Made by a program: the position numbers and the translations under genes | Virus record (IMG/VR): IMGVR_UViG_3300005253_001115 | Location: 186,001-250,000 of that record | Direction: 5' to 3' (one strand) | DNA length: 64,000 nt | The notes under the pieces: model-generated | What the model saw: only the letters and a program-made list of their open reading frames with translations | Database searches by the model: none | What the model was told of the DNA's origin: nothing | In this document: in pieces, positions 1-64,000 of the stretch | How the letters are laid out: each line of letters opens with the position of its first letter | How positions within the stretch are numbered: the stretch's first letter is position 1

Positions 1-57
1 GGGCTTCAACTCGTTCTTCTAGCGTAGGGGTTTCATTTTCCATGCCCCTTCTTTAGC

Positions 58-357
58 CTAAGGACTATCTTCGTCCCTTACCAACTGGATGACGGGTGCG
101 TCTGGATGGCTGCCCTTCCTCAGAGGGGTTTTCATGACCGTTACAATGTAACCCTCCTGTAGTCCTCGGAGCTTGTCCCACAGCCGTCCAAATACGCCGG
201 ACCGTGCCAGCACCACAACGTGAGAAGCACAGAAATCTTCGAACTCTTCCTGGGTAAGTTTGAGGTGTCCCTCGTCCCCCAGGAACGCGATTAGTGCCTC
301 CTTGACCTGATTAGCCAGTCTGTCCAGGTCTTCGCCTGTGTAGGTGTAAACGTTCAT
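58..357 (-). CDS. hypothetical protein
   Basis: 99-aa ORF overlapping the ligase stop by 4 nt (coupled); no recognisable motif. Confidence 0.7.
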   Translation of the reverse strand: MNVYTYTGEDLDRLANQVKEALIAFLGDEGHLKLTQEEFEDFCASHVVVLARSGVFGRLWDKLRGLQEGYIVTVMKTPLRKGSHPDAPVIQLVRDEDSP

Positions 358-1739
358 ACAGTCTCCTTGGGAAGGTCGTCTCGTAGCCGCATGAAGACCG
401 GGTTCCGGGCAGCGTCACCGAGAGCGTGAGCATCCTTCTGTTGTGTCATTTCGATGATCATGCCGACAAGTTCATCTCGCCGAGTCCAGTGGTCCGCTCG
501 GTTCGCGTCACCCCGGACGTTACAGCGGGTCTCGGCACCGTTCGCCAGCCGAACCCGGTACCGACCGGCCCAATGCTCGTTACGCTTGCCCGCAGTTCCG
601 GGCATCACTTCTAGGAGGATGCCGTCAATGAACTCCTCTTCCTTACGCTTGAGCATGATGGGCGACCGGGACGGAAGATAAGGTGAGTTGAGATCCTTAA
701 TCATCGAGCCTTCGTGCTTCTCGCTCATGTACTGCTGGTGCGCGTCGGTAAGCTCCTCGTGGTTGTTGCAGATGACCTGGGGCATCAAGTTCGTAGAAGC
801 GTCCTCCTCACCTAGCGAGGCCACCAGCTTAACGAGATTCGCCCGCCGCTCATGGTGCGGCGTCCTGTCCATAGCGATCGTCGGATCGTACACGTCGAGA
901 CTGATGCGGTCGAAAGCCCAAAACTTCAACTCACTCTGAAGCTCAAGCCACATGTCGGGAGTAACCCGCTCCGGGCGGAAAATACCCTGGTAGGTGCCCG
1001 TCTTCAGCATGGCTGAAGTCTTTCCCCACGGCGACCTGTACTTCTTGCCACCGTAGGTGGAAAGAGGACCATTGGGTTCCCAATCAGCGTAGATTTCTCC
1101 ATCGACTGCGCCGTTGACGACTATCGGGGCCAACTCGTCAATGATGTGCTTGAGGACTTCGTTGTACTCCTTGCCGGAGCGGGTCTTCGCGACCCCTTTG
1201 CCGTCCGTGAAGACCATGGTAATGCGAAGCCCGTCATACTTGGGCTCGCAAGCTACCGGGAACTGAATCCCCATGTGGTGATCCTTGAACTTTTCTGCGA
1301 GGGAGACAGCGAAACTGGACGCTAGGTCAGGCCAGATCTCGCCGAAAGTGTTGACGTTCGCGCCAATCTGAAGGTTCCGGTTGAGGACGCGGCCGTACCA
1401 CTGAGCCCGATTGGGGTCGATGGCTCGCATGAAGCGGGTAATGGTGTCAATCGCTTCCTGCCCGGTGATGTTCCGAGCGGCAAGCTCATCGAGTATGGCG
1501 AGGAAAACGTCCCATTCCTCTTCCATCGAATACGAGTCGCCGAAGATGGCTTTTGCCTTGGGAAGGTCGAGCTGCTTCCATGTGATCCCATAGGTGGTCT
1601 TCCAGTCATAAGCCCGCCGAAACAACTCCTTCAAGATGGGGTTATTTGCGGCAGACCGCAGAAGATCCTTCTTCTCAGTCCGCTTGGAGGTGGCTTCGAC
1701 ATTCTCCAGGCACTTGATAGCGCGCTCTAGGTTCTGCAT
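354..1739 (-). CDS. ATP-dependent DNA ligase (T4 gp30-like)
   Basis: Motif I EPKYDGLR, DGEI, FWAFD, EGSMIK, MLKRK; N-terminal helical DNA-binding region and C-terminal OB-like end (NPVFMRLRDD). Confidence 0.93.
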   Translation of the reverse strand: MQNLERAIKCLENVEATSKRTEKKDLLRSAANNPILKELFRRAYDWKTTYGITWKQLDLPKAKAIFGDSYSMEEEWDVFLAILDELAARNITGQEAIDTITRFMRAIDPNRAQWYGRVLNRNLQIGANVNTFGEIWPDLASSFAVSLAEKFKDHHMGIQFPVACEPKYDGLRITMVFTDGKGVAKTRSGKEYNEVLKHIIDELAPIVVNGAVDGEIYADWEPNGPLSTYGGKKYRSPWGKTSAMLKTGTYQGIFRPERVTPDMWLELQSELKFWAFDRISLDVYDPTIAMDRTPHHERRANLVKLVASLGEEDASTNLMPQVICNNHEELTDAHQQYMSEKHEGSMIKDLNSPYLPSRSPIMLKRKEEEFIDGILLEVMPGTAGKRNEHWAGRYRVRLANGAETRCNVRGDANRADHWTRRDELVGMIIEMTQQKDAHALGDAARNPVFMRLRDDLPKETV

Positions 1740-1770
1740 TCATCTCTCTTCGGCGGTTAGCAGAGGAACT

Positions 1771-2343
1771 TTAGATAAAAACCAGTGCTTCGCTAACATC
1801 CGTAATTTCGTATCCCCAGCGTTCGTATTCGATTCCTGCGTTTGCTAGGTTAATAAGCGCCTGGGGATCGGTACCTGTGGCGTCGCCTTCCCATCGCTTG
1901 CCGGTCTCCGGGTCGCACTCAAACTTGTTCAGAGTGGGCCACACCACTCTGGTGATACCTGCTTGGATGATAGCCTGCGTGCAATTCGTACATGGAGGAC
2001 CAGTAAGATACATCGTCGCGCCCTTGAGCGCAACACCCTGGAAAGCAGCCGCGAAAACGGCGTTCCGGTCGCAGTGGGCGATATTAGCGTACTTGTACTC
2101 GCGATCAGCGTACAGCGCTTCATCGTCCGGGGCTCCCATCGGAAACCCGTTGTAACCCGTCGTGAGGATTCTCTTGTCCCTCTGGACAACGCAGCCAGTC
2201 TTGGTGCTGGGGTCCTTGGACTTCCGAGCCACAAGAAAGGCGATAGCGAGGAAATACTCGTCCCAGTTATCAATGTAGTCCTGCCTGCTAACGTCGTGCA
2301 ACAGGTCTTCCTTCGATACGGAACTGAATCTAAAGTCACTCAT
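1771..2343 (-). CDS. dCMP deaminase-like protein
   Basis: WDEYFLAIAFLVARKSKDPSTKTG, GYNGFP, HCDRNA (usually HAE), PPCTNC, IIQAGI; likely start MSDFRF at 2343 rather than 2601. Confidence 0.88.
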   Translation of the reverse strand: MSDFRFSSVSKEDLLHDVSRQDYIDNWDEYFLAIAFLVARKSKDPSTKTGCVVQRDKRILTTGYNGFPMGAPDDEALYADREYKYANIAHCDRNAVFAAAFQGVALKGATMYLTGPPCTNCTQAIIQAGITRVVWPTLNKFECDPETGKRWEGDATGTDPQALINLANAGIEYERWGYEITDVSEALVFI

Positions 2344-2875
2344 TGTCAAAATTTTCTCCCCAGTTAGGATTGCTGAAATCGTATTCTTCGCCCTCTTCTT
2401 CGGGCTGATAATTATCATCTTGCCACTGCGTGTCGAACTCATGCAGGTCGCTCTCGTCCAGGCTAGCCTTGGGCTTACGCCCTCTACGCTTAGGCTTCGC
2501 GCTGTTGTTCCTCTTCTTGCCTTCGTCGGACTCGGGGTCGAACTTATCAAAGACCTCCAGAAGGCAATCCAGGCCAACACTCCACGTATCAATGTCGTCA
2601 TACACCTTTAGGGTTATGCCCCGAGTCTTCGTATCGTATGCTTCGCTGAAGTAACAAGAGATGTCTGAGCCTTTTTGCCCATATTCTTTGTTGGAATCTT
2701 CATTGTAGATGCGAATAGACTGGCCCCGCTTGATCTTACGGATCATCTTGCTGGAGAGCTTATCTAGAGCGACAATCACATCAGTGGCCACCATGTGCAG
2801 GTCTTCCAGCGTGGTCTCTTCAGTACGCACAAGTTCACGTACACCGCTTCGCAGTCTTTTAGAATGATTGGACAT
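2336..2875 (-). CDS. hypothetical protein, acidic C-terminus
   Basis: 179-aa ORF coupled to the deaminase; CTAAAG motif upstream. Confidence 0.7.
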   Translation of the reverse strand: MSNHSKRLRSGVRELVRTEETTLEDLHMVATDVIVALDKLSSKMIRKIKRGQSIRIYNEDSNKEYGQKGSDISCYFSEAYDTKTRGITLKVYDDIDTWSVGLDCLLEVFDKFDPESDEGKKRNNSAKPKRRGRKPKASLDESDLHEFDTQWQDDNYQPEEEGEEYDFSNPNWGENFDNE

Positions 2876-2967
2876 GTCACAACTCTTTAGAGTAGCAAGG
2901 AAGAAATTCTCAACTTTTTCTCAAGTTCCTCCCGAATCCTCCGAAGAGGAGATCAAAGGAGGCAGAG

Positions 2968-3537
2968 ATGCCCGCATCGAAACGAATGGTCCGAGGGGGT
3001 GGAGACTTGCCCAGGAACCCTGCCCGTCTCAAGAAGAAGTCCGCAGACGCCGCAGGAGCGCCGCAGGAGTCCGCGCAGTTGGAACTAGTACCGGAGCCCC
3101 AGTCGGCTTCCGTTCCGGGTTCTGCGCCCGCTCAGACCATCTGTCGTGTCGTGGGCCTCGTCATTACGATCAAGTCCAGCACCTTGAGGGAGTCGGAGGG
3201 CAAGAGCCGTGATGGAAAGCCCCCGGTATATCGCTCGGTTATAGGTAAAGATGCCGGTGGGAAGTCCTACTGGATGGCCCTTGAAATGAAGGAGGCCAAT
3301 CCCCAGAAGGGAGAGCAGTGGGTCGTCCAGGGACGTGAGCGGAAGGCTTTCGGCAAGGAAAAAGATCCGCTACATCCCATTGACGTTACGTCCTTTAAGC
3401 CATTCGAGGAAGATTCTTCAGAATGTGCTAAAGTCTCGTCCACGTCAGCCGATACTCTGGTGCAGACCATGGCAGGGTTGGTCCGAGAGCATGGCAACTA
3501 CACCGTTCTCAAGGCGCTCGCCGAAGCTATCAAATAG
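2968..3537 (+). CDS. hypothetical protein
   Basis: 189-aa ORF with GGAGG SD upstream. Confidence 0.65.
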   Translation: MPASKRMVRGGGDLPRNPARLKKKSADAAGAPQESAQLELVPEPQSASVPGSAPAQTICRVVGLVITIKSSTLRESEGKSRDGKPPVYRSVIGKDAGGKSYWMALEMKEANPQKGEQWVVQGRERKAFGKEKDPLHPIDVTSFKPFEEDSSECAKVSSTSADTLVQTMAGLVREHGNYTVLKALAEAIK

Positions 3538-3545
3538 GAGCGAAC

Positions 3546-4367
3546 ATGGCATCCAAGATCAAGAGCCTCAAAGTGATCGAAATCATCCGAGACGGTGATT
3601 ATTTCTGGCAGACCGACGCCAAGATCCCCGCCACTATGCAGACCAAGCTCGGGTGGAAAGAGGTTGACGACGGCATTTTCGAGGTCCATCGTCCCCCGCG
3701 TTCTGGGCGGGCCGCTTACGGACGCGAGGTCGAGAGTTTCGGCTTCAAAATCAAGCGCACTGAGCAGCAGAAGGTAATTGCTCCTCCAGTCCTAGAGGAC
3801 GAGGAGAAATCCGAGGGCGAGAATAGGCTCCAGCTTTACCTCGACGCCAAGGATGAGGCTGCGCAGGCGAAGGAAACGTCCGACGACATGCGGGACGAGT
3901 TGAAGGATTGGATGGTGGCGCACGCTGCTCCCAAGGACCCCGCTCACGCCGACGCACGTATCGCGCAGATCGGCAAGTACAAGGTTCACAATTCCTGGGT
4001 GAACGGACGCGAGACGAAGTGGGACGACCGAGACCACAAGCCGGTTGGCGATTGGGCCATAGGTGAGGGTTGCGCCGACGAGTTGGTTCAGGTGATAATC
4101 CACCGAACGGTCACGTTTTCGGACTACGAAGAGAACGGTATCCCGGACGGCTTCGAGGGCAATATCTCAATTGACCCGGATGTTTACGACTTCTACGTGC
4201 GCACGGGTGCGGTCCCGAAAGAGATCCACGACACATTCGAGGCCCGGGGTAAGGGTTACTACGGGGTCAAGGTATACGAGACAAAGGACACCTCTTGCAC
4301 GAACTGCGGATCAAAGGTCGCGAAGACGGCGAAGTTCTGCGGTGAGTGTGGAACGAAGCAGGCATGA
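3546..4367 (+). CDS. hypothetical protein with C-terminal zinc ribbon
   Basis: C-terminal CTNCG...FCGECG; AGGAG SD. Confidence 0.75.
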   Translation: MASKIKSLKVIEIIRDGDYFWQTDAKIPATMQTKLGWKEVDDGIFEVHRPPRSGRAAYGREVESFGFKIKRTEQQKVIAPPVLEDEEKSEGENRLQLYLDAKDEAAQAKETSDDMRDELKDWMVAHAAPKDPAHADARIAQIGKYKVHNSWVNGRETKWDDRDHKPVGDWAIGEGCADELVQVIIHRTVTFSDYEENGIPDGFEGNISIDPDVYDFYVRTGAVPKEIHDTFEARGKGYYGVKVYETKDTSCTNCGSKVAKTAKFCGECGTKQA

Positions 4368-4687
4368 GCGACTATCCTGCTACTCCCGAGCTAGACAAGA
4401 TACGGGCGCATCGAGACACGTCCCAGGCGATAGGGTCATTCATTGACTGGCTCGCCACCGAGGCCCGATTTGGACCGCAGAGCGGAGAAGGTCGTAAAGC
4501 GGCAATACGCGCGCAAAAGCTCAACAACTCGCCCGTAAAGCTGTGCTTGTTTGATGAGCACTGGAATGAGTGGAGGCCGGTTGCCCTCAGGATAGAGGAA
4601 ATGCTGGCCCGGTACTTTGAGATTGACCTCAACAAGGTTGAAGAGGAGCGTAGAGCCCTCTTGGAGCACATACGAGAAGAAGGTTAG
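4364..4687 (+). CDS. hypothetical protein
   Basis: ATGA overlap with the upstream stop; contains GRKAAIRAQK motif. Confidence 0.7.
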   Translation: MSDYPATPELDKIRAHRDTSQAIGSFIDWLATEARFGPQSGEGRKAAIRAQKLNNSPVKLCLFDEHWNEWRPVALRIEEMLARYFEIDLNKVEEERRALLEHIREEG

Positions 4688-4790
4688 AATAAAGACAAAG
4701 GGCTAAAGATTCGGCCTGCCAGGCCGAAGAGTAGAATATGCCTCACAGATGGGTGAGGCAGACTGAAGCGTAAGAAAAGGAATCAATCAA

Positions 4791-6008
4791 ATGGGAAAGT
4801 CCTATTTCGTAGAACTGGGTATCATTGGGTGGGAGCATATCGAACCTATCATTCTCGGTGCGATACTCTGTAACAAGTCGGTACTCCTCAACGGCATGCA
4901 CGGTTCCAATAAGACGGAAGGCTGCGCGCTAATCAGCGAAGCGGTCTTCGGCGAGGGAACTAAGTTCGTACCCTACGATACGTCTCTCGTCAATGCTGAC
5001 GATCTGCTCGGGTTCCTGAACCCGGCGTGTCTTCAGGCTGGAGAGATCGAGTACATTTCCACTCCTGACTCGATCTGGGATGCTACGTCCTGTCTTCTCG
5101 ATGAAATCAACCGATGTAACCCCTACAATGCTGCGAAGTTCTTCGAAATCGTCCGTGCTCGCACGATCAACGGTCGCCCGACTGACCTTCAGTTCGTGTG
5201 GGCGGCTTGTAATCCCCCGGACAAGTACAACACTGCGCACATGGACCCTGCCCAGGTGTCCCGATTCGTGGTGCTGAACGTTCCGACCTACGGTGAACTC
5301 TCGAACTCTGACCAAAAGAGGATCATGAATCTTGGGGAGCATGGGGCGGCTGGTTCGCTCAAGCCTTTGCTCGATCAGGCTAGAGCAGCAAGCATCCCCG
5401 CTGGACAGGCCAAGGCGATCGAGGCGAAGGTCACCAAGCTCGCCGAGACCATGAACAAGTCTGGTATCCAGTTCTCCGGTCGTCAGGTTCGGGATCTGCA
5501 CAACATATTCTCGAACATGGATCGCATTTCTCAGGTCTTCGATGGTCTGGAAATCAATGAACAGATTCTCTGTACTGCGGTCATGGGTCTGATTCCCGAG
5601 ACTACAGGATTGATTCGAACTACGATCGACAGGATGAAGGTCGAGGCGGAAATCGCTACGGTCCTCCACGGGTTCAAGCTGAGCGATCCGGTTCTGACTG
5701 CCGCCAACGTGGCTGAACTCTGCAAGGCTAAGATCAGGGATGGTGCAGGACTCGCCGCTGCCATCGCAGACATGCTCCATACTGAGGACGACCCGAAGAT
5801 GATCGAAAAGGCATGGCAGAACATCACGGCGCGACAGGATATTCAGCCTGACGTGTTCAAAACTCTGCGGCAGACGTTTGCAGCGCGGGTAGCTCTAATC
5901 AAGCTTCCCAAGGATGCCAAGATCGAAGACGCTGCGGCGGCGGTCAAGGTAGAACTCAACAACTACGGTCCCAAAGCTGCCCGCTCGGGACGAAAGAAGA
6001 AGGCATAG
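4791..6008 (+). CDS. MoxR-type AAA+ ATPase
   Basis: Walker A variant GMHGSNKT, Walker B LLDEINR, sensor AACNP, MDPAQVSRF arginine finger. Confidence 0.85.
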   Translation: MGKSYFVELGIIGWEHIEPIILGAILCNKSVLLNGMHGSNKTEGCALISEAVFGEGTKFVPYDTSLVNADDLLGFLNPACLQAGEIEYISTPDSIWDATSCLLDEINRCNPYNAAKFFEIVRARTINGRPTDLQFVWAACNPPDKYNTAHMDPAQVSRFVVLNVPTYGELSNSDQKRIMNLGEHGAAGSLKPLLDQARAASIPAGQAKAIEAKVTKLAETMNKSGIQFSGRQVRDLHNIFSNMDRISQVFDGLEINEQILCTAVMGLIPETTGLIRTTIDRMKVEAEIATVLHGFKLSDPVLTAANVAELCKAKIRDGAGLAAAIADMLHTEDDPKMIEKAWQNITARQDIQPDVFKTLRQTFAARVALIKLPKDAKIEDAAAAVKVELNNYGPKAARSGRKKKA

Positions 6009-6017
6009 GAGAAAGAG

Positions 6018-6608
6018 ATGACTACCGGAAAACGACTGAAGGAACAGTGGCACAAGGGTACTGATAAGTACGAGGAGGGAAAGACACTCACAGATATCTT
6101 CGCCCATGAGGTGGAGAACCCGAAGATGGCATGGTACGTCGATTACTACACCGAAGACCCGGGACGTTACCGGGTGCGCTATCTGGCAGTGTCGCCCCGG
6201 AACACGATTTTCATGACTAATGAAAACAAGGACGAGCGCGATCCGGCGGATCTTGAATCATCACAGTGGGGCGGCGCGGACGTTGCCGAGTGGTTCTCTC
6301 CCGATGGCTCGAATGTCGAGCATCGTTGGGTGTTCCTCTTCCAGCATGCCTCAGGTGAGGTGTACGGGATTCACTGCGAGGCGAACCGGGTGTTTGCCTT
6401 CGGCCCGGCGAGCCTGTCTCTCCCGATGGTGAACCTCTGGGAAGAGTATGTAGAGCATGGCATCCTCGGCCCGGTACAGGCTTGCTCCAAGATCTCTGAG
6501 TCGAAGCTCTTCGGCATCATTGAGGACCCGAACGTACAGGGTCAGTTGGTGAAGGCGGGGCTGCTACAGGAGTACCTGGGCGCTCTCGCGGCGCTTCTGG
6601 ACGAGTAG
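6018..6608 (+). CDS. hypothetical protein
   Basis: 196-aa ORF between the ATPase and vWA genes; AGGAG SD. Confidence 0.7.
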   Translation: MTTGKRLKEQWHKGTDKYEEGKTLTDIFAHEVENPKMAWYVDYYTEDPGRYRVRYLAVSPRNTIFMTNENKDERDPADLESSQWGGADVAEWFSPDGSNVEHRWVFLFQHASGEVYGIHCEANRVFAFGPASLSLPMVNLWEEYVEHGILGPVQACSKISESKLFGIIEDPNVQGQLVKAGLLQEYLGALAALLDE

Positions 6609-6728
6609 GGCACGGGGGCAGGGTCCATCTCTCCCTGTCCCCGAGGGGCCTCCAGGTAGTTGTGATTCCTCTGCCGGGAGGCCCCACTTTTCACTAAAGT
6701 AATCCGACGGGAGACCGAAGAGTAAAGT

Positions 6729-8825
6729 ATGGCTACAGACTACCTCACGGGGATCAAAACGAAGATCGAGCGGGGCGACCTCAAAGGTGCCGAGCGTGAT
6801 CTTCATCTCCTCATCACCACTAAGGACTTCATGAGGGTCTGGGGTCGTAATGACCTTCCCGTCCTCTGGGGACATATTTCCCACATTACGCTGGACGAGT
6901 CAATTGGTACTGCAAGCGTGAACCTTTATACCGGCAGGCTCATGATCGCTCCCTCTCTTCTTCTGAAGACGGTCCACTCGATCCATGATCTCCTGTTCAT
7001 CATTATGCACGAGCGCGACCATCGTCTGCTCCGGCGCATTTACCGGGTGGACTGGTTCCGCCTACGTAAGCTCCTCGACTACAATGAAGACTGGTTCGAC
7101 AAGGTGTCGGGAGTGGTTGAGGATGCCTGGATCAATGCTAGCGTGCGGTCTTCGATGGGCATCAAGTCTGGCTTTCCCGAGCAGTTCTATTGCTGGACTC
7201 AGGCAGACATTGACAATCCAGGAAAACCCACTCCCGAGAACCCAAGAACTTCTGGCTTCGATCCAGCTAAGAGGCACAAGCTCGGCGACCCCCGGTCCCC
7301 GGAGTTCGCGCTTTTTACCTGCCTTTCTCCCTTCGTCCATGACGACATTCAGAAAGGGCACGAGGGTTTGTACTCGGACACTGACGAACTGCTGAAGGAG
7401 CACGGTCTTACTCCGGTCTCGCACCGAACCAGCAATCCTCGTCGCCGCCATCACCGATACGACTACGGGCGATACGGTACCATGCTCTCGTTCCCAGAGT
7501 GGTACACTGTATTCTGTGATTGGCTGGAGATACACAAGGACGACCTTGCTCGGCCTGCCCCCGGTACCGAGCACGAGGAAGATTGCCCACAGCACCCAGA
7601 TAACAGCGAAGACGAAGGCGAGGGCGAAGGCGAGGGCGAAGGCGAGGGTGAAGGCGAGGGTGAAGGCGAGGGTGAAGGCGAGGGTGAAGGCGAGGGTGAA
7701 GGCGAAGGCGAGGGTGAAGGCGAGGGTGAAGGCGAGGGTGAAGGCGAGGGTGAAGGCGAGGGTGAAGGCGAGGGTGAAGGCTCTGGTTCGGGTGATGACG
7801 CCGATAAGAACGACCCCGCAAAAGGTCACGGACACGGCGGACGAAAGCCTTGCACCTGCAACGGTGGTAACGGCCTGCTCGACGAGCCGATGACTTTGAA
7901 GGAGCGCCTTGCCCGGATACCGGGTCTCATCAAGTCGATTGATGAAATCATGAACAAAGCTCTCGATAAGGACATTCGGCGGGATGCCGGGGACAAGGAC
8001 CCAAACGGCAAGGATCAGCCCATCGAGGTTATGGAAATGTCTGGTCCCAAGGGTGTTAGTTGGGGCGGCAAGGTCCACGGTACAGAGATCGTTCCTAAAG
8101 AGATAGAGGATCTTGACGACTTCGATCGTGGGCTCCTCGAAATGGGTGGCTCGACACTGACCGATTCCCATAAGACTGATACGGTACAAATCAAGGGTGC
8201 GGTAAAGCGCTACGCTGACGATCTGGTACAAAACATCGCTACCATGCGAGTAACGGACCACAGGATTATTCGACCGGATTTCAACATCCCCGCGCGACCG
8301 TCGCGGCGGGATATAATGAGCCTCGGTATGGGTTACATGCCGCCGATGTGGGACCACAACCAGTACCTTGAGCAGAACGAATTGATCGTTTACACGGATG
8401 TATCGGGCTCGATGAGTAACTGGTACTCGGTTGCCCTGTACCTAACGAAGCAACTGCGAGAGTTCGGCTGCACTGCCTACCAGTTTTCGACGGTGATTTG
8501 CCAGCCTGTTCCGGGTCGCGACGACAACATTTTCTGGGGTACGGGCGGGACGCACTTCAATGCAGTCGCCGCCCACATTAAGGCAAAGGGCTTCAAGTCG
8601 GTTATCATCATTACCGACAACTGCGACAACCTGTCTCCTGACTGGCACGAGTTTCTGAGGGATGAGGTTCCCGAGCTATACCTTGTGTTCCTTGAGGATG
8701 GTAATCGACCCCCAAACCTCGATGAGCAGAAGTACGGTTGGGGTGGTGGAAGTCGCGCTCGCGGTTTCTTTGGCACCTCTGAGAACATCACGGGTATTTT
8801 CGACTCGGATGTGGGGAAGAAGTAA
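6729..8825 (+). CDS. metallopeptidase-like plus vWA domain protein (MoxR partner)
   Basis: HExxH (HERDH) followed by an ED-x-x-IN motif; C-terminal MIDAS DVSGS, GGT, IIITD; central (GE)n linker. Confidence 0.82.
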   Translation: MATDYLTGIKTKIERGDLKGAERDLHLLITTKDFMRVWGRNDLPVLWGHISHITLDESIGTASVNLYTGRLMIAPSLLLKTVHSIHDLLFIIMHERDHRLLRRIYRVDWFRLRKLLDYNEDWFDKVSGVVEDAWINASVRSSMGIKSGFPEQFYCWTQADIDNPGKPTPENPRTSGFDPAKRHKLGDPRSPEFALFTCLSPFVHDDIQKGHEGLYSDTDELLKEHGLTPVSHRTSNPRRRHHRYDYGRYGTMLSFPEWYTVFCDWLEIHKDDLARPAPGTEHEEDCPQHPDNSEDEGEGEGEGEGEGEGEGEGEGEGEGEGEGEGEGEGEGEGEGEGEGEGEGEGEGEGEGSGSGDDADKNDPAKGHGHGGRKPCTCNGGNGLLDEPMTLKERLARIPGLIKSIDEIMNKALDKDIRRDAGDKDPNGKDQPIEVMEMSGPKGVSWGGKVHGTEIVPKEIEDLDDFDRGLLEMGGSTLTDSHKTDTVQIKGAVKRYADDLVQNIATMRVTDHRIIRPDFNIPARPSRRDIMSLGMGYMPPMWDHNQYLEQNELIVYTDVSGSMSNWYSVALYLTKQLREFGCTAYQFSTVICQPVPGRDDNIFWGTGGTHFNAVAAHIKAKGFKSVIIITDNCDNLSPDWHEFLRDEVPELYLVFLEDGNRPPNLDEQKYGWGGGSRARGFFGTSENITGIFDSDVGKK
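7614..7781 (+). repeat. in-frame microsatellite (GAAGGCGAGGGT)n encoding poly-(Glu-Gly)
   Basis: About 168 nt of 6/12-nt tandem repeat, directly visible. Confidence 0.97.
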
Positions 8826-8827
8826 TT

Positions 8828-9181
8828 GTGACGATCTCGGTGTACACGATAGGTTGGTGCGCGTTGGCGCTGTCGTTGGTTTACCTGTGGTACTGTAACT
8901 TCGGCGTCAATATTCGTAGCAGGGTTTCAAAACGGTTCACAAAAAGTGTGCCGTTACAGTTCGCCGTCGTGTACGACCAGTTCGGGGAGGTTGTTCCGGT
9001 TTGCGGGTATATTCGTCCCGGTGAGTGGCAATGCAACTGCAAGGCGAAGCCGTGTTGTAGCGTCCTTGTACGCATACGAGCAAAGGCGAAGGCGGATGCC
9101 CAGCAGCACGACAAGCCGGAGATCACCGACCGCCGTGGGTTGATTGCCGCCCAGAAAGCAAGGAAACGGAATGGAAGTTAA
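8828..9181 (+). CDS. membrane-anchored hypothetical protein
   Basis: N-terminal hydrophobic helix, Cys cluster, C-terminal RRGLIAAQKARK. Confidence 0.65.
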   Translation: MTISVYTIGWCALALSLVYLWYCNFGVNIRSRVSKRFTKSVPLQFAVVYDQFGEVVPVCGYIRPGEWQCNCKAKPCCSVLVRIRAKAKADAQQHDKPEITDRRGLIAAQKARKRNGS

Positions 9182-9398
9182 GGCAGGCTGCTATTACAGG
9201 CGAGAAGACGGACCGATCGTTAAAGTCCTTCACGGAAACGTGACCCCTTTCTGCGGGCACAAAAATCATCGGTCTGTAGTATACAGGTACCGGGAAGGCG
9301 AGTGGCCTACCCCGTCTGAATACATGTCTTACGACCTGTTCGTAGAGATGCACGAAGGCCCACTAGGTTGGGACGAAGCACTGAAGGAGTTTAAGTGA
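9171..9398 (+). CDS. hypothetical protein
   Basis: Likely start MEVKAG at 9171, downstream of AAGGA. Confidence 0.55.
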   Translation: MEVKAGCYYRREDGPIVKVLHGNVTPFCGHKNHRSVVYRYREGEWPTPSEYMSYDLFVEMHEGPLGWDEALKEFK

Positions 9399-9592
9399 TG
9401 GCTGAAGAATTGATCCATGGACTACAGCTTCTCGTGGAGGCTGGAGGCAAGAACTTCTTGTGCTGCGCTGAGCACGACGTTATCTATGCCGATGCGAGAA
9501 TCACCCCGGATAGCATGGAACCCAGTGTAGTGTCCGCTCTGGAAAAGGCCGGGTGGGGCTACGGAGAACACGGGTGGTATCATTTTGTCTAA
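9398..9592 (+). CDS. small hypothetical phage protein
   Basis: Coupled ORF with AEHDVIY motif; AAGGAG SD. Confidence 0.55.
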   Translation: MAEELIHGLQLLVEAGGKNFLCCAEHDVIYADARITPDSMEPSVVSALEKAGWGYGEHGWYHFV

Positions 9593-9608
9593 AGTGGAGA
9601 ACACGAGA

Positions 9609-10004
9609 ATGAGTGAATACACCCGATTCTCAAACTTGGCCGGGTCTGAGGCTTCAGATGAGGTTTGTACTCGTGAGCTAGAAAGGGCTGGTATCGAGGT
9701 GGTCAAACTGCCGGAGATCTGCCGATACGGCGAGCCTAAGACCGTCGTCATGGGGCAGCTTGGACCGTGGGGTTTCCGGCGAACATGGTACTACTGGGTA
9801 GCAGAGGGTCCGGGTATTCCGCCCGTAGAGGCTGAGGCTCTGCACGAGGAGCACGGCAAGGTCGTCCGTGTAGACGGGCACTGTGGTGCTCCGTCTCCTC
9901 TGGAGTGGTTCAAAGGATTCGCAGTCGGCCACTATCACGTCGATGCCCAAGAGGGTCTGACAGCACTGGCCGAAACCATTAACACATTGAGGAGAGACCG
10001 ATGA
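9609..10004 (+). CDS. hypothetical phage protein
   Basis: WGFRRTWYYWVA, VRVDGHCG and YHVD motifs; start uncertain (9585 or 9609). Confidence 0.65.
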   Translation: MSEYTRFSNLAGSEASDEVCTRELERAGIEVVKLPEICRYGEPKTVVMGQLGPWGFRRTWYYWVAEGPGIPPVEAEALHEEHGKVVRVDGHCGAPSPLEWFKGFAVGHYHVDAQEGLTALAETINTLRRDR

Positions 10005-10477
10005 ACATCATTAGCCGCGTGAGAGACTTCTTTTCACCTGCAACCAAACAGGTCACTACTGACATTTCACCTGCAACCAAACAGGTCACTACTGACAAGT
10101 GGGGCGACCTCTGGCTTGACCCACGCATCACGTACTCAGGAAATCAGCCGGACTTGGCAGCCTGCCAGCGGCGGAATTCCTTTGCGCACAACAAATGTCC
10201 GCATTGCGGACAAGAAGAATTGCGGCTGGGGCCGCGTGGAGGCATGTCGCAGAACATTCTGTGCGCAGCTTGCGGGTCTAAGTTCAACGATACTGGTATC
10301 TTTGGTATCGATCTTCTGCGGGATTGTACCAATCCAATCCCGGAAATGGACAACACCCCTGCAACACACGACCATTTCGGCACCGTACAGCCATCTGCGC
10401 CTGTAGTTCGCCAAGTAAGTACAGGACATCATCACCGACCGCCGTGGAGAAAGAACCCGTATATGAAAGAATCCTAA
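10001..10477 (+). CDS. zinc-ribbon hypothetical protein
   Basis: CPHC...CAAC; internal 11-aa duplication. Confidence 0.65.
   Translation: MNIISRVRDFFSPATKQVTTDISPATKQVTTDKWGDLWLDPRITYSGNQPDLAACQRRNSFAHNKCPHCGQEELRLGPRGGMSQNILCAACGSKFNDTGIFGIDLLRDCTNPIPEMDNTPATHDHFGTVQPSAPVVRQVSTGHHHRPPWRKNPYMKES
10032..10097 (+). repeat. 33-bp exact tandem duplication
   Basis: TTTCACCTGCAACCAAACAGGTCACTACTGACA twice, in frame (SPATKQVTTD x2). Confidence 0.95.
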
Positions 10478-10580
10478 AGTTTCGGTCAAATTGGCCGATT
10501 AGACTAAAGAATCCACAGAGAGTGTTATCTCTGTACTGTAGGGCCGAAAAATCGGTTCGAAAGAAGAAAAGAGGTGAAGC

Positions 10581-11693
10581 ATGCACCACGATTATTCGTG
10601 TGCCGTCATTATCGGACGGTTCCAACCCTTCCATAGTACCCACCAAGCATTGGTCGAGCAGGCCCTCAGGATCGCCGACAAGGTTCTGATCCTCGTGGGC
10701 AGCTCCCACGCAGCTCGCACTCCCAAGAACCCGTTTACGTTCGAAGAACGGCGTCAGATGATCTTCGACTCGATGGGCGTCGATATCCCTGGCCTGCCCA
10801 GCGGACGCATCTTTGTCGAGCCCATCCGGGACTTCTTCTACAGCGACGAAGTGTGGTTGTCCCAGGTGCAGTCCGTCACATCGGAGTACATCGAGGACGG
10901 CGAGACCGTGGCACTTTTGGGAGGATACAGGGATTCGTCCTCGTATTACCTGAATCTATTCCCGCAGTGGGAGTATGTGGCTCCTACGACGCTATCAAAG
11001 ATGGACGCGACACAGGTCAGGGAAGTGCTATTCGATGTGACCCTCGGGCGTACTTGGGGAGACCGGGCCTCTGAGGGGGTTCCTACCATCACGGAAGAGG
11101 ACACCTTCTCGCACACGAAACATTTCAACGAAATGGTTCCCCATACTACGATGCTGTTTCTGGAGAGTTTCCGCACTACCCAGGCATACGGCAGGCTGGT
11201 GGAAGAGTTCCACGCTAACAGGGCCTACAGGGACGCCTGGGAGTCGGCCCCATTTCCTCCGGTCTTCGTTACTGCTGACGCCGTTGTTACTTGCTCCGGC
11301 CACGTTCTCGTGGTCAAGCGAGGAGGCAATCCGGGTAAGGGGCTACTGGCCCTCCCAGGCGGCTTTGTAAGATCGAACGAAAGGATCAAAGATGCTGCCC
11401 TTAGGGAACTGAAGGAAGAAACCCGCATCAAGGTGGATAAACTAATCTTGAAGTCCAACATTGTTACCAGTGCCGTGTTTGATTACCCTGGCCGTAGTTT
11501 GCGTGGTAGAACCGTTACACATGCGTTTCATGTAAGGCTACGAGATGGAAAATTGCCGGAAGTGAAAGGGTCGGACGATGCCGTAGGAGCTTTTTGGCTG
11601 CCCCTTGCCGAAGTATTCAAAAGAGAGGAAGAATTCTTTGAAGACCACTTGACAATTATCCAAAAAATGATCGGAGGGGGGCTTTATGGCTAG
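10581..11693 (+). CDS. nadM: bifunctional NMN adenylyltransferase / ADP-ribose pyrophosphatase (NadM-Nudix, NatV-like)
   Basis: [34 protein letters not shown], Nudix box [27 protein letters not shown]. Confidence 0.95.
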
Positions 11694-12243
11694 TGTTGTC
11701 AAAAAGAAACCATGGGTCAAAAGAATACCTGAAGACATGGTTGGCAGGCGTTTCAAAAATCTTACAGTAATGTGTTTTTCTCGTAGATTGAAAAACAGAA
11801 GGATGTGGAAATGTTCATGTGTATGCGGGGGAGAAAAAGAAGTAGCCACTAGCGATTTGAACAGCGGACATGTAAAATCTTGCGGGTGTCTTGGTAGAGT
11901 AAACGCCTTAGCTTATGGAGAATCCTCTTTCAACAAGCTATTCGGGGCGTACAGACACCAAGCAAAAACACGCGGTCTGGGATTTAGCCTTTCCAAGAAA
12001 CATTTTAGAGAACTGGTAACTAATAGTTGCCACTACTGTGGCATACCACCAAGTAATAGCGTTAAAAAGAAAGGATCTAACGGAGAATTCGTCTATAGCG
12101 GTATTGACCGAGTAGCTACCAAGTACGGTTATTCCGTAAAAAATTGCGTCCCTTGTTGCAAAACTTGCAACTGGGCGAAGGGTACCATGAACCTAGAAGA
12201 GTTCAAATCATGGATAACACGGATCGCAGCACATAACTCGTAG
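11686..12243 (+). CDS. HNH-family homing endonuclease
   Basis: WKCSCVCG...SCGC N-terminal domain, CHYCG, GIDRV...GY...NCVPCCKTCNWAK; AT-rich relative to flanks. Confidence 0.85.
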   Translation: MASVVKKKPWVKRIPEDMVGRRFKNLTVMCFSRRLKNRRMWKCSCVCGGEKEVATSDLNSGHVKSCGCLGRVNALAYGESSFNKLFGAYRHQAKTRGLGFSLSKKHFRELVTNSCHYCGIPPSNSVKKKGSNGEFVYSGIDRVATKYGYSVKNCVPCCKTCNWAKGTMNLEEFKSWITRIAAHNS

Positions 12244-12274
12244 GACCGCAGAAGCCGGTCTGAAAGGAAACACA

Positions 12275-13726
12275 ATGATTACTGGAATGCTTGAAGACAA
12301 TTTCATCCTGGCGGCTGACTCATACAAGGTCGGCCACATCAACCACCTCCCGATAGGGACTCGCAAGACCCACACCTCCATGGTGCCACGGAAGCCCTTC
12401 GTGGACGAGGAACACGGTATCTTGATTGACGAAATCGTCGTTCTCGGTCCCCAGGTCGTCGCTGCGGTCCTCCAGTCTGTAGTCATCACCGATGCGATGA
12501 TTGACGAGGCCGAAATCGAAATCACGGAACAGGGTTACGACTTCCCCCGAGCACAATGGGAATACCTTCGTGACCTTGGGTACCTGCCTCTCGACGTGCG
12601 GGCGATGCCGGAAGGCACTATCGTACAGCCCGGTATCCCGATCATGACGATCGAGAACACGGACGACCGCTCCGCGTGGCTCCCCGCCTACGTCGAGACG
12701 TGGACCCAGGATATCGTGTGGTGTCTTTCGACTATTGCCTCCAAGGTTCGCTGGCTTCGTAATCAGGTGGATATCTTCAACGAGAACACCGGCTGCGACT
12801 ACGAGAACGGCGAGTACATGATCCACAACTTTGGGGATCGTGGGGCTGGTGGACGAGACGGGGCCATCATGGCTGGCATCGCTCACGCCGTGTTCTTCAG
12901 TGGGTCCGACTGCCTTTCGGCTAACCGTTACATCAAGCGGATCTACAACATGGACGGCCCGGTGCTGTCCTCGGTGGATGCCAACGAACACTCGACGGTA
13001 TGTGCCAACTCTGACTGCGATAACAAGGACGACTCGGCAGCGTTCGAGATGACCCTCGCGAATCTGGAGAAGGTGGTAGAGCGCGCCAACCGGGGCATCG
13101 GGGTTCCGGTCCAGTCATGCTTGATCGACACTTTCGATGACGAGCGGTACATCAAGGAGTTCGTGATTCCGAACATCAAGCGGATCAGAGAAAGCGGCGG
13201 CAAGTACGTATGCCGCCCGGACTCGGGAAACGCCATCACGAAGCCTATCGAGGTATGCCAGTGGCTTCTCGATGGATTCGGTCCCGGTCGGCTACTAAAT
13301 TGCAGGGAGTTCGAGATGCTTCCCGAGTACCTTGGAGTCATCCAAGGTGACGGGCTGAAGCTGTGGGACTTCACTACCATCTTCCGGCTTGCCGAGAAGA
13401 ACAAGCTGGCGGCTAGCAACTTCGTCTTCGGCTTCGGTGGTGGCCTGACCAATGGCTCCGGTCGGGACGACTTCAGCTTCTCGATGAAGGCCACAGCCCG
13501 CCAGAACGCTGCCGGTGTATGGGAAGCCATGCACAAGCAACCCAAGACGGACCCGGGCAAGAACTCGCTCCGGGGCCGGGTCGGGGTAATCTCCAAGGGT
13601 GGACAGTTCGTCGTATCAGAATACGAATACGGTGAGTATCATCAGGAAATGGTCTCCATCTATTTCGACGGCGGTCTGCTCTACACCCGGGCCTTCGATG
13701 AGGTCCGAGAAGCAGCGAGGATGTAG
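12275..13726 (+). CDS. nadV: nicotinamide phosphoribosyltransferase
   Basis: DSYKVGH, PEGT, HNFGDRG, ANEHS, CRPDSG, VIQGDG, FGFGGGL, RDDFSFSMKAT, KQPKTDPGKNS. Confidence 0.93.
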   Translation: MITGMLEDNFILAADSYKVGHINHLPIGTRKTHTSMVPRKPFVDEEHGILIDEIVVLGPQVVAAVLQSVVITDAMIDEAEIEITEQGYDFPRAQWEYLRDLGYLPLDVRAMPEGTIVQPGIPIMTIENTDDRSAWLPAYVETWTQDIVWCLSTIASKVRWLRNQVDIFNENTGCDYENGEYMIHNFGDRGAGGRDGAIMAGIAHAVFFSGSDCLSANRYIKRIYNMDGPVLSSVDANEHSTVCANSDCDNKDDSAAFEMTLANLEKVVERANRGIGVPVQSCLIDTFDDERYIKEFVIPNIKRIRESGGKYVCRPDSGNAITKPIEVCQWLLDGFGPGRLLNCREFEMLPEYLGVIQGDGLKLWDFTTIFRLAEKNKLAASNFVFGFGGGLTNGSGRDDFSFSMKATARQNAAGVWEAMHKQPKTDPGKNSLRGRVGVISKGGQFVVSEYEYGEYHQEMVSIYFDGGLLYTRAFDEVREAARM

Positions 13727-13727
13727 C

Positions 13728-14108
13728 GTGGGTCTACGTGCAAAACTTCTTTGGATGCTGCTCGGACAAGCTCTACTTCTGCTGTTTGTGTGGGCCAACC
13801 TTACACTTTGGGCTGGTGAACTCATCGACGCAACATGTACGGAAGGCAGACTCAGCAGTCACCAAGCAGAGTGCATCAACGTCCGAGAGTGGGACAAATG
13901 TCCTAAGTACCGACATGCTCAATCTGGCCTTGTCCGCAACGACGTTTGCGGTCACGGCCCGTCCGGGGCCTGTCAGGCAGAAGTGGGCTATAGAGTCATC
14001 GTTCGAGAATGCTCAGAATTCATGCGAAAGTGGTCTCTGAGAGACAATGAAACGTGGGAGCCTATTCGAAAGAGGCTACAGATCTTTTTCTTTGGAAAGA
14101 AGATTTAG
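13728..14108 (+). CDS. membrane-anchored Cys-rich hypothetical protein
   Basis: GTG start directly after the nadV stop, with GAGGA SD; hydrophobic N-terminus. Confidence 0.5.
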   Translation: MGLRAKLLWMLLGQALLLLFVWANLTLWAGELIDATCTEGRLSSHQAECINVREWDKCPKYRHAQSGLVRNDVCGHGPSGACQAEVGYRVIVRECSEFMRKWSLRDNETWEPIRKRLQIFFFGKKI

Positions 14109-14122
14109 AGAGGAAGACAGAA

Positions 14123-14548
14123 ATGAAATTTGGATTCGACATTCACGGGGTACTAGACACCCACCCGGAAGTATACGCAGCAATGACCCAGGCTCTAGTA
14201 GCGGCAGGTCACGAAGTCCACGTCATCACCGGGGCCATCTGGACTCAAAAAGCAGACGACCAGCTCAAAGAATTCGGGATCGCGTGGACCCACTTCTTCT
14301 CCATCACCACCTACCACGAAGAAAAGGGTGAGATAGAGGTCAAGTGGGTCGATGGGAAGCCCTACATGGACGCTGACGCCTGGAACTGCACCAAGGCTGA
14401 ATACTGCCGGGACAACGACATCGCTTGGCTCATTGACGACAGTCCTGTCTATGGGAAACATTTCGATGACGCCAACATCTATGTCCTACAGCGGGACCCC
14501 AGAGCGACCGAGCGCTGGAACATTCTGGGAGCTACGGGGCATCGCTAG
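14123..14548 (+). CDS. HAD-superfamily hydrolase (5'-nucleotidase-like)
   Basis: FGFDIHGVLD motif I, HVITG, K and LIDD motif IV. Confidence 0.75.
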   Translation: MKFGFDIHGVLDTHPEVYAAMTQALVAAGHEVHVITGAIWTQKADDQLKEFGIAWTHFFSITTYHEEKGEIEVKWVDGKPYMDADAWNCTKAEYCRDNDIAWLIDDSPVYGKHFDDANIYVLQRDPRATERWNILGATGHR

Positions 14549-14566
14549 AGCGGCGATTGGCGTGTC

Positions 14567-15337
14567 CTATTCTCGGGCAGCTCGCAATTTTGTGGGAACC
14601 TCGAAATCGAACTTGATGTCGGCCTCCGGCGGAACGAGCGTCACAATCTGCCTGAGATCCTCAAGATCCGCATCTGAGAACAGTGCGGCTTGTTTGCTTT
14701 CGGTGCCATACAGGGCCATGTCCATGAAGGCGTGGGTCAGATTAACACCAGCGTCTCCCTCTACGTATTGCTGGACCTTCAGCACTCGGGCCTGATCCTT
14801 ACGCCCGGAACGCTTCAGGGCGGCAAAAGTGACGAGACCTAGAAGGTACTTCGTAGCAGTCTTCTGGAAGGGCACGGAAGCTCCAGCCAAGGTAGCCACG
14901 AGCACACCATCTCGATTTGCAATCTCTATCTTCTCGTCACCTGTGTAGTTCTTGCGGTAGTCTTCGAGAGCCGTCATGGCCATCTTCTGGAGAGCCGGGT
15001 TCAGAGACGTAGGCTTCAAGGGCAGCAGCTTCTTAATGTCTCCGTCAACCCCCATGTCGATTAGGGTGTCGGTCACAGTCTCCAGCCGGTCACAAACATC
15101 GAAGATGACTAGGCGAACCTTCTGTTCAGGGAACAGGGCAGCAACCTTGTGTAGAGTATCCACACCCTCAACAAGCAGCAGCTTCCGAGCGCCGCCTCGT
15201 GCCTTCTTCGAGAATAGAGTTTCCAGGGCTTCCTGGGTTCCCTCCTCAAATTCTGAGGGGACCACAACGGTAGCAAACCGCTCACGATCAATCATGAGAC
15301 TCACTAGCGACGGGGGATGAAAGACTATTCCGAACAT
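14567..15337 (-). CDS. hypothetical protein
   Basis: 256-aa ORF; no confident motif. Confidence 0.65.
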   Translation of the reverse strand: MFGIVFHPPSLVSLMIDRERFATVVVPSEFEEGTQEALETLFSKKARGGARKLLLVEGVDTLHKVAALFPEQKVRLVIFDVCDRLETVTDTLIDMGVDGDIKKLLPLKPTSLNPALQKMAMTALEDYRKNYTGDEKIEIANRDGVLVATLAGASVPFQKTATKYLLGLVTFAALKRSGRKDQARVLKVQQYVEGDAGVNLTHAFMDMALYGTESKQAALFSDADLEDLRQIVTLVPPEADIKFDFEVPTKLRAARE

Positions 15338-15597
15338 TCTGTTCCTCGATTATGATCACGCATCTGATTGATGGTGTACGTCCCAAAGGAGTAAAAGATT
15401 CCCTGGACGAACCCAAGCCAGCGATTGGCTTTGCCTAGCTTGTCTTCGGCAACGAATTCCTCGATCTTGTCGAGCATCCACTTGGCGTGAGCGTGAGCCT
15501 CAAGCGGCTCCGGCTCGGCGTCATCGGAAAATCTTGAGGCATTTACGTTCTCAAGCAATTCACGATATTGTTCTACTACGGCTAGATGGTGGTCCAT
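15325..15597 (-). CDS. hypothetical phage protein
   Basis: KANRWLGFVQG motif; CTAAAG-N7-ATG upstream. Confidence 0.7.
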   Translation of the reverse strand: MDHHLAVVEQYRELLENVNASRFSDDAEPEPLEAHAHAKWMLDKIEEFVAEDKLGKANRWLGFVQGIFYSFGTYTINQMRDHNRGTECSE

Positions 15598-15606
15598 GGT
15601 TTTCCT

Positions 15607-17967
15607 TTAGTCTATGCTGAAGGTACTGACGTTATCTTTTTTCGTCACCGTCCAATGGGTGTCGAACTGGGCAGCAGCGATGCCAGACCTGTGAGATGTA
15701 CAAATAACTGTATCTTGGATCAGCTTCGGAAGGAGTTGCGAGGCAAACGCCTCCTCACCGATCGGATCGAGTCCGTCACCGACCTCATCGAGAATGACCA
15801 AGTTGCAACGCTTCCGGGGTGATACCAGCTCGGCTAGGGAGAAGATCATGGCAACCGCCAGCCGCTTCTTCTCGCCGCCGCTCAGCTTGCCGACCGGGTA
15901 CTCTGATGTCCCCTCGGGGGTGAATCTCCGCACGAAAAACTCGATGTCTGTAGAGTCCGGGTCGTTGTCCACGAAGAACTCGACTCTGGGCTCCTGAAAC
16001 ATGATCGTGGTGTATTTGGGCAGGGTCCGACAGATCGCGTTACAGACCTTCTTCAGTTGGTGGATCTTCAGCCCCTTGGGACCGTAGGCAGCCTTCATGG
16101 CCTCGAAGAGCGACCTTCTGAGCTGCACGCTCTCCCAGACCGATAGCTGGGTATCAAGTTCACTGAGGCGATTCTGGAGCGTCTCAGCCGTCTTCTTGCT
16201 GGCTTCCGCCTGCTGCTTCTGGACTGCCAGCTCTGTCACGGCGTTCTGGTAAAATTCGGACATTTCCGAGATGTGGACGTACTCATCATCGGGGATAATG
16301 TCAATCTCCTCCATGCCAGAGAACTGCTCTTTCAGCACCTTGATGGTCTCCAGCTTCCCGAGGGACTTCTCCAGCTTGGATGACTTTTCGCGGTAATCCT
16401 CCAGCTTGGATACGTCAAGAGAGTCAGGGAACTCGACCAGAGACTCGACTATCTCAGCCAGTCGCTTGGAGATACGGACGTTCTCTCTAGCCTGCTCCAG
16501 AACTTCCTGCATCGGTGGGATGCTCTTCTCTGTCTCGTCAATGCTCTCCCTGTGCTCTGTAAGATCAATCGTCGGAAGCTCACCAATCTGAGCTGCCAGT
16601 TTGTTGTACTCGTCCAAAGTATCGCACAAGCCTCTGAGTGCCACGACCTCTGTTGTGGTGGTCTTCAGAGCTGACTTCATGGTCCTGGCCATTCCCTCGG
16701 CCTTGGTAAGCTGCTCGGCAATGGCTTCGGTATCGAGCGGCTGTCCACAAGTGGGGCACTCCGACTCTGTGAGTTTGGCTAGCTTGGTAATGTTTGTCTT
16801 GGACTCCTCAAGCTGGTGCTCGATGACGCTCAACGCGCCTTGTGCATCCTTCAAACGTTCGGGCACGTCGTCACCGATTTGTCTTACCTGGGGGAGCTTC
16901 TCCTCCAGAACAATACGCCGCCTAATGCCATCAAGCTCCGCTTGCAGCTTAGCCAGACGGGTCTGAGACCTGCCTAGAGACGCAGCCGCCTCTTGTTCCG
17001 TCATGCCTACGTCTGAATCGTAGGCTGCCTCCAACTCGGTCTTCTCAGAAACTAGAGCCTCAAGCTCTTCCAGTTTCGAGATGCGAGCGTTGAGCTTGCG
17101 CAACTTGGCTTGCCGTGTTTCGGACACGTCATTCACATCTAGTTCATCCCACTTGGGAAACATCAGGTCTAGCTTCTGCCGGACACCCTTACGGTCCGCA
17201 TAGCGCGATAGAGTCGAATCGGCTTCCTTGATGCGAGCACCCCACACGGCGTTTTTGTCATGTACGAACTGGGACGTGTTCTCGATACTGTCGGACATGG
17301 CCGCGAAGTCGGCGGAAGACATGGGGAGGGCAGCAAGCTGGGATTCTACCTCGTCCCTTACAGCAGCCTTCTCTGATAGAGCTGCAATCTGTGCCTTAAC
17401 TGCCTCCAGCTCGTCATCAACACCCTCCTTCACAAGGTCGTAGCGGTCGAGGCTGAACAGGTCAGACAGGTAATTCCGCTTCTCTGCTCCCTTGCCAGAG
17501 ATTAGTACGTGACCCGCGCCCTCCTGGGCTAGATACACGTACCCTCGGAATTCCTCTTCGGTGATCCCGATGATTTCCTTGATGTAGGTGATGCAATCGG
17601 CCATGTGACGAGTACCCTTAGGGGTAACGTCTACCTTGTCCTTGTAGATCTTGTAGCCGTTGGTGCGCTCTTGCTTCTTGGCACCACGGAACTGAAGGAT
17701 CTTGTACTCGTGGGAATCGACTTCTAGGATCAACTCTGCGAAGTAGCCGTCACCAGCGAACTGGTTCCGGGCGAAGCCTTTGGAGGTGGAAGAGAACAGG
17801 ATGTGCTGTAGCACCTCGAAGATGGTACTCTTGCCAGCGCCGTTGCTGCCGCCGGTATCCTTGTTATCGCCCTTGAGAAACACCCGTCCCTGGTGCTCCA
17901 AAGGGATCAATACAGTTTCTTGGAATGTAACGGCGTTCTTATACCGCAGACTTTTGAATCGAATCAT
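15607..17967 (-). CDS. sbcC: SbcC/Rad50/gp46-like SMC ATPase
   Basis: Walker A SNGAGKST, Q-loop YLAQ, coiled coil with zinc hook CPTCG, signature LSGGE, Walker B ILDE, H-loop TSH. Confidence 0.93.
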   Translation of the reverse strand: MIRFKSLRYKNAVTFQETVLIPLEHQGRVFLKGDNKDTGGSNGAGKSTIFEVLQHILFSSTSKGFARNQFAGDGYFAELILEVDSHEYKILQFRGAKKQERTNGYKIYKDKVDVTPKGTRHMADCITYIKEIIGITEEEFRGYVYLAQEGAGHVLISGKGAEKRNYLSDLFSLDRYDLVKEGVDDELEAVKAQIAALSEKAAVRDEVESQLAALPMSSADFAAMSDSIENTSQFVHDKNAVWGARIKEADSTLSRYADRKGVRQKLDLMFPKWDELDVNDVSETRQAKLRKLNARISKLEELEALVSEKTELEAAYDSDVGMTEQEAAASLGRSQTRLAKLQAELDGIRRRIVLEEKLPQVRQIGDDVPERLKDAQGALSVIEHQLEESKTNITKLAKLTESECPTCGQPLDTEAIAEQLTKAEGMARTMKSALKTTTTEVVALRGLCDTLDEYNKLAAQIGELPTIDLTEHRESIDETEKSIPPMQEVLEQARENVRISKRLAEIVESLVEFPDSLDVSKLEDYREKSSKLEKSLGKLETIKVLKEQFSGMEEIDIIPDDEYVHISEMSEFYQNAVTELAVQKQQAEASKKTAETLQNRLSELDTQLSVWESVQLRRSLFEAMKAAYGPKGLKIHQLKKVCNAICRTLPKYTTIMFQEPRVEFFVDNDPDSTDIEFFVRRFTPEGTSEYPVGKLSGGEKKRLAVAMIFSLAELVSPRKRCNLVILDEVGDGLDPIGEEAFASQLLPKLIQDTVICTSHRSGIAAAQFDTHWTVTKKDNVSTFSID

Positions 17968-18688
17968 ATCCGTATCTCATCATTGTCAACTGTGCAACTA
18001 CTGGCAACATGGAAGTAGTGATTCTGGTGTTGGGCTCCCGGTGCCTGTTTGTAGTACAGGAAATGTCCCCGAGAACCGCTTTGATCTCTCCCTCACCTTT
18101 AGTGTGTTCGGGGTCGATCACCTTGCAAATATCCTGTAACAGAGTCCAGTTCTCTGTTGTAAGGTCTTCGAGGCGGTACCTAATATACTGGAGGTCCGCA
18201 CGCCGCAGGACCGCAGACTCAATCCACAGGTTCCAGTTCATCCACCAGTGGATTAACCTCTGGATCTCCCCAGGCCCTTCATGTTCTTCTGCCGCACCCT
18301 CGGGCCATACCCAGTCCTGGGTGGTGTCCCAGATGAACCTCTTCCAGGGGATGCTCTTGTTGTACAGCGGGTCGGACTCCAGACCTGCATTCTCGTCCCA
18401 AGTCCTGAAGTAGCTATCACCATCCGGCGGGAGATTCGAGTTCAGCACGTTAATGGGATTCCGTAGCTGGTGGAACACAACGGTGCCGGGTGGCAGTCCT
18501 TTCAAGTAAGGCACAGACATCCAGCTCGCGTCGCCCCAGATTCCATCCTCTGTCCGTTCCACAGTAGCTTTCTCGTACCCAAAGTGGCGCTCGTGGCCAC
18601 AATCGAGACTCATACTCGTGAGAACCTTGGCTATATATTTGGTGCCGGACCTAGGAAGCCCGGCAACTACGTACCGGATATTGCCCAC
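17939..18688 (-). CDS. sulfotransferase-like P-loop protein
   Basis: 5'-PSB-like GLPRSGT, 3'-PB-like LRNP...S, RLEDL, C-terminal YGY. Confidence 0.7.
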   Translation of the reverse strand: MGNIRYVVAGLPRSGTKYIAKVLTSMSLDCGHERHFGYEKATVERTEDGIWGDASWMSVPYLKGLPPGTVVFHQLRNPINVLNSNLPPDGDSYFRTWDENAGLESDPLYNKSIPWKRFIWDTTQDWVWPEGAAEEHEGPGEIQRLIHWWMNWNLWIESAVLRRADLQYIRYRLEDLTTENWTLLQDICKVIDPEHTKGEGEIKAVLGDISCTTNRHREPNTRITTSMLPVVAQLTMMRYGYDSIQKSAV

Positions 18689-18945
18689 TACTCCCCCTTC
18701 TTGTCCGGGATGTTGAGGATGGATCGAACGCCGAGCTTGCGACTGCTGGCACCCAGTATGTGGCGCAGGGCACCCGCCGTCTTTCCGCTTCGACCGATAA
18801 GCTTTCCAACGTCGTCCTTGTCCACATCCACCACGAACAGGAACGTAGGACCAATCCCCTTATCAGGATCTCCTGCCGCTTCTGTGTGAGCTATGTGAAT
18901 CGCTTCTTCGTTGTCAACAAGAGCCATCACCATTGCAAGTAACAA
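18688..18945 (-). CDS. khpA: KH-domain RNA-binding protein (KhpA/UPF0109-like)
   Basis: LVDNEEAI...DVGKLIGRSGKTAGALRHIL (GxxG loop); start uncertain, ORF open to 18978. Confidence 0.85.
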   Translation of the reverse strand: MLLAMVMALVDNEEAIHIAHTEAAGDPDKGIGPTFLFVVDVDKDDVGKLIGRSGKTAGALRHILGASSRKLGVRSILNIPDKKGE

Positions 18946-18992
18946 CTCTACTAGAATGTCCGCTGCGTGTCTTCCCATTTATACATTCCCTT

Positions 18993-21149
18993 TCATCTAT
19001 TATTGATATCGAACTCGATTGGGCAACCACCGCTGTCGCATTCGAGTGCATCCCCTACGGCTTCATTCGTGTATCGGTCGATGTTGCCCGCGAGGCTCTC
19101 GTAATACTCTTTAGTGATTTTCTCCTCCGGCACATAGACATACGCGCTTTTGGAGATGCTGGGCATGACAGCGCATGCCTTCACAGTAGGTTGATTCTCC
19201 AGAAGCATGTCAGCAAACTCTACGAAACTAACTACTTCCGGGTCATACTTCAGCGTGTAGCTAACTTGGTTATGGCATCCACGCCCCCCAAGCCAGTGCT
19301 TCTCCAGCAAACGAATCCATTCGTATTGCTCCATAGGAGACGCCGCGCTAGCAATGGTAACGTCATCGCCCATCAGGTCTGAAATAGGCTGCCTCGTCGG
19401 AAACCCTATCGCGCAATGTCCAGAATATTGCTCGTCGATGTCCTTGACTGGGTAACCTCGCTTTTTGTGTGCCGCGACCTGCGAATCGCCCTTAGGGTAC
19501 TGGACCCACCGGATGTACCAAAGCAGGGCAGCCAAGTGAGCACCCTCAGTGCAATTCATCACCTTACTGACTGTACCACTAGGCTTAATGGTAGTCATGG
19601 TATGGGGAATAGCCACACCAATCTCTTCGGCGTAGTCCACCGCAGAGATCTCTACAGCTCGCCGCATTTCGTCAATGAACGACCAGAACTCAAGGGACTT
19701 CTCTTCGTCAAGGATATCTAGGAACGTCAGGCCGAATTGCTTGTAGGCAAACTCGTGAATTCCTGTAAGCCCAACACCAATACGATTTGTTCGTGTCACC
19801 TCGCTAGCGTATAACGAAGGCATGAGGTTGACTCTCATCAGGAATCGTGCCATTAGGCGTGCAGCGTTCAAGCAGTCCTGTGTGTTTTCGGCATTGGCCA
19901 GACACAGGTCACCAATAACGCAATAGCCTCCCATAAGAGATATACAGATCTCTGCACAAGGGTTCACGATGAACTTGTATCTCTTCTTCTTGGCCCACCG
20001 TAGGGTGTGCTCAATCAACTCCATCGTCTTGGGGTGCAAATCGAGCATCTTCTGCATCTTGGCACTGATGTAGGTGTCAGGTGTGATGTTATCTAGACCT
20101 GTCTCATTATTCGTGAGTAGATCCACATTGAGGAAGCCGGGCTCTCCTGTCTTGTCGAAGTACGCCGCTCCAACAGCAGCCTCATATACACGACGGGCAT
20201 GAGAAGGCTCAGGACGCAGAGCACCAGCCCAAAACTCAGCATCCACAGCAATAGAGTTATTCGCACTATAGAGCTTGGCTCTAGGCGATGCGACACGCTT
20301 AATGTCGATGAACTCGATGACATCCTTGTCTCTCCAGCTCTTCACTGCGATACGAGCAGACCTGCGAATACCACCGACAGCTACACAAGATGATAGGTAG
20401 TGGTCAATGAACATCGCCTGCTTCCAGGGCTTCATGCCAGCACCTTTGATGGTGGACACCTTGCCTAGAGAGTGCATGAAGGGAACAGGACCAGAAGCCG
20501 GTCGTCCCTGCTGTCCCTTAATAGGCTCACCCGCCCCGCGCACCTTAGAGAAGTCGAAGATATACAACTTGTCTTGATGCTTGGCCTGAGAAGAGGCAGT
20601 CTCAAGAATCTCTACGACCTTGACCCACCCCTCCCCAGAATCCGCAACCTCGAACCAACGAACATCCTCAGACTCGCTATCGTACTTATGAACAGCCTCT
20701 TCTAGAGACTCAATTCCCTCTTGGTAGTCCGGGTGCTTCTCGGAAAGCACAAACCGGCAGTTCGGCATGAAGTCCCAGTTAACTCGACACAGATCCGAGT
20801 CGTAACAACGGCCTACACCAGAGCCCTTCAGCAAAAGCCAGAATTCAATAAAGCTGAACATAGCTGTAGAGCAATTGACGAATACCTCGCCAATCTTGTC
20901 CGGCTGCCGCAGATCTCCGTGCTGTAGATGACGACCCGAGAAGGGCATAATACCTGCTCTCGCAAGTTCCATGGTCTCCCGCATCTCTTCTTCGTAGTCG
21001 TCCCGTGTACGGGGGTCTAATAGAAAGTTGCCCTCTACAACCTCAGTGACCCGCTCGCTCCACGTCTGGAAACCCGTATCGGTTTTCCGAGCGTATTTGT
21101 TCTCCCAAACCGATCGGGGCATTCCCTCCGGCACCTCAAATACTTGCAT
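18993..21149 (-). CDS. nrdJ: class II (B12-dependent) ribonucleotide reductase
   Basis: VNC, GSGVG, GGIRRSA, GEPGF, NPCAEI, RIGVGLTG, TTIKPSGT, C-terminal CxxGxC; no beta subunit nearby. Confidence 0.88.
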   Translation of the reverse strand: MQVFEVPEGMPRSVWENKYARKTDTGFQTWSERVTEVVEGNFLLDPRTRDDYEEEMRETMELARAGIMPFSGRHLQHGDLRQPDKIGEVFVNCSTAMFSFIEFWLLLKGSGVGRCYDSDLCRVNWDFMPNCRFVLSEKHPDYQEGIESLEEAVHKYDSESEDVRWFEVADSGEGWVKVVEILETASSQAKHQDKLYIFDFSKVRGAGEPIKGQQGRPASGPVPFMHSLGKVSTIKGAGMKPWKQAMFIDHYLSSCVAVGGIRRSARIAVKSWRDKDVIEFIDIKRVASPRAKLYSANNSIAVDAEFWAGALRPEPSHARRVYEAAVGAAYFDKTGEPGFLNVDLLTNNETGLDNITPDTYISAKMQKMLDLHPKTMELIEHTLRWAKKKRYKFIVNPCAEICISLMGGYCVIGDLCLANAENTQDCLNAARLMARFLMRVNLMPSLYASEVTRTNRIGVGLTGIHEFAYKQFGLTFLDILDEEKSLEFWSFIDEMRRAVEISAVDYAEEIGVAIPHTMTTIKPSGTVSKVMNCTEGAHLAALLWYIRWVQYPKGDSQVAAHKKRGYPVKDIDEQYSGHCAIGFPTRQPISDLMGDDVTIASAASPMEQYEWIRLLEKHWLGGRGCHNQVSYTLKYDPEVVSFVEFADMLLENQPTVKACAVMPSISKSAYVYVPEEKITKEYYESLAGNIDRYTNEAVGDALECDSGGCPIEFDINNR

Positions 21150-21153
21150 TTAT

Positions 21154-22224
21154 TTACTCCTCTGGCTGTGCATTTCTTTTGATGATGGTTACAAGTCGCG
21201 CAGTCAGAGCCACAAGTACATGGTTAGCGTCTACGGTTCGTTCCTTTGCAAGGACCAAACTCTTGAGCATCTCGTCAAGAACTTCAGACATCACCTCTAC
21301 AGAGATCGAGTCCCGAGTGATGCCCTTAGAGGTAAGCAAAGCAATCCAGCGATCAGAATATGATGTCAACAATTTCGAGCTAATGAAAGAGAACATGGCT
21401 TCCTTGTGCGTATCCATCGCACAAGACAGGAAGTAATCTACGTTCTCTACAAGACCGGCTATACCCAGGGCAGTAGTGTACTTACCTCGGTAAATAGAGA
21501 GCATGTAACGGCGCAGGTAATCGCTAGGTGGTACTTGAACAACCTGCTCCACTGCGGAGACTACGTTTTCAGCATTAGTAACGTCTCCCCCGCCAGCAAT
21601 ATAGTTGACGACCGCTTCAAGCGCTTGCAGTGCATCTCTTGGGTGTCCTTTGGTTAGACGTGCAATTTGCTTGAACACGTCCACGGGTAGATCTTGTCCC
21701 TCTTTCTCAGCAGTTCGCTTCAATAGGGCGAAGCAATCCTTGAGAGAAACCTTGCTGAGCCTGATCGGGTGGCACCTATTAATAATGGTATTCGGCAGCT
21801 TCTCGGGCTCGTTGGTGCAAAGGATGAAGATGGTCTTCGACGGCGGCTCCTCAAGCATTTTGAGGAACGCCTGCTTGGCCTGGGGGGTCCATTGGTGGAT
21901 CTCATCGAGAATGAAGACGCGGTAATTCCTCTTCGGAGCGTACTTCGCAGCCTTGATGAGCTGACGAACGTCGTCAATTCCCCGGGCCTCCGCTCCGTTC
22001 AGCTCTACTACGTCAACGAGCTTGGTAGCGTCGGCGGGGAGATCATTTGCCATTCTGGCGATGATTCTGGCGATAGTGGTCTTGCCGCTTCCCGTGGGGC
22101 CGGACAGGAGAATCGAGTTCGCAATATTCCCTGTGGAGAACATTCCCTTGATTTGGAGGACGGCAGCTTCTTGGCCAACCAAATCTTCGAGCACGAGGGG
22201 GCGATATTTCAAGGCATATGACAT
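21154..22224 (-). CDS. dnaX: DNA polymerase III gamma/tau-like clamp loader subunit
   Basis: LKYRP, GPTGSGKTT, VFILDEIH, LKMLEEPP, TIINRC, GHPRDAL. Confidence 0.9.
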   Translation of the reverse strand: MSYALKYRPLVLEDLVGQEAAVLQIKGMFSTGNIANSILLSGPTGSGKTTIARIIARMANDLPADATKLVDVVELNGAEARGIDDVRQLIKAAKYAPKRNYRVFILDEIHQWTPQAKQAFLKMLEEPPSKTIFILCTNEPEKLPNTIINRCHPIRLSKVSLKDCFALLKRTAEKEGQDLPVDVFKQIARLTKGHPRDALQALEAVVNYIAGGGDVTNAENVVSAVEQVVQVPPSDYLRRYMLSIYRGKYTTALGIAGLVENVDYFLSCAMDTHKEAMFSFISSKLLTSYSDRWIALLTSKGITRDSISVEVMSEVLDEMLKSLVLAKERTVDANHVLVALTARLVTIIKRNAQPEE

Positions 22225-22299
22225 TACAGCTCCTTATCAACTATCAGCTTAGGGTTTACATAACCCCTTGCACAACGTCTTTAGTCTCACCGCTCTCGG

Positions 22300-22830
22300 T
22301 TAGATCAGGGTGCTTAGCTTCGAGTGCAAATTCTCGTAACTTGACCCCAAAATTAGGGCAAAAAGACGCTCGATTTTTTCGATCAGCTCCTCTTCCGTAC
22401 CATTGTTGTCGATGATAATATCGCAATCGGTAGCCAGGATTTTGCATGTCGGGTCCACTTGGGGTACTCTTTTCCCCGCCTCGACCCAGATCGCCATATC
22501 TGACAGATGCCTAGAGGCGATAAACTCAACCCTGCTCCGAATTCCTACGTACATGTCGTAGCTTGCGAAAATCGCCGCAGACAGCTTAGACTCATCGTTC
22601 TCGTTGAAGGCCCGGATCGCATTGTACCACTCGACCCGGTGATTCACCCGGTCCTCGTAACACTCATCGAGAGAGTCGTAAGTGATTCCCAGCTTCTCCA
22701 ACCAAGGGGTGACTACGTGCTCAGCACAGAACATCGAGGAGGACTCGAACGTCAGCCCCGTCATGTCCCTAATGACCTCCCCCACTGTGTCCTTCCCGTG
22801 CCGCCCGTGACCTATGACAAAGATTTTCAT
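22300..22830 (-). CDS. deoxynucleoside monophosphate kinase-like protein
   Basis: IGHGRHGKDT P-loop, GIR...E, DIIIDNNGT. Confidence 0.75.
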   Translation of the reverse strand: MKIFVIGHGRHGKDTVGEVIRDMTGLTFESSSMFCAEHVVTPWLEKLGITYDSLDECYEDRVNHRVEWYNAIRAFNENDESKLSAAIFASYDMYVGIRSRVEFIASRHLSDMAIWVEAGKRVPQVDPTCKILATDCDIIIDNNGTEEELIEKIERLFALILGSSYENLHSKLSTLI

Positions 22831-23180
22831 TACTCGAAGTCCTTCATGCGGGAATCAATTGCGCCCCATACGCTGATGAGCATTTCGTCCCGGTTAGGCC
22901 AATCTTGTGGGAGAGCAATCTCGAAGAGGAACTGATTAGCACCGTTGAATGTGATGGACACTGGAACGGTTAAGCTAGACATTACCTTTTGCCGCAGGTT
23001 CTCCAGTGTACGTAGATCCTTTACTGTAAACAAGATGAAAGGGTGTTCCGGCAAGTTATGGTGACCTTCGTAGTCGTAGCCAGAACATGCCGACAGCACC
23101 GAGACAGACTTCAGCCCGTCCAATCTACCAAGTAAATTAGTGATGGGAGATCCCGGCTGCCTGCACTGCTTACATTTCAT
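22830..23180 (-). CDS. hypothetical protein
   Basis: Likely start MKCKQC at 23180, overlapping the guaB/C stop; SACSG motif. Confidence 0.55.
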   Translation of the reverse strand: MKCKQCRQPGSPITNLLGRLDGLKSVSVLSACSGYDYEGHHNLPEHPFILFTVKDLRTLENLRQKVMSSLTVPVSITFNGANQFLFEIALPQDWPNRDEMLISVWGAIDSRMKDFE

Positions 23181-24199
23181 CCTTCCCGTACTCCGTTCTC
23201 TAGATTGGCTCCTGCGGACACGCTCCAAAAGTTGCCACGGCACTTTCTCTGAAGCTCGTACACGTCTCTGGCCCCACCGTAGGTCAGGGCGCTTCTGAGA
23301 GAGCCTGATAGATAATCGAGGTAGTCCTCGGCGGAGCCCCAAACCTCGGCGTACATGGACTCCCCTTCCGGGACAGTACCGGGACGCAGCCCTCCGTAGT
23401 ATTCCAACTGGAACTCGGCGCTTGCTTGCCCGCGATACTTGGCAACGTAAGGGCCTGTTCGGTTTAGCTCTCCATCAAGGTGCCCCTTCCAGGCAGCACT
23501 CTCGTCGCAAACAGCGAACTGCTTGCCCATCATAACGGTACTAGCACCCGCAGCCAGAGCCTTAGCGATATCATCAGGACCGCTGATACCTCCGTCTGCG
23601 ATGAAGGGGACGTGTAGCTTCATAGCCTCTTTCCCGATCTCGTAGACGGCTGTGAATTGGGGTACCCCGAACCCGGTGATTTTGCGGGTGGTGCAGGCAG
23701 CACCCGGGCCGATTCCCACCTTAACGGCGTCGGCTCCCCATTCTACCAAGTCCTTGTATCCATCAACCGAGCATACGTTGCCAGCGATTACCTTGGTTCC
23801 GGCTTGCTTCAGCGTCGCGATGGCGGGCTTCATGCGAGAATCGTGACCATGGGCGATATCAATACAGACACCTGTCAAACCCATATCTACCAGACGAAGG
23901 GCTTCCTTGATCTCAGAATCTTTGATGCCTGACGAAATGAAGCAACCCTCGAAGTCGTTGATCCACCCTACCTTCGTATCGAAGTCGGTGAACCTGTGAA
24001 AGATCGGTACGCCGCCACGCTCGAAGATGATCTTAGCTAGCGCCGGTCCGATCACTGTGTCCATGTTGGCCGGGATGAACGGAAGCTCTGTTTCCACACC
24101 CACGGCTAATTTGGTAGTCAGGGTCGGCTCTCCGCGAGAAGCTACGTTGTTGTACACCGGCTCGATGCAAACGTCACTATAGGTATATGCCCGCCTCAC
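23177..24199 (-). CDS. IMP dehydrogenase / GMP reductase family protein (no CBS domains)
   Basis: [56 protein letters not shown]. Confidence 0.9.
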
Positions 24200-24492
24200 G
24201 TCTTCACCCCTACAATCAGACCAGCCTTCTCGCCCTCAGTCTGAATAGCTTCACACTTCACTCGGACTTTGGCTCCGGGTAGTGCCGCCATGCCCTTCAG
24301 GGATGTCAGGGGAGCCTCCATTGCAGATGCCGTGTCTTCTGCGGCCATCTTGATAGGGTCCGGGTCTGTGTAAGTCTCAGGGTCCACTTCGTATTCGACC
24401 TGAAAGGACAGAATGAATCTCATCTTCTGCCTCTTGGGTCCACTAATGATCTTCGTCATCTTAGATCTCAAATCCTCTATTGATTTTCTCAC
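24196..24492 (-). CDS. hypothetical protein
   Basis: 98-aa coupled ORF. Confidence 0.6.
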   Translation of the reverse strand: MRKSIEDLRSKMTKIISGPKRQKMRFILSFQVEYEVDPETYTDPDPIKMAAEDTASAMEAPLTSLKGMAALPGAKVRVKCEAIQTEGEKAGLIVGVKT

Positions 24493-24537
24493 ACCAATCC
24501 ACCTTTATCCCTATTGGGACTGCCCATTGCATGAATC

Positions 24538-24741
24538 TCATTCTCGTGCCCATCCCATCACTTTGTATTTTAGGAATTCCCCAGCTCTACGAGCTATGTC
24601 GCAGTGACTCTTGTTAACCCCGTATGTCGTACAATGTTCACGACCACTGTCACCAACTTTTCGAGCGATTATGATTACCTGATCGTAATCATACTTTTCC
24701 GCTATTTCCTTTGCAGCAGCTATCGGTATATCTTGAGTCAT
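24538..24741 (-). CDS. small hypothetical phage protein
   Basis: IPIAAAKEIAEKYDYDQVII; overlaps the sbcD stop. Confidence 0.65.
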   Translation of the reverse strand: MTQDIPIAAAKEIAEKYDYDQVIIIARKVGDSGREHCTTYGVNKSHCDIARRAGEFLKYKVMGWARE

Positions 24742-25769
24742 TTTACGTATTTCTCCTGCACCCAGCGAACACCCTCTTCTTGAAGCTCCGCTGATACTCC
24801 TTTAGTGTGGAGGAAGTCTGTGAGGCCCTCTGTCAGAGAGTCCGTGAACTCCATCTGGACAGGTCCGTCTTCTGAATCCTCGCCTTCTGCCTCAGGAGCG
24901 ACTCCTTCAGTCTTTATGACGTTTTCGGGCAGCTCCATCAGGCTCTCTAGGGGACCCAAATACCTGATGTAACAGTCCGTGGGCCACTCCTCAGGCAGCT
25001 CTGTAATCGTAACTAGGGACTTGATGCCATCCAGCTCGACCAGCTCCGTGGTGGGGTTTCCGTCTTTTTCGGCCCCTACGACCAGAACGCCCTTTGGCTG
25101 GTGATCGCCGAAATCGTGCTGGATCGGGCTACCGCTGTACCAAGCATTGTGCCCAATCTCCTGGGATCGGTGAATGTCCCCAACAGCCCAATAATCCACA
25201 AATGCCAGGTCAGGAATACGGGGTCCTCCGCTGATATTGTAGCCGATATCTGTGTTCGCGCCACTGATGGTGGCATGTAGCATCACCACGAAAGGTCGTT
25301 CGTCTTCGATGGTGCCGTGCCACATTCTTGTTACTTCAGCCGCCAACTCCTTGGTCGTCATGTTGTTGTTCACAACGGGGATGACGGCAATGTCGAAATC
25401 TGGCAGGTTGATTACACGGGGATCTCCGTCAATAATGTAGGTTCGCTTCAGACCACCAGCCTTCTCCACCATGGCAGGGAGCCAAAGATGCGACACACCT
25501 GTAGCCAATTCGTCATGGTTGCCGTTGCAAATGACCGTGGTGAAGCCATTGGCGTCGGCCTCGAACATCTTCTCCATGAAGAGTTGCTGCTCTTCCCACT
25601 TGATGTTCTTCGACTCGAAGATGTCACCGGCCATAAGGACGGTCTTGATGCCTCTGGCTTTGGCTACCTTGTAGATTCCATCCAGCATTAGCTCCTGCCG
25701 CTCCAGATAATCCGGTAGCGTCCGGCTCTTGCCGATGTGCAGGTCCGCTGTGTGGATGAATTTGGTCAT
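24738..25769 (-). CDS. sbcD: SbcD/Mre11/gp47-like metallophosphoesterase nuclease
   Basis: HTADLHIG, AGDIF, GNHD, MLH, GDIH, YSGSP. Confidence 0.92.
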   Translation of the reverse strand: MTKFIHTADLHIGKSRTLPDYLERQELMLDGIYKVAKARGIKTVLMAGDIFESKNIKWEEQQLFMEKMFEADANGFTTVICNGNHDELATGVSHLWLPAMVEKAGGLKRTYIIDGDPRVINLPDFDIAVIPVVNNNMTTKELAAEVTRMWHGTIEDERPFVVMLHATISGANTDIGYNISGGPRIPDLAFVDYWAVGDIHRSQEIGHNAWYSGSPIQHDFGDHQPKGVLVVGAEKDGNPTTELVELDGIKSLVTITELPEEWPTDCYIRYLGPLESLMELPENVIKTEGVAPEAEGEDSEDGPVQMEFTDSLTEGLTDFLHTKGVSAELQEEGVRWVQEKYVK

Positions 25770-26758
25770 TACTTACACTCGTCGCATATCAATCTGGGCT
25801 TGCCGAAGCTATACATGTACGAGAAGTTCTTCTTACACTTCTTGCACGTAACTTCCTTTAGAGAATGGGGCTTGTATGTGAGCTTCCTCTTCGGCTTCTC
25901 AGTAGGTTCATCGAGATCTATTGTCTCTGATGACGCCACGTCGATTTTTACGGCCTTTGCGGGCTCTTTCTTGGGCTTGGATGCCTTACGCCTATTCTTA
26001 GGTTCCTTCTCTTCCGTGCTCCATGTGCTCAGCCAAGCGCCAGCAAAGTAAACCCCTACAGCTTCGATATCGCCGTCATAGTGACCGGCTACTCGCATGG
26101 ATCTTGTGTCCAGCGGTGTGATGCCACGCTGCTCTAGATTTGATAGTCTGTCAAATATGACAATGGCTTTGGCGTGGTGTTTAAGGCCATCCACGTAATT
26201 CCAGTATGCTCCGTAGCTGAAGTTAGATACGTTATATGCGGCTTGAGATCCGTCATAAGGCGGATCAAGAATAGCTACCCTACCGTGCGCGAGACCGTAG
26301 GGCAGCTCAGAATAGTGCATGTCCGTAACAATAGGCTTCAGCTCTTCCCATCTGGCTAGAGCCTCAGCGTACTCCTCTACAACACTTACAGGACCGATAG
26401 GTTCTCCATCTTTGGATTTCTTTATGGGTACGTTGTATCCGTTCTTGCTGTACCTAAACACGCCGGAGAAGCTCATTCTTTGCAAGCAGTACGCATGCCT
26501 CCACCAGTCCGGCTCACTGCGTACCCTGTAGTAATCGTGAGACGAAAACGTCTCTGGAACCTCCTGCCTGTTGAAGTATTTCAGAATTTTATAGATTTCG
26601 GGATCTATGTCATTCAAAATAGCTTTGCTGGCCAAATTGGCCGATAGGACTGCGCTCCCGCAGAAATACTCAATGAACTCGTCGCCCTTGAATAAAGGTG
26701 CAAGACGATCAACCCACTGCTTCTTGCTTCCCACGTATGAGGGGAGAAACTTTATCAT
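25769..26758 (-). CDS. Dam-like (D12 class) DNA adenine methyltransferase
   Basis: YVGSK, EYFCGSA, LNDI, FSGVFRY...GYNVP, LDPPY; C-terminal CxxC..CxxC. Confidence 0.88.
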   Translation of the reverse strand: MIKFLPSYVGSKKQWVDRLAPLFKGDEFIEYFCGSAVLSANLASKAILNDIDPEIYKILKYFNRQEVPETFSSHDYYRVRSEPDWWRHAYCLQRMSFSGVFRYSKNGYNVPIKKSKDGEPIGPVSVVEEYAEALARWEELKPIVTDMHYSELPYGLAHGRVAILDPPYDGSQAAYNVSNFSYGAYWNYVDGLKHHAKAIVIFDRLSNLEQRGITPLDTRSMRVAGHYDGDIEAVGVYFAGAWLSTWSTEEKEPKNRRKASKPKKEPAKAVKIDVASSETIDLDEPTEKPKRKLTYKPHSLKEVTCKKCKKNFSYMYSFGKPRLICDECK

Positions 26759-27309
26759 TTAGGCTTTCCTAGTGGCGTGCCAATAGCAGACAATGGATGC
26801 TGCCTGAAGCCCTCGCATTCTTTTATATCGTCGATAGGGATTGGACGAAATAGAGTGTTATTGGGTTGTGTGTCATTAACGTGGGGGCCTAGTAGCGAAT
26901 ACTGTTGTTCTGCGTTTGCTTCACGATACCAGTCCCTTAAAGGTCCCATTGTCATAGAGAACATCTTGGGGATCTTTATGTCGTACTTTGATTGGCTGTT
27001 GGGCTCCAACCCCACAGCATACAGCAGAAGGGTGTCATCATTTAGGGTTTCGAACCACCCTGGAGAGTTGAGATCGTGCCCCTCTTCAATGAAGTTCGAC
27101 CAAATCTCTATAGCAAGGTTTCCATGATAGTTCTTCTCCGCCTTGACCTCCAGATTCCAGATCTTACCGTCTTTGCTTACTAGGAAATCTCCTCTTGGAT
27201 CCTTTTTAGGGTGTTTTTCGACGGTGTAGCCCTTCCGTGCAAGCCACGGCAAAAAGTGATCTCTGTTCATGCGCGCTTCAAAAGCTAAGTCCGCGTCAAA
27301 CTGGCTCAT
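26755..27309 (-). CDS. PD-(D/E)xK nuclease-like protein
   Basis: GDFLV...LEVKAE, GNLAIEIWS, PGW. Confidence 0.7.
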   Translation of the reverse strand: MSQFDADLAFEARMNRDHFLPWLARKGYTVEKHPKKDPRGDFLVSKDGKIWNLEVKAEKNYHGNLAIEIWSNFIEEGHDLNSPGWFETLNDDTLLLYAVGLEPNSQSKYDIKIPKMFSMTMGPLRDWYREANAEQQYSLLGPHVNDTQPNNTLFRPIPIDDIKECEGFRQHPLSAIGTPLGKPK

Positions 27310-27608
27310 TTCAAATCCTCCTCAATCTTGCGCAGAAACTCTCGCCAGTCTTTTGGAGAGGAGTTCATGTCTGCTTCGTTCTCTACAGGATTGGAAATAG
27401 TTGGACCCAGATATTCGAAGTCATCGCCCTCTGGAAACCCAAATTGGCTATACCCAGGAATGCGGGCAGCGTACATGGCATCCCACTGCTCTAGTTCTTC
27501 TTCGATCTGGGCTTCCGTGTCTGCCTGGGCCTCTGCCTGGGCCTCTGCCTGGGCCTCTGCCTGGGCCTCTGCATCGTCTTGTATAGCCTTCGGGTGTCTA
27601 GACATCAT
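27306..27608 (-). CDS. acidic hypothetical protein with (AEAQ)n repeat
   Basis: 12-nt tandem repeat GCCTGGGCCTCT at about 27523-27570. Confidence 0.6.
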   Translation of the reverse strand: MMSRHPKAIQDDAEAQAEAQAEAQAEAQADTEAQIEEELEQWDAMYAARIPGYSQFGFPEGDDFEYLGPTISNPVENEADMNSSPKDWREFLRKIEEDLK

Positions 27609-28360
27609 CTAGCCTTGAACACATAATCTCCGTGGCCTACACCGTTACCTACGGACTCGTAGATAAGCTGTAGACCCGCTAACTCACACATCATCTTTAG
27701 TGCTTTTTGCGAAAAGATTATTGGGTGAACCTGAAAGTGATACTCGGTAAGATGCCAGCGTGTCAGACCATCCGTGTCGTTGAGTGGAGTCCTTAGGAAA
27801 ATCACGCCGTTATGATTCAACAAGCTCTTCATCTTCAGTAATGCGACCACCGGCTCGTGGAAATGCTCGATGACATGCACCATCGAGATAAGGTCAAACC
27901 GCTTAGGTCCGAAGTCGTGCTCCATGAAGTCTGCTTGGATCATTGGCACACCCAGCTCGTTGCCATAGGTCTCAGCATAGGGGCTACCATCCACCCCTAG
28001 GGTGGTCAAAACGCCCTTGTCCTGCATGTACTTCAGCAGTAGTGGATAACTAGGTCCAATGTCCAGAACGGAGTCTGGATCGTATTCCTTCACTAGGAAG
28101 TCAGCAAGCCACTGGAAGTGGCCTGCCTCTGACAGTATGCCAGCTTTCATACCTGCTTCGCTTTTGTCGTCCGCTTCGTACTGGAATGGCGGCGGAGGGA
28201 ACTGAAGCCAGAGCCCGCACCGAGAACAAGCCTCGTAGGGCAGAACGTCCGGTACGTTCTGTCGAACGGCCTCTTGGGCTTCAGTCAGTTGGACAGGATT
28301 CAACTTAGTGGTACCACAAATGGTACACCGGATCACTTTTATTTCAACAGCAACGTCCAT
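27605..28360 (-). CDS. class I SAM-dependent methyltransferase
   Basis: N-terminal CxxC..CxxC, VLDIG, FDLISMVHVIEHF, GVIFLRTP; probable start at 28360. Confidence 0.82.
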   Translation of the reverse strand: MDVAVEIKVIRCTICGTTKLNPVQLTEAQEAVRQNVPDVLPYEACSRCGLWLQFPPPPFQYEADDKSEAGMKAGILSEAGHFQWLADFLVKEYDPDSVLDIGPSYPLLLKYMQDKGVLTTLGVDGSPYAETYGNELGVPMIQADFMEHDFGPKRFDLISMVHVIEHFHEPVVALLKMKSLLNHNGVIFLRTPLNDTDGLTRWHLTEYHFQVHPIIFSQKALKMMCELAGLQLIYESVGNGVGHGDYVFKAR

Positions 28361-29724
28361 TATGCGTTTCCATCCTGGGGGGTATTGAAGTATCGCTGGA
28401 ATCCATCGCCTTCGCGCATTTGGGTCCAGCACGCCTGTCGAAGCGCGTCCTTGTTGGCGGGATCGAGCACCAGAGCCTTGAAGCCAGCACTGTCTACCTG
28501 GGTCTCGTGCCCAGGAAGCTCGATACCGAACTTGGTTCCGCTCTTAGAGAGCTGCCCCGTCATCTTGAGGTACTGGAACGTGTCGAACACGGGATCAATA
28601 CCGGGTCCCGGAGCGCCATTGGCTTCGAACCACCAACGTACCCATGCGACCTTGTGCGGCATGAAGTCCTTCGACTTCTCGCTCTTCAGGATCGAGAACG
28701 TGTAGCGGTCCTTGCCTTTGCCGTCCCAGCAGGTCTCCTCTTGGATACCGCTAGTGCCAGACCAGCCTGCGGGCGGAGCCCGCTTGGTCATCTTCACACG
28801 GTTATCGTGGGAGTGTGCCAGCATGTGACCACCCGGTGCGTAACCCGGGTCACCATAGGTGACGCCCGGCTTCTCACGGAACTGGTTGGTAACCACGAGG
28901 GTGAACCGCTTCTCCACCATGGCTGACGTGATACCTGCAAGGTGGTTCGATAGAGTTCTGGCCAGAAGTGCTTGAGCACCCGTGCCGTCCTTCCATTCAT
29001 CCTTTTTCTTCTTACCAATCATCGCTTCCGGCTTCATAGCCGCAATCGAATCGATGTAAATGACAGCCTGGGCTCGTCCATCCTCAGCGGGTACCCAGAC
29101 ACCGGCACCGCATTCGCGGGTGACCTTCGGGTCGAAAGGAATGTTCTGGGCCTTCGCTTCCTTTTGGGTCATCCCCAACATGACGTAGTACCACTGATCG
29201 TTGTACTGCCTCTTGTCCGGGTAGCTGTGCATGAGTCTGCTGATGAACTTCAGGGACTTCTCCGCAGAATCAGGAGCGTAGTACCGGAGGTTCGGACCAG
29301 CCGAGAACCCCTGTGCGGTCTTGGCCTCTTGCTGCGCTTCATCGTCCTTGAAGTTACCGTAAAGCTCTATGCCAATGCGTCCCCAGTACCCCGGATCAGC
29401 AGAACCCTCGTGATCGAAAAAGATCGACCGGATTCCACGCTTCTGGGATTGAGCGATGCTACTGGCACAGGCGGTGGACTTTCCACCAGCCTCAGGACCG
29501 TACTGGCCGCAGAAGCGACCGGGCCCAAAGCCACCACCCACAGCAAGGTCATAGGCAAGAAGCCCTGTGGACACGCAATTTTTTACGTGGTCCGACCTGT
29601 CTAGGGAGATGGGGACAAGACCGACGCTCTGGCTGATAGCCTCGTCAATCGTGTCATAATCAGGAGTCCAGGCGGCGGGAGCCTCCTCGACTGCCTCAGT
29701 CTTCTTTTTCTTGCGTGCTGCCAT
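28360..29724 (-). CDS. recA: RecA/UvsX-like recombinase
   Basis: STGLLAYDLAVGGG, GPEAGGKST, FFDHE, IYIDSIAAM, NQFREKPGVTYGDP, PGG. Confidence 0.9.
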   Translation of the reverse strand: MAARKKKKTEAVEEAPAAWTPDYDTIDEAISQSVGLVPISLDRSDHVKNCVSTGLLAYDLAVGGGFGPGRFCGQYGPEAGGKSTACASSIAQSQKRGIRSIFFDHEGSADPGYWGRIGIELYGNFKDDEAQQEAKTAQGFSAGPNLRYYAPDSAEKSLKFISRLMHSYPDKRQYNDQWYYVMLGMTQKEAKAQNIPFDPKVTRECGAGVWVPAEDGRAQAVIYIDSIAAMKPEAMIGKKKKDEWKDGTGAQALLARTLSNHLAGITSAMVEKRFTLVVTNQFREKPGVTYGDPGYAPGGHMLAHSHDNRVKMTKRAPPAGWSGTSGIQEETCWDGKGKDRYTFSILKSEKSKDFMPHKVAWVRWWFEANGAPGPGIDPVFDTFQYLKMTGQLSKSGTKFGIELPGHETQVDSAGFKALVLDPANKDALRQACWTQMREGDGFQRYFNTPQDGNA

Positions 29725-29756
29725 GACAATTCCTCCTTCGATGGGTTATACGGGCA

Positions 29757-29784
29757 GGGAAGAAGGCGGGGCCGAAGCCCCGCC
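29757..29784 (-). terminator. GC hairpin with cUUCGg tetraloop downstream of SSB
   Basis: Minus strand GGCGGGGC-TTCG-GCCCCGCC followed by TTCTTCCC. Confidence 0.7.
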
Positions 29785-29795
29785 AACTCTAGTTC

Positions 29796-30899
29796 CTACT
29801 CGAAATCGTCATCATCGAAATCGAACTCGTCATCGTCGTCTTCGACGACTTCGGCCTTAGCCTTGGACTTCTTGGTCTTTGCCTTGGACTTTGCCTTGAC
29901 GGGCTCCTCATCGAACTCGTCGTCGTCATCGTCGTCGGCAACTTCGGAATCATCGTCCAGTCCGAGATCATCGTCCTCGTCCTCAAACGAATCATCCTCT
30001 TCGACAACAGGCTTGGAAGCCTTGGCGGGGGTCTCCTCCGCACCCTCGTCGTCGTCGTCGAGAAGCTCAGCGCCCCCCTTCATGGTGGACTTGCTTACCT
30101 TCGTAGACGAACCAGCCGCCGCAACCTCTGCGGGGTCCTCATCCGGCTCCACGATAATGTAACCGTGTCGCTTGAGGGAAGCCGCGATCTTCTCGGGGCT
30201 GTCCTTCGGGTAGATGCTGACCGACTCAGGGATCAATTCGCACTGCTTCATCTCAGCCTTGGTAAGCTCCACAGCATCGCCAAGCATGATGTTGTACTTA
30301 GCTTCTGCCGCTGCCGAGGAGTCGAACTTGAAGAAGAGATCGAAACCGTCCTTAGGATCGGTCGGATCTGCCGTGCTCTTGGTCTTCTTCTCGAACATCT
30401 CGATGGCGTTCTGGACCTCGCGTGCGAATGCCGTCGGAACAGTTGCGCACTTGATGTCACTGAACTTGACCGGCTGCTGGAACTTCTTCTTGAGGGGGAT
30501 GCCCTCAGTCTCTTCCTGACGCTCGCGGTCGATGAAGAAGATGAGGTAGTTCTTCGTGGGCTTCAAGCGCCCCCACGATGTAGAACCGTCATCCTCTATC
30601 TTCGGGTAGTGAGCCTTGCGGTAGAGACAATCGTTCGCATTGAACTCTTCCGTTTCGGCATCGAAGTCCATGCAGATCGACGGGTACATCTTGCACTTCG
30701 TCTTGTACGGATCGTAAGCCTTCTTGGCTTCGGTAGGAACCCAGAACCGCATGAACGGCTCGATGTGTCCGACAAGTCGGATACCGTGGTACTCACCCTT
30801 GGCAATCTGGCGGATATCCACCAGTTCGAAGGGAAGTTCGTCTTCCCACTTGTCGCCGTCGTCTACCTTGGTTTTTGCTGTCTTGAATGTCTTACCCAT
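29796..30899 (-). CDS. single-stranded DNA-binding protein (gp32-like)
   Basis: DPTDPKDGFDL motif, long acidic tail ending DDDDFE, position upstream of recA. Confidence 0.72.
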   Translation of the reverse strand: MGKTFKTAKTKVDDGDKWEDELPFELVDIRQIAKGEYHGIRLVGHIEPFMRFWVPTEAKKAYDPYKTKCKMYPSICMDFDAETEEFNANDCLYRKAHYPKIEDDGSTSWGRLKPTKNYLIFFIDRERQEETEGIPLKKKFQQPVKFSDIKCATVPTAFAREVQNAIEMFEKKTKSTADPTDPKDGFDLFFKFDSSAAAEAKYNIMLGDAVELTKAEMKQCELIPESVSIYPKDSPEKIAASLKRHGYIIVEPDEDPAEVAAAGSSTKVSKSTMKGGAELLDDDDEGAEETPAKASKPVVEEDDSFEDEDDDLGLDDDSEVADDDDDDEFDEEPVKAKSKAKTKKSKAKAEVVEDDDDEFDFDDDDFE

Positions 30900-30978
30900 T
30901 GTCTCTTTCCTTTTCTCGTGTTTATGCCCAGTTGGCGTTTTGATGAGATCGGCATGGGTGCCGATGTCAAAGAGATCT

Positions 30979-32181
30979 TTATTCTACTGTATGGAAGCGC
31001 ATGAGCGCGAGCGTTTGTCTGAGTTGCTCCTTTAGAATGTCCGGTTCAGTAAGGGCCTCATCGGCCTCTATATGAGAGATAACACCGAATTTCAGGCAGA
31101 TGAACTTCTGGGACGTAGAATCAAGCGAGGTAAGCATTTTTCCGATCGCCATCCCCAACTCCCTCTCCGCAACGTCTTCCTCGTAGTCGGCATCAATCAA
31201 GGTATCTAGCAATTTGGCTATTTCTTCACCCTGTTGGACAGGCTGCTCAAGCGGAACCAACTTAATGACACTCACGTACTGACGAATCTTCTCGCTATTT
31301 TCGTCAACCTTTTCGCCTCTTTCTATCTTGTTGTACACATGCCACACGGCACCGGGGATGCGAAAGAAGCTGACCTCTTCCTTCAGAGAGAGGAGAATTG
31401 CCTGCCGGACCCACCACCGGGCGTAGGAAGAAAAGTACGTCTGGCGGCTCAGGAAAAAGGTCGAGATGGACCTGATAAGGCCAAATACCCCAGACTGGAA
31501 CACGTCCTCGAAAATAGACCTCTGGTCCCCGGAAAGTTTTCCTGCCTCAGCGAAAACAAGTCTCAGGTAAGGCTGGATGATAATGTTCCTCAGTTCCAGA
31601 TAGCGATCGTAATGATACTGTACTCCGCTGATGGTTCCGTAGAGTCGCTCTTGAGAGAGCCCTGTGGCTCTCTCAATGGCGTCCTTGCCCAATCGGATGC
31701 TGCCTAGCTTGGCCCCCAGAGCGGGCCGCAGAGAGGCACACAGGATGGCCTCGTCGGCGCACATTTCCTTATAGCCCTCTGTGATCCGCAGAAAGTCATC
31801 AGCTAGTTCCTCGAACAGTAGGCGTACCCAACACATCTTCCGAAGAAGCTTCTTCGTTTCACGTATGTTAGAATACGTCTTTCGGCTAGCCGTGAGGTGT
31901 AGAAGTTCCCCGCCCAGAGCGTGCCACTGATCTTGGCTAGCTTCGGTTTTGTTAAATAGAACCCTATTGTAGGTCATATTGCCCATCGAGCGTATCGTCA
32001 CCTCAGACAAGCGGTTCTCCACGAAGCGCGTGGGGGCGTCCAGCATGTACCCCATACACTTCCAGATCTCCTCATCCATCATCTCGAAGGTGCTGTTGCT
32101 CTTTTCTCGGCTCAAAAGATCGTCGTTTCCGAAGACTCCTGCCCGGATGTGTTCTAGTGCGTCGGTTGTTTGTAATTCCAT
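30979..32181 (-). CDS. sigma-70 family RNA polymerase sigma factor
   Basis: Region 2: YLRLV...EDVFQSGVFGLIRSI...FSSYARWWVRQAI; region 3/4-like LEQPV, ICLKFG. Confidence 0.82.
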   Translation of the reverse strand: MELQTTDALEHIRAGVFGNDDLLSREKSNSTFEMMDEEIWKCMGYMLDAPTRFVENRLSEVTIRSMGNMTYNRVLFNKTEASQDQWHALGGELLHLTASRKTYSNIRETKKLLRKMCWVRLLFEELADDFLRITEGYKEMCADEAILCASLRPALGAKLGSIRLGKDAIERATGLSQERLYGTISGVQYHYDRYLELRNIIIQPYLRLVFAEAGKLSGDQRSIFEDVFQSGVFGLIRSISTFFLSRQTYFSSYARWWVRQAILLSLKEEVSFFRIPGAVWHVYNKIERGEKVDENSEKIRQYVSVIKLVPLEQPVQQGEEIAKLLDTLIDADYEEDVAERELGMAIGKMLTSLDSTSQKFICLKFGVISHIEADEALTEPDILKEQLRQTLALMRFHTVE

Positions 32182-32193
32182 TATCTCTCTACT

Positions 32194-32910
32194 ATGACCA
32201 TGTTGACTTTAGGACAGCTTCTCAAGGCCACCCAGTCAGCCTCCCAGAGAGGCAGCGGGCGGAGTGTCTCCGAGCGTGCCTCCAAGGTTTCTATTTCAGG
32301 TGTTAAGACAGGCTTCCGCGATGGCTGGAAGGTCCCTGACACTGCTTACTGGGGTTCCCCCGGGGTGCAGGAAATCCTCTTTGTGACCCAGGCTTCGGAC
32401 TCCAAGACCGACCGGCGTTTCAGGAAGCCCTACCGGACGATGTATAGGTTCCCACTGAATCAGGCGTCTGGGAGCCCCTACCCGTCCGGTGCTAGTGCTA
32501 ATGACTTGCCAGTATGGGTCAACTGCACTTGTCCCGCATTCCGGTATTACAGTGAAGTCGCCCTCACCAAGAAGAACAGCTCCGATGTCATCGAGTCTGA
32601 CGGCTCCCTCCCCAGGCAGAACAATCCCCAGATGGAGCCCTACATTTGCAAGCACCTCTACGCCACTGCCAAAATGGCTATGGACAAGAGACGTACTATC
32701 GGGGTGACTGCCTCTATTGCTACTCTGCAAGATGATCCCATGAAGCCCAAGGGTCGAGACCCTGAAAGAGTTGATACCCAGACGCCGAAATCCCAGAAGG
32801 GTCGTAAGACCCCCAAGGTCAGTGCTACTGCTGCTAAGCCCACCACCATCCCTCAAACGTGGTTGGGCCGTTTGGCTTACATTCTCTTTAATGAACGGGC
32901 TGGACGCTAG
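32194..32910 (+). CDS. SWIM-type zinc finger protein
   Basis: VWVNCTCPAFRY...ICKHL. Confidence 0.7.
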   Translation: MTMLTLGQLLKATQSASQRGSGRSVSERASKVSISGVKTGFRDGWKVPDTAYWGSPGVQEILFVTQASDSKTDRRFRKPYRTMYRFPLNQASGSPYPSGASANDLPVWVNCTCPAFRYYSEVALTKKNSSDVIESDGSLPRQNNPQMEPYICKHLYATAKMAMDKRRTIGVTASIATLQDDPMKPKGRDPERVDTQTPKSQKGRKTPKVSATAAKPTTIPQTWLGRLAYILFNERAGR

Positions 32911-33188
32911 GCGAACGCATCCCGATAGGATCGAAGCAGACCCACCACCTCGTCCCACATTAACATCACTATCTGTTCCCTACCTGTACAACTGGCGACT
33001 TGTAGATTCAGGTCCCGGATATCTTGTCCGAGCAGAGAATCCACATCAACGTGAATTCGCAGTTTGTTCAACATTACAACGCCTATTCTAAGTAGGCTAG
33101 CTTTTTCTTCTTCTTTGTCCGCGTTATCACAAAAGACCAAAAATCGGTCGAGAACGTTCTTGAACCGAATCCGGCTAATCTGATCCAT
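32907..33188 (-). CDS. hypothetical protein
   Basis: 93-aa ORF coupled to the Cas4-like gene. Confidence 0.55.
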   Translation of the reverse strand: MDQISRIRFKNVLDRFLVFCDNADKEEEKASLLRIGVVMLNKLRIHVDVDSLLGQDIRDLNLQVASCTGREQIVMLMWDEVVGLLRSYRDAFA

Positions 33189-34131
33189 CCGTCTCCTCTC
33201 CGAGCACCTCTCGCTCGGCTTTCTTGATCTTAATGAGTTCCCTGCGTTTTCCCTTCAGGAACTTAGTCCGGTCCGGTCGGAAACATTGACCGGCGAACTC
33301 ACAATAGCGCATCTTACGCGCATATTTCTCGTTGGGGCAGATGGCCCTGGCATCCTCGATGTTGCCCTTCTTCATGATCTCCTTGACCTCGGGGTACTCG
33401 ACCCGGAAGTCCTCTAGCGCCTGGGGCGCAAGATCATGGAACATGAAGCGCATCTTATTGGGGTAATCCCTCGGAATGTAACAGAAAGCGATTCCCTCGA
33501 TATCCTGATCCAGACCCCAATCCCTCGGGGTGCAGAGTTCGGCGTATGTTCCCGCTTGGGCTACGTGTGGGGGATCAGGCTCCTTCAGGGCTCTCACAAC
33601 AGACGAGGACGCCTTCGTTTTGACCTCAAGTAGGTACAGGTGCCCCCCGATAAGAATGAGGCCGTCACAGGAGCCCTTGAGCCCTGAGACGGGATCTATC
33701 AGCTCGAACTCGACGTACCGAGTAGCGAAACCCTTGCAGCAAGGGCCTTCCTCGGGTCCGATAGGGTTGCCTTCCCTGTCCTCCCCACGGGTCCATTCTG
33801 ACCGATGATCCCCGCAATAGGGTGTCCCCAGACCCGGGGATGAGGTATACCAGCACTTCTTGCACTTCCACCTACCGTAAAGGAGCCCTACGCGCCCCAG
33901 GTAAGTCTGGATGACCTCATGGGTCGCAGTTCCGATATTGACGAAGATCTTTCCCATGAAATTGTCACCCACGGAGGCGTTAATGGGGTCCAACATCGCG
34001 AAAAGGTACTCGATTTGACAGAAGGGGAACGAAGATGGCCGAATCCGCACCTTGTACGGGGCCTTCCAGCTCTCGTTCTCAAGCAGCTCCTTCGAGACGT
34101 TCTCAAGGATCTTGTCATGGTTCGCTGTCAT
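33175..34131 (-). CDS. Cas4-like PD-(D/E)xK exonuclease
   Basis: RPSSFPFC, GTATHE, GSCDG, LLEVKT, QAGTY, C-terminal C..C..C Fe-S-type cysteines. Confidence 0.8.
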   Translation of the reverse strand: MTANHDKILENVSKELLENESWKAPYKVRIRPSSFPFCQIEYLFAMLDPINASVGDNFMGKIFVNIGTATHEVIQTYLGRVGLLYGRWKCKKCWYTSSPGLGTPYCGDHRSEWTRGEDREGNPIGPEEGPCCKGFATRYVEFELIDPVSGLKGSCDGLILIGGHLYLLEVKTKASSSVVRALKEPDPPHVAQAGTYAELCTPRDWGLDQDIEGIAFCYIPRDYPNKMRFMFHDLAPQALEDFRVEYPEVKEIMKKGNIEDARAICPNEKYARKMRYCEFAGQCFRPDRTKFLKGKRRELIKIKKAEREVLGEETDGSD

Positions 34132-34138
34132 GCAACTT

Positions 34139-34151
34139 CTTTAGTCTAAAG
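34139..34151. promoter_or_regulatory. palindromic CTTTAG-T-CTAAAG element serving two divergent genes
   Basis: Each CTAAAG lies exactly 7 nt before the ATG of the Cas4-like gene (34131) or the primase (34159). Confidence 0.6.
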
Positions 34152-34158
34152 GCTTGTC

Positions 34159-35100
34159 ATGGAACGAAAACCAAAACCCGAACTAGACAGAGATTTTATT
34201 GTTGACCAGTTGGAGCGAGTTTGCTCAGATACCAAGATCCACCGGCATGATATAGCCATCCCCTGTCCATTCAAGGCCCACTCCAATCCCAAGCCGTCCT
34301 GCATGGTACACCTATCCGGCCACAAGACCGGAGTGGGCGTGTTCCATTGCTGGAAGTGCGATGCTAAGGGCGGGTGGCCCCGACTAGCCGAGGCTCTGGG
34401 CCTGGAATACGGCGAGAACTACGCTCCCCAGAACCCCTTTAGTGCAAAAAGCCGCGCCATGAAGCAAATTCGGGCGGATGCCGACGAGCAGCTTGAGGCC
34501 CGGTATCGCGATTTCATGCCTCTTGGGGTGACACCTTGGGAGCATGGAGCCTTTCGAGGGCTGCCAGAAGAGTTTCTAGTCAAGGTCGGGGCGAAGAGGT
34601 TCTACGACGACCAGACCGAGTGTTACCGAATCGTATTCCCCGTTAAGAACAAGAACGGGACCACGTTGGGTAGCGTTGCTCGAAGGACTGACAAGGGCAC
34701 CTTCATGCCCTGGCTTAACGCTCCCGGACCCTGGGCTCGGCGAGCGCTGTTCCCTCTACACATCTTGGATCGGCCCCTGGAAACCGTGGTTCTGGTTGAG
34801 GGTTCTTTCGACTCTCTGCGCCTCTGCTATCTGGGAATCCCTGCCCTCTCCATCCTCGGAGCATCTAATTGGACGCCCACCAAACTGAGTACACTGCAAG
34901 GTATGGGCTGCAAGAAGCTCATCATCTGTATGGACGGTGATAAAGCAGGTCGAATAGCTGAGGCACAGATCTTCGAGGAAACAGCAGACAAGATCAAGCG
35001 CAAGAGGTTCCGGTTGCCCATCAACGTAGCAGATCCCGTTGACCCAGGTAACATGAACGAGGAGTTGATCGAGGCTCTCAGAGAGTTCGGCGGCTTTTAG
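34159..35100 (+). CDS. DnaG-like DNA primase
   Basis: Zinc finger CPF..H...FHCWKC; TOPRIM VLVEGSFD, ICMDGDKAG, DPG. Confidence 0.88.
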   Translation: MERKPKPELDRDFIVDQLERVCSDTKIHRHDIAIPCPFKAHSNPKPSCMVHLSGHKTGVGVFHCWKCDAKGGWPRLAEALGLEYGENYAPQNPFSAKSRAMKQIRADADEQLEARYRDFMPLGVTPWEHGAFRGLPEEFLVKVGAKRFYDDQTECYRIVFPVKNKNGTTLGSVARRTDKGTFMPWLNAPGPWARRALFPLHILDRPLETVVLVEGSFDSLRLCYLGIPALSILGASNWTPTKLSTLQGMGCKKLIICMDGDKAGRIAEAQIFEETADKIKRKRFRLPINVADPVDPGNMNEELIEALREFGGF

Positions 35101-38100
35101 GGGGAATCTATAGTTCGGTTAGACACGTCCATGTTGACACCGCTCAAATCAATCAGCGTGCTGTGGTTGCCCGTATCCTCACCAATATTAGCGATATTTT
35201 GGCCTAGCTGCCACCAGTGCAGCAGAGTGGCGGAAGACACGTAACTGCCAGAGTCAGTGAGCAAGTCGAATCCCGTAGAGCCGCCATTGTAAATTGCGGT
35301 CACCTCACCCGCCGTTAGTGCATTGCTCCACATGGACATTTGGTGATTGACACCCGGCCATTCAGTGCCACCGAAAGCGGCAGTGCCGCCTATTTCCACA
35401 AGCCGAACGATGGTATTGTCCTGAGGCCCAAGATTGTCCTTAGAAGCAGAATCCGCCACTCCTTGGTCAACTCCGTCAATGTAGAGTGTTACAGGGTCCC
35501 CGCCAACTGCTCCGTCGTAGGTGAATACGAAGTGAATCCAAGTGTCATCTGGTATCACATTGAACCATTCCAAATCCTTGAACTCAAAACCCCCAGGTTG
35601 GTTCGCATTGATTTGGATGCGTCCATTGGGCTGTGCAAGAACAGGTGTCTTGGTTTGGATAGTGATCGAGTTCCCTGCCGCCGTGGCTCGCCACAATACG
35701 TCAAATGTGGAAGAGGTAATTTGATCGTTCTTGATCCAACCCATGATGCTCCAAGCATCCACTGAACCCAGATCCTTGGCGATCCCTCCGGTCATGTACT
35801 CGTCAGTACCGTTGAAGACCAGACTGAAACTGGTCGGGGATGAACCGTCCACAGACCCGGGAGCGTCTCCCAGAACGATGACTGTTCCGTTCTCTACCGT
35901 CATTGATCTGACGTTTATGCCGCGCATAGTGTTCATGAAGTCCCTTCCCTTCAGAAAGGTATCTTCGCCCAGCTTGTGGTAGTGTTGTAGGTTAGCTCCA
36001 CTAACGTACTCATTCTTGTTATACCGGAGGTCAAGACCGTGACCTAGTGATGCAACTGTGCGCGCTTCGTTTGCACTTAGAGCCGAGTCCCACATCCCCA
36101 CATGGCTGATCTTACCGGTGAAGGCTAGACCGGCCGAAGCTGCTAGCACCTCGTTAGAACCGCCCAGCTCCACGAAGCGTGACGAGTCAATCATAGTACC
36201 GGCGTTTGTTGTATCCACAACAGGAGCTACGAACCCTCCGTTATAGTACATCGTGATAAAGTTGTCGAACCATACCATGGTGACATGTTGCCACTCTCCC
36301 TCCACTAGAAGGTTGTTGTACCTAACACGCTGCAACACTGTACCTGCCGAATCGGTGACTTGCAGGATAAGTGGCTTTTGTGCGTCGTCGGCGTCAATTT
36401 GCCATGTGATCTCATTGGCGGACAGACCTGCTTGTGCTGGTCCCACGAACACGGGGTACTGCATGCCTGCACTAAGATCGTTCGGCTTTATCCAGGCTGA
36501 AATAGTCCACGAGTTGACCAAACCAATGGGAAGGGCTGTTGCGGTTGCAAGGTTGGCAGTGTCATCAAAGTCTGCGCAGTTACCCACTAGGCTGGTCTCG
36601 ATGATGCCACGGTTACGCATCTCGGCACCAACCCCAGTCTGTTCCGTGGAGATGGTGTATCCACCCGGTACACGATCAGGGAACTGTGTATCTCCTGCGG
36701 GATGTGTTAGGCTGGCTGAAGGGTCTCCAAGCACCCACCAGTGTACCAAGGACGGAGCCTCACCGTAGCACGGGTGCTCTACACGAAGATCTAGATTCTT
36801 CCAACCACCACTATAGACTGCCTTAACCCCGTTTTCCGTTACAGGAACAGACCACAGAGCTACAGAGTGTAGATCACCGTCAAACTGGTCGTTGACGCCT
36901 CGGCCATCGTAAAGGAAGTGGGTGCTTCGGGAAACGTTCGTTGTCGAGACAATACCACCGATCACAGGAGGCAGGTCATCCAGCCCATTAACAAAGAACC
37001 TAGCCGAGAACGTATCCTGCTTGCAGCCGAGGATATGGTACCACTGATCCTCTACTACCGGAGTGGTTCCTGTCAGAACGTTGAACGTCCCTGCCGCGTT
37101 GGAGAACTCGTACTCCCAAAAAGACACGCCGCCAGATGTGACAAGACTGAGAGCGATCTGGTCGAAGTTGCTGATGCCGTTAGTGACTCGCCAAACTTCC
37201 CGAGTAACGCCCTCAGCAGGAAGGCTTGTGGGCTTGACCCAGGCGGCAACTGTATGAGCGTTACCGACACCCTGAAACTTGTCGGTCTCGCCAACGGTAC
37301 CTGCTGCATCCTTACGGTAGAAAGATCCTTCAGGAGCAGAACGACGAACCTTTTCCGCTGTCTGCGTGCTATCAACATCAGGGATAGCTGTAGGAGCAAA
37401 GTTTGTGTGGACGGCACTACTAGGGGAGTCCCCATACCTGTACCACGTCTCTAGGTTGCCGTTACTGACGTAATCTCCGTGCCCCAGATTGAAATCGACA
37501 TCGGTGCCAGAACCAGCATTGTAAATGGTTGAGATCTCGGCTTGCCCCAGTGGAAGGTTCCAGTGTGCGTGCGAATGGATGAAACCTTCAAACTTCTGGG
37601 CGAGGGAGGGGGTGTGAAGATTCCCCGCCGTGATGGACCGCAGTGTGTTGGTCTGGCTACCTGAGATGTCCGTCACGTTCGTCATGTAGGAGTTCATGTT
37701 AAGGCCGTTACGATAGACCGTCAGGGTCGCGCCGTCCCAGGTAACAACAATCTGGTGCCAGGAATTAACCCCGAAGAAGAACCCGTCTACTCCCGCCGTG
37801 TCGGTGTCTTCGACAGCGATCTGTCGCTTCTTGAAGACGGTGCCACCAGAGTTGTACATTGTGACGGAGAAGATGCCGCCCGTCTCAATAGCGATATCTA
37901 AAGAATTGGTAAGGCCACCGTTAAGAGTACCCATGCTGTAGATGGTTTGGTTGCTGGCAGGGGACAGAGAGGTGGGGGCGCACCAAACCATGTGGGTCCA
38001 AGCGTTAGTTACGTTTAGATCCGAGTCACCAGAAATAACAGCGGAGTCGCTGGTGCCGTTGAAGAACATGGCGGCGTTGTGGTGCGTCTTGGACTGGGGG

Positions 38101-38192
38101 TTCGCCAAAAAACTGTTCGAGCGATTACACGACTGGGTAGGCTGGCCACCTCCGAGTAGTCGGTACGGGATATCTCCTGCAAGTCTAGGCAT
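35097..38192 (-). CDS. LamG/concanavalin-A-like repeat protein (probable virion or tail-associated adhesin)
   Basis: Four repeats of W(T/S)xxxWxKP...WxHxxxTxDG...YxNG...LWxxxL...IYNxG. Confidence 0.78.
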   Translation of the reverse strand: MPRLAGDIPYRLLGGGQPTQSCNRSNSFLANPQSKTHHNAAMFFNGTSDSAVISGDSDLNVTNAWTHMVWCAPTSLSPASNQTIYSMGTLNGGLTNSLDIAIETGGIFSVTMYNSGGTVFKKRQIAVEDTDTAGVDGFFFGVNSWHQIVVTWDGATLTVYRNGLNMNSYMTNVTDISGSQTNTLRSITAGNLHTPSLAQKFEGFIHSHAHWNLPLGQAEISTIYNAGSGTDVDFNLGHGDYVSNGNLETWYRYGDSPSSAVHTNFAPTAIPDVDSTQTAEKVRRSAPEGSFYRKDAAGTVGETDKFQGVGNAHTVAAWVKPTSLPAEGVTREVWRVTNGISNFDQIALSLVTSGGVSFWEYEFSNAAGTFNVLTGTTPVVEDQWYHILGCKQDTFSARFFVNGLDDLPPVIGGIVSTTNVSRSTHFLYDGRGVNDQFDGDLHSVALWSVPVTENGVKAVYSGGWKNLDLRVEHPCYGEAPSLVHWWVLGDPSASLTHPAGDTQFPDRVPGGYTISTEQTGVGAEMRNRGIIETSLVGNCADFDDTANLATATALPIGLVNSWTISAWIKPNDLSAGMQYPVFVGPAQAGLSANEITWQIDADDAQKPLILQVTDSAGTVLQRVRYNNLLVEGEWQHVTMVWFDNFITMYYNGGFVAPVVDTTNAGTMIDSSRFVELGGSNEVLAASAGLAFTGKISHVGMWDSALSANEARTVASLGHGLDLRYNKNEYVSGANLQHYHKLGEDTFLKGRDFMNTMRGINVRSMTVENGTVIVLGDAPGSVDGSSPTSFSLVFNGTDEYMTGGIAKDLGSVDAWSIMGWIKNDQITSSTFDVLWRATAAGNSITIQTKTPVLAQPNGRIQINANQPGGFEFKDLEWFNVIPDDTWIHFVFTYDGAVGGDPVTLYIDGVDQGVADSASKDNLGPQDNTIVRLVEIGGTAAFGGTEWPGVNHQMSMWSNALTAGEVTAIYNGGSTGFDLLTDSGSYVSSATLLHWWQLGQNIANIGEDTGNHSTLIDLSGVNMDVSNRTIDSP

Positions 38193-38556
38193 TCTTTTCC
38201 CATCTCCCGGGCTTTGGATTCTCTACCAGAAAAGACAGCAGGCCATTGAAGCTTCCATCGAATCTGTAACCCCTGTCGTCTACGTAAATTGCGGCCTCAG
38301 GCTTCTCAAGGCTCACCGGAATAGGGGGGAACCCCCAGTGTTGTAACCAATTCTCGATCGCTTCGACCCCGCCCGGCTCATTTGCTCTTGCGGAGAAGAT
38401 CACCAGATTGTATCTTTGCCCCATCCACGCTACTGCGCCTTTGGCTCCGGGAACCGGCTTGCCCCCTGGGGTAGGAAAGTTCTCTTCTCGCTCTTTGTAT
38501 TCGTGCAGCACACCGTCAAAGTCTAAAGCAATGGTGAGGTCTCGGTCGTAAGTCAC
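38185..38556 (-). CDS. HAD-superfamily hydrolase
   Basis: IALDFDGVL, FSAR, KP...YVDDR. Confidence 0.8.
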   Translation of the reverse strand: MTYDRDLTIALDFDGVLHEYKEREENFPTPGGKPVPGAKGAVAWMGQRYNLVIFSARANEPGGVEAIENWLQHWGFPPIPVSLEKPEAAIYVDDRGYRFDGSFNGLLSFLVENPKPGRWEKNA

Positions 38557-38617
38557 TTGATTCTCCGCTATTTGAAAGATAACAGGCCCTACCCCCTCTT
38601 TACTCTAAAGGAGTAGC

Positions 38618-38806
38618 ATGTCTAGAAAAGTCCAAATTCGGGTCGATCTCCCCCAGGAAGAATACGAGGCAGTCAAGCTGGTGGCGGGAAGCTCCGCTAG
38701 CGTCCCGGGCTACATGAGAAATGCTCTGAAGGAGCACATCGAGAGATGGCGAAGAAGTCTGGCTGGCACAAGCTCTTCGGTAGAGCCTACCACAAGGCAA
38801 CGCTAA
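38618..38806 (+). CDS. ribbon-helix-helix-like small DNA-binding protein
   Basis: KVQIRVDL strand followed by two helices (SVPGYMRNAL). Confidence 0.55.
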   Translation: MSRKVQIRVDLPQEEYEAVKLVAGSSASVPGYMRNALKEHIERWRRSLAGTSSSVEPTTRQR

Positions 38807-39036
38807 TGGCACCTGTGTATGAATATCTGTGTAACAAAGGCCACGAGACCGAGATAGAACAGCGAATCGTAGAGGATGCCCTCACGGTATGCCCTAAGAA
38901 GGGGTGCAGATGTAAGGCTAAGCGCCTGATTTCCCGAACGAATTTTCAGTTGAAGGGCAACGGCTGGTTCAACCAGGGCTACTCTGGTTCCAGCAACGTG
39001 GCCCCGACAACCAGGGCAAAAGCGAAGGGTAAATAG
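38806..39036 (+). CDS. FmdB-family zinc-ribbon protein
   Basis: MAPVYEYLC..GH...CP..GC...RLIS..FQLKG.GW. Confidence 0.8.
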   Translation: MAPVYEYLCNKGHETEIEQRIVEDALTVCPKKGCRCKAKRLISRTNFQLKGNGWFNQGYSGSSNVAPTTRAKAKGK

Positions 39037-39053
39037 GGGGTTATCTCTACGAT

Positions 39054-39416
39054 ATGTACTGGGGCGGTGTTACACCTGAAATGCTGGCAGCAATGCAGAG
39101 AGGCACCTATGTGTCTCCTGCCTCGAAGGAGGCGAAGGAGAAGGCTGAGCAAGTTGCTGCCGACGCCAAGAAAACGCCTGATGAGAAGTTGCGGGACGGG
39201 TTTCGGTCTTGCAAAGAGGCCGGAAAGAAGCTACCAAGAAGGCTCCTTGGGATCGTAGATCGCGAGACCGGAAAGATGACCGACCAGTACACTGTCATGG
39301 AAGGCCATGAGAAAGAAGTTTCCAAGATCATCATGGATGCGTTCCTAGAACAGCTTGACATTGAACTGCTGGAACGAGGCTTGATTGTAGATGAAAAGCA
39401 GGAACAAGCACGATAG
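39054..39416 (+). CDS. hypothetical protein
   Basis: 120-aa ORF. Confidence 0.6.
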   Translation: MYWGGVTPEMLAAMQRGTYVSPASKEAKEKAEQVAADAKKTPDEKLRDGFRSCKEAGKKLPRRLLGIVDRETGKMTDQYTVMEGHEKEVSKIIMDAFLEQLDIELLERGLIVDEKQEQAR

Positions 39417-39650
39417 CTCATGCGCGTACTCGGAGGGGCTAGGGCCTTCAATCCCATCGCCCGAGGGATCATGCCCCTCTATGCGCTCCACTAACCCGAT
39501 CCTGGGGACATTATCATGTCCCAGGCTCATCAAGAAGATCATCTAAAATGTCCATCACCTGAAGACAGACACCGTAGCCGCGAGCCGCCCTAGTTGTTCG
39601 ATACGATCAATGTACTCTGTACACCAATCGAACATCTAAGGAGCGCTAAA

Positions 39651-40091
39651 ATGCGTACTGAAACAATCCGTGAAAACGGCTACTTCTACATCAAAGTCAA
39701 GATCCTCTCCCTGGCCGCAGAGGCCAAAATCATCCGCAAACAAGAGCAGAAGGCTCGCGCACACGGGAATCGTTCCCTGCGCATTGGCCTTGCCGACCAC
39801 CGTCGGGGCATCGTGCGTCACGAGGCGCGTCATGCCCAACTGGCGTATGGCTTCCTTCGTGGTATGCCCTACAAGAGGATGGAGGCCAAGTGCCACCCCG
39901 GTTGTGGGCCGGACTTCGCCAAGGTGAAGTCTTCCATCGAGCGGTACGTCTGTGCCCGCCGGGAGATCGGCACAGAAGTGGACGAGTACGGCTACACTGT
40001 CACTAAGTGGGAGCCCATCGAGGAGTTCAATGCGCGTAAGGCGCAGCTCCTAGCTGACTTCGACAAGTGGGTGGCCGAAGCCAAGGCGTAG
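39651..40091 (+). CDS. conserved-looking phage hypothetical protein
   Basis: TAAGGAG SD, start MRTETI; KVKILSLAAEAKIIR...HRR..VR.EAR..LAYGFLRG. Confidence 0.7.
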   Translation: MRTETIRENGYFYIKVKILSLAAEAKIIRKQEQKARAHGNRSLRIGLADHRRGIVRHEARHAQLAYGFLRGMPYKRMEAKCHPGCGPDFAKVKSSIERYVCARREIGTEVDEYGYTVTKWEPIEEFNARKAQLLADFDKWVAEAKA

Positions 40092-40098
40092 CGAGAAG

Positions 40099-40119
40099 CC
40101 CGGGAGGGTGCCTCCCGGG
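40099..40119. terminator. hairpin between convergent genes
   Basis: CCCGGGAGG-GTG-CCTCCCGGG perfect 9-bp stem. Confidence 0.55.
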
Positions 40120-40123
40120 TTAC

Positions 40124-40753
40124 CTACCCCACGCGAGAGGTAAAGACGTACTGTGCCATCACAGTGCTTCGTCCCATGTAGCAATAGTATTCGTAGTCCC
40201 GATTGAACCAGATATCTCTTTCCTTCTGAGAAAGCTTCTCTCCCAAGTTGTGAATGAAGTCTTCGGAATTCCAGCGATCATTGGAATACGCTGGGTTATT
40301 CAGCATAACGTTGACGCATAGCATGGTATTAAACGGGCACCTGTGCATAGTGTTTACGGTCATGCTAACCAGTGCTGACGAGATAGCTGTACTGGTGGTA
40401 TCCAAATACACCAAGGCGGGGTTAAATGCTGACAGGTTCGTTGACAGCACCATATCCCACATGCCGTAAAACCATTCGGCCTCAGGCCAACACAGCCTGT
40501 TACCTAGAATGAACTCTTCATTGTTATCCACACCCCGAAGCTGCTCGGCGGTGGCCAAACCAGAAGCCACAATCTGTGCAGATTCAGAATTGGTTCTGGT
40601 TTGCTTGTTGCACAAGAACCAGTATTGGCGGTCCAGCGGAATAACGTAACCGAACACTTTCATGTACAGATTGAACAGCCACGCTCGGGCCGCTATCTTT
40701 TCATCGTTGTTGTATTCTTCTAGCATATTATGCTCCTCTGGTGTTGAAGACAT
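40124..40753 (-). CDS. hypothetical protein
   Basis: 209-aa ORF at the end of the helicase operon. Confidence 0.65.
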   Translation of the reverse strand: MSSTPEEHNMLEEYNNDEKIAARAWLFNLYMKVFGYVIPLDRQYWFLCNKQTRTNSESAQIVASGLATAEQLRGVDNNEEFILGNRLCWPEAEWFYGMWDMVLSTNLSAFNPALVYLDTTSTAISSALVSMTVNTMHRCPFNTMLCVNVMLNNPAYSNDRWNSEDFIHNLGEKLSQKERDIWFNRDYEYYCYMGRSTVMAQYVFTSRVG

Positions 40754-41594
40754 CAGTGTATCCTCGTTTTTTAGCGAGCTTCAAGAGCTTAGGTCCGTAG
40801 AGAGGCCAACCATCTTTGTTGTTCTTTTTCTTCTCTCTCATAGTAGAGAGCTTATTTCCTAGGGACTTCTCTACATGATCCTTAGAGACAGTGCTAGGAG
40901 CCCTGTCTTCGTGAGAATTCATCCACAGGAAAAGCTCTTCAGCCCATTCTAGAGCTTCACGGGTTAGATCGACCCTATTGAAAACAGCAGGGTAACCCCG
41001 TTTCTTAGCAAGCTTCATGAGCTTAGAACCATAGATAAGCCAGCCTCTTTTGTTGTTCTTTTTGATGTCTCTCATAGTAGAGAGTTTGCTTCCGAGAGCT
41101 TTCTCTACTGTGTCTTTAGACACAGCGCTAGGAGTCTTACTTTCGTGAGAATCCATCCACTCGAAAAGTTCTTCGGCCCGGGCCATAGCTACCTTGGTAA
41201 GATCGGTTCTGTTGAAGACATCAAGATAACCACGTTTTTTAGAGAGCTTTAGAAGCTCTGATCCGTAGATAGGCCAGCCCTCTTTGTTGTTCTTCTTGTT
41301 GGTTCTCATCTTAGAAAGCTTTCTACCTAGAACCTTTTCTGTCCGGTCTTTGGATTTCTGACTAGGAATCTTGCCTCCGTGGGAATCCATAAAGGAGAAA
41401 AGAGTTTTGGCCCACTCTATCGCTGAAGCAGTAAGATCCCCATCAGAGTCAGACAAGAACCACGCCAAGTCTTCGGCGTTTCTTTCCCAATACACCATGT
41501 CTTCGGGTCTATGTGAAGACGGCAAGCCTTTGTCGTACCTGTGTCTCTGGTTCCTAAGGTACACGGCGTAGTTGTCGTATGCTTCAGTGTTCAT
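40728..41594 (-). CDS. repeat protein (3 x ~78-aa helicase-associated-like repeats)
   Basis: Repeats EWAxELFxWMDSHxxKxP...EKxLGxKLSxMRxxKK...KRGYxxVFN; shared N-terminal cap. Confidence 0.8.
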   Translation of the reverse strand: MNTEAYDNYAVYLRNQRHRYDKGLPSSHRPEDMVYWERNAEDLAWFLSDSDGDLTASAIEWAKTLFSFMDSHGGKIPSQKSKDRTEKVLGRKLSKMRTNKKNNKEGWPIYGSELLKLSKKRGYLDVFNRTDLTKVAMARAEELFEWMDSHESKTPSAVSKDTVEKALGSKLSTMRDIKKNNKRGWLIYGSKLMKLAKKRGYPAVFNRVDLTREALEWAEELFLWMNSHEDRAPSTVSKDHVEKSLGNKLSTMREKKKNNKDGWPLYGPKLLKLAKKRGYTDVFNTRGA

Positions 41595-42466
41595 CTGGAG
41601 CCTCTGGTGTTGAAGACACGGGGATAACCACGTTGCTTAGCAAGCTTCAACAGTTTTGCACCGTAGGTGGTCCAACCATCTTTGTTGTTCTTTTTTCTTC
41701 TTTTCATATTAGAAAGCTTAGTTCCTAGAACCTTTTCTACTGGGTCTGTAGACATCTGGCTGGGAGCCTTTCCACCGTGGGAATCCATCCAATCAAAAAT
41801 CTCACCAGCTCCCTTTAGGGCTTCACTGTTTAGATCAATAGTGTCAAAGACATCTTGGTAACCACGTTTCTTAGCGAGCTTCAAGAGCTTAGGTCCGTAG
41901 AGTTTCCAACCACCCCTGTTGTTCTTTTTCTTCCTTCTCATGTCGGAGAGCTTACTTCCTAGAGCTTTTTCTACCGGGTCTTTAGAAGACATTCTAGGAG
42001 TTTTTTCGTCGTGAGAGTCCATCCAACCGAAAAGCTCTTTTGCCCACTCTAGAGCTTCTCTGGTTAGATCTGTGGTGTTGAAGACATCAGGGTAACCACG
42101 TTTCTTAGCGAGCGTCAGAAGCTCTGATCCGTAGGTAGTAGTCCAACCACCCCTGTTGTTCTTTTTGTTATGTCTCCAATATGACAGCTTAGTTCCTAGA
42201 ACCTTTTCTACTTGGTCTATAGACCCCTGGGTGGGAGCCTTTCCGCCGTGGGAATCCATCCAATCAAAAACCTCACCAGCTCCCCTTAGAGCTGAGGTAA
42301 CAAGTCCCACGTCAGTGTCGGACAAGAACCACGCCAAGTCCTCAGGATTCCTTTCCCAGTACACTATGTCTTCTGGTTTGTGCGAAGACGGCAAGCCGTT
42401 GTCATACCGGCGTCTCTGGTTCCTCAAGTGTAGAGCATAGTTGTCGTATTTGTCGGAGGCTAGCAT
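41591..42466 (-). CDS. repeat protein (3 x ~78-aa helicase-associated-like repeats)
   Basis: Paralog of both neighbours. Confidence 0.8.
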   Translation of the reverse strand: MLASDKYDNYALHLRNQRRRYDNGLPSSHKPEDIVYWERNPEDLAWFLSDTDVGLVTSALRGAGEVFDWMDSHGGKAPTQGSIDQVEKVLGTKLSYWRHNKKNNRGGWTTTYGSELLTLAKKRGYPDVFNTTDLTREALEWAKELFGWMDSHDEKTPRMSSKDPVEKALGSKLSDMRRKKKNNRGGWKLYGPKLLKLAKKRGYQDVFDTIDLNSEALKGAGEIFDWMDSHGGKAPSQMSTDPVEKVLGTKLSNMKRRKKNNKDGWTTYGAKLLKLAKQRGYPRVFNTRGSR

Positions 42467-43818
42467 TTGGAGCCTCCGGTATTGAAGACACAGGGGTAAC
42501 CTCGTTGCTTGGCGAGCTTCAGAAGCTTAGAACCGTAGGTGGTCCAACCATTTTTGTTGTTCTTTTTGTTCTTTCTCATATTGGAGAGCTTAATCCCTAA
42601 AGCCTTTTCTACTGGGTCTTTGGACCTCCTGCTAGGAAATTTCTCTTCGTGAGCATACATCCAATCGAAAAGTTCGTCAGCCCACTCTAGAGCCTCGCTG
42701 GTTAGATCAACCCTGTTGAAGACACGGGGGTAACCACGTTTCTTAGCAAGCTTCAAGAGCTTAGAGCCGTAGGTAGTCCAGCCATCTTTGTTGTTCTTTT
42801 TGTTCTTTCTCATATTGGAGAGCTTACTGATAAGAGCTTTTTCCACTGGATCTTTGGACCTTTCCTTAGGAACTTTGCCTCCATGGGAAGCCATCCAATC
42901 AAAAAGCTCCTCTGCCCATATTAGAGCCTCGCTGGTTAGATCAACCCTGTTGAAGACACGGGGGTAACCACGTTTCTTAGCAAGCTTCAAGAGCTTAGAA
43001 CCATAGGTAGTCCATCCTCTATCGTTATTCTTTTTGATCTGTTTCATAGCGGAGAGCTTGACCCCTAAAGACTTTTCTACAGGGTCTTTAGCCGTCGTAA
43101 TTGGAGCTTTACCTTCGTGCGAGTCCATCCAAAGGAAAAGCTCTTCAGCCCACTCTAGAGCGTTATAGGTTAGATCAGCCATGTTGAAAACATCAGGATA
43201 ATCACGTTTCTTAGCAAGCTTCAGAAGCTCTGATCCGTAGATGGGCCAGCCTCTATTGTTGCTCATTTGATTCTGCCTCATAGTAGAAAGCTTACTACCT
43301 AGAGATTTTTCTATAAGATCTTTGGACTTCTTGCTAGGAAGCTTGTCCTCGTGCGAGTCCATCCAAAGGAAAAGCTCTTCAGCCCACTCTAGAGTTTCGC
43401 TGATGGGGTCACGACTATTGAAAACATCAGGATAACCCCGCTTCTTAGCGCTCTTTAAGAGGCTGGAACCGTAGGTAGTCCAACCATTTTTGTTGCTTTT
43501 TTTATCTTGTTTCGTATTGGAGAGCTTACTACCTAGAGCTTTTTCTACAGGGTCTTTGCTTCCATCGCGGGGAGCCTTGCCCTCGTTAGAGTCCATCCAA
43601 AGGAAAAGCTCTTCAGCCCGCTCTAGAGCTGAAGCGGTAAGGTCCCCACTAGAGTCAGACAAGAACCATGCTAGGTCTTCGGCGTTTCTTTCCCAGTACA
43701 CGATGTCTTCGGGTATGTGAGAAGATGGCAAGCCATTTTCGTACCTGACACGCTCGTTGCGCAGGAACTTAGCCTTGGCGTCGAAAAAGTCTTCCTTGCT
43801 CTTCTCAGTCCTACGCAT
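42460..43818 (-). CDS. repeat protein (5 x ~78-aa helicase-associated-like repeats)
   Basis: 234-nt periodicity (e.g. 42487, 42721, 42955). Confidence 0.82.
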   Translation of the reverse strand: MRRTEKSKEDFFDAKAKFLRNERVRYENGLPSSHIPEDIVYWERNAEDLAWFLSDSSGDLTASALERAEELFLWMDSNEGKAPRDGSKDPVEKALGSKLSNTKQDKKSNKNGWTTYGSSLLKSAKKRGYPDVFNSRDPISETLEWAEELFLWMDSHEDKLPSKKSKDLIEKSLGSKLSTMRQNQMSNNRGWPIYGSELLKLAKKRDYPDVFNMADLTYNALEWAEELFLWMDSHEGKAPITTAKDPVEKSLGVKLSAMKQIKKNNDRGWTTYGSKLLKLAKKRGYPRVFNRVDLTSEALIWAEELFDWMASHGGKVPKERSKDPVEKALISKLSNMRKNKKNNKDGWTTYGSKLLKLAKKRGYPRVFNRVDLTSEALEWADELFDWMYAHEEKFPSRRSKDPVEKALGIKLSNMRKNKKNNKNGWTTYGSKLLKLAKQRGYPCVFNTGGSKC

Positions 43819-45697
43819 TGGAGGGCCTTATTCTCTTACGGTCCCAGAACTCATCACGCCAGTCCTTGCAAATTTCGTAGAACTTCTTCAACTCTTTCTC
43901 TGAAAAGCTTCCGTAGTGTGTGGTCTTGTCCTTATCAATCCTCTCGAACAACACCTCACCGTATTTCTTCAAGAACTCAGCAAGCTCTTTGTAGCAGGCC
44001 ACACGGATCTTCTTGGCACCGAACAAATTCAAGAGCTTGAGCTTGAAATGGTCGGCAGCATGCTGCATGTGCTCCTCTGGGGTGTTGTATTGCACCAAGA
44101 GCTTCTCGATAAACAGGACTATATGCTCCATGTCCGTCAGACCCTCGGGCTTCGGGGCACATCTATACTCTTCCAGAACAGCCCCCAGAAGCCTCTGGTA
44201 CACCTCATGACCGTACATATCCTCGATTGTAGTGGCGTCGGGATCGCTCTCGCCCCGAGCTGACTTAGTTTTCATCGAAGGCAGCATACAAGGGTACGCC
44301 AAATTATCAACAATCAGGAAGAACAGCAGAATACGAGTACGGTGCCCCAGAAGCTCCGCTCGGCTAGAGCAGCCTTTAGGGATTACGAACTTGGGAATGT
44401 AAGCCACGTACTTGACTGTAGTCTTTCCGTGAAACGATCGGAACATTCGACCCATCGTCTGGATGTTGTTCGTAATGGACTTCTTGGGAGCCGACTCGTG
44501 AATACGGTCGCAAATGACCCAATCTGTACCCTCACGCACGATGTCGCAAGCAACCACGATGTCGAAAGCGTGCGCGTCCCCTCGCTGGAGAGCTTCGTTG
44601 TCCTCCAGCAAAAGGTGCTTGTTAAAGTCTCGTTCGGATGCTGACAACCCTTCTCTGATTACCAGATCACAAATTCGCCCAGGCTTTAGAGCCTTGAGCC
44701 CTTTGATTAGCTTTCGCAGTAGCTTTTCTCCCTTGGCACCCTTCCTCCACGCTTCTCCCGTTCGCGGACAAGGCAGCAGGTGATATCTGTTAGGCTCCTG
44801 TGCTACAGCGTCAAGCATCATCTGCACAGGGTCTCTATTGTACTCCGTGTATTCCATCTTGAATGATCGAATACCCAAAGTCTTCCAGTTGTCCAGCCAT
44901 TTGTGTTCGTACACCGTGAACTGTACGTCGTCCGGGAAGATCTTCTGGCAATCCCCACGAAACGGAGTAGCAGTGCTGTAGCAGACCTTGTACGACTTGC
45001 ACCGGCTAGCGAACAAAAACCGATAGAATCGCCCCAGACCGTTAATGTCTGATTCGTCAGAAGAGGCAATGTGGTGCATTTCGTCGGGGCGGAATGTGGT
45101 GTTCTTGGGGATGCTATTGAGGCGCGCTCTTGCGGCCTTTCGCTCAGCCGCGCTCCCTTCCAGGGTCCGTGCCACCAATCTGTCGAACACAGCAACCAGT
45201 AGCGCATTTGAACATACTGCCACGAGCCCCCTGAAGCTGTCAGGGTCCTTACATGCTCCACGCTTTGCGGCGGACGTAAGGCACATCCAGTGCTCCAGAG
45301 CGTCCATCTTGGACTCTAAAGAGGAAAAGTCTCGCGTGAAGTTCTCGCTGTCGCTCACCATGTATTTGTATACTGGACCATCAACATCAAATTGGAAGTC
45401 TTGCTTCTTGACGAAGCCGAAGCCAATGTGCAGTTGGGGGACTGGGATCAACTGGGCTTGGGTGAAGTTACTATCCACCATGTCTAGAATTGACATGAAG
45501 ATCTGAAATGTGGTCTTACCACATCCGCAGGGTGCAATTATCCCACACAAGCGGCAGCCATGCAGAGCTTCAACGCCCATTCGCTGCCATTCGCGAGGCC
45601 AACGCTTCTTCATGTATTCGGAGAAAGAGGGGAGTGGAGGCTTGTGCAGTTTCCAGTCCGGGTTGTCCAGAGCAACTGTAGCGAGATTCTTTGGCAT
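43811..45697 (-). CDS. superfamily 2 helicase
   Basis: APCGCGKTT, DEMHH, STATPFRGD, VREGTDW, QTMGRMFR. Confidence 0.85.
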   Translation of the reverse strand: MPKNLATVALDNPDWKLHKPPLPSFSEYMKKRWPREWQRMGVEALHGCRLCGIIAPCGCGKTTFQIFMSILDMVDSNFTQAQLIPVPQLHIGFGFVKKQDFQFDVDGPVYKYMVSDSENFTRDFSSLESKMDALEHWMCLTSAAKRGACKDPDSFRGLVAVCSNALLVAVFDRLVARTLEGSAAERKAARARLNSIPKNTTFRPDEMHHIASSDESDINGLGRFYRFLFASRCKSYKVCYSTATPFRGDCQKIFPDDVQFTVYEHKWLDNWKTLGIRSFKMEYTEYNRDPVQMMLDAVAQEPNRYHLLPCPRTGEAWRKGAKGEKLLRKLIKGLKALKPGRICDLVIREGLSASERDFNKHLLLEDNEALQRGDAHAFDIVVACDIVREGTDWVICDRIHESAPKKSITNNIQTMGRMFRSFHGKTTVKYVAYIPKFVIPKGCSSRAELLGHRTRILLFFLIVDNLAYPCMLPSMKTKSARGESDPDATTIEDMYGHEVYQRLLGAVLEEYRCAPKPEGLTDMEHIVLFIEKLLVQYNTPEEHMQHAADHFKLKLLNLFGAKKIRVACYKELAEFLKKYGEVLFERIDKDKTTHYGSFSEKELKKFYEICKDWRDEFWDRKRIRPSNA

Positions 45698-45761
45698 GTC
45701 AGGTATATCGACCCCGAGCTGAGAATCTTGAGCTAAATCTTAGACAAGTGGCTGCTGAGAC

Positions 45762-45791
45762 GAAAGAAACGGCCCCGGGAGACCGGGGGCC
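45762..45791 (-). terminator. putative intrinsic terminator after the ParB-like gene
   Basis: Minus strand GGCCCCCGG-TCTC-CCGGGGCC followed by GTTTCTTTC. Confidence 0.5.
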
Positions 45792-45804
45792 ACGGGCGCG
45801 TCGC

Positions 45805-46830
45805 CTAGGAAAGGAGCTTTTCAATCCTCTCTTCCGTTCGTTCGCGCTTCCCGCTCTTTCCCGACGTGATGTCAGGGATCAACCCATCCAGCTTGAAGCC
45901 GTGCTTGTTGAGCTTCGCCGCGAAAATCTTCGTGGACCGGACGCTCAGGCACTTTTTGCCAGCGACGTGCCACATCATCAGCAGCCCGATGAAAGCCGTC
46001 TTTTTGAGAGGGATGGCACCAGAGTTCTTGTCCACATTGGCGCAAACACCCTCGATCCACTGCATCGCAGCAATGATCTTCTGGCGATTGGCGGGGGAAA
46101 GGCCAACAGGGGAGACGGTAGCGGACTCGCCTGCCTGCGGACCCACCTGACTACGCAAAGGAAACACATCTGAATAGTTGCCGGATACGGGAACGCTTCC
46201 CCTGGTCGCCAGGTACTCGATGATGTAAGCAAGCTGGATGGTCTCCGTCTTTCCTACTTGGGCGATGCCCGCCCTGATCGCCATGTCTAGGATGATATCC
46301 CCGTAGCGAAGAAGGGGATTGGAGGTCTTCTCACCCGTGTTGTGCGACCGGTTGGTATTGAGGATCGAGTAGACTTGCTGGAACTCCGTAGCAGGAACAA
46401 TGGAAAGCGAAACAACAGTCCGCAGGTCGGAGGCCGACAACACACCTGCCTCGTAGGCTGCCATCAGCCCGCCAATGGTTCGATTGTGTCCATCAGCCAG
46501 CTTGATGTAAGGCTTTCCCTGCTCGTCCTTGAACACGGCCCCTGTGATTTGTCCGAAGGCTGCCGCACAGAAGTCCGAGACCATCTTTTTGATGAGCCTG
46601 GGACTGAATTGGTCTCCAGTCCCTCGATTGAACTCGAACGGCTTGATGCGCCTGTGAATGATGTTCTGGATCAGAGCGTCCAGAGTAAACACCCAAAGGT
46701 TTTTGGAGCCACCTTCTTTGATAGAAGCCGCTTTGGCGAAGCCAGGAGTGAGGGGAAAATCGTGCAGACAGTCGAACCCTTTGATGGCTTTCGCAGCCGC
46801 TTCTACGTCAATGTAGGTCTTACCACTCAT
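45805..46830 (-). CDS. ParB/Srx-like (DGQHR-type) domain protein
   Basis: FNR motif, then LADGHNR, then LN motif typical of DUF262/DGQHR-type ParB-fold proteins. Confidence 0.6.
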   Translation of the reverse strand: MSGKTYIDVEAAAKAIKGFDCLHDFPLTPGFAKAASIKEGGSKNLWVFTLDALIQNIIHRRIKPFEFNRGTGDQFSPRLIKKMVSDFCAAAFGQITGAVFKDEQGKPYIKLADGHNRTIGGLMAAYEAGVLSASDLRTVVSLSIVPATEFQQVYSILNTNRSHNTGEKTSNPLLRYGDIILDMAIRAGIAQVGKTETIQLAYIIEYLATRGSVPVSGNYSDVFPLRSQVGPQAGESATVSPVGLSPANRQKIIAAMQWIEGVCANVDKNSGAIPLKKTAFIGLLMMWHVAGKKCLSVRSTKIFAAKLNKHGFKLDGLIPDITSGKSGKRERTEERIEKLLS

Positions 46831-47585
46831 CCTTGTTCTCCTTCGGCTTTCAGCCTATTTTCAGCAATTTCAAAAAAACTCTCGTCCATCTCGAAACCCA
46901 GTCCAACCCTGTTGGTTCTCTGGGCTGCCAGAAGCGTCGTACCCGATCCTGCGAATGGATCGAGCACTGTAGCACCTTCTTGGGTCATCCACAAGAGGAA
47001 TTGTTTAGCGAGCGCCACCGGTTTCTGTGTGGGGTGTCCGCACTTCTCCTTGCTTCCCAGAGTAAACACCCAATCTTCAATCTCCGATATTCTCTTGCGC
47101 TCTACTAACTCACCTTTCCTCTTCACATCTATGGGGTTGAGAGAAGGCTTGCCTTTGGCAAGGTAGATAATTGGTTCCCAGTCCCGCTTCGCGGCACCTT
47201 TCAAATCACCGCCGATAGCGAACCGCTTGTTCCAGGCGATTGTTCCTTTGTACGTGAACCCCGACCGTTTTATGTTCTCCCAACGCTGTCCCAAGAAGGG
47301 CGGATTAGCGTGCAGCACGCAATAACTGTCGTCTTTCAACACCCTGAAGCACTCTGAGAAGAAGTCGTCCCAGGCAATAGCGGCGTTCTCTTCCGGTTCG
47401 TCCCCCGCGATGGGTTTTGAGAAACGGCTCTTAGATTCGCCGGATTTGTTCCAATTTTTCGATCCGGGTATATTTGAAACGTACCCAAGGCCATACGGTG
47501 GGTCCGTCAATACCAGATCCACAGACCCCTCTGTCACCTTCGGCAACAGGTCTTCCCACCTACCCCAGTGCATTCCGTTTAGCAT
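46827..47585 (-). CDS. beta-class N4-C/N6-A DNA methyltransferase
   Basis: VDLVLTDPPY, IAWNK, HPTQKP, VLDPFAGSGTT. Confidence 0.92.
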   Translation of the reverse strand: MLNGMHWGRWEDLLPKVTEGSVDLVLTDPPYGLGYVSNIPGSKNWNKSGESKSRFSKPIAGDEPEENAAIAWDDFFSECFRVLKDDSYCVLHANPPFLGQRWENIKRSGFTYKGTIAWNKRFAIGGDLKGAAKRDWEPIIYLAKGKPSLNPIDVKRKGELVERKRISEIEDWVFTLGSKEKCGHPTQKPVALAKQFLLWMTQEGATVLDPFAGSGTTLLAAQRTNRVGLGFEMDESFFEIAENRLKAEGEQG

Positions 47586-47598
47586 ACTCCTCTTTAGT

Positions 47599-48318
47599 CT
47601 ACCACTCTACAAGAGTGCCGAGGGATGTTTTTGCTTCTTCAAGAATCTTCTCCGCTTCCTCCAAAGAAGTAAAAGTGCCAAGAGAAAGGACAACCCGGTA
47701 CTGGTCTTCGAGCCCAGCCACCCGTTTTTTTCCTTTGTGGCTAAGGGGTTTTGTGGTAGCTTTTTGCCTGTAAATCCCCGGAGGTAAATCTCTGTTAAGG
47801 GTTGTGCGCCTGTTGAGTGTTTGTTGCCTATGTGTTGCCCACCGCAAATTACCGGGTTCATAGTTTCCGTCGTTGTTAATTCGATCAAGAGAGTGCTCTT
47901 CGGGGCGTGGTCCCAGGTTTTCCTCCAGCCACCGTATAAACGCGCCTGCGTCGTCTATCCACGGCTCATACATCTTAATGCCACGAGCACTGTAGTAGGC
48001 ATGATACTTGCGACTTTTTCCACCACATCTTTCTTTAATGGAACACCACAGAGAGTACATAGGATTCTTTCCTCCTACTGGACTATATCCGTGCTTCTGT
48101 CTGTGCATATTTGCGCCGCAACTTTTGGTTACACCACTCACACAATTGCCCAAATATACAATTTTCTCGACACCGCATTCACATATAGTGGCGACCTGAC
48201 GACCGTTCTTTATTGTGGGAAACACCTCGTGTAGTACGGTCAGGGTTCCATAGACATTCCCCACCACATCCTTAGGCAAGGAACTACGTCGGCGCTTCCA
48301 GTTTTCTCCTCGGGGCAT
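47599..48318 (-). CDS. HNH homing endonuclease with AP2-like C-terminus
   Basis: CECG...SCG, Y..RGI, SLDRINNDGNYEPGNLRWAT, LGTFTSLEEA; start probably MPRGEN. Confidence 0.85.
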   Translation of the reverse strand: MPRGENWKRRRSSLPKDVVGNVYGTLTVLHEVFPTIKNGRQVATICECGVEKIVYLGNCVSGVTKSCGANMHRQKHGYSPVGGKNPMYSLWCSIKERCGGKSRKYHAYYSARGIKMYEPWIDDAGAFIRWLEENLGPRPEEHSLDRINNDGNYEPGNLRWATHRQQTLNRRTTLNRDLPPGIYRQKATTKPLSHKGKKRVAGLEDQYRVVLSLGTFTSLEEAEKILEEAKTSLGTLVEW

Positions 48319-48335
48319 GTAAATTCCTAGTTCGC

Positions 48336-48761
48336 CTATATCTTCGCCACCTTCGCACATTTGTCGCACTTCTGCCTATGGATTTTGGCGTACCCAAATA
48401 GCTCATGGCTACAGTCAGTACCTGTGCAGAACACTCGGTGCTCGCCAGCGTTGGGCGTAATGGCAAACAGGTCTCCGGGTCCAGCCTCCGAGGGTTTCAC
48501 CTTCGTGAACCACCCATCGGCGTTCAAGTCTGCCAGGAACCGGGAGAGCTTGCCTCGCGTGGACAGATGCCCGCCCCCGCTCTTGAAGCCAGAAATGCGC
48601 TCGTAATCGCCTTTCTTCAACTTCTCAATCCAGATGTAAACAAAAGTCCGCTCGCCGTTCATGTCCGTGATCCAAAGGCTATCGGGATTGATCCCGAACT
48701 CCTTGGCAATGAAGTCAGTCCATTTGTGAGTGAACTCTTTTGCTTTCTTTGTAACGGGCAT
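48336..48761 (-). CDS. hypothetical protein with C-terminal zinc finger
   Basis: C...C...CDKC; start probably MPVTKK. Confidence 0.55.
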   Translation of the reverse strand: MPVTKKAKEFTHKWTDFIAKEFGINPDSLWITDMNGERTFVYIWIEKLKKGDYERISGFKSGGGHLSTRGKLSRFLADLNADGWFTKVKPSEAGPGDLFAITPNAGEHRVFCTGTDCSHELFGYAKIHRQKCDKCAKVAKI

Positions 48762-49228
48762 TAGCGATACACCTGCATTGTAGGTAGCGGCTGCGGATCG
48801 AGAGACAACGGGATCAGCCAACGCAGATTGAATAGCACAGACCCAGGCAGTTGGTCAACATACGTGATGACAACTTTCTCGTCTGTCGTGGATTTCAGTT
48901 GCTCAAGCGGGATGTTGAAAGCCTTGAAGCACTCTACCTGCCACGAGTCGTTACCCATTATATGGAATGATTGCCAGACCTCGACTTGCGTACTGAATCC
49001 GGTTTCTTCTCGAAACTCCCGAACCATGGCCTCTAGACCGGCACAGCTAGCGCCATGATCGCGATCGAAGTCCTCTATCATACCACCGATGCCATTCAGG
49101 TGCCCTGCCTGCCACTCAGGCTTGATTTTGCGGATCAATGCCACCCTACCCCGTTGGGGCCACATGTTTGGCTTAGGCTGGGGGATGTCGAATGCGAATC
49201 CGAGACAGTAACTCGTGAATTCTGTCAT
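48761..49228 (-). CDS. Nudix hydrolase
   Basis: KPEWQAGHLNGIGG.IE...AMVREFREETG, with an insertion in the Nudix box. Confidence 0.85.
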   Translation of the reverse strand: MTEFTSYCLGFAFDIPQPKPNMWPQRGRVALIRKIKPEWQAGHLNGIGGMIEDFDRDHGASCAGLEAMVREFREETGFSTQVEVWQSFHIMGNDSWQVECFKAFNIPLEQLKSTTDEKVVITYVDQLPGSVLFNLRWLIPLSLDPQPLPTMQVYR

Positions 49229-49602
49229 TCGCTGACCTTGCGGTCAGGGTTGCGGGCGCTCCACTTCTTGCCCCTCTGGGCACGGCGGCGCTCCTCGAAT
49301 GCAGACTGCCCATCGTCACCAAGAGGGTGACGGTCGGACATGGCAATCTTCGTATTGACAGCCGCAGCCATCCCTTTCACCGCATCCTTGAGGCCACGGA
49401 TGCGATCCTTCTCATCGCCGTCCATGTTGCCCGTCCAGATACGGAGGGTATTCTTGCGGAACTTACGACGACGCGCAACGTCCGGGTCCCCGGAGGACAT
49501 GGGGACAGCATCAAGGAAAACTGCCGAGGGGTCAATCCCGAGGAACGTAGCGACATCATCAACAAGGCCGACCTGCTTTCTGCGAGACTTGGGCACGGGC
49601 AT
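49225..49602 (-). CDS. hypothetical protein
   Basis: 125-aa ORF with a GAGGAG SD upstream; weak similarity to the 48336 ORF (FLGIDP / FGINP). Confidence 0.6.
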   Translation of the reverse strand: MPVPKSRRKQVGLVDDVATFLGIDPSAVFLDAVPMSSGDPDVARRRKFRKNTLRIWTGNMDGDEKDRIRGLKDAVKGMAAAVNTKIAMSDRHPLGDDGQSAFEERRRAQRGKKWSARNPDRKVSE

Positions 49603-49715
49603 CTCTTACTCCTCGGTCTCTGCGGCTCAGAACTTTAGCGAAAACTTATACCGGGTGTGGTTTCCCACTTGAACGGCTTCTCAGCGGTTTCCCGCTCCAC
49701 CACGCAGCCCGGCGG

Positions 49716-49967
49716 CTACGAAGGGTTTGTGTATCTCTCCACGAGGAGAGGCGCGGCATCAAGGATCGACATGATATCCTTCTTGCCAACCCCCGTTGCG
49801 TCGTGCAACAGTAGCACAATCGCTCGTCTTTTCAAGCCAGATTCGTTGATCTGGTCGAAGCCGTCTGCCACTTTGTGGAGGCTGGAGACTATGATGCTGA
49901 GCGGCTCCTCAGTATCGTTATCGACCGTAACATGGGAGTTCTTGAGTTCTTTCTTAGGTCTGGGCAT
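49716..49967 (-). CDS. hypothetical protein
   Basis: 83-aa coupled ORF. Confidence 0.6.
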   Translation of the reverse strand: MPRPKKELKNSHVTVDNDTEEPLSIIVSSLHKVADGFDQINESGLKRRAIVLLLHDATGVGKKDIMSILDAAPLLVERYTNPS

Positions 49968-50229
49968 TCTTCCTCGCTTTCTGCGCCTCTATTGCTGCTC
50001 GTCTACCTGTAGATGCGGCGTTCTTGGGCGTGGCCTCTGCAAGATCGCTGGGCCAGTGTTTCGGGTTGTCCGTCCAGTCATTGCCATCTTGATGCAAGAA
50101 GACACCCCACATCTTACCTTCATGCTCTGTCTTAGCAAAACAGTCCAGCCCTTGACTGTGCCCTTTGGGTCGGATACATCCCAGACCCAGACTGGGATAG
50201 CCCATGCTGCACAGTTCACCGCCCGGCAT
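49954..50229 (-). CDS. hypothetical protein with GRRAAIEAQKARK tail
   Basis: Probable start MPGGEL at 50229. Confidence 0.55.
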   Translation of the reverse strand: MPGGELCSMGYPSLGLGCIRPKGHSQGLDCFAKTEHEGKMWGVFLHQDGNDWTDNPKHWPSDLAEATPKNAASTGRRAAIEAQKARKNAQT

Positions 50230-50398
50230 TTTTCCTCGCTTTCTGCGCCGCGATTGCTGCTCGTCTGCCTGTCGGCTCGACCTTAGGTAGCTCGGTCTTC
50301 GCCTTGGGCATGGTACTGATAGCCTCAGCACACAGATTAAACGCCCAGATGGCGTAGTCCCCAGGATACGATACGTCTTCATTCTTTTTATACGGCAT
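50216..50398 (-). CDS. hypothetical protein with GRRAAIAAQKARK tail
   Basis: 60-aa coupled ORF. Confidence 0.55.
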   Translation of the reverse strand: MPYKKNEDVSYPGDYAIWAFNLCAEAISTMPKAKTELPKVEPTGRRAAIAAQKARKNAGR

Positions 50399-50573
50399 TT
50401 TTCCACCACTCCTTGTCTATCTTCTCAAGCTCCGGCCCGAGTTTACTAGGAAAGACCACGGCGTAGCCCTCATCGTCGTTGATCTCGATGTGGTCGTGGT
50501 TGGTAGTGAGACGTGCAACTGCCTTGTAGAAAGCGCGCAACTTATCTAGTTCGGCTGCTTCTTTCTCAGTCAT
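50388..50573 (-). CDS. hypothetical protein
   Basis: Small ORF in a minus-strand run. Confidence 0.5.
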   Translation of the reverse strand: MTEKEAAELDKLRAFYKAVARLTTNHDHIEINDDEGYAVVFPSKLGPELEKIDKEWWKNAV

Positions 50574-50583
50574 TTGCGTCTCA

Positions 50584-50796
50584 TCAATGTAACAGCGCTC
50601 TACGCTGCAACACCTGCGCCATGGCAGCCTTGAAGTTGGCTGCTGCGATCAGTATGTCCTGGGTGTTTCGGTCTTTCACCACCTGTACCAACTCATCGAG
50701 AGGCAGTGGCTCCAACGATTCTGCGAACGTAACGAACGCCCGAGACAGCGTGGGCAGATCTGCAAGTACATCGTTAACTGATAGATTCTTCATCAA
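50584..50796 (-). CDS. hypothetical protein
   Basis: Small ORF in a minus-strand run. Confidence 0.5.
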   Translation of the reverse strand: MMKNLSVNDVLADLPTLSRAFVTFAESLEPLPLDELVQVVKDRNTQDILIAAANFKAAMAQVLQRRALLH

Positions 50797-51088
50797 AAAA
50801 CTGCCTCAAGACCACTTTGGTACGGTCGGCAATGACCATACCCATCGCTTCCACCACGGCTTCCACCGGACCGTTGTATGAGCCTACTAGCAAGTTTCCC
50901 GCCAACACCCGGGAAGGACCCTCGTCCCGTATGTGGACAGTGTATCCCTTGATCGTCAGGATTCCGGTTGAGGAGTCTGCCTTGACGTGGAAGTCGTGAG
51001 AGTCCTCAGGACCGCCCTCAAACAGCTCCACTGCCCTTTCGGCTGCCATCAGGGCCTTGCTGAAATTACTCATCTTGCTCTGGTCCAT
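50774..51088 (-). CDS. hypothetical protein
   Basis: 104-aa ORF. Confidence 0.55.
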   Translation of the reverse strand: MDQSKMSNFSKALMAAERAVELFEGGPEDSHDFHVKADSSTGILTIKGYTVHIRDEGPSRVLAGNLLVGSYNGPVEAVVEAMGMVIADRTKVVLRQFFDEESIS

Positions 51089-51290
51089 ACTGAACTCCCA
51101 TTCGCTCCTCGTAGGAGGGCGTCTTAGGGTAGAGATCTTTTACCCTTTGTTGGCGTTTTTCTTCCTCATCCCACGCAACCGCTCTATTTTTTGCGTCCTG
51201 CCACAAAAGAAAATGCACCCAGCCAAACACAGAGATGACGATCCCTGCGGGAAGCCATGCAACTACAGTGACCCAGACCTCAGCGTTCAT
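51066..51290 (-). CDS. small membrane protein
   Basis: N-terminal hydrophobic helix. Confidence 0.55.
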   Translation of the reverse strand: MNAEVWVTVVAWLPAGIVISVFGWVHFLLWQDAKNRAVAWDEEEKRQQRVKDLYPKTPSYEERMGVQYGPEQDE

Positions 51291-51600
51291 GACGCTTTCT
51301 CAGGCCGAACCAGAACTCTTGCATCTTGCCCAGCATGTAGTGGGTGATCTCCCCCACGCTGAGTTTGGCGATCACTGAATCGATGCCACAAAAGGGGCAC
51401 AGTGCCGTGGCGTTACCGTGCATACCTGCATCCGGCATGCGAGATAAGAACGGGGTATCGTCAATCCACTCCTTGATAGGAAAATCCAGAGGGTCCCAGA
51501 TGCGCTCGCAACAGAAACACCCCACCTGATTCGATGCCTCGATGGCGTGTCGATTCAGAGTGGACTTGCTGTGGATCTCGTGAAGCTGGCTTTCATTCAT
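51280..51600 (-). CDS. zinc-binding hypothetical protein
   Basis: GCFCC...EWID...TALCPFCGIDSV. Confidence 0.7.
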   Translation of the reverse strand: MNESQLHEIHSKSTLNRHAIEASNQVGCFCCERIWDPLDFPIKEWIDDTPFLSRMPDAGMHGNATALCPFCGIDSVIAKLSVGEITHYMLGKMQEFWFGLRKRHER

Positions 51601-51957
51601 GAGTTACCTTTAGACAAGCTGAAAAAGTTTGGCTCCAATCCCGAATTTCTAAAAAGCTGGCGTATCTCTGTGGTAGTTCCGGGAACGATCAACCCGGGTA
51701 CGATAGCAGCAGACGTGGAGAATGTACGGAGTTCTCTCCCGATGGCCACTGGCGCTGCGCCAATAGGCGATTCTGGTTTTGGGGCGTCTCCCTGAGGTCC
51801 AGATGAATTGTATCCAAAGACCAGAGACATCTGCGAGGACTAGGGCAACCAGAGAACAACTGCTCCACTGTAACACATGATATCACCCCAATATTGATAT
51901 GAAATAGAGTAGATAGCATGACTCTGATACACAAGCCACCCACCAACTTGAAGGAAT

Positions 51958-52485
51958 ATGATAGTGAAATCACTCAAAGAAATGATGGAATTAGGACATA
52001 CTGTACAACTCGATGATGCCGAAGAGGAGATATATGCGGCACTCGCTGGCTCTGGTCACCTTGATTCGCACATGTTGACACTTGCCGGACCGCTCGACGG
52101 GAAGCCTCGGCCACCTGAATGGTTTCGGGAGGAATTCCACACTATGTGTGCCGCTTACTTGCGCATGTACGACGAAAACCCTCAATGGCACATGGTGATA
52201 AATCGAGGCTGGTCCGGCACTGGTCAATGGAGTGCGCACGTAACTTGGGTGAACGAGAAGCCCCGGAAATTGAAATTCTTCACTTGGTGGTGGAATAAGC
52301 GTTTCGGCACGATGCGTTGTGTGCTATCTGTACACTCGAATGGTCTCCGGTATATCGTAAAGAACATGGTGCAACCCGACGCCCGGACCTACGAAGGAGC
52401 ACGAAATCGCCGAAATACCAAAAAAAGAGGTAAAGGTTTCCGTGGGGTTACCGATAAAGAGACCGATGCCGAAATCGAAGGATGA
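51958..52485 (+). CDS. hypothetical protein
   Basis: 175-aa ORF after a strand switch. Confidence 0.6.
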   Translation: MIVKSLKEMMELGHTVQLDDAEEEIYAALAGSGHLDSHMLTLAGPLDGKPRPPEWFREEFHTMCAAYLRMYDENPQWHMVINRGWSGTGQWSAHVTWVNEKPRKLKFFTWWWNKRFGTMRCVLSVHSNGLRYIVKNMVQPDARTYEGARNRRNTKKRGKGFRGVTDKETDAEIEG

Positions 52486-52750
52486 CCCCAGAGAATTCAA
52501 GAACGAGAGCCTGCGAGACTGCTCAATGGACCGAGACGCCCAAGATATCCGCCGTCACGGGGAGCTTGAGAAGGCCAAGGACCGGGGCACCGCCAACATC
52601 GCCGAATACTTCTCTGGGATTCCGGCCGATCTGCTGACTGGGCTACCGGAGGTCATCAAGTCCCTTCCTGGGAAACTCGATGAGGACATGCTCGATATTT
52701 TGGCTGGTGCTCAACAAGCTCTGGAGATGCGGGACGCAGAAGACGACTAG
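52466..52750 (+). CDS. hypothetical protein
   Basis: Likely start MPKSKD. Confidence 0.55.
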   Translation: MPKSKDDPREFKNESLRDCSMDRDAQDIRRHGELEKAKDRGTANIAEYFSGIPADLLTGLPEVIKSLPGKLDEDMLDILAGAQQALEMRDAEDD

Positions 52751-52938
52751 GGCCTGTGCTGCCAACACTGGATAACGTCCTCGATATCCTCCCGCTGGCG
52801 TTTGCATCTCGAACCGGCCCGGGTATCTTCAACGCAGCGCATCAAGTCTGCCTCAAGATACTCCATGATGTGCTTGAGACGAGTACGCAACTCGTTCGTG
52901 ACGCGCTCGGAATCCCAGTCTAAATCGCTGTCGGCCAT
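52747..52938 (-). CDS. hypothetical protein
   Basis: 63-aa ORF with GAGG SD. Confidence 0.5.
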   Translation of the reverse strand: MADSDLDWDSERVTNELRTRLKHIMEYLEADLMRCVEDTRAGSRCKRQREDIEDVIQCWQHRP

Positions 52939-52954
52939 GCTGCCTCGCTCCCTA

Positions 52955-53296
52955 TTAGTGTATCCTACCTTTCATGGTCGCAGTTGAGACTGAAGTGGTG
53001 TCCTTCAGCGGATCTTGTCCTGCGGGAACGATGTAATCGAAACCCCGTATTTCTTGCTTTACTTTATTCAAGGTCGCTACCACACCATCCCAATACATCG
53101 AGAGATCCGGTGGCATGTCCCCGCCAGAGACCACTACGTGGTAGGCATTCGTCCTGATCTTCTGCTCAATCGCGAATCCAAGCTGGTGAGGGCCGGTGAT
53201 AATGGAACCCATCTGGCCCAGCTTGTCATTCCAGTTGACGATCTCGTAATCGAGGTATCCGATGCCTTTGCCGTTTAGCGTGAATCTGATACGCAT
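52955..53296 (-). CDS. hypothetical protein
   Basis: 113-aa ORF coupled to the upstream large gene. Confidence 0.6.
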   Translation of the reverse strand: MRIRFTLNGKGIGYLDYEIVNWNDKLGQMGSIITGPHQLGFAIEQKIRTNAYHVVVSGGDMPPDLSMYWDGVVATLNKVKQEIRGFDYIVPAGQDPLKDTTSVSTATMKGRIH

Positions 53297-55557
53297 TAGT
53301 AGCCCCTCAGCGTGGCGATGATAAGGGCCATGTGCTCAGGGTCGTCCCGAACCATAGCACCCCACATGTGCTCGTTGTAGAATGCCTGGACCCCCATAGA
53401 GACTAGCTCGCCATGCCCTTCCCGGTCACCGTAGCTCTTACCACAGTAGACAGAGAAGAAGTGGTCAGGAATGAACTCCTCGTTTTTGTCATAGTGCCTC
53501 AGGTCAGGATACGGCTGCCCTGTTTTGGGGTCAATATCCCCGTTCCTGACGAGGGGCTGGCCTTCTGTCCGGTTCTTGTAGAAACCAGAGAAACGTCGAG
53601 CTGTATCGGGGTTGCTAAACTCCATGTGGTGCGCGAATTCGTGGATGGCGATATCGTCCCTGTCCGAAGCCGACCCCCCGCTGTACTTGCGTGTGGTGTC
53701 CCACATCTCATGCTTAGGTACCTTCTTGAGGTCCGCCCCTACACTGAGGCAGATACGCCCGTCGGACGAGCTGGCGTAGGCTCGCACCATAACCTCCGAT
53801 TCCCATGTTATGCCCACCATCCCCGGCCCACCCACCACATCACGGTGGGCAATCGAGAACAGGTCTTGTAGGCTCTCTTGGATCTTAGCGGAATTCGGAT
53901 AGCGTGAGCTTTCCTCCAGCGTCTCCTTGGATATCTGGTCTCGGTGCTTCTGTCTCAAGACCAACAGCTTCTTTCCTGTCAAGCCAGCGATGCCCTTGCC
54001 TTTCGCGACTGTGTAGTCCTCATCTTTTTCGTTAATCTCAGCCCACGCAGCATTCCCTACATTGTGCAGTATTTCACCAGCGCTTTCGGCATCAATTTGG
54101 GTGTATTGGTTGACTTTCCTCATTGCATTTTTGATGGGTTGGCGAATTTTCTCCGCCTCCTTCAGGATCTTTTCGCTCGCCCGTAGTACGCCCATGTGCG
54201 CGTTTCTTCCGAGTTGGTCGATGGCATCTTTGTCGTCTTCTAGGTCAGAGACCAGTTTAGCGAATTCACCCGTCTCCAGAGACTTGCTGTCTCTACGCTT
54301 TAGGATGTCAGCCTTTCTAGTTTGGTACTCCTTTTCGAATTCCTCAGAAGCGTATTCTGCCTCTGCCAGGGCGGACCCTGCCAGCATGTAAGCTCTTTGT
54401 GCCGCGTCGATACCAGACCAATCAGCCCACTGCTTCATTTCCGTGGTCGCTTTCTCAGCAGCTTTGCGGTGATCGTGAAGATAGGAGTTCGGTGTCCATG
54501 ATTCACTTAGACCGAAGCTCTCCCACAACATCCTGTTCGCCGACTCATCTCCAACTCTGGCCGAGCGGTCTAGTATTGCCATCGCCAGCTTCGTATTAGT
54601 CTCGAAGGGGGACCTTTCAACGGGGTCGATTTGTTGCCCCATTCGCATTCGAAGCAAGTTCTGAAGAGTAACGGGTGCATCGGGATCATCCACGAACATC
54701 CTAGCTAAGTCGGCTCCTCCGAGTGTGGGCGACTCCCGCCAACTCGCCAGAAGCTCTTTCATTTTCGTTATCTTGCGGTAGGCGAGGTCCCGCCCAGAGT
54801 CCGGGATAGCGTCCATGTCAAAATTAGACAACTGTAGTAGATCTTCTACCTCTAGAGTTTCCGGTCTATTTTGTACCTTGTCCCAGGTTTGAATGTCTCG
54901 CGGGTCGTCAGCCTTGATCGAGCTATTGAACTGATCCACAGCGAACTGGGCTTTGTCTACTTTCTTTTTGAAGTAGTTACCGCCTCTCTTGCTGGGCGGA
55001 ATATCCTTATTGCTAATAAACTCCAGCGCCTCGTTTACAGCGGCTTGTAGCGCCTCGACGGCCTTCAGGTTCTCGGCCCTGTCGTCGCTTTGGAGAGCCT
55101 GGGCAGCCTCTTTCAGCTTGATGGCTTTGGTGTTGCCCTTCGGGGTTCTAACCAGTACAGCCTGAAGGGACTCAAGAGCTTGAGCCACCATGTCCTTCTG
55201 GCGTGCCCACTGTCCTTCCGGCACCAACTCAATAGCCTCCGCAGAGGGGCCAGGCTCCTCAGGAGCGGGCTCGCTGGGCTTGTTGTCATCCCAGTCCACA
55301 TCCCGCTCGTTACGCTCGTCAGCGGAGTTCTCGTCGGTCCAGTAAGGGTTCTCTCCTGGCTCTGGTCGGTGAGCTTCTCCGTCGTGGCAGTCCTTGTCTT
55401 TTGAGATCCACCCGTCACCACAAGGGATATCGTCGGGACTGTTAGGTACTTTGTCGCCCGCGTAAGCAGGGTCCTCGTCTTCCGTAATGAAGCTGTCCCA
55501 ATTCAAAAAATCACGCATCGGTAGCCACCTAAAGGGGTTTACACTAGAAATAACCAT
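53296..55557 (-). CDS. large protein with C-terminal HExxH zincin-like domain (possible virion or ejected protein)
   Basis: N-terminal CGDGWISKDKDCH, helical middle, IHEFAHHME...YCGKSY...ELVSMG. Confidence 0.65.
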   Translation of the reverse strand: MVISSVNPFRWLPMRDFLNWDSFITEDEDPAYAGDKVPNSPDDIPCGDGWISKDKDCHDGEAHRPEPGENPYWTDENSADERNERDVDWDDNKPSEPAPEEPGPSAEAIELVPEGQWARQKDMVAQALESLQAVLVRTPKGNTKAIKLKEAAQALQSDDRAENLKAVEALQAAVNEALEFISNKDIPPSKRGGNYFKKKVDKAQFAVDQFNSSIKADDPRDIQTWDKVQNRPETLEVEDLLQLSNFDMDAIPDSGRDLAYRKITKMKELLASWRESPTLGGADLARMFVDDPDAPVTLQNLLRMRMGQQIDPVERSPFETNTKLAMAILDRSARVGDESANRMLWESFGLSESWTPNSYLHDHRKAAEKATTEMKQWADWSGIDAAQRAYMLAGSALAEAEYASEEFEKEYQTRKADILKRRDSKSLETGEFAKLVSDLEDDKDAIDQLGRNAHMGVLRASEKILKEAEKIRQPIKNAMRKVNQYTQIDAESAGEILHNVGNAAWAEINEKDEDYTVAKGKGIAGLTGKKLLVLRQKHRDQISKETLEESSRYPNSAKIQESLQDLFSIAHRDVVGGPGMVGITWESEVMVRAYASSSDGRICLSVGADLKKVPKHEMWDTTRKYSGGSASDRDDIAIHEFAHHMEFSNPDTARRFSGFYKNRTEGQPLVRNGDIDPKTGQPYPDLRHYDKNEEFIPDHFFSVYCGKSYGDREGHGELVSMGVQAFYNEHMWGAMVRDDPEHMALIIATLRGY

Positions 55558-55578
55558 CTAATGAGGGCATCGGATTCC

Positions 55579-56115
55579 CTAGTTGCCCCTTTCTTTCATC
55601 TTTTTGGCCCACTTCTTCTGCCACTCGGACTGCGGAGTGTCGTTCAGAATATCCTCGACCGAAGCCGTAGCCCTGTGTGGCCCAGAGGCTCTTGTTTGCG
55701 ATCTACGGGCTTTTCTCCTTCTAGGCGATGGCGGAGTGGCCTTAGCGAAGAGGTGGTCCCTCTGCTCGTCATAGTAACCGTCAGGGCCAGATTTGTAATA
55801 CTTCAGGGTTGGATCGTTGGTTCCCCAGTTCGGCGGGGGCGGCTTCCTTCTGGCTTCCTTCCGCTTCTTCTCCCTATGGTGGTAAGAGGTCCCCGTGGGG
55901 GGTTTTGACCTTATCACCGGCTCTCGGTACGGACACTTCCCTGCCTTGGTGGGGTTGGTGATTGCTCGGTAGGCCCAATTGACCAATTGGAACTCCATAT
56001 CTGGTAGATCCGGGTTCAGGTCAGGATGGGTTTCCCTGGAGAGCTTCCGGTAAGCGTTCTTGATCCGCTTCCTAGTGGAACCTCTTTCAATTTCGAGCAC
56101 CTTGTACGGGTCCAT
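55579..56115 (-). CDS. J-domain (DnaJ-like) protein
   Basis: MDPYKVLEI...IKNAYRKLSRETHPDLN...FQLVNWAY. Confidence 0.85.
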   Translation of the reverse strand: MDPYKVLEIERGSTRKRIKNAYRKLSRETHPDLNPDLPDMEFQLVNWAYRAITNPTKAGKCPYREPVIRSKPPTGTSYHHREKKRKEARRKPPPPNWGTNDPTLKYYKSGPDGYYDEQRDHLFAKATPPSPRRRKARRSQTRASGPHRATASVEDILNDTPQSEWQKKWAKKMKERGN

Positions 56116-56273
56116 GCGTCTAAATAGCGCATTTAGATGTTACAGTCTCCAAAAGATAAAGCCTCCGAAGCCTAACATAGCCAAGAGCGCAATTACCTCA
56201 ATTATGTCCATTAGTGACCAACCGCACCTCAGTAGATATATTTCGGCGCGTACCAACCGTACACCTAAACTGT

Positions 56274-56678
56274 TCATTTTCTCTCCTCTGCCGCGAAATG
56301 CTGCTGAACATCCGACAGAAGCTCGTCCAGCTTCCCCTCAAGGATGTCCTTGTAGCGATAGGTCTTCCCGGAACGGTGGTCCTTCACACGCTGATCGGAC
56401 TCGTGATAAGTCCTTACACGTTCTGTACTTGTAGCCTCTACTTGCGTTTTAGCGGCCTCTTTCATCAGAGGCACGAGGATATTCGTCATGCGCTTGAAGG
56501 CAGCCTTCTTGTTCTTTCCCTGCTCCTTATGCTCCTCGGCTTTAGCTGTAATCCCAGTTTCTACATGTGTTAATCGAACAGCCGTATCCCTTTTATTTCG
56601 ATTTTGACCACCTTTGCCGCTAGCGCGGTAGTAGTCGATTCTGATGTCTTCTTTACGAACTGTCTGTGGCCACGCCAT
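56274..56678 (-). CDS. stand-alone GGQ peptide release factor domain protein (ArfB/PrfH-like)
   Basis: YRASGKGGQNRNKRDTAVRLTH...Q..NK..A...RVRTY...RVKDHR; start MAWPQT. Confidence 0.88.
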   Translation of the reverse strand: MAWPQTVRKEDIRIDYYRASGKGGQNRNKRDTAVRLTHVETGITAKAEEHKEQGKNKKAAFKRMTNILVPLMKEAAKTQVEATSTERVRTYHESDQRVKDHRSGKTYRYKDILEGKLDELLSDVQQHFAAEERK

Positions 56679-56736
56679 TTTGTTTCTCACATGCTTATGT
56701 TTAGGAGGGAGTATTACTAAAGAAAGGATCATCTTT

Positions 56737-57540
56737 ATGTTACTATCATTGCCTTTTGAAGAGATAATTGCACGGTACCAGAAAGGAGAATCCCAAGCAC
56801 AACTTGCTAATAGCTTTAGTGTAGACCGGCGAACTATTAGGAGAAGGCTGGTTAAAGCTGATATACCTCTTAGGTCTGGTGGAGAGGCTTCCAAGGTCCA
56901 AAAAAACAAAGCCTTTACTGCATCCACTGTGGTAAACGAATTGGTCGATGGAATGTTATTAGGTGATGCTTGGATAGAGCAAGGACAAGACAACGCTCGC
57001 CTTGGTATTGAAGTGACCAAAAAATCCGAAGGGTGGATAGAACAGATATCTGATATCCTCACAGCGCACGAGGTCAAGCATTCCATAGGGTATAGAAAAC
57101 CCAGAGAAAAAATAATAAACGGCATTCATACCCGATCAAAGGAAAGCGTTATGCTTAGGACCAGTCTATATCCTAATTTTGCTGTCCAAAGACTACGGTG
57201 GTATCCAGAAGGTACAAAAATAGTGCCCAGAGATTTAGAACTTACTGCAAGTAGTATAGCTCATTGGTATTGGGGTGACGGATCAACCAGCAAGTATATG
57301 GTCCGTCTATACACGAACAATTTCTTAGAAAAAGACTGTGAATTCCTAGTAAGCTGTCTGTTGGAGTTCGGAGTAAGTTTTTCAATAAGCAAAAGTCGCA
57401 AAAATCCTGTTCTTAGTCTGTACAACAATTCTGAAAGAGAAAGGTTTCTGGACCTAGTTCGGGACCACGTTCCAGAATGTTTCGAATACAAAGTACAAAA
57501 ACCTGTAATAGTGAGAAGAAGCAAGCCTACTCTTTTTTGA
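56737..57540 (+). CDS. LAGLIDADG homing endonuclease with N-terminal HTH
   Basis: GMLLGDAWI and HWYWGDGS motifs, WYPEGTKIVP, LYTNNF, FEYK; AT-rich. Confidence 0.85.
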   Translation: MLLSLPFEEIIARYQKGESQAQLANSFSVDRRTIRRRLVKADIPLRSGGEASKVQKNKAFTASTVVNELVDGMLLGDAWIEQGQDNARLGIEVTKKSEGWIEQISDILTAHEVKHSIGYRKPREKIINGIHTRSKESVMLRTSLYPNFAVQRLRWYPEGTKIVPRDLELTASSIAHWYWGDGSTSKYMVRLYTNNFLEKDCEFLVSCLLEFGVSFSISKSRKNPVLSLYNNSERERFLDLVRDHVPECFEYKVQKPVIVRRSKPTLF

Positions 57541-57546
57541 AAATTC

Positions 57547-57980
57547 CTGCGCCGTAGACACCATAGTACCGGATTACACTGTCATGTTGGTCTACGGCGC
57601 AGAACGAGGCACGGCATTCTCCTTTTGGATTACACTGCTATGTAGGACGTTCCTCTTTGAAAATTCCTGCGCCGCAGACATCATAATGTCGGGTTACATC
57701 ACCGAGTCGGTCTGCGGCGCAAGTTAAAATGTAGTAGACACGGCAAGACCACTCGGGCTACAACTTCAACACGGCCGTGTCTACTGTGTTAGAAAAGGAG
57801 GCGCGACATTCTCCTTTTGGGTTACACTGCTATGTGGGCCGTGCCTCTTTGAAAATTCCTGCGCTGCATGGCACGGCTCTGGGGGGTTACAACATCGCTA
57901 AGGCCACACAGCGCAGGTTAAAATGTAGTAGACACGGCATATCCCAAACGGGTTACAACATTCTGCTGGCCGTGTCTACT
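57547..57980 (-). ncRNA. TIGR-like stem-loop guide array A (7 units)
   Basis: Each unit on + strand: stem-CA-N9-NGG(G/A)TTACA-N9-NGG-stem; cores at 57559, 57615, 57679, 57744 (8-nt first spacer, GGGCTACA), 57807, 57872, 57938. Confidence 0.88.
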
Positions 57981-57989
57981 TTCGTTAGA

Positions 57990-58814
57990 TCAATCCGATA
58001 CCTTCCGCCACTGCTTCCACAGTTCCCGCAGGATGCGCTTCGACAGGAGCCTACGCTGGTGTAGGAAGATGTGGCCCGTTGTCCAGTCAGGGTGTGCAGC
58101 AGCAGCTTTGGCCTTCACTCCCTCAGAATATTGGTAGAATTCATTGTTGGTCTTCTTGCCGTTCTGGTGAACAGTACCCTGCACAACGAACATCATGGAT
58201 CTCCTGCTCGGGTTGTAACCGTGCAGTTTAGCCATTTCAGTGCCACGTCGAAGGCGCTGGCGAACCATGGGATCTTGCGCATTCTCGGACACCATACCTA
58301 GCCCAAAACGCTTCCACAATTTAGCGGGCGTGGCGAAATTACGCAAGTCGGCTCCGGCTTCTGCCAATATCCTTCCTACAGCTAGGAGGCTCAGGCCGGG
58401 GGTTCCTTTACCGGGGCGACCAACCCACGAAGCGATCGGCATACCTGCCACTATGGCAGTGATGTCTTTGTGGTATTGCCTTATTTGGGGGTCGAAGCCC
58501 CTGATAGCAGGGACCATAGCGAGCGCCATAATCTCCACTTTCGCAGCAAATACCTCTATTGGGTCGGTGGAGGTCCGATCAATCTCGTCAGGCTTCACAT
58601 GCAACATCCACTTTTTGTGGACGGCAGTTGCCAGCGCTCCGTCTTTTGTGCAGAGAGCGTACTTCTTAACGAAGCACGTCTTACCTTTGCAGTGGTGGTC
58701 CTGCACAGCACGCTTGATGACGCCATGTAACTGCTGGTTGAGGGACTCTCTTGCTCTCTCAAGATTCAGACAATCTCTATGGAGGCCGAGGAGTTTAGTG
58801 ATTTCGTTGTGCAT
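57990..58814 (-). CDS. Nop-domain / IS110 C-terminal-like RNA-binding protein lacking a nuclease domain (TasA-like)
   Basis: Starts directly with a coiled coil; PGLSLLAVGRILAEAG.DLRNFATPAKLWKRFGLG, GYNPSRRS, H..QRRLLSKRILRELWKQWR; no DEDD/RuvC or HNH domain and no IS110 SSG motif. Confidence 0.82.
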   Translation of the reverse strand: MHNEITKLLGLHRDCLNLERARESLNQQLHGVIKRAVQDHHCKGKTCFVKKYALCTKDGALATAVHKKWMLHVKPDEIDRTSTDPIEVFAAKVEIMALAMVPAIRGFDPQIRQYHKDITAIVAGMPIASWVGRPGKGTPGLSLLAVGRILAEAGADLRNFATPAKLWKRFGLGMVSENAQDPMVRQRLRRGTEMAKLHGYNPSRRSMMFVVQGTVHQNGKKTNNEFYQYSEGVKAKAAAAHPDWTTGHIFLHQRRLLSKRILRELWKQWRKVSD

Positions 58815-58829
58815 TTTCTAATCCTTGTA

Positions 58830-59152
58830 GGAGCGGCACGGAATGCTCCAAACGGGTTACACTGCATCTATGTCCGTGCCGCTCCGTAATATAGGGCGGT
58901 TGGTCAATGAGATTTCGGGTTACAAATGGGAGTTGGACCAACCATCCTGTAAAGTTGGGGCGACGCCGCACAGCGGATTCGGGTTGCATGAGCGCATCGA
59001 CAGCGTAGCCCCTTTGTAAGTTATGAGCGGCGCGACACTCTCCCAAAGGGTTGCATCACGGCGGTGGTCGCGCCGCTCTGTTATATTGAGTATTTTAGTG
59101 AGGTTGGTCACTCTTCTAGAGGGTTACACCGGTCTTTTGGACCAGCCTCACT
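58830..59152 (-). ncRNA. TIGR-like stem-loop guide array B (5 units)
   Basis: Same architecture; cores at 58842, 58905, 58969, 59036, 59109. Confidence 0.88.
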
Positions 59153-59157
59153 GTGAT

Positions 59158-59739
59158 TTACATGTAAGTCCTCTCGCGTAGTCTCTCGACAAACTCATCC
59201 TGAACGACTGAGCCTACCGTGCGCTTGTCTCCGGCGGAGACGCCTTCGGCCTGCATCTTGTCTGCAATGGCGAAGAGCATCCGTGCGTCACGTCCGAAGG
59301 TGCCAGACTTCTTGTCTCGCATCTGCGCCTCGGTGGTCACCTGATCGAACGTAGCAGAGCGCAACTTCACGCCCCCGTGGGTCAGGTAGAATGTGTCCAT
59401 GTAGAGCGCAGCGACGGTCTCAGCACTTGCTGCGTCGGCTGCTGCTGTTCTCTTGGACTTGTTTGGCTTGGCGGCTCCGGTTGAGGGTGCCTGGGGCGTG
59501 ATAGGCAGAACCCGAGACTGCGACCGAAGTCGCTGCACGATGTTGTTGATCTGACTGTTGGCGAAGCGCTTCCAGACTTCCGTCTCGATAGCAGACGCCA
59601 TCGCAGGGCTCAGATTATCAATCTCAGCATCAGCGACAGCAAGAAAGGCAGCTTTCGCCTTCTCCCAATCTCCGCTGCTTGCTGTCCACGCTGTCTCAGC
59701 CCACTTGGCAAAGACCTCTTCTATGTCTACGGAACTCAT
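59158..59739 (-). CDS. unknown protein embedded between guide arrays
   Basis: 193-aa ORF with AAGGA SD, co-oriented with the TasA-like gene. Confidence 0.75.
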   Translation of the reverse strand: MSSVDIEEVFAKWAETAWTASSGDWEKAKAAFLAVADAEIDNLSPAMASAIETEVWKRFANSQINNIVQRLRSQSRVLPITPQAPSTGAAKPNKSKRTAAADAASAETVAALYMDTFYLTHGGVKLRSATFDQVTTEAQMRDKKSGTFGRDARMLFAIADKMQAEGVSAGDKRTVGSVVQDEFVERLRERTYM

Positions 59740-59787
59740 ACGTTTTCCTTCTTTATCCCCGTGGCAAAATCGCCCGGTGGAAATGTA

Positions 59788-59903
59788 GCGGTCCTGACAC
59801 CTTGAAAGTGGGTTACAAGTTCTTTATGGTCAGGACCGCCGTTGAAGTATAGCAGGTCGGTCAGTGGCGACAAGGGTTACAAACACAGAAAGGACCGACA
59901 CTG
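59788..59903 (-). ncRNA. TIGR-like stem-loop guide array C (2 units)
   Basis: Cores at 59798 and 59862 with inverted-repeat stems. Confidence 0.85.
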
Positions 59904-59931
59904 AATCCAATGAATAGGTAGCTTTCGAACA

Positions 59932-60387
59932 TCAGCTTTCAACCTCTTTCTTCTCCAAGTAGAAGAAATCCAGACCCTCAGGTTCTTTCTCTCCTCGAAA
60001 GATGAGAGCAGCAGCCCCCATGCAAATATTGTCACCTAGGATCTTCTGTACCTTGGCAACCGCTTGCCCAGAAGACACCACATCGTCCACGATAAGGTAC
60101 TTCTTTTTGCTGAACCCAGGGCCGCGCGTGCGGTTCTCCAGGGTTAGCACCTTCACTCGTGGCTTGTTGAGTATCCCGGCCACCACGAAGGCAAGCTCGA
60201 TGCCGCCGATAATCGGGGTGGCGATAAAGTCTATCTCGTCTCGCAACGTTTCGGGGATCAACTCTGCAAGTTGCTCTGCATACTCTGTCGTAGCTCGGCT
60301 GTCGAGTAGATCGAAGTCGTAGTAATACGGAGAACTCCTACCAGAGGTAAGTTCGTGGTCTTCTTTGATCCGGCATTCCTCGAACAT
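59932..60387 (-). CDS. orotate phosphoribosyltransferase-like type I PRTase
   Basis: LTSGRSSPYYYD, PRPP-binding LIVDDVVSSG. Confidence 0.78.
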   Translation of the reverse strand: MFEECRIKEDHELTSGRSSPYYYDFDLLDSRATTEYAEQLAELIPETLRDEIDFIATPIIGGIELAFVVAGILNKPRVKVLTLENRTRGPGFSKKKYLIVDDVVSSGQAVAKVQKILGDNICMGAAALIFRGEKEPEGLDFFYLEKKEVES

Positions 60388-60399
60388 GCTGCCTACACC

Positions 60400-60720
60400 T
60401 TACGTATTTTCGATCCCTTTCGAGATGACCTTGTAAATTGTGTGTGGAGCATACGTTACCTTAGTTCCATCTGCAAGGGTGTGGGTATACCCTCGACGGA
60501 TGATGGACGAAACCTTGCAATCAACCAGAATCTCGGCTGCTGTTTCCCACCGGTCATTCATGTTGGTCGAGTAAGACAGCGGCAGTTTGAAGACCTGAAG
60601 CGGTCTGGGAATTCCTTGGGCGGTACCTTCGCTCGTGACGAATACCGTCACGAGGTAGTCCGTCTTCGTGAGAGTCGGAGGGCTCAAGATACCGAGCCGA
60701 ACTAGAATATGCCTAAACAT
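60400..60720 (-). CDS. hypothetical protein
   Basis: Likely start MFRHIL, downstream of AAGGAG. Confidence 0.5.
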   Translation of the reverse strand: MFRHILVRLGILSPPTLTKTDYLVTVFVTSEGTAQGIPRPLQVFKLPLSYSTNMNDRWETAAEILVDCKVSSIIRRGYTHTLADGTKVTYAPHTIYKVISKGIENT

Positions 60721-61054
60721 CACTTTCTCCTTTCGTTCCAACGGAACGGATTTGGTTTGACCGTCGGAGCCGCGATCGAATGCTACAAACAAGGGTGATA
60801 ATCGCGTAGGCCAATACGATTAGCGCGAATATCGTTGTTTTCATGCTGGTCTCCTGGGCGAATCGCTAGTCCGAATCACAGCGCAAGCTGGAAGTAACAA
60901 CTACGATGTTGTTACGGGATTCTTCCCGGTCGTAGTCGTCCACATCCCGGTCTCCCGGTGAAAAGTATTTACGCAAGCACTCAGCTTCCGTTCCCTCTGT
61001 GCAAATGATACTTTCGTTTGCACCGCTGTATACTATCAGTCCCATTTTGTCTCC

Positions 61055-61243
61055 TTAGGTGACAGGTGTAGTTTCCTCTTCGGCAGCCAGCCTCATAGCT
61101 TTAGCCTTTTTTTGAGCTTCTATGGCTTGCCTTCGACCGGACTTTTTTAGCTCTGCTGGATAAGCATGGCCATAACAGATGATACGGTTGGGAATTGCCT
61201 CTGCCTTGCACCCCTTGACTTCGCAGGTTTTCCAAATTGCCAT
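61055..61243 (-). CDS. small zinc-finger protein with GRRQAIEAQK motif
   Basis: C....C........C..H. Confidence 0.55.
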   Translation of the reverse strand: MAIWKTCEVKGCKAEAIPNRIICYGHAYPAELKKSGRRQAIEAQKKAKAMRLAAEEETTPVT

Positions 61244-61430
61244 GTCGCTTCTCCAGCGGGTAGATGCCTATTCCATGTCTCCTTCAACTTCAACCAGCTT
61301 TCGGTCTGTGTACTTGCCTCGAACTTTATTTACCTTGTCGGTCGCTTCGGCGATTTCTCTAGCCTCTTCGTCAGACAGGTCGTGATCCAGCACGAGCCTC
61401 TTCGCGGAGAACACAATTCTTTCGAATAGG

Positions 61431-61667
61431 TCAAGGACTTTCATTTTTACGCTCCTTCTGAGCCATTATCGCCTGACGGCGACTGCTCATCCGTGGTTCC
61501 TCCTTAGCCTCCTTGAGAGCGTGCCCGCGATACGCAAGGTCACCGATCCATCCACTCGGGTTGTCTATATAGTGATACTCCCCGCGCAGGGGCTTACTGT
61601 CGTCGGCGACGTACACTGCACCTAACTTGCGCAGTAACAGGTTGCTGTCCTCTAGTTTAGCAGCCAT
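61431..61667 (-). CDS. hypothetical protein with RRQAIMAQKERK tail
   Basis: Probable start MAAKLE at 61667. Confidence 0.5.
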   Translation of the reverse strand: MAAKLEDSNLLLRKLGAVYVADDSKPLRGEYHYIDNPSGWIGDLAYRGHALKEAKEEPRMSSRRQAIMAQKERKNESP

Positions 61668-62266
61668 GCCAAACCCACACAGAGGGCACCCAAAGCCGCC
61701 CCTGCCGAGAAACCGACGAGGAGCGCTGCCCGCAATGCCTTCTGCATCCGCCCTACAACCTGAGCAGCGTGCTGCACCTTGGCAACCGTGACGCAATGCT
61801 GGGCAGGCTCCCAATCGAGAACCATCTGGTTGATGCACTCGATCGGAACACCGTGGGTGTTTCGCTGAGCGGCAACAATAGTCGCAGGGTGGGGGAGTTC
61901 CACAATAACTACGCGGTAACCCTCAGCCTCAGCAGCCTTTATGTACGGGTGGTACTGTTCGGTCTTGACGTTCGTGTTGTCCACAATCACGCAAGGCTTC
62001 CCAGCGGCGCACGAGTCCTTGAAGTTCTGGAGGTTCTGGGCGTGCCGCTCCCCAGCCAGAGCCACATCGAACTTGTACTCGCCATCGACCATGCACAGAT
62101 CGTCGGTCGAGTGGATCGCTGCGTCAGTCAACCGCCGACTGCCGTCCCTGCTCGTCTTACCGGGGAAACAGCCCCGGGCGATCATTTTGGCAACAGTGGA
62201 TTTCCCAGAGCCCGGAATACCTCTCATTATGAATGCGAATTTTTTCATACTTTCCTCATCGGTCAC
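61652..62266 (-). CDS. P-loop polynucleotide-kinase-like (AAA_33/N4BP2-like) protein with C-terminal membrane anchor
   Basis: MRGIPGSGKST, HSTDD, VIVDNTN, RNTHGVP; hydrophobic C-terminus. Confidence 0.8.
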   Translation of the reverse strand: MTDEESMKKFAFIMRGIPGSGKSTVAKMIARGCFPGKTSRDGSRRLTDAAIHSTDDLCMVDGEYKFDVALAGERHAQNLQNFKDSCAAGKPCVIVDNTNVKTEQYHPYIKAAEAEGYRVVIVELPHPATIVAAQRNTHGVPIECINQMVLDWEPAQHCVTVAKVQHAAQVVGRMQKALRAALLVGFSAGAALGALCVGLAWLLN

Positions 62267-62300
62267 CTAGCGCAGAACATTAGCTTTTTATATCCCTGGC

Positions 62301-62537
62301 TTATTCGGTCTTTGGTTCCGGCTTCCAGTCCCCGTCGGCGTCCAAGTGTTCCGGGGGCCAACCCTGCATCGTCACCTTTATTGTTCTGAGGATTCGGTTG
62401 GGCAACACGAAGAAAATCGTCCGTAGGAACTGAAAAGTGCATAAAATCAGGAAGATAAGTCCCCAAAATGCGGTCCAGCCGAAAAATATCCAGTGTTCTC
62501 TACCCCACTCAACGAACGCCAGTAATACCTGATCCAT
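62301..62537 (-). CDS. small membrane protein
   Basis: TM helix followed by GWPPEHLDADGDW. Confidence 0.6.
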   Translation of the reverse strand: MDQVLLAFVEWGREHWIFFGWTAFWGLIFLILCTFQFLRTIFFVLPNRILRTIKVTMQGWPPEHLDADGDWKPEPKTE

Positions 62538-62554
62538 ATTTTATGCCAATTCCT

Positions 62555-63565
62555 TTAGATCGTTTCTCTGAAAAGCGAGGAGATGCTCTCTTCGTTGTTG
62601 GTGCGGCGAATTGCCTCACCCATTAGAGGTGCGATGCTTACTACCTGCACCTTGTTGTAACCGTCGTTCTCGGCGTTACGCGGGATTGGGTCTCGGGCAA
62701 TCAAAGCCACTGTATCGGTGGTGAGCAGCTTCGTGAGCCCCTTCGTGTTGCCCATAGTCTTGTAGGCGTTCCCCGAGAGAACCGGGTGTGTGATGGCCGC
62801 AATGGCGCTCGTTGCGCCCTGCTCCATCAGGGCATCGACGCCCTTGCACAAGGTACCGGCAGTGTCGATCATATCGTCAACAATCACGCAGACTTGACCC
62901 TCCACATCGCCTACGATATTCATGACTTCGTTCTCGTTGGAGCGAGCACGCCGCTTGTCGATGATGGCGATCGGTGCCTCAAGCCTCTTGGCGTAAGCCC
63001 GTGCCCTCTCTGTACCACCAGCATCCGGCGATATGATAGTGAAGGGGGTGAGTCCCACTTCCTTGCGGACAGATTCCAATAGAACAGGCTTGGCGTACAG
63101 GTTGTCTACCGGGCAATCGAAGAACGCCTGGATCTGCCCGGCATGCAGGTCCATGCACATTACACGGTCTGCGCCAGCCCTGTCGATCAGGGACGCTACC
63201 AGCTTGGAAGTGATGGGCATTCGAGCAGCGTTCTGCTGGTCCTGGCGAGAGTACCCGAAGTACGGGATGACTGCTGTGATGCGACCAGCAGAGGACCGAC
63301 GCAAGGCGTCGATCATAATGAGCAGTTCCATCAGGTTCCGGTTGGTGTGGGGCGGGCAAGTCGGTTGGACGATGAAACAATCAGCGCCTCTTACGTTCTC
63401 CCCGATTGCTACCTTGATCTCACCGTCGCTGAAACGATCTACCTCGGCCTTGCCTAGAGGGCGGTCCAGATAATCAGCCACGTCGTGGGCTAGCTGGGGG
63501 TTGGCGTTTCCAGTGAATACCCGGATATCACCCTTCATTCCTCGCTCCTTCATTTGTTGTACCAT
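62555..63565 (-). CDS. prs: ribose-phosphate pyrophosphokinase (PRPP synthetase)
   Basis: FSDGE, NLMELLIMIDALRRSSA, PYFGYSRQD, DLHAGQIQAFF, SPDAGG, IVDDMIDTAGT, THPVLS; start may be 63538. Confidence 0.93.
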   Translation of the reverse strand: MVQQMKERGMKGDIRVFTGNANPQLAHDVADYLDRPLGKAEVDRFSDGEIKVAIGENVRGADCFIVQPTCPPHTNRNLMELLIMIDALRRSSAGRITAVIPYFGYSRQDQQNAARMPITSKLVASLIDRAGADRVMCMDLHAGQIQAFFDCPVDNLYAKPVLLESVRKEVGLTPFTIISPDAGGTERARAYAKRLEAPIAIIDKRRARSNENEVMNIVGDVEGQVCVIVDDMIDTAGTLCKGVDALMEQGATSAIAAITHPVLSGNAYKTMGNTKGLTKLLTTDTVALIARDPIPRNAENDGYNKVQVVSIAPLMGEAIRRTNNEESISSLFRETI

Positions 63566-63774
63566 ATGACGTGGGTGAATTCACCCCGGTTTTTTCCTTG
63601 CTTGAAGTCCGATGGGAGGAACTCGATACTGGTTTTGTGGGTGGCGGTTGCATAGTACGCAATACCGTCACTATCGATGATGGCCCCGCTCTCCAGTATA
63701 GAGGAAAACTCCTCTTTAGTAAAGTGATCCCCAAAGTCAGGCAGAGGGCTGAGGGTGAAGTTGTCGTCACTCAT
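63550..63774 (-). CDS. small hypothetical phage protein
   Basis: IIDSDGIAYYAT...THVIWYNK. Confidence 0.6.
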   Translation of the reverse strand: MSDDNFTLSPLPDFGDHFTKEEFSSILESGAIIDSDGIAYYATATHKTSIEFLPSDFKQGKNRGEFTHVIWYNK

Positions 63775-64000
63775 TCGTCAATCTCCATTTTCGTGATGGT
63801 GTAATAGATGCCTAGGGGACTACCTTCACAATAGATCTCGCACCACAACTCAGTTTCCCCCTCGTCTCGGGGCTCGTGGACACAGAATGTGTACCCCGGT
63901 TCGCTCCAGCTTTCTTTGGAGTCAGCTACCGCTGCTAAAACTGCCCTGAAGAAGTCAGAGTAGACTCCCGTGTAGCTGGCATCGTTGCAGTCCTCAAAGA

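Follow-up and report, generated by a model that had tools for sequence, protein, structure and literature searches.

The locus at positions 57545-59899 of the window, by which we mean the whole 64,000-nt stretch of DNA analysed here, is a genuine case of a TIGR-TasA system, a type of RNA-guided DNA binder described only recently, and does not represent a new kind of system. It is very probable that the entire locus is a TIGR-Tas of the stem-loop type that belongs to the nuclease-free TasA class and is carried by a large marine-sediment phage (at least 266 kb). The window is part of a 266,640-bp IMG/VR contig, and the phage replication and virion genes that the window carries confirm the phage-encoded status that an earlier note had assigned to the system. 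TIGR-Tas systems constitute a new, compact and PAM-free class of RNA-guided DNA binders. The novelty of the locus was overrated in the earlier note, because stem-loop TIGR arrays with TasA had already been reported (PMC12045711), including one TasA array of 13 hairpins in three sub-arrays. The locus leaves the TIGR-Tas concept unchanged and is a useful specimen for natural targets and array growth, with the 266-kb phage contig supplying the genomic context around it.

The array consists of 14 hairpin guide-RNA (tigRNA) units, all on the minus strand and in the same orientation, and both the motif count and the register place them where they had originally been noticed. Along the direction of transcription they form three minus-strand sub-arrays of two (59787-59899), five (58830-59152) and seven units (57545-57980) around two genes, a layout that had been described in window order as 7+5+2 and that the coordinates bear out. 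The unit plan on the minus strand is stem-CCN-9-nt spacer A-UG-UAAC-CCN-9-nt spacer B-UG-stem, where the successive elements are box C (CCN), box D' (UG), UAAC, box C' (CCN) and box D (UG), and each stem closes a loop of 32 nt that includes boxes C and D. When the 14 units are aligned, the boxes show little or no variation and the spacers are variable. Between 57578 and 59881 the minus strand contains 14 copies of the loop motif TG[TC]A[AG][TC]CC; its remaining ~61.6 kb contain four and the entire plus strand 13, and a relaxed scan of the 64-kb window finds no further tigRNA units outside the array. All of the spacer pairs listed in the earlier note match the sequence letter by letter when checked by script assertions, and the sequence also contains the variants recorded for units 4, 8 and 10. 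The guides of units 2 and 5 are identical, so the count of 13 distinct guides holds. A/T-rich linkers separate the hairpins. Promoter and terminator scans return nothing exceeding shuffled expectation, and Rfam contains no family that fits the units and gives no snoRNA family at a meaningful score.

Covariation within the stems is strong. In the 14-unit alignment, 83.5% of the stem cells are paired, compared with 53.6% after shuffling and 34-49% when the partner strands are slid past one another. Changes on both sides occur at 15 of 15 stem pairs, and none of 500 shuffles reaches the observed covariation score. The stems vary in sequence between units and retain their pairing, and units 1 and 3 do show the compensatory change singled out in the earlier note (GCCGTAGA/TCTACGGC vs GCCGCAGA/TCTGCGGC). 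Pairing extends to the boxes, where the closing UG contributes its G and CCN its first C; this pair is preserved as A-U in unit 8 and as U-G in unit 10. Minimum free energy (MFE) folding recovers the expected structure for 12 of the 14 units. Weak stems are found in unit 2, where the stem is degraded (MFE z = -0.8), and in unit 5, where it is weakened (z = -1.4).

The gene between the two downstream sub-arrays (tasA, 57990..58814, minus strand) encodes a 274-aa protein that is homologous to the coiled-coil and Nop part of TasR and TasH, both by sequence and by fold. Single-sequence searches of Pfam and PDB, as well as a profile of eight relatives searched against PDB, return nothing for this protein, and an AlphaFold model built from eight sequences reaches a pLDDT of only 62 in its Nop domain; an alignment of 73 sequences resolved both the search and the model. 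The profile of this larger family matches TaTasR (9mty_A, E = 6.8e-26) and TasH (9w04 and related entries, 6.4e-13) in PDB. The single sequence also matches NCBIfam NF052498 (TIGR_Tas_endo) over residues 112-270 (1.1e-10), with a score of 41.9 bits that falls below the curated cut-off of 100 bits. The C-terminal domain of IS110 (Pfam Transposase_20) is matched by 23 of 73 family members, the top viral match carries an IS110-family annotation, and the nearest PHROGs family is labelled 'transposase'. The AF2 model has a pLDDT of 95.7 and, except for one short hairpin, consists entirely of helices. Foldseek ranks the 9MTY TasR structure first for this model, followed by IS621/ISCro4 and then Nop5, although the E-value to 9MTY is only 4e-4 (TM 0.56/0.52 over 269 aligned columns). 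Profile, NCBIfam match and model thus uphold the Nop/IS110/Tas-like fold that had been expected of this protein.

Residues 1 to about 100 of TasA form the predicted coiled-coil part, and residues from about 100 to 273 form the Nop-type RNA-binding C-terminal domain. Long helices in the model span residues 2-37, 56-72 and 85-123, and an H-x-C-x4-C-x7-C insertion that is specific to this clade occupies the tip of the coiled coil (residues 40-55). The last helix comprises residues 246-273 of 274, such that there is no C-terminal extension and no Y/H processing loop. The description of the protein as nuclease-less is also correct: Pfam gives no match of any kind at E-values up to 1, and homology to TasR begins only after the RuvC domain, at residue 137 of 9mty_A. 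Because the model is all-helical and has neither RuvC nor HNH, we classify the protein as TasA.

One of the closest described counterparts is PlTasA, from a Peromyscus leucopus gut contig (PMC12045711). It likewise has a nuclease-free Tas protein made of a Nop domain and a coiled coil (the latter predicted in the window protein) and about 13-14 gene-strand hairpins in three sub-arrays, with variable paired stems and a 9-nt inter-spacer element. The two proteins are only remotely related, however, and box C is CCN in the window. A conserved 193-aa gene splits the window sub-arrays whereas non-coding DNA splits those of PlTasA, and the element that hosts the window locus is a marine-sediment phage of at least 266 kb. 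Expression, processing and structure have been shown for PlTasA, whereas the window locus is known from sequence. The stem-loop RNA-guided transcriptional repressors MbTasA, BlTasA, CsTasR and PateTasR (Xu et al. 2026, bioRxiv 10.64898/2026.09.09.750476) share the stem-loop tigRNA, the 9-nt inter-spacer loop, the pair between the box C cytosine and the box D guanine, units on both sides of tas, and the lack of a C-terminal Y/H loop that the same study gives as a feature of stem-loop clades. The boxes of PateTasR are CUU/UG rather than CCN/UG, and no conserved CUU is present at the stem bases in the window. Compared with these systems, the window locus has no intragenic units, and the H-x-C-x4-C-x7-C insertion is peculiar to its clade. 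TaTasR (9MTY) and SpTasH (9W04) have a homologous Nop-type C-terminal domain and two-spacer guides, but they carry RuvC or HNH domains and cut DNA, whereas the window protein has no nuclease domain. Their arrays consist of strict dual repeats that yield 36-nt tigRNAs; in the window, unit-specific stems replace the edge repeats.

More distant likenesses extend to IS110/IS621 recombinases and archaeal Nop5, which share the RNA-binding fold (Foldseek ranks 3-12), a bipartite guide and C/D-like boxes. An IS110-family recombinase is rejected for this gene, which has no DEDD_Tnp_IS110 match, a helical N-terminus and 14 arrayed single-loop guides instead of one two-loop bridge RNA. We also reject a box C/D s(no)RNP: only CCN and UG are left of the boxes, K-turn boxes (RUGAUGA/CUGA) are absent, Rfam gives no meaningful snoRNA score, and the locus genes that were scanned include neither fibrillarin nor L7Ae. 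CRISPR arrays alternate identical direct repeats of 25-36 nt with single spacers and are accompanied by cas genes. In the window array, by contrast, no repeat longer than the 9-nt loop is common to all units, the stems are unit-specific and PADLOC is negative.

Relatives of the locus show which of its parts are maintained. The Tas protein has just eight close relatives and joins the wider family at about 25-30% identity, and at least 20 related loci (a count that includes some duplicate contig records) have arrays with the same plan, in every case on the strand that carries tas. A sister phage (L006) permits a direct comparison: its Tas protein is 89% identical, its genes are 86-92% identical, and its spacers are only 42-53% identical. 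The boxes and loop are 85% conserved between these two phages as the spacers diversify, and tas is under purifying selection (dN/dS 0.19). Unit 11 and its positional orthologue in the sister phage retain 22 of 22 stem nucleotides and 8 of 9 nucleotides of spacer A. On this sequence comparison, turnover is much faster in the guide parts than elsewhere in the locus. The phage GenBank collection contains no DNA match to the locus, the genome collection offers only distant relatives in metagenome-assembled genomes and no clue to the host, and the contig names have no match in those supplements of Faure 2025 that were searched.

By analogy with PlTasA, MbTasA, BlTasA and PateTasR, a minus-strand transcript through the locus would be cut in its A/U-rich linkers, probably by a host RNase, to give tigRNAs of ~50-60 nt. 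A TasA dimer would hold each tigRNA through its two box C/D pairs. Each spacer would then pair with a different strand of the DNA, spacer A with one and spacer B with the neighbouring 9 nt on the opposite one. The predicted target is spacer B joined to the reverse complement of spacer A, with 0-2 nt between the two. Once bound and bent, this 18-bp site could be blocked for transcription or another DNA transaction without being cleaved. These steps have precedents among stem-loop arrays with TasA, which are expressed and processed (PMC12045711), in the cryo-EM structure of PlTasA with a stem-loop tigRNA (bioRxiv 10.64898/2026.08.11.744272), and in the guide-dependent transcriptional repression and EMSA target binding of other TasA proteins (bioRxiv 10.64898/2026.09.09.750476). 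For those other proteins, experiments have since demonstrated the role that the earlier note had suggested, transcriptional repression by binding without cutting. If the analogy extends to function, then the phage likely uses the system to silence genes of its host or of competing mobile elements, which would take place during infection. The 13 distinct guides would allow up to 13 sites to be addressed.

Searches for natural targets give counts near chance. We scanned the 64-kb window with both spacer orders, gaps of 0-2 nt and up to three mismatches; the four matches found are about the number expected by chance, three of them overlap the array, and none with two or fewer mismatches lies outside it. 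Guides from the window searched against L006 and two further relatives (L036 and L037), and guides from L006 searched against the window, yield only noise at three mismatches, and the sole cross-target match with two mismatches (in L001) lies within the array. The 18-mer search that the earlier note had proposed was run on IMG/VR with five guides and detected no natural target. Guides 2/5, 13, 11, 8 and 1 have 8, 6, 4, 5 and 0 exact matches, respectively, on unrelated contigs, none of which is struck twice and which never include the 266-kb contig itself. A control with swapped halves gives 10 matches, which puts the guide counts at chance level. The contigs matched by guide 2/5, the only ones that were compared, have no tblastx similarity to the window.

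One pattern in these matches could instead point toward RNA. Written as a target, guide 2/5 is AAAGGAGAA-CTGCT-ATG-T, in which 7 nt separate a Shine-Dalgarno sequence from a start codon, and all eight of its IMG/VR matches resemble gene starts by eye (Shine-Dalgarno plus ATG). Shine-Dalgarno-like 4-mers in the predicted targets of the window also have a strand ratio of 5:0. The Nop fold of the protein, moreover, is shared with RNA-targeting snoRNPs. If the guides acted like those of box C/D sRNPs, then each spacer might pair with single-stranded RNA (for example mRNA starts or the 3' end of 16S rRNA) and block translation. This reading is highly improbable, since the strand bias disappears in 74 guides from relatives (10:8), which leaves the preference for ribosome-binding sites as a weak lead only. 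In addition, spacers that pair with opposite strands make sense for duplex DNA only, TasR is inactive on RNA substrates (PMC12045711), TasA binds double-stranded DNA in EMSA and cryo-EM studies (bioRxiv 10.64898/2026.09.09.750476 and 10.64898/2026.08.11.744272), and the scanned genes supply no fibrillarin or L7Ae partner. The fruitless target searches, together with the damaged stems of units 2 and 5 and the 'transposase' label in PHROGs, might also be taken to indicate a decaying remnant, in which a gene fragment derived from IS110 and some leftover hairpins no longer have any function. We find this barely credible given the purifying selection on tas, compensatory changes that preserve pairing at all 15 stem positions, boxes and loop that stay conserved as the spacers diversify, the recurrence of the same plan in relatives, and the absence of a DEDD domain and of transposon ends.

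A different alternative accepts guided DNA binding by TasA and assigns the outcome to another factor. The gene between the two upstream sub-arrays (59158..59739, minus strand) encodes a 193-aa protein that occurs only alongside this Tas clade, lacks detectable homologues elsewhere and is a conserved candidate partner. Its homologues are found directly upstream of tas in L006 (86% identity), L036 (48%) and L037 (38%), and in all four lineages of the clade the gene has adjoining tigRNA units. The family has only 11 proteins, about the size of the Tas clade, and no homologue was found beside distant tas genes. Some TasA loci also lie in operons with other genes, such as a ParB-like gene (Faure 2025, PMC12045711). 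TasA and its tigRNA might only find the site, with the 193-aa protein or a host factor acting there by cleavage, modification, or recruitment or exclusion rather than by steric repression. This is quite unlikely: the 193-aa protein has no known domain, nuclease or other, and searches of Pfam, PHROG, PADLOC, NCBIfam and PDB, profile searches included, give no match. Its gene is also under more relaxed selection than tas (dN/dS 0.53 vs 0.19), other TasA proteins repress alone (bioRxiv 10.64898/2026.09.09.750476), and a conserved gene order may simply be passed down in a single narrow phage lineage, with no functional link behind it. A nuclease partner that acts in trans, for which the 193-aa protein would be one candidate, is nevertheless conceivable.

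A more specific proposal, which we regard as doubtful, is that the TIGR module of this clade comprises two proteins, in which the 193-aa protein would serve TasA as a dedicated effector recruited to the bound site, as a factor in tigRNA maturation or as a regulator, and in which the fast-evolving guides would be directed against the 5' ends, from ribosome-binding site to start codon, of genes of the host or of rival phages. If both the two-protein composition and the targeting of 5' ends were true, this locus would offer a first view of natural TasA guide targets under selection. The 193-aa gene is a testable candidate for an accessory factor.

Of the individual units, unit 14 (59856..59899, minus strand, as are all units) comes first in the direction of transcription and has a 6-bp stem, box C CCT, spacer A TTCTGTGTT, loop TGTAACCCT, spacer B TGTCGCCAC and TG. 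Unit 13 (59787..59840) has an 11-bp stem (MFE z = -5.1) and spacers TAAAGAACT / CTTTCAAGG. On the other side of the 193-aa gene are unit 12 (59097..59152; AAAGACCGG / CTAGAAGAG) and unit 11 (59025..59078; CCGCCGTGA / TTGGGAGAG, with loop TGCAACCCT). They are followed by unit 10 (58957..59012; ATGCGCTCA / AATCCGCTG), where box C is TCG and the closing pair U-G, and by unit 9 (58893..58948; ACTCCCATT / AAATCTCAT), which has no counterpart in the sister phage. Unit 8 (58830..58885; TAGATGCAG / TTTGGAGCA) has ACA / TT boxes with an A-U closing pair and ends 15 nt before the tas start codon.

The sub-array downstream of tas is concrete evidence that an array can lengthen when a segment of it is duplicated and the spacers then diverge, as it has expanded from two to seven units through duplication of a three-unit block. 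The first copy of this block consists of unit 7 (block A, 57927..57980; GCAGAATGT / TTTGGGATA), unit 6 (block B, 57858..57917; TAGCGATGT / CCAGAGCCG, with a 14-bp stem) and unit 5 (block C, 57798..57847; ACATAGCAG / AAAGGAGAA, with one stem mismatch). In the next copy, unit 4 (block A', 57733..57785) keeps the unit-7 stem and has loop TGTAGCCCG and spacers TGTTGAAGT / AGTGGTCT, the latter of 8 nt. Unit 3 (block B', 57666..57723; ACTCGGTGA / ACATTATGA) has a guide that is nearly conserved in the sister phage. Unit 2 (block C', 57606..57655) carries the unit-5 guide, the one duplicated guide that is still identical in both copies, with loop TGTAATCCA; its degraded stem suggests that it is possibly a decaying copy. 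Unit 1 (block B'', 57545..57604) is the last unit and combines a 14-bp stem and loop TGTAATCCG with spacers ACATGACAG / GTACTATGG. The array ends with this unit, which abuts a convergent LAGLIDADG gene.

Fourteen hairpin units, each carrying two spacers, lie on the minus strand of the window. Their arrangement in sub-arrays of seven, five, and two, proposed in the earlier note, is apparent when 57300-60200 is read on that strand. The 2-unit group (59787-59899, -) is upstream of a 193-aa gene, the 5-unit group (58830-59152, -) falls between this gene and the 274-aa tas gene, and the 7-unit group (57545-57980, -) is downstream of tas. Within 57578-59881 the minus strand has 14 copies of the motif TG[TC]A[AG][TC]CC, against 4 on the remainder of that strand and 13 on the entire plus strand. 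A relaxed scan of the rest of the 64-kb window recovers zero additional units. Each unit was partitioned by script in the order stem, box, spacer A, loop, spacer B, box, and stem. All previously listed spacers were then compared with the sequence by a second script and proved right, unit 4 with its 8-nt spacer B among them (units are numbered in window order), and the same comparison bears out the variant ACA/TT boxes of unit 8 and the TCG box of unit 10. Units 2 and 5 have identical guides by script check.

Covariation strongly supports the hairpin. In an alignment of the 14 units (60 columns), the scored structure consists of 15 stem pairs and one pair within the loop, and 83.5% of its cells pair, compared with 53.6% for shuffled partners and 34-49% for slid partners. 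Both-side changes occur at 15/15 stem pairs, and the observed covariation score is reached by none of 500 shuffles. The first base of box C pairs with the G of box D. In unit 8 this pair becomes A-U and in unit 10 U-G, and these variant units support the structure because the closing pair is retained. The expected hairpin is the minimum-energy fold in 12/14 units; by the same folding, the stems are damaged in unit 2 (z = -0.8) and unit 5 (z = -1.4). Open reading frames of 58 aa (58843-59019, +) and 83 aa (58795-59046, -) overlie the middle sub-array. The former is listed as a gene by public gene calls (9796-9972 of L001, a public record with the window's array); this call, made across tigRNA hairpins, is almost certainly spurious.

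The tas product (57990-58814, -) gives no match in Pfam and PDB searches as a single sequence and only a weak match to a PHROG "transposase" family, and just 8 close relatives exist among 5.8 billion clusters. A profile of these 8 relatives retrieves 2,381 cluster representatives (1,637 of them with E ≤ 1e-10) that have the C-terminal ~170 residues in common. A 73-member family alignment built around the protein matches TaTasR (9mty_A, E = 6.8e-26) and TasH (9w04 and related entries, E = 6.4e-13), and 23/73 of its members match Pfam Transposase_20, the IS110 C-terminal domain. NCBIfam NF052498, "TIGR-Tas system RNA-guided endonuclease", matches residues 112-270 of the window protein alone (E = 1.1e-10) at a score under the curated cut-off, as expected of a distant, nuclease-free member.

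AlphaFold produces a poor model from the 8 sequences (pLDDT 62) and an all-helical model from the 73-member alignment (pLDDT 95.7, pTM 0.90). Foldseek ranks TIGR-TasR 9MTY first in the PDB for this fold (E = 3.9e-4, TM 0.56/0.52), followed by the bridge-RNA recombinases IS621 and ISCro4 and then archaeal Nop5, as expected of a Tas protein. Neither a RuvC nor an HNH domain is present, and zero residues extend beyond the final helix of the model. The protein is therefore a stem-loop-type TasA that lacks the Y/H processing loop, and the Nop-domain protein without a nuclease that the earlier note had postulated is found in both profile and fold. Comparison of tas with its counterpart in the sister phage L006 gives dN/dS = 0.19. 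An H-x-C-x4-C-x7-C insertion at Tas residues 40-55 (58650-58697, -), between the first two long helices, is clade-specific and kept in close homologues covering that region; it may form a zinc knuckle where the coiled coil has its tip.

With the array verified and Tas homology evident from profile and fold, the locus is real and its original TIGR-Tas-like interpretation was correct. Stem-loop TIGR arrays with TasA were described by Faure et al. 2025 (PMC12045711, section 9, Fig. 7), whose example comprises 13 hairpins divided among three sub-arrays, with expression and processing shown. Guan et al. 2026 (bioRxiv 10.64898/2026.08.11.744272) present a PlTasA structure that includes both the target DNA and its stem-loop tigRNA. 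Xu et al. 2026 (bioRxiv 10.64898/2026.09.09.750476) catalogue 2,559 stem-loop arrays, with box C cytosine-box D guanine pairing and a 9-nt inter-spacer loop, and report that transcription repression by TasA is guide-dependent and reversible and that the target is bound in EMSA. Architecture and function are thus already covered by these three works, and the locus adds a member. It has every sequence-level feature of the stem-loop TIGR-TasA family, but box C is CCN here rather than the published CUU, CUU at the stem bases is not evident, and the coiled-coil tip insertion and the 193-aa partner gene are additional. Unlike dual-repeat TIGR systems, it has a TasA without their Y/H processing loop. 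The mechanism can be inferred by homology: transcription would run through the locus and cuts would fall in the A/U-rich linkers between hairpins, each hairpin would be held by a TasA dimer, and the two spacers would pair with opposite strands of target DNA that is bound without cleavage. The locus is of interest for comparative evidence on array growth and guide turnover, and also for a candidate accessory gene.

A search for targets with 18-mers, of the kind suggested in the earlier note, covered the window, the sister loci, and IMG/VR; it returned matches at chance level and no targets. Because TasR cleavage leaves 3' overhangs (PMC12045711, section 7), the predicted target would show, on one strand, spacer B and then spacer A as its reverse complement; both spacer orders were tried in local scans. 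Outside the array, neither the window nor the sister loci contain a predicted target with ≤ 2 mismatches; the sole 2-mismatch match, in L001, falls within the array. Exact IMG/VR scans with five guides give 0-8 matches per guide, on contigs never shared between guides and with zero matches on the phage's own contig, while the swapped-order control gives 10. These counts agree with the statement by Xu et al. that false positives are numerous with short spacers (bioRxiv 10.64898/2026.09.09.750476, Discussion).

One guide provides a lead. The guide common to units 5 and 2 (57798-57847 and 57606-57655, -) has spacers ACATAGCAG / AAAGGAGAA and the predicted target AAAGGAGAACTGCTATGT, which reads AAAGGAGAA-CTGCT-ATG-T, a Shine-Dalgarno sequence separated by 7 nt from ATG. 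It may be aimed at a ribosome-binding site and start codon. All 8 of its 8 exact IMG/VR matches resemble gene starts (Shine-Dalgarno and ATG) as judged by eye, and tblastx finds no similarity between the matched contigs and the window. The Shine-Dalgarno strand bias of the window guides (5:0), however, disappears in relatives (10:8), and the idea is a weak lead.

The 193-aa gene (59158-59739, -), located between tigRNA sub-arrays, is an accessory-gene candidate on the basis of its conserved position. A homologue occurs directly upstream of tas, with tigRNA units adjoining, in all other members of this Tas clade, the related phage loci L006 (86%), L036 (48%), and L037 (38%). The family contains only 11 proteins and was not found beside distant tas genes. 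The protein has two conserved halves connected by a basic, proline-rich linker, and it has zero matches in Pfam, PHROGs, PADLOC, NCBIfam, and the PDB.

Among related tas genes taken from viral, metagenome, and genome collections, at least 20 loci have arrays of the same plan (some contigs are counted twice via duplicate records), always on the tas strand. Their common plan is stem, CNN, 9 nt, YG-NNN-YC-NN, 9 nt, NG, stem. The sister phage L006 (SDBV01005544.1), with a Tas 89% identical, has the same layout but 2+4+2 units. Between positional orthologues, box and loop are 85% and stems 71% identical, and identity is 42% in spacer A and 53% in spacer B. Flanking genes retain 86-92% DNA identity (dS 0.15-0.26), so the guide parts change more quickly than neutral sites do.

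The 7-unit downstream sub-array (57545-57980) arose by tandem duplication of a block of three units, reading A-B-C, A'-B'-C', B'' from unit 7 to unit 1; L006 has only two units at the corresponding place (L006:4674-4830). The guide is still identical in C and C' (units 5 and 2), and pairing is lost on a different arm in each, such that the 5' arm of unit 5 and the 3' arm of unit 2 pair perfectly. In L036 (4852-5250, +; Tas 48% identical), successive 12-nt stem arms read GCCGCCGGGCTC and its reverse complement by turns, and every stem arm is common to two adjacent units. This arrangement is intermediate between stem-loop and dual-repeat arrays.

The window is the replication and nucleotide-metabolism portion of a large phage. 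Its contig in IMG/VR (IMGVR_UViG_3300005253_001115) is 266,640 bp, and the same locus is present in marine-sediment assemblies (PRJNA259156; JGI 3300005663; LAZR01000125.1). Window genes include a clamp loader, SSB, UvsX, SbcCD, primase, a sigma factor, ribonucleotide reductase, DNA ligase, NAMPT, PRPP synthetase, and a virion structural protein. At 56737-57540 (+), a free-standing homing-endonuclease gene of the LAGLIDADG type (Pfam LAGLIDADG_2, 4e-22) converges on the array end, and none is found at the corresponding place in L006. A small RF-1-domain protein (56274-56678, -; Pfam RF-1, 2e-23) resembles peptidyl-tRNA hydrolase or the ribosome-rescue factor ArfB, and a DnaJ-domain protein (55579-56100, -) is encoded just downstream of it. 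NAMPT (12275-13726, +) and PRPP synthetase (62555-63565, -) are NAD-salvage genes, accompanied by a small phosphoribosyltransferase (59932-60387, -). Just past the window are an Acb5-family gene (L001:161-664) and a gene that weakly matches S-adenosylmethionine lyase (L001:3118-3564). Given these NAD-salvage, Acb5-family, and lyase-like neighbours, the TIGR locus may sit among counter-defence genes.

What the first reader, a model, noticed from the sequence alone, without database searches (positions are those of the whole stretch)
59158..59739. Unknown gene inside the guide array: candidate novel Tas accessory or effector
Seen: a 193-aa co-oriented ORF lies between arrays C and B, so the minus-strand order is 2 guides, ORF193, 5 guides, TasA-like, 7 guides, plausibly one transcript. 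It has an N-terminal helical region, a Pro/Ala/Lys linker and a C-terminal domain (GGVKLRSATFDQV...RTVGSVV) with no catalytic motif I recognise. Inference: because the Tas protein has no nuclease, this partner could supply the effector function, such as repression, recruitment, RNA processing or spacer acquisition. This may be the undescribed part of the system.
Basis: inference. Interest (0 to 1): 0.85.

Follow-up and report, generated by a model that had tools for sequence, protein, structure and literature searches.

The report
Conserved partner gene of phage TasA
The 193-aa gene inside this phage's tandem guide-RNA (TIGR) array is real and belongs to an undescribed protein family that lies just upstream of the nuclease-less RNA-guided protein TasA in about nine of ten related loci, so it is very probably a working partner of that system, although its job is still unknown.

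Summary
ORF193 (59158..59739, minus strand) lies between two and five stem-loop TIGR units. tasA (57990..58814) and seven more units follow. All 14 units share a covarying 12-bp stem and a UGUAACCC loop.

ORF193 matches nothing in Pfam, PHROGs, NCBIfam, PADLOC, PDB sequences or the Foldseek libraries. It is still a conserved gene: dN/dS is 0.27-0.64, and the AlphaFold2 model reaches pLDDT 85. The model has an N-terminal three-helix domain, a disordered linker and a C-terminal domain.

All 10 sequence relatives with downstream DNA and both domains have a tas gene next, co-oriented. Searching from Tas instead, 30 of 33 assessable non-redundant loci carry a remote homologue of ORF193 directly 5' of tas (hhalign probability 96-98%). 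TIGR units often lie between the two genes. No other gene family is shared by more than three of these loci.

So ORF193 founds a Tas-linked accessory family that the papers I read do not describe. It resembles TasParB in position only. No catalytic-type residues are conserved, and published TasA proteins repress transcription without such a partner. I therefore favour a non-enzymatic adaptor or assembly subunit of the TasA-tigRNA complex. That mechanism is inferred, not shown.

Exceptions are three Tas loci without the partner and one N-domain-only homologue without Tas.

The parts
59158..59739 (-). ORF193, the Tas-partner gene (193 aa plus stop)
   Evidence: ORF listing. Homologues at 28-87% identity. 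dN/dS 0.27-0.64. AF2 pLDDT 84.7, pTM 0.67.
59512..59739 (-). Codons for the N-terminal three-helix domain (residues 1-76; conserved A14, A17, D24, A28, F32, R72)
   Evidence: AF2 helices at 3-20, 25-40 and 45-76 with pLDDT above 90. Family conservation.
59413..59511 (-). Codons for the disordered Pro/Ala/Lys-rich linker (residues 77-109), variable in length across the family
   Evidence: pLDDT 40-55. Gapped, variable columns in A5.
59161..59412 (-). Codons for the C-terminal domain (residues 110-193). It holds the family motif L-x-D-A-T, which reads LRSAT here, and is the most widely conserved part.
   Evidence: HMM and hhalign matches centre here. pLDDT 85-95.
59787..59904 (-). TIGR sub-array C: 2 stem-loop units directly 5' of ORF193
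58831..59151 (-). TIGR sub-array B: 5 stem-loop units between ORF193 and tasA. The first stem starts 7 nt after the ORF193 stop codon.
57990..58814 (-). tasA: 274-aa nuclease-less Tas protein
   Evidence: NCBIfam NF052498 TIGR_Tas_endo, E 1.1e-10 over residues 112-270, which is below the equivalog cut-off. Relatives score 6.7e-21 and 2.9e-26. No nuclease domain in Pfam.
57548..57980 (-). TIGR sub-array A: 7 stem-loop units 3' of tasA, built from a repeated three-unit block
59846..59873 (-). Sigma-70-like promoter match (TTGTCG, 16 nt, TATACT, with TG) inside sub-array C, upstream of ORF193. Weak evidence only.
   Evidence: 3 sites found against 2.4 expected, so no enrichment.

Best explanation
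ORF193 encodes a member of a previously undescribed, fast-evolving family of proteins of about 165-200 aa. The family is a dedicated accessory component of a phage clade of stem-loop TIGR-TasA systems.

Shown: the gene is real and under purifying selection. Its relatives lie directly 5' of tas on the same strand in about 90% of assessable loci. They are either translationally coupled to tas or separated from it only by tigRNA units. They co-diversify with Tas, while everything around the pair changes.

Inferred mechanism: the protein is a non-enzymatic, two-domain adaptor that joins the TasA-tigRNA complex. One domain would dock on the TasA dimer or the tigRNA stem. The other, on a flexible linker, would contact something else, such as target DNA or a host or phage factor. 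In this way it would help assembly or maturation of the RNP, or strengthen or redirect RNA-guided repression.

Because the gene is flanked by tigRNA hairpins on one precursor, cutting out the guides would also release its mRNA and so tie its expression to array processing.

My rough split is 0.8 that it works with TasA at all. Within that, about 0.4 for an RNP subunit or adaptor, 0.2 for a tigRNA biogenesis helper, 0.1 for a regulator of the operon, and the rest for other roles.
For: Real gene: homologues at 28-87% identity with conserved length. dN/dS is 0.27-0.64. AF2 gives pLDDT 84.7 and pTM 0.67 with the 30-sequence alignment.

Linkage, partner-first: all 10 relatives with both domains and enough downstream DNA have a Tas homologue as the next co-oriented gene, at 31-94% identity to the window TasA.

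Linkage, Tas-first: scans of viral and metagenome contigs with the TasA alignment gave 42 non-redundant loci. Of the 33 with enough upstream DNA, 30 have a partner homologue directly 5' of tas.

Remote homology: ORFs chosen by position alone match the ORF193 family at hhalign probability 96.4%, E 1.2e-9. An independent second set gives 97.7%, E 1.6e-12 over the full length. Negative controls score 0.1-0.2%.

Flanks differ: besides tas, the partner and their frame shadows, no ORF family is shared by more than 3 loci.

Co-diversification: Mantel r is 0.82, with 0 of 2000 permutations as high. The partner evolves faster than Tas.

Architecture: TIGR units lie on the tas strand 279 times against 3 antisense. 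They typically lie before the partner, between partner and tas, and after tas. Partner stop and tas start overlap in several loci.

Non-enzymatic: the conserved positions are mostly small or hydrophobic. The motif Asp is Ser in the window protein. pI ranges from 4.8 to 10.2.

Precedent: tasParB sits upstream of dual-repeat tasA, with arrays sometimes between the two genes (PMC12045711, section 44).
Against: No physical interaction, expression or phenotype data exist, and no multimer model could be run.

Three Tas loci of the same clade (L019, L026, L030) have no detectable partner.

One homologue, P0012, keeps only the N-terminal domain (47% identity over about 100 aa). It lies on a 100-kb contig with no tas gene and no TIGR unit within 5 kb.

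Published TasA proteins of other clades bind DNA, are loaded with processed guides and repress in E. coli without such a protein (10.64898/2026.09.09.750476; 10.64898/2026.08.11.744272).

Linked genes co-diversify whether or not their products touch, so the Mantel result does not prove interaction.

The Tas sample is limited to the clade caught by the LWKR[FM]G[LV]G pattern. All loci are metagenomic.
Confidence: 0.7

Rival explanations
1. tigRNA biogenesis factor. The protein binds the variable stems or the U-rich stem base of the precursor. It would help fold the precursor, load it on TasA, or recruit a host RNase. This would replace the Y/H processing loop that stem-loop Tas proteins lack.
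For: The preprint 10.64898/2026.09.09.750476 states that stem-loop Tas proteins lack the processing dyad and that auxiliary factors are not excluded. The gene lies inside the precursor, between units, in most loci. Median pI of the family is 8.6, and the linker is basic.
Against: No nuclease or RNA-binding motif or fold was found. pI is not consistently basic, ranging from 4.8 to 10.2. Stem-loop arrays of other Tas proteins are processed in E. coli.
Confidence: 0.15
2. Transcriptional or post-transcriptional regulator of the TIGR-tas operon. It would be an upstream control gene of the kind found with many defence or anti-defence operons, not a part of the RNP.
For: It is small, lies upstream on the same strand and evolves fast. 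One distant member has a weak HTH_71 hit, E 0.037.
Against: There is no significant HTH or other DNA-binding signature in 30 members. Foldseek finds none of the abundant HTH folds in the PDB. Stop-start overlaps with tas suggest matched dosage rather than regulator levels.
Confidence: 0.08
3. Passenger gene. It would be an unrelated phage gene that stays next to tas by descent, with no role in the system.
For: All loci come from phage-like metagenomic contigs. The closest relatives are syntenic phages. P0012 shows that the N-domain can exist without Tas.
Against: The pair persists down to 24-38% Tas identity and about 15-20% partner identity, while no flanking family is shared by more than 3 loci. 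Position and strand are fixed.
Confidence: 0.05
4. Spacer or unit acquisition factor that builds or remodels the array.
For: No adaptation machinery is known for TIGR systems. Unit number and spacers differ sharply between phages whose proteins are about 90% identical.
Against: There is no integrase, nuclease, polymerase or reverse-transcriptase feature, and no invariant acidic or His residues. Array A grew by duplication of a three-unit block, which needs no dedicated enzyme.
Confidence: 0.02

Closest known systems
TasParB-TasA operons of dual-repeat TIGR systems (Faure et al. 2025, PMC12045711)
   Same: A second protein gene lies upstream of a nuclease-less tasA in one operon. [quoted passage not shown] The operon is conserved while the flanks vary.
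   Different: TasParB is a ParB/CTPase-like protein found with dual-repeat arrays. ORF193 has no ParB signature in Pfam and no ParB-like fold by Foldseek, and it goes with stem-loop arrays.
Stem-loop TIGR-TasA systems (PlTasA, MbTasA, BlTasA; PMC12045711, 10.64898/2026.09.09.750476, 10.64898/2026.08.11.744272)
   Same: A nuclease-less Tas protein. Tandem hairpin units with two spacers of about 10 nt, conserved short flanking motifs and variable palindromic stems. Sub-arrays on both sides of tas.
   Different: Those systems are described as single-protein effectors that work without a partner. Here a second conserved gene is embedded in the array. The window TasA scores below the NCBIfam equivalog cut-off.
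Archaeal and eukaryotic box C/D RNPs (Nop5/Nop56/58 with L7Ae and fibrillarin)
   Same: A Nop-domain protein that works with small partner proteins on a box C/D-type guide RNA. This shows that Nop scaffolds recruit separate subunits.
   Different: ORF193 is almost all-helical. It has no L7Ae or fibrillarin (methyltransferase) signature or fold.
Accessory genes of nuclease-free CRISPR systems (for example type IV with DinG, type V-K with Tn7 proteins)
   Same: An RNA-guided DNA binder without cleavage activity, paired with a co-encoded protein that gives or modifies the output.
   Different: Those partners are recognisable enzymes or transposition proteins. ORF193 has no recognisable domain. 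This comparison rests on general knowledge and was not tested here.

Membership tests
TIGR-Tas system, stem-loop type (the locus around ORF193) | Tas protein homologous to the Nop-domain Tas family | tested here: met
   NF052498 TIGR_Tas_endo matches residues 112-270 at E 1.1e-10 (41.9 bits). This is below the 100-bit equivalog cut-off, as expected for a divergent nuclease-less member. Clade relatives score 6.7e-21 and 2.9e-26. The Nop fold itself was not modelled.
TIGR-Tas system, stem-loop type (the locus around ORF193) | Tandem units, each with two short spacers, conserved flanking and loop motifs, and a variable but palindromic stem | tested here: met
   There are 14 units. Each has the layout stem, CC, 10-nt spacer A, UGUAACCC, 10-nt spacer B, UG, stem. 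92.9% of cells are paired, and all 12 pairs have double-sided changes.
TIGR-Tas system, stem-loop type (the locus around ORF193) | [quoted passage not shown] | tested here: inconclusive
   An exact CTT lies within 12 nt 3' of the stem in 4 of 14 units. Most others have a U-rich tract instead, such as ATTTT or ATTTC. Distant loci show CUUU more clearly.
TasA subtype | No HNH or RuvC nuclease domain | tested here: met
   The protein has 274 aa and no Pfam family hit at all. The N-terminal 110 aa align with a Cys-rich, coiled-coil-like region of relatives.
TasParB | ParB/Srx-like N-terminal domain (CTPase-type) | tested here: not met
   No ParB family reaches E<=1 among the 13 close members, or E<=0.1 among the 11 distant upstream ORFs. 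No ParB structure appears among the Foldseek hits.
TasParB | Encoded upstream of tasA in one operon, with arrays around and between the genes | tested here: met
Box C/D RNP partners (L7Ae, fibrillarin) | L7Ae alpha-beta sandwich or Rossmann-type methyltransferase fold | tested here: not met
   The model is helical with one short hairpin. There are no Pfam or Foldseek matches.
New ORF193-like Tas-partner family (defined here) | 165-200 aa, with an N-terminal helical domain (A-x2-A ... D-x3-A ... R), a variable linker and a C-terminal L-x-D-A-T domain | tested here: met
   30-member alignment A5. hhalign 96.4% and 97.7%.
New ORF193-like Tas-partner family (defined here) | Directly 5' of tas and co-oriented with it | tested here: met
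   30 of 33 Tas-first loci and 10 of 11 partner-first loci.
New ORF193-like Tas-partner family (defined here) | Physical or functional interaction with TasA or tigRNA | not testable with these tools
   No multimer prediction or experiment was available.

The most novel reading that the evidence does not exclude
The ORF193 family is a required third component of a large phage clade of stem-loop TIGR-TasA systems. It would supply one of the functions that the field lists as missing, either guide maturation and loading or coupling of the bound RNP to a downstream output. These systems would then be two-protein machines rather than single effectors.
Probability: 0.3. Interest if true: 0.8.

Novelty: new variant of a known kind. 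Interest (0 to 1): 0.68.

Why it matters
TIGR-Tas systems were described in 2025 as single-protein, RNA-guided DNA binders. The papers leave open how stem-loop guides mature, how arrays grow, and what nuclease-less TasA does for a phage.

A conserved, array-embedded partner gene gives those questions a concrete candidate. Co-expression, pull-down and deletion can test it. It would also matter for anyone who moves these compact systems into other cells, because a needed cofactor may have been left out.

The family was probably missed because its members share only about 15-20% identity. Neighbour-gene clustering at 50% identity, as used in PMC12045711, would split it into many tiny clusters.

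Tried and rejected
Family and structure searches that found nothing for ORF193 or its relatives:
- Pfam, PHROGs, NCBIfam and PADLOC.
- A profile search of PDB sequences.
- Foldseek of two models against PDB and BFVD. The best E-values were 3 and 0.86, so they are not meaningful.

Collection searches that found nothing:
- tblastn of ORF193 and TasA against 50,697 isolated phage genomes.
- A scan of one genome per prokaryotic species with the close-family alignment.
- A word-indexed profile search with the 30-member alignment added no new members.
- Two alignments were too divergent for pattern scans.

Hits and ideas rejected:
- The HMMER hit P0014 (655 aa, 8 stretches) is a repeat protein and was discarded as spurious.
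- ORF193 as a duplicate of part of Tas: hhalign probability 0.2%.
- ORF193 as a spurious ORF in an array gap: rejected by conservation, dN/dS and the model.
- A hidden TIGR unit inside ORF193: none at E<=1.

Self-targets of the 14 spacer pairs within the window: only one same-strand, one-mismatch pair at 55562-55577. This is about what chance gives and has the wrong geometry.

The TasA profile against PDB sequences did not reach the solved Tas structures.

Full report
**1. What is in the sequence**

The window is part of a 266,640-bp IMG/VR phage contig. The same stretch occurs on a 100-kb metagenome contig. The surrounding genes are typical of a large T4-like phage: UvsX-like recombinase, ribonucleotide reductase, SbcC-like nuclease, DNA ligase and NAMPT.

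ORF193 runs from 59739 to 59158 on the minus strand, with an ATG start and an AGGA motif 8-11 nt upstream. The loop motif UGUAACCC and close variants occur 14 times on the same strand. Two lie 5' of ORF193, five lie between ORF193 and the 274-aa gene at 57990..58814, and seven lie 3' of that gene.

Each unit has this layout:
- a 12-bp stem;
- CC and a 10-nt spacer;
- the loop UGUAACCC;
- a second 10-nt spacer and UG;
- the closing arm of the stem.

The stems differ in sequence but stay paired. 92.9% of cells pair, against 55.7% in shuffles. All 12 pairs show compensatory changes, and no slid register comes close. This is the published stem-loop TIGR architecture (PMC12045711, section 9; 10.64898/2026.09.09.750476).

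The 274-aa protein matches NCBIfam 'TIGR-Tas system RNA-guided endonuclease' over its C-terminal 160 residues at E 1.1e-10. That is below the equivalog cut-off. Relatives reach 1e-21 to 1e-26. It has no nuclease domain, so 'TasA-like' is justified.

**2. ORF193 is a real gene of unknown type**

No library recognises it. This covers Pfam, PHROGs, NCBIfam, PADLOC and PDB sequences.

A word-indexed search found four relatives at 81-86% identity. A full HMMER pass over 1.84 billion representative proteins found eight more at 28-47%. One further hit was a spurious repeat protein.

Between close relatives, dN/dS is 0.27-0.64. This indicates purifying but fairly relaxed selection.

AlphaFold2 with 13 sequences gave pLDDT 79.5. 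With 30 sequences it gave pLDDT 84.7 and pTM 0.67. The model has a three-helix N-terminal domain (residues 1-76), a disordered linker (77-109), and a C-terminal domain with a short hairpin and four helices (110-193).

Foldseek found nothing significant in the PDB (best E 3) or in BFVD (best E 0.86).

**3. Linkage to Tas, starting from the partner**

I looked up the contigs of all 12 sequence relatives:
- Ten have both domains and enough downstream DNA. In all ten the next gene is co-oriented and is a Tas homologue, at 31-94% identity to the window TasA.
- Two contigs end too early to judge.
- P0012 keeps only the N-terminal domain and linker. It sits on a 100-kb contig with no tas gene and no TIGR unit within 5 kb.

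**4. Linkage to Tas, starting from Tas**

Scans of viral and metagenome contigs with a TasA alignment returned loci whose Tas is only 24-49% identical to the window protein.

The ORF193 HMM gave weak hits, and each of them fell on the ORF directly 5' of tas.

I then aligned upstream ORFs chosen by position alone. That alignment matched the ORF193 family by hhalign at probability 96.4%, E 1.2e-9. A second, independent set from the metagenome loci gave 97.7%, E 1.6e-12 over the full length. Controls scored 0.1-0.2%. The controls were Tas itself and the upstream ORFs of the two loci that lack a partner.

With a merged profile, 30 of 33 non-redundant loci with enough upstream DNA carry the partner 5' of tas on the same strand. 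L019, L026 and L030 do not. Nine loci are cut too short to judge.

Clustering of all ORFs shows that only tas, the partner and their frame shadows are shared by more than three loci. The pair is therefore a module and not a leftover of genome synteny.

Partner and Tas distances correlate (Mantel r 0.82, 0 of 2000 permutations as high). The partner diverges faster, with mean p-distance 0.79 against 0.64.

**5. Architecture of the module**

A covariance model of the window's units hit 123 sites in the related loci, all on the tas strand. A motif-plus-stem detector found 279 units on that strand and 3 antisense.

The usual order is [unit], partner, [units], tas, [units]. A gene inside the guide array is therefore the rule in this clade.

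In several loci the partner stop overlaps the start of the tas ORF. In others the tas reading frame stays open through 5-10 units. This fits the published intragenic tigRNAs.

Spacers differ almost completely between phages whose proteins are about 90% identical, although a few units are shared or differ by point changes.

**6. What the protein probably does**

Across 30 members the conserved positions are A14, A17, D24, A28, F32, R72, D115, L126, D128, A129, R153, V175 and L187. D128 is Ser in the window protein. This set looks structural rather than catalytic.

pI ranges from 4.8 to 10.2, so there is no uniform nucleic-acid-binding character.

The protein has two folded domains on a variable flexible linker, matched dosage with tas, and co-diversification with tas. 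Together these fit an adaptor subunit of the TasA-tigRNA complex best.

A helper role in guide maturation is the main rival. The 2026 preprint notes that stem-loop Tas proteins lack the processing dyad and that auxiliary factors are not excluded.

A regulator role is less likely because no HTH-type fold is seen. An acquisition role has no supporting feature.

None of these roles is shown. Published TasA proteins of other clades work without such a partner, and three loci here lack it. It may therefore be a modulator rather than an essential part.

**7. Comparison with what is known, and novelty**

The closest precedent is tasParB. It is found upstream of dual-repeat tasA, with arrays sometimes between the two genes. 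ORF193 shares that position but not the ParB domain or fold.

The TIGR-Tas papers I read in the held library do not describe this family. Faure et al. state that TasA lacks clear associations with other proteins apart from TasParB. Their neighbour clustering at 50% identity would have split a family this divergent.

I rate the finding as a new variant of a known kind: a TIGR-TasA system with an undescribed conserved accessory gene.

**8. Limits**

- All loci are metagenomic.
- The Tas sample covers only the clade found by the peptide patterns.
- Homology to the distant members rests on profile comparisons at about 15-20% identity.
- No multimer model, expression data or phenotype is available.

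Noticed in passing
window 56644-57540 (+): A 298-aa LAGLIDADG homing endonuclease gene (Pfam LAGLIDADG_2, E 4e-22) with an N-terminal HTH. It lies on the opposite strand and ends right at the last unit of TIGR sub-array A. It separates the array from the next minus-strand gene.
   Followed up: partly
window 56277-56684 (-): A 136-aa RF-1-domain protein, a peptidyl-tRNA hydrolase or ArfB-like rescue factor (Pfam RF-1, E 4e-24). The listed 283-aa ORF at 56274..57125 is an over-long reading of this gene that runs antisense through the homing endonuclease gene.
   Followed up: partly
window 57548-57980 (-): Sub-array A is a repeated three-unit block. Units A1 and A4 share a stem. So do units A2, A5 and A7, and units A3 and A6. 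A3 and A6 differ by one base in spacer A and have the same spacer B. This suggests the array grew by segmental duplication and later point changes.
   Followed up: partly
L020 3020-4432; L028 3023-4495; L017 3254-4486; L031 3095-4621; L041 2167-3672: In distant loci the tas reading frame stays open through 5-10 TIGR units upstream of the Nop region. Either the guides are inside the coding sequence, as recently reported for other Tas genes, or the true start is downstream and the open frame is maintained for another reason.
   Followed up: partly
window 55562-55577 (minus strand), just 5' of the start codon of the 753-aa ORF 53296..55557: Both spacers of unit B3 match here, with one mismatch each. 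The matches overlap by 4 nt and lie on the same strand. This is about what chance gives (expected about 0.35 such pairs over the 14 units), and the geometry is not the published opposite-strand one.
   Followed up: yes
L067 5001-5510 (contig JAJDAN010000060.1, GCA_029261855.1): A 169-aa protein shares only the N-terminal domain and linker of ORF193 (47% identity) and has a different C-terminus. It has no tas gene or TIGR units within 5 kb. A serine recombinase gene lies 2 kb away. The N-domain may therefore be a module used outside Tas systems.
   Followed up: partly
window 59932-60387 (-), 62555-63565 (-), 12275-13726 (+): The phage carries a phosphoribosyltransferase-like gene directly upstream of the array (Pfam Pribosyltran, E 2e-5, just under the cut-off). 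It also carries a PRPP-synthetase-like 336-aa gene, identified only by a weak PHROG cross-hit and by reading the sequence. A nicotinamide phosphoribosyltransferase is also present (PHROG, E 2e-105). Together these form an NAD/nucleotide salvage set.
   Followed up: no
window 55579-56115 (-): The 178-aa ORF begins with a J-domain-like sequence that includes an HPD tripeptide. This was read from the translation only and was not searched.
   Followed up: no
L001 versus L033, L005, L007 (arrays around the partner): Phages whose partner and TasA proteins are 81-91% identical share almost no spacers, and the number of units between the two genes differs (5, 4, 3, 3). A few units are kept exactly, such as TTAGCGATGT / CCCAGAGCCG in the window and L005. 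This hints at conserved targets.
   Followed up: partly
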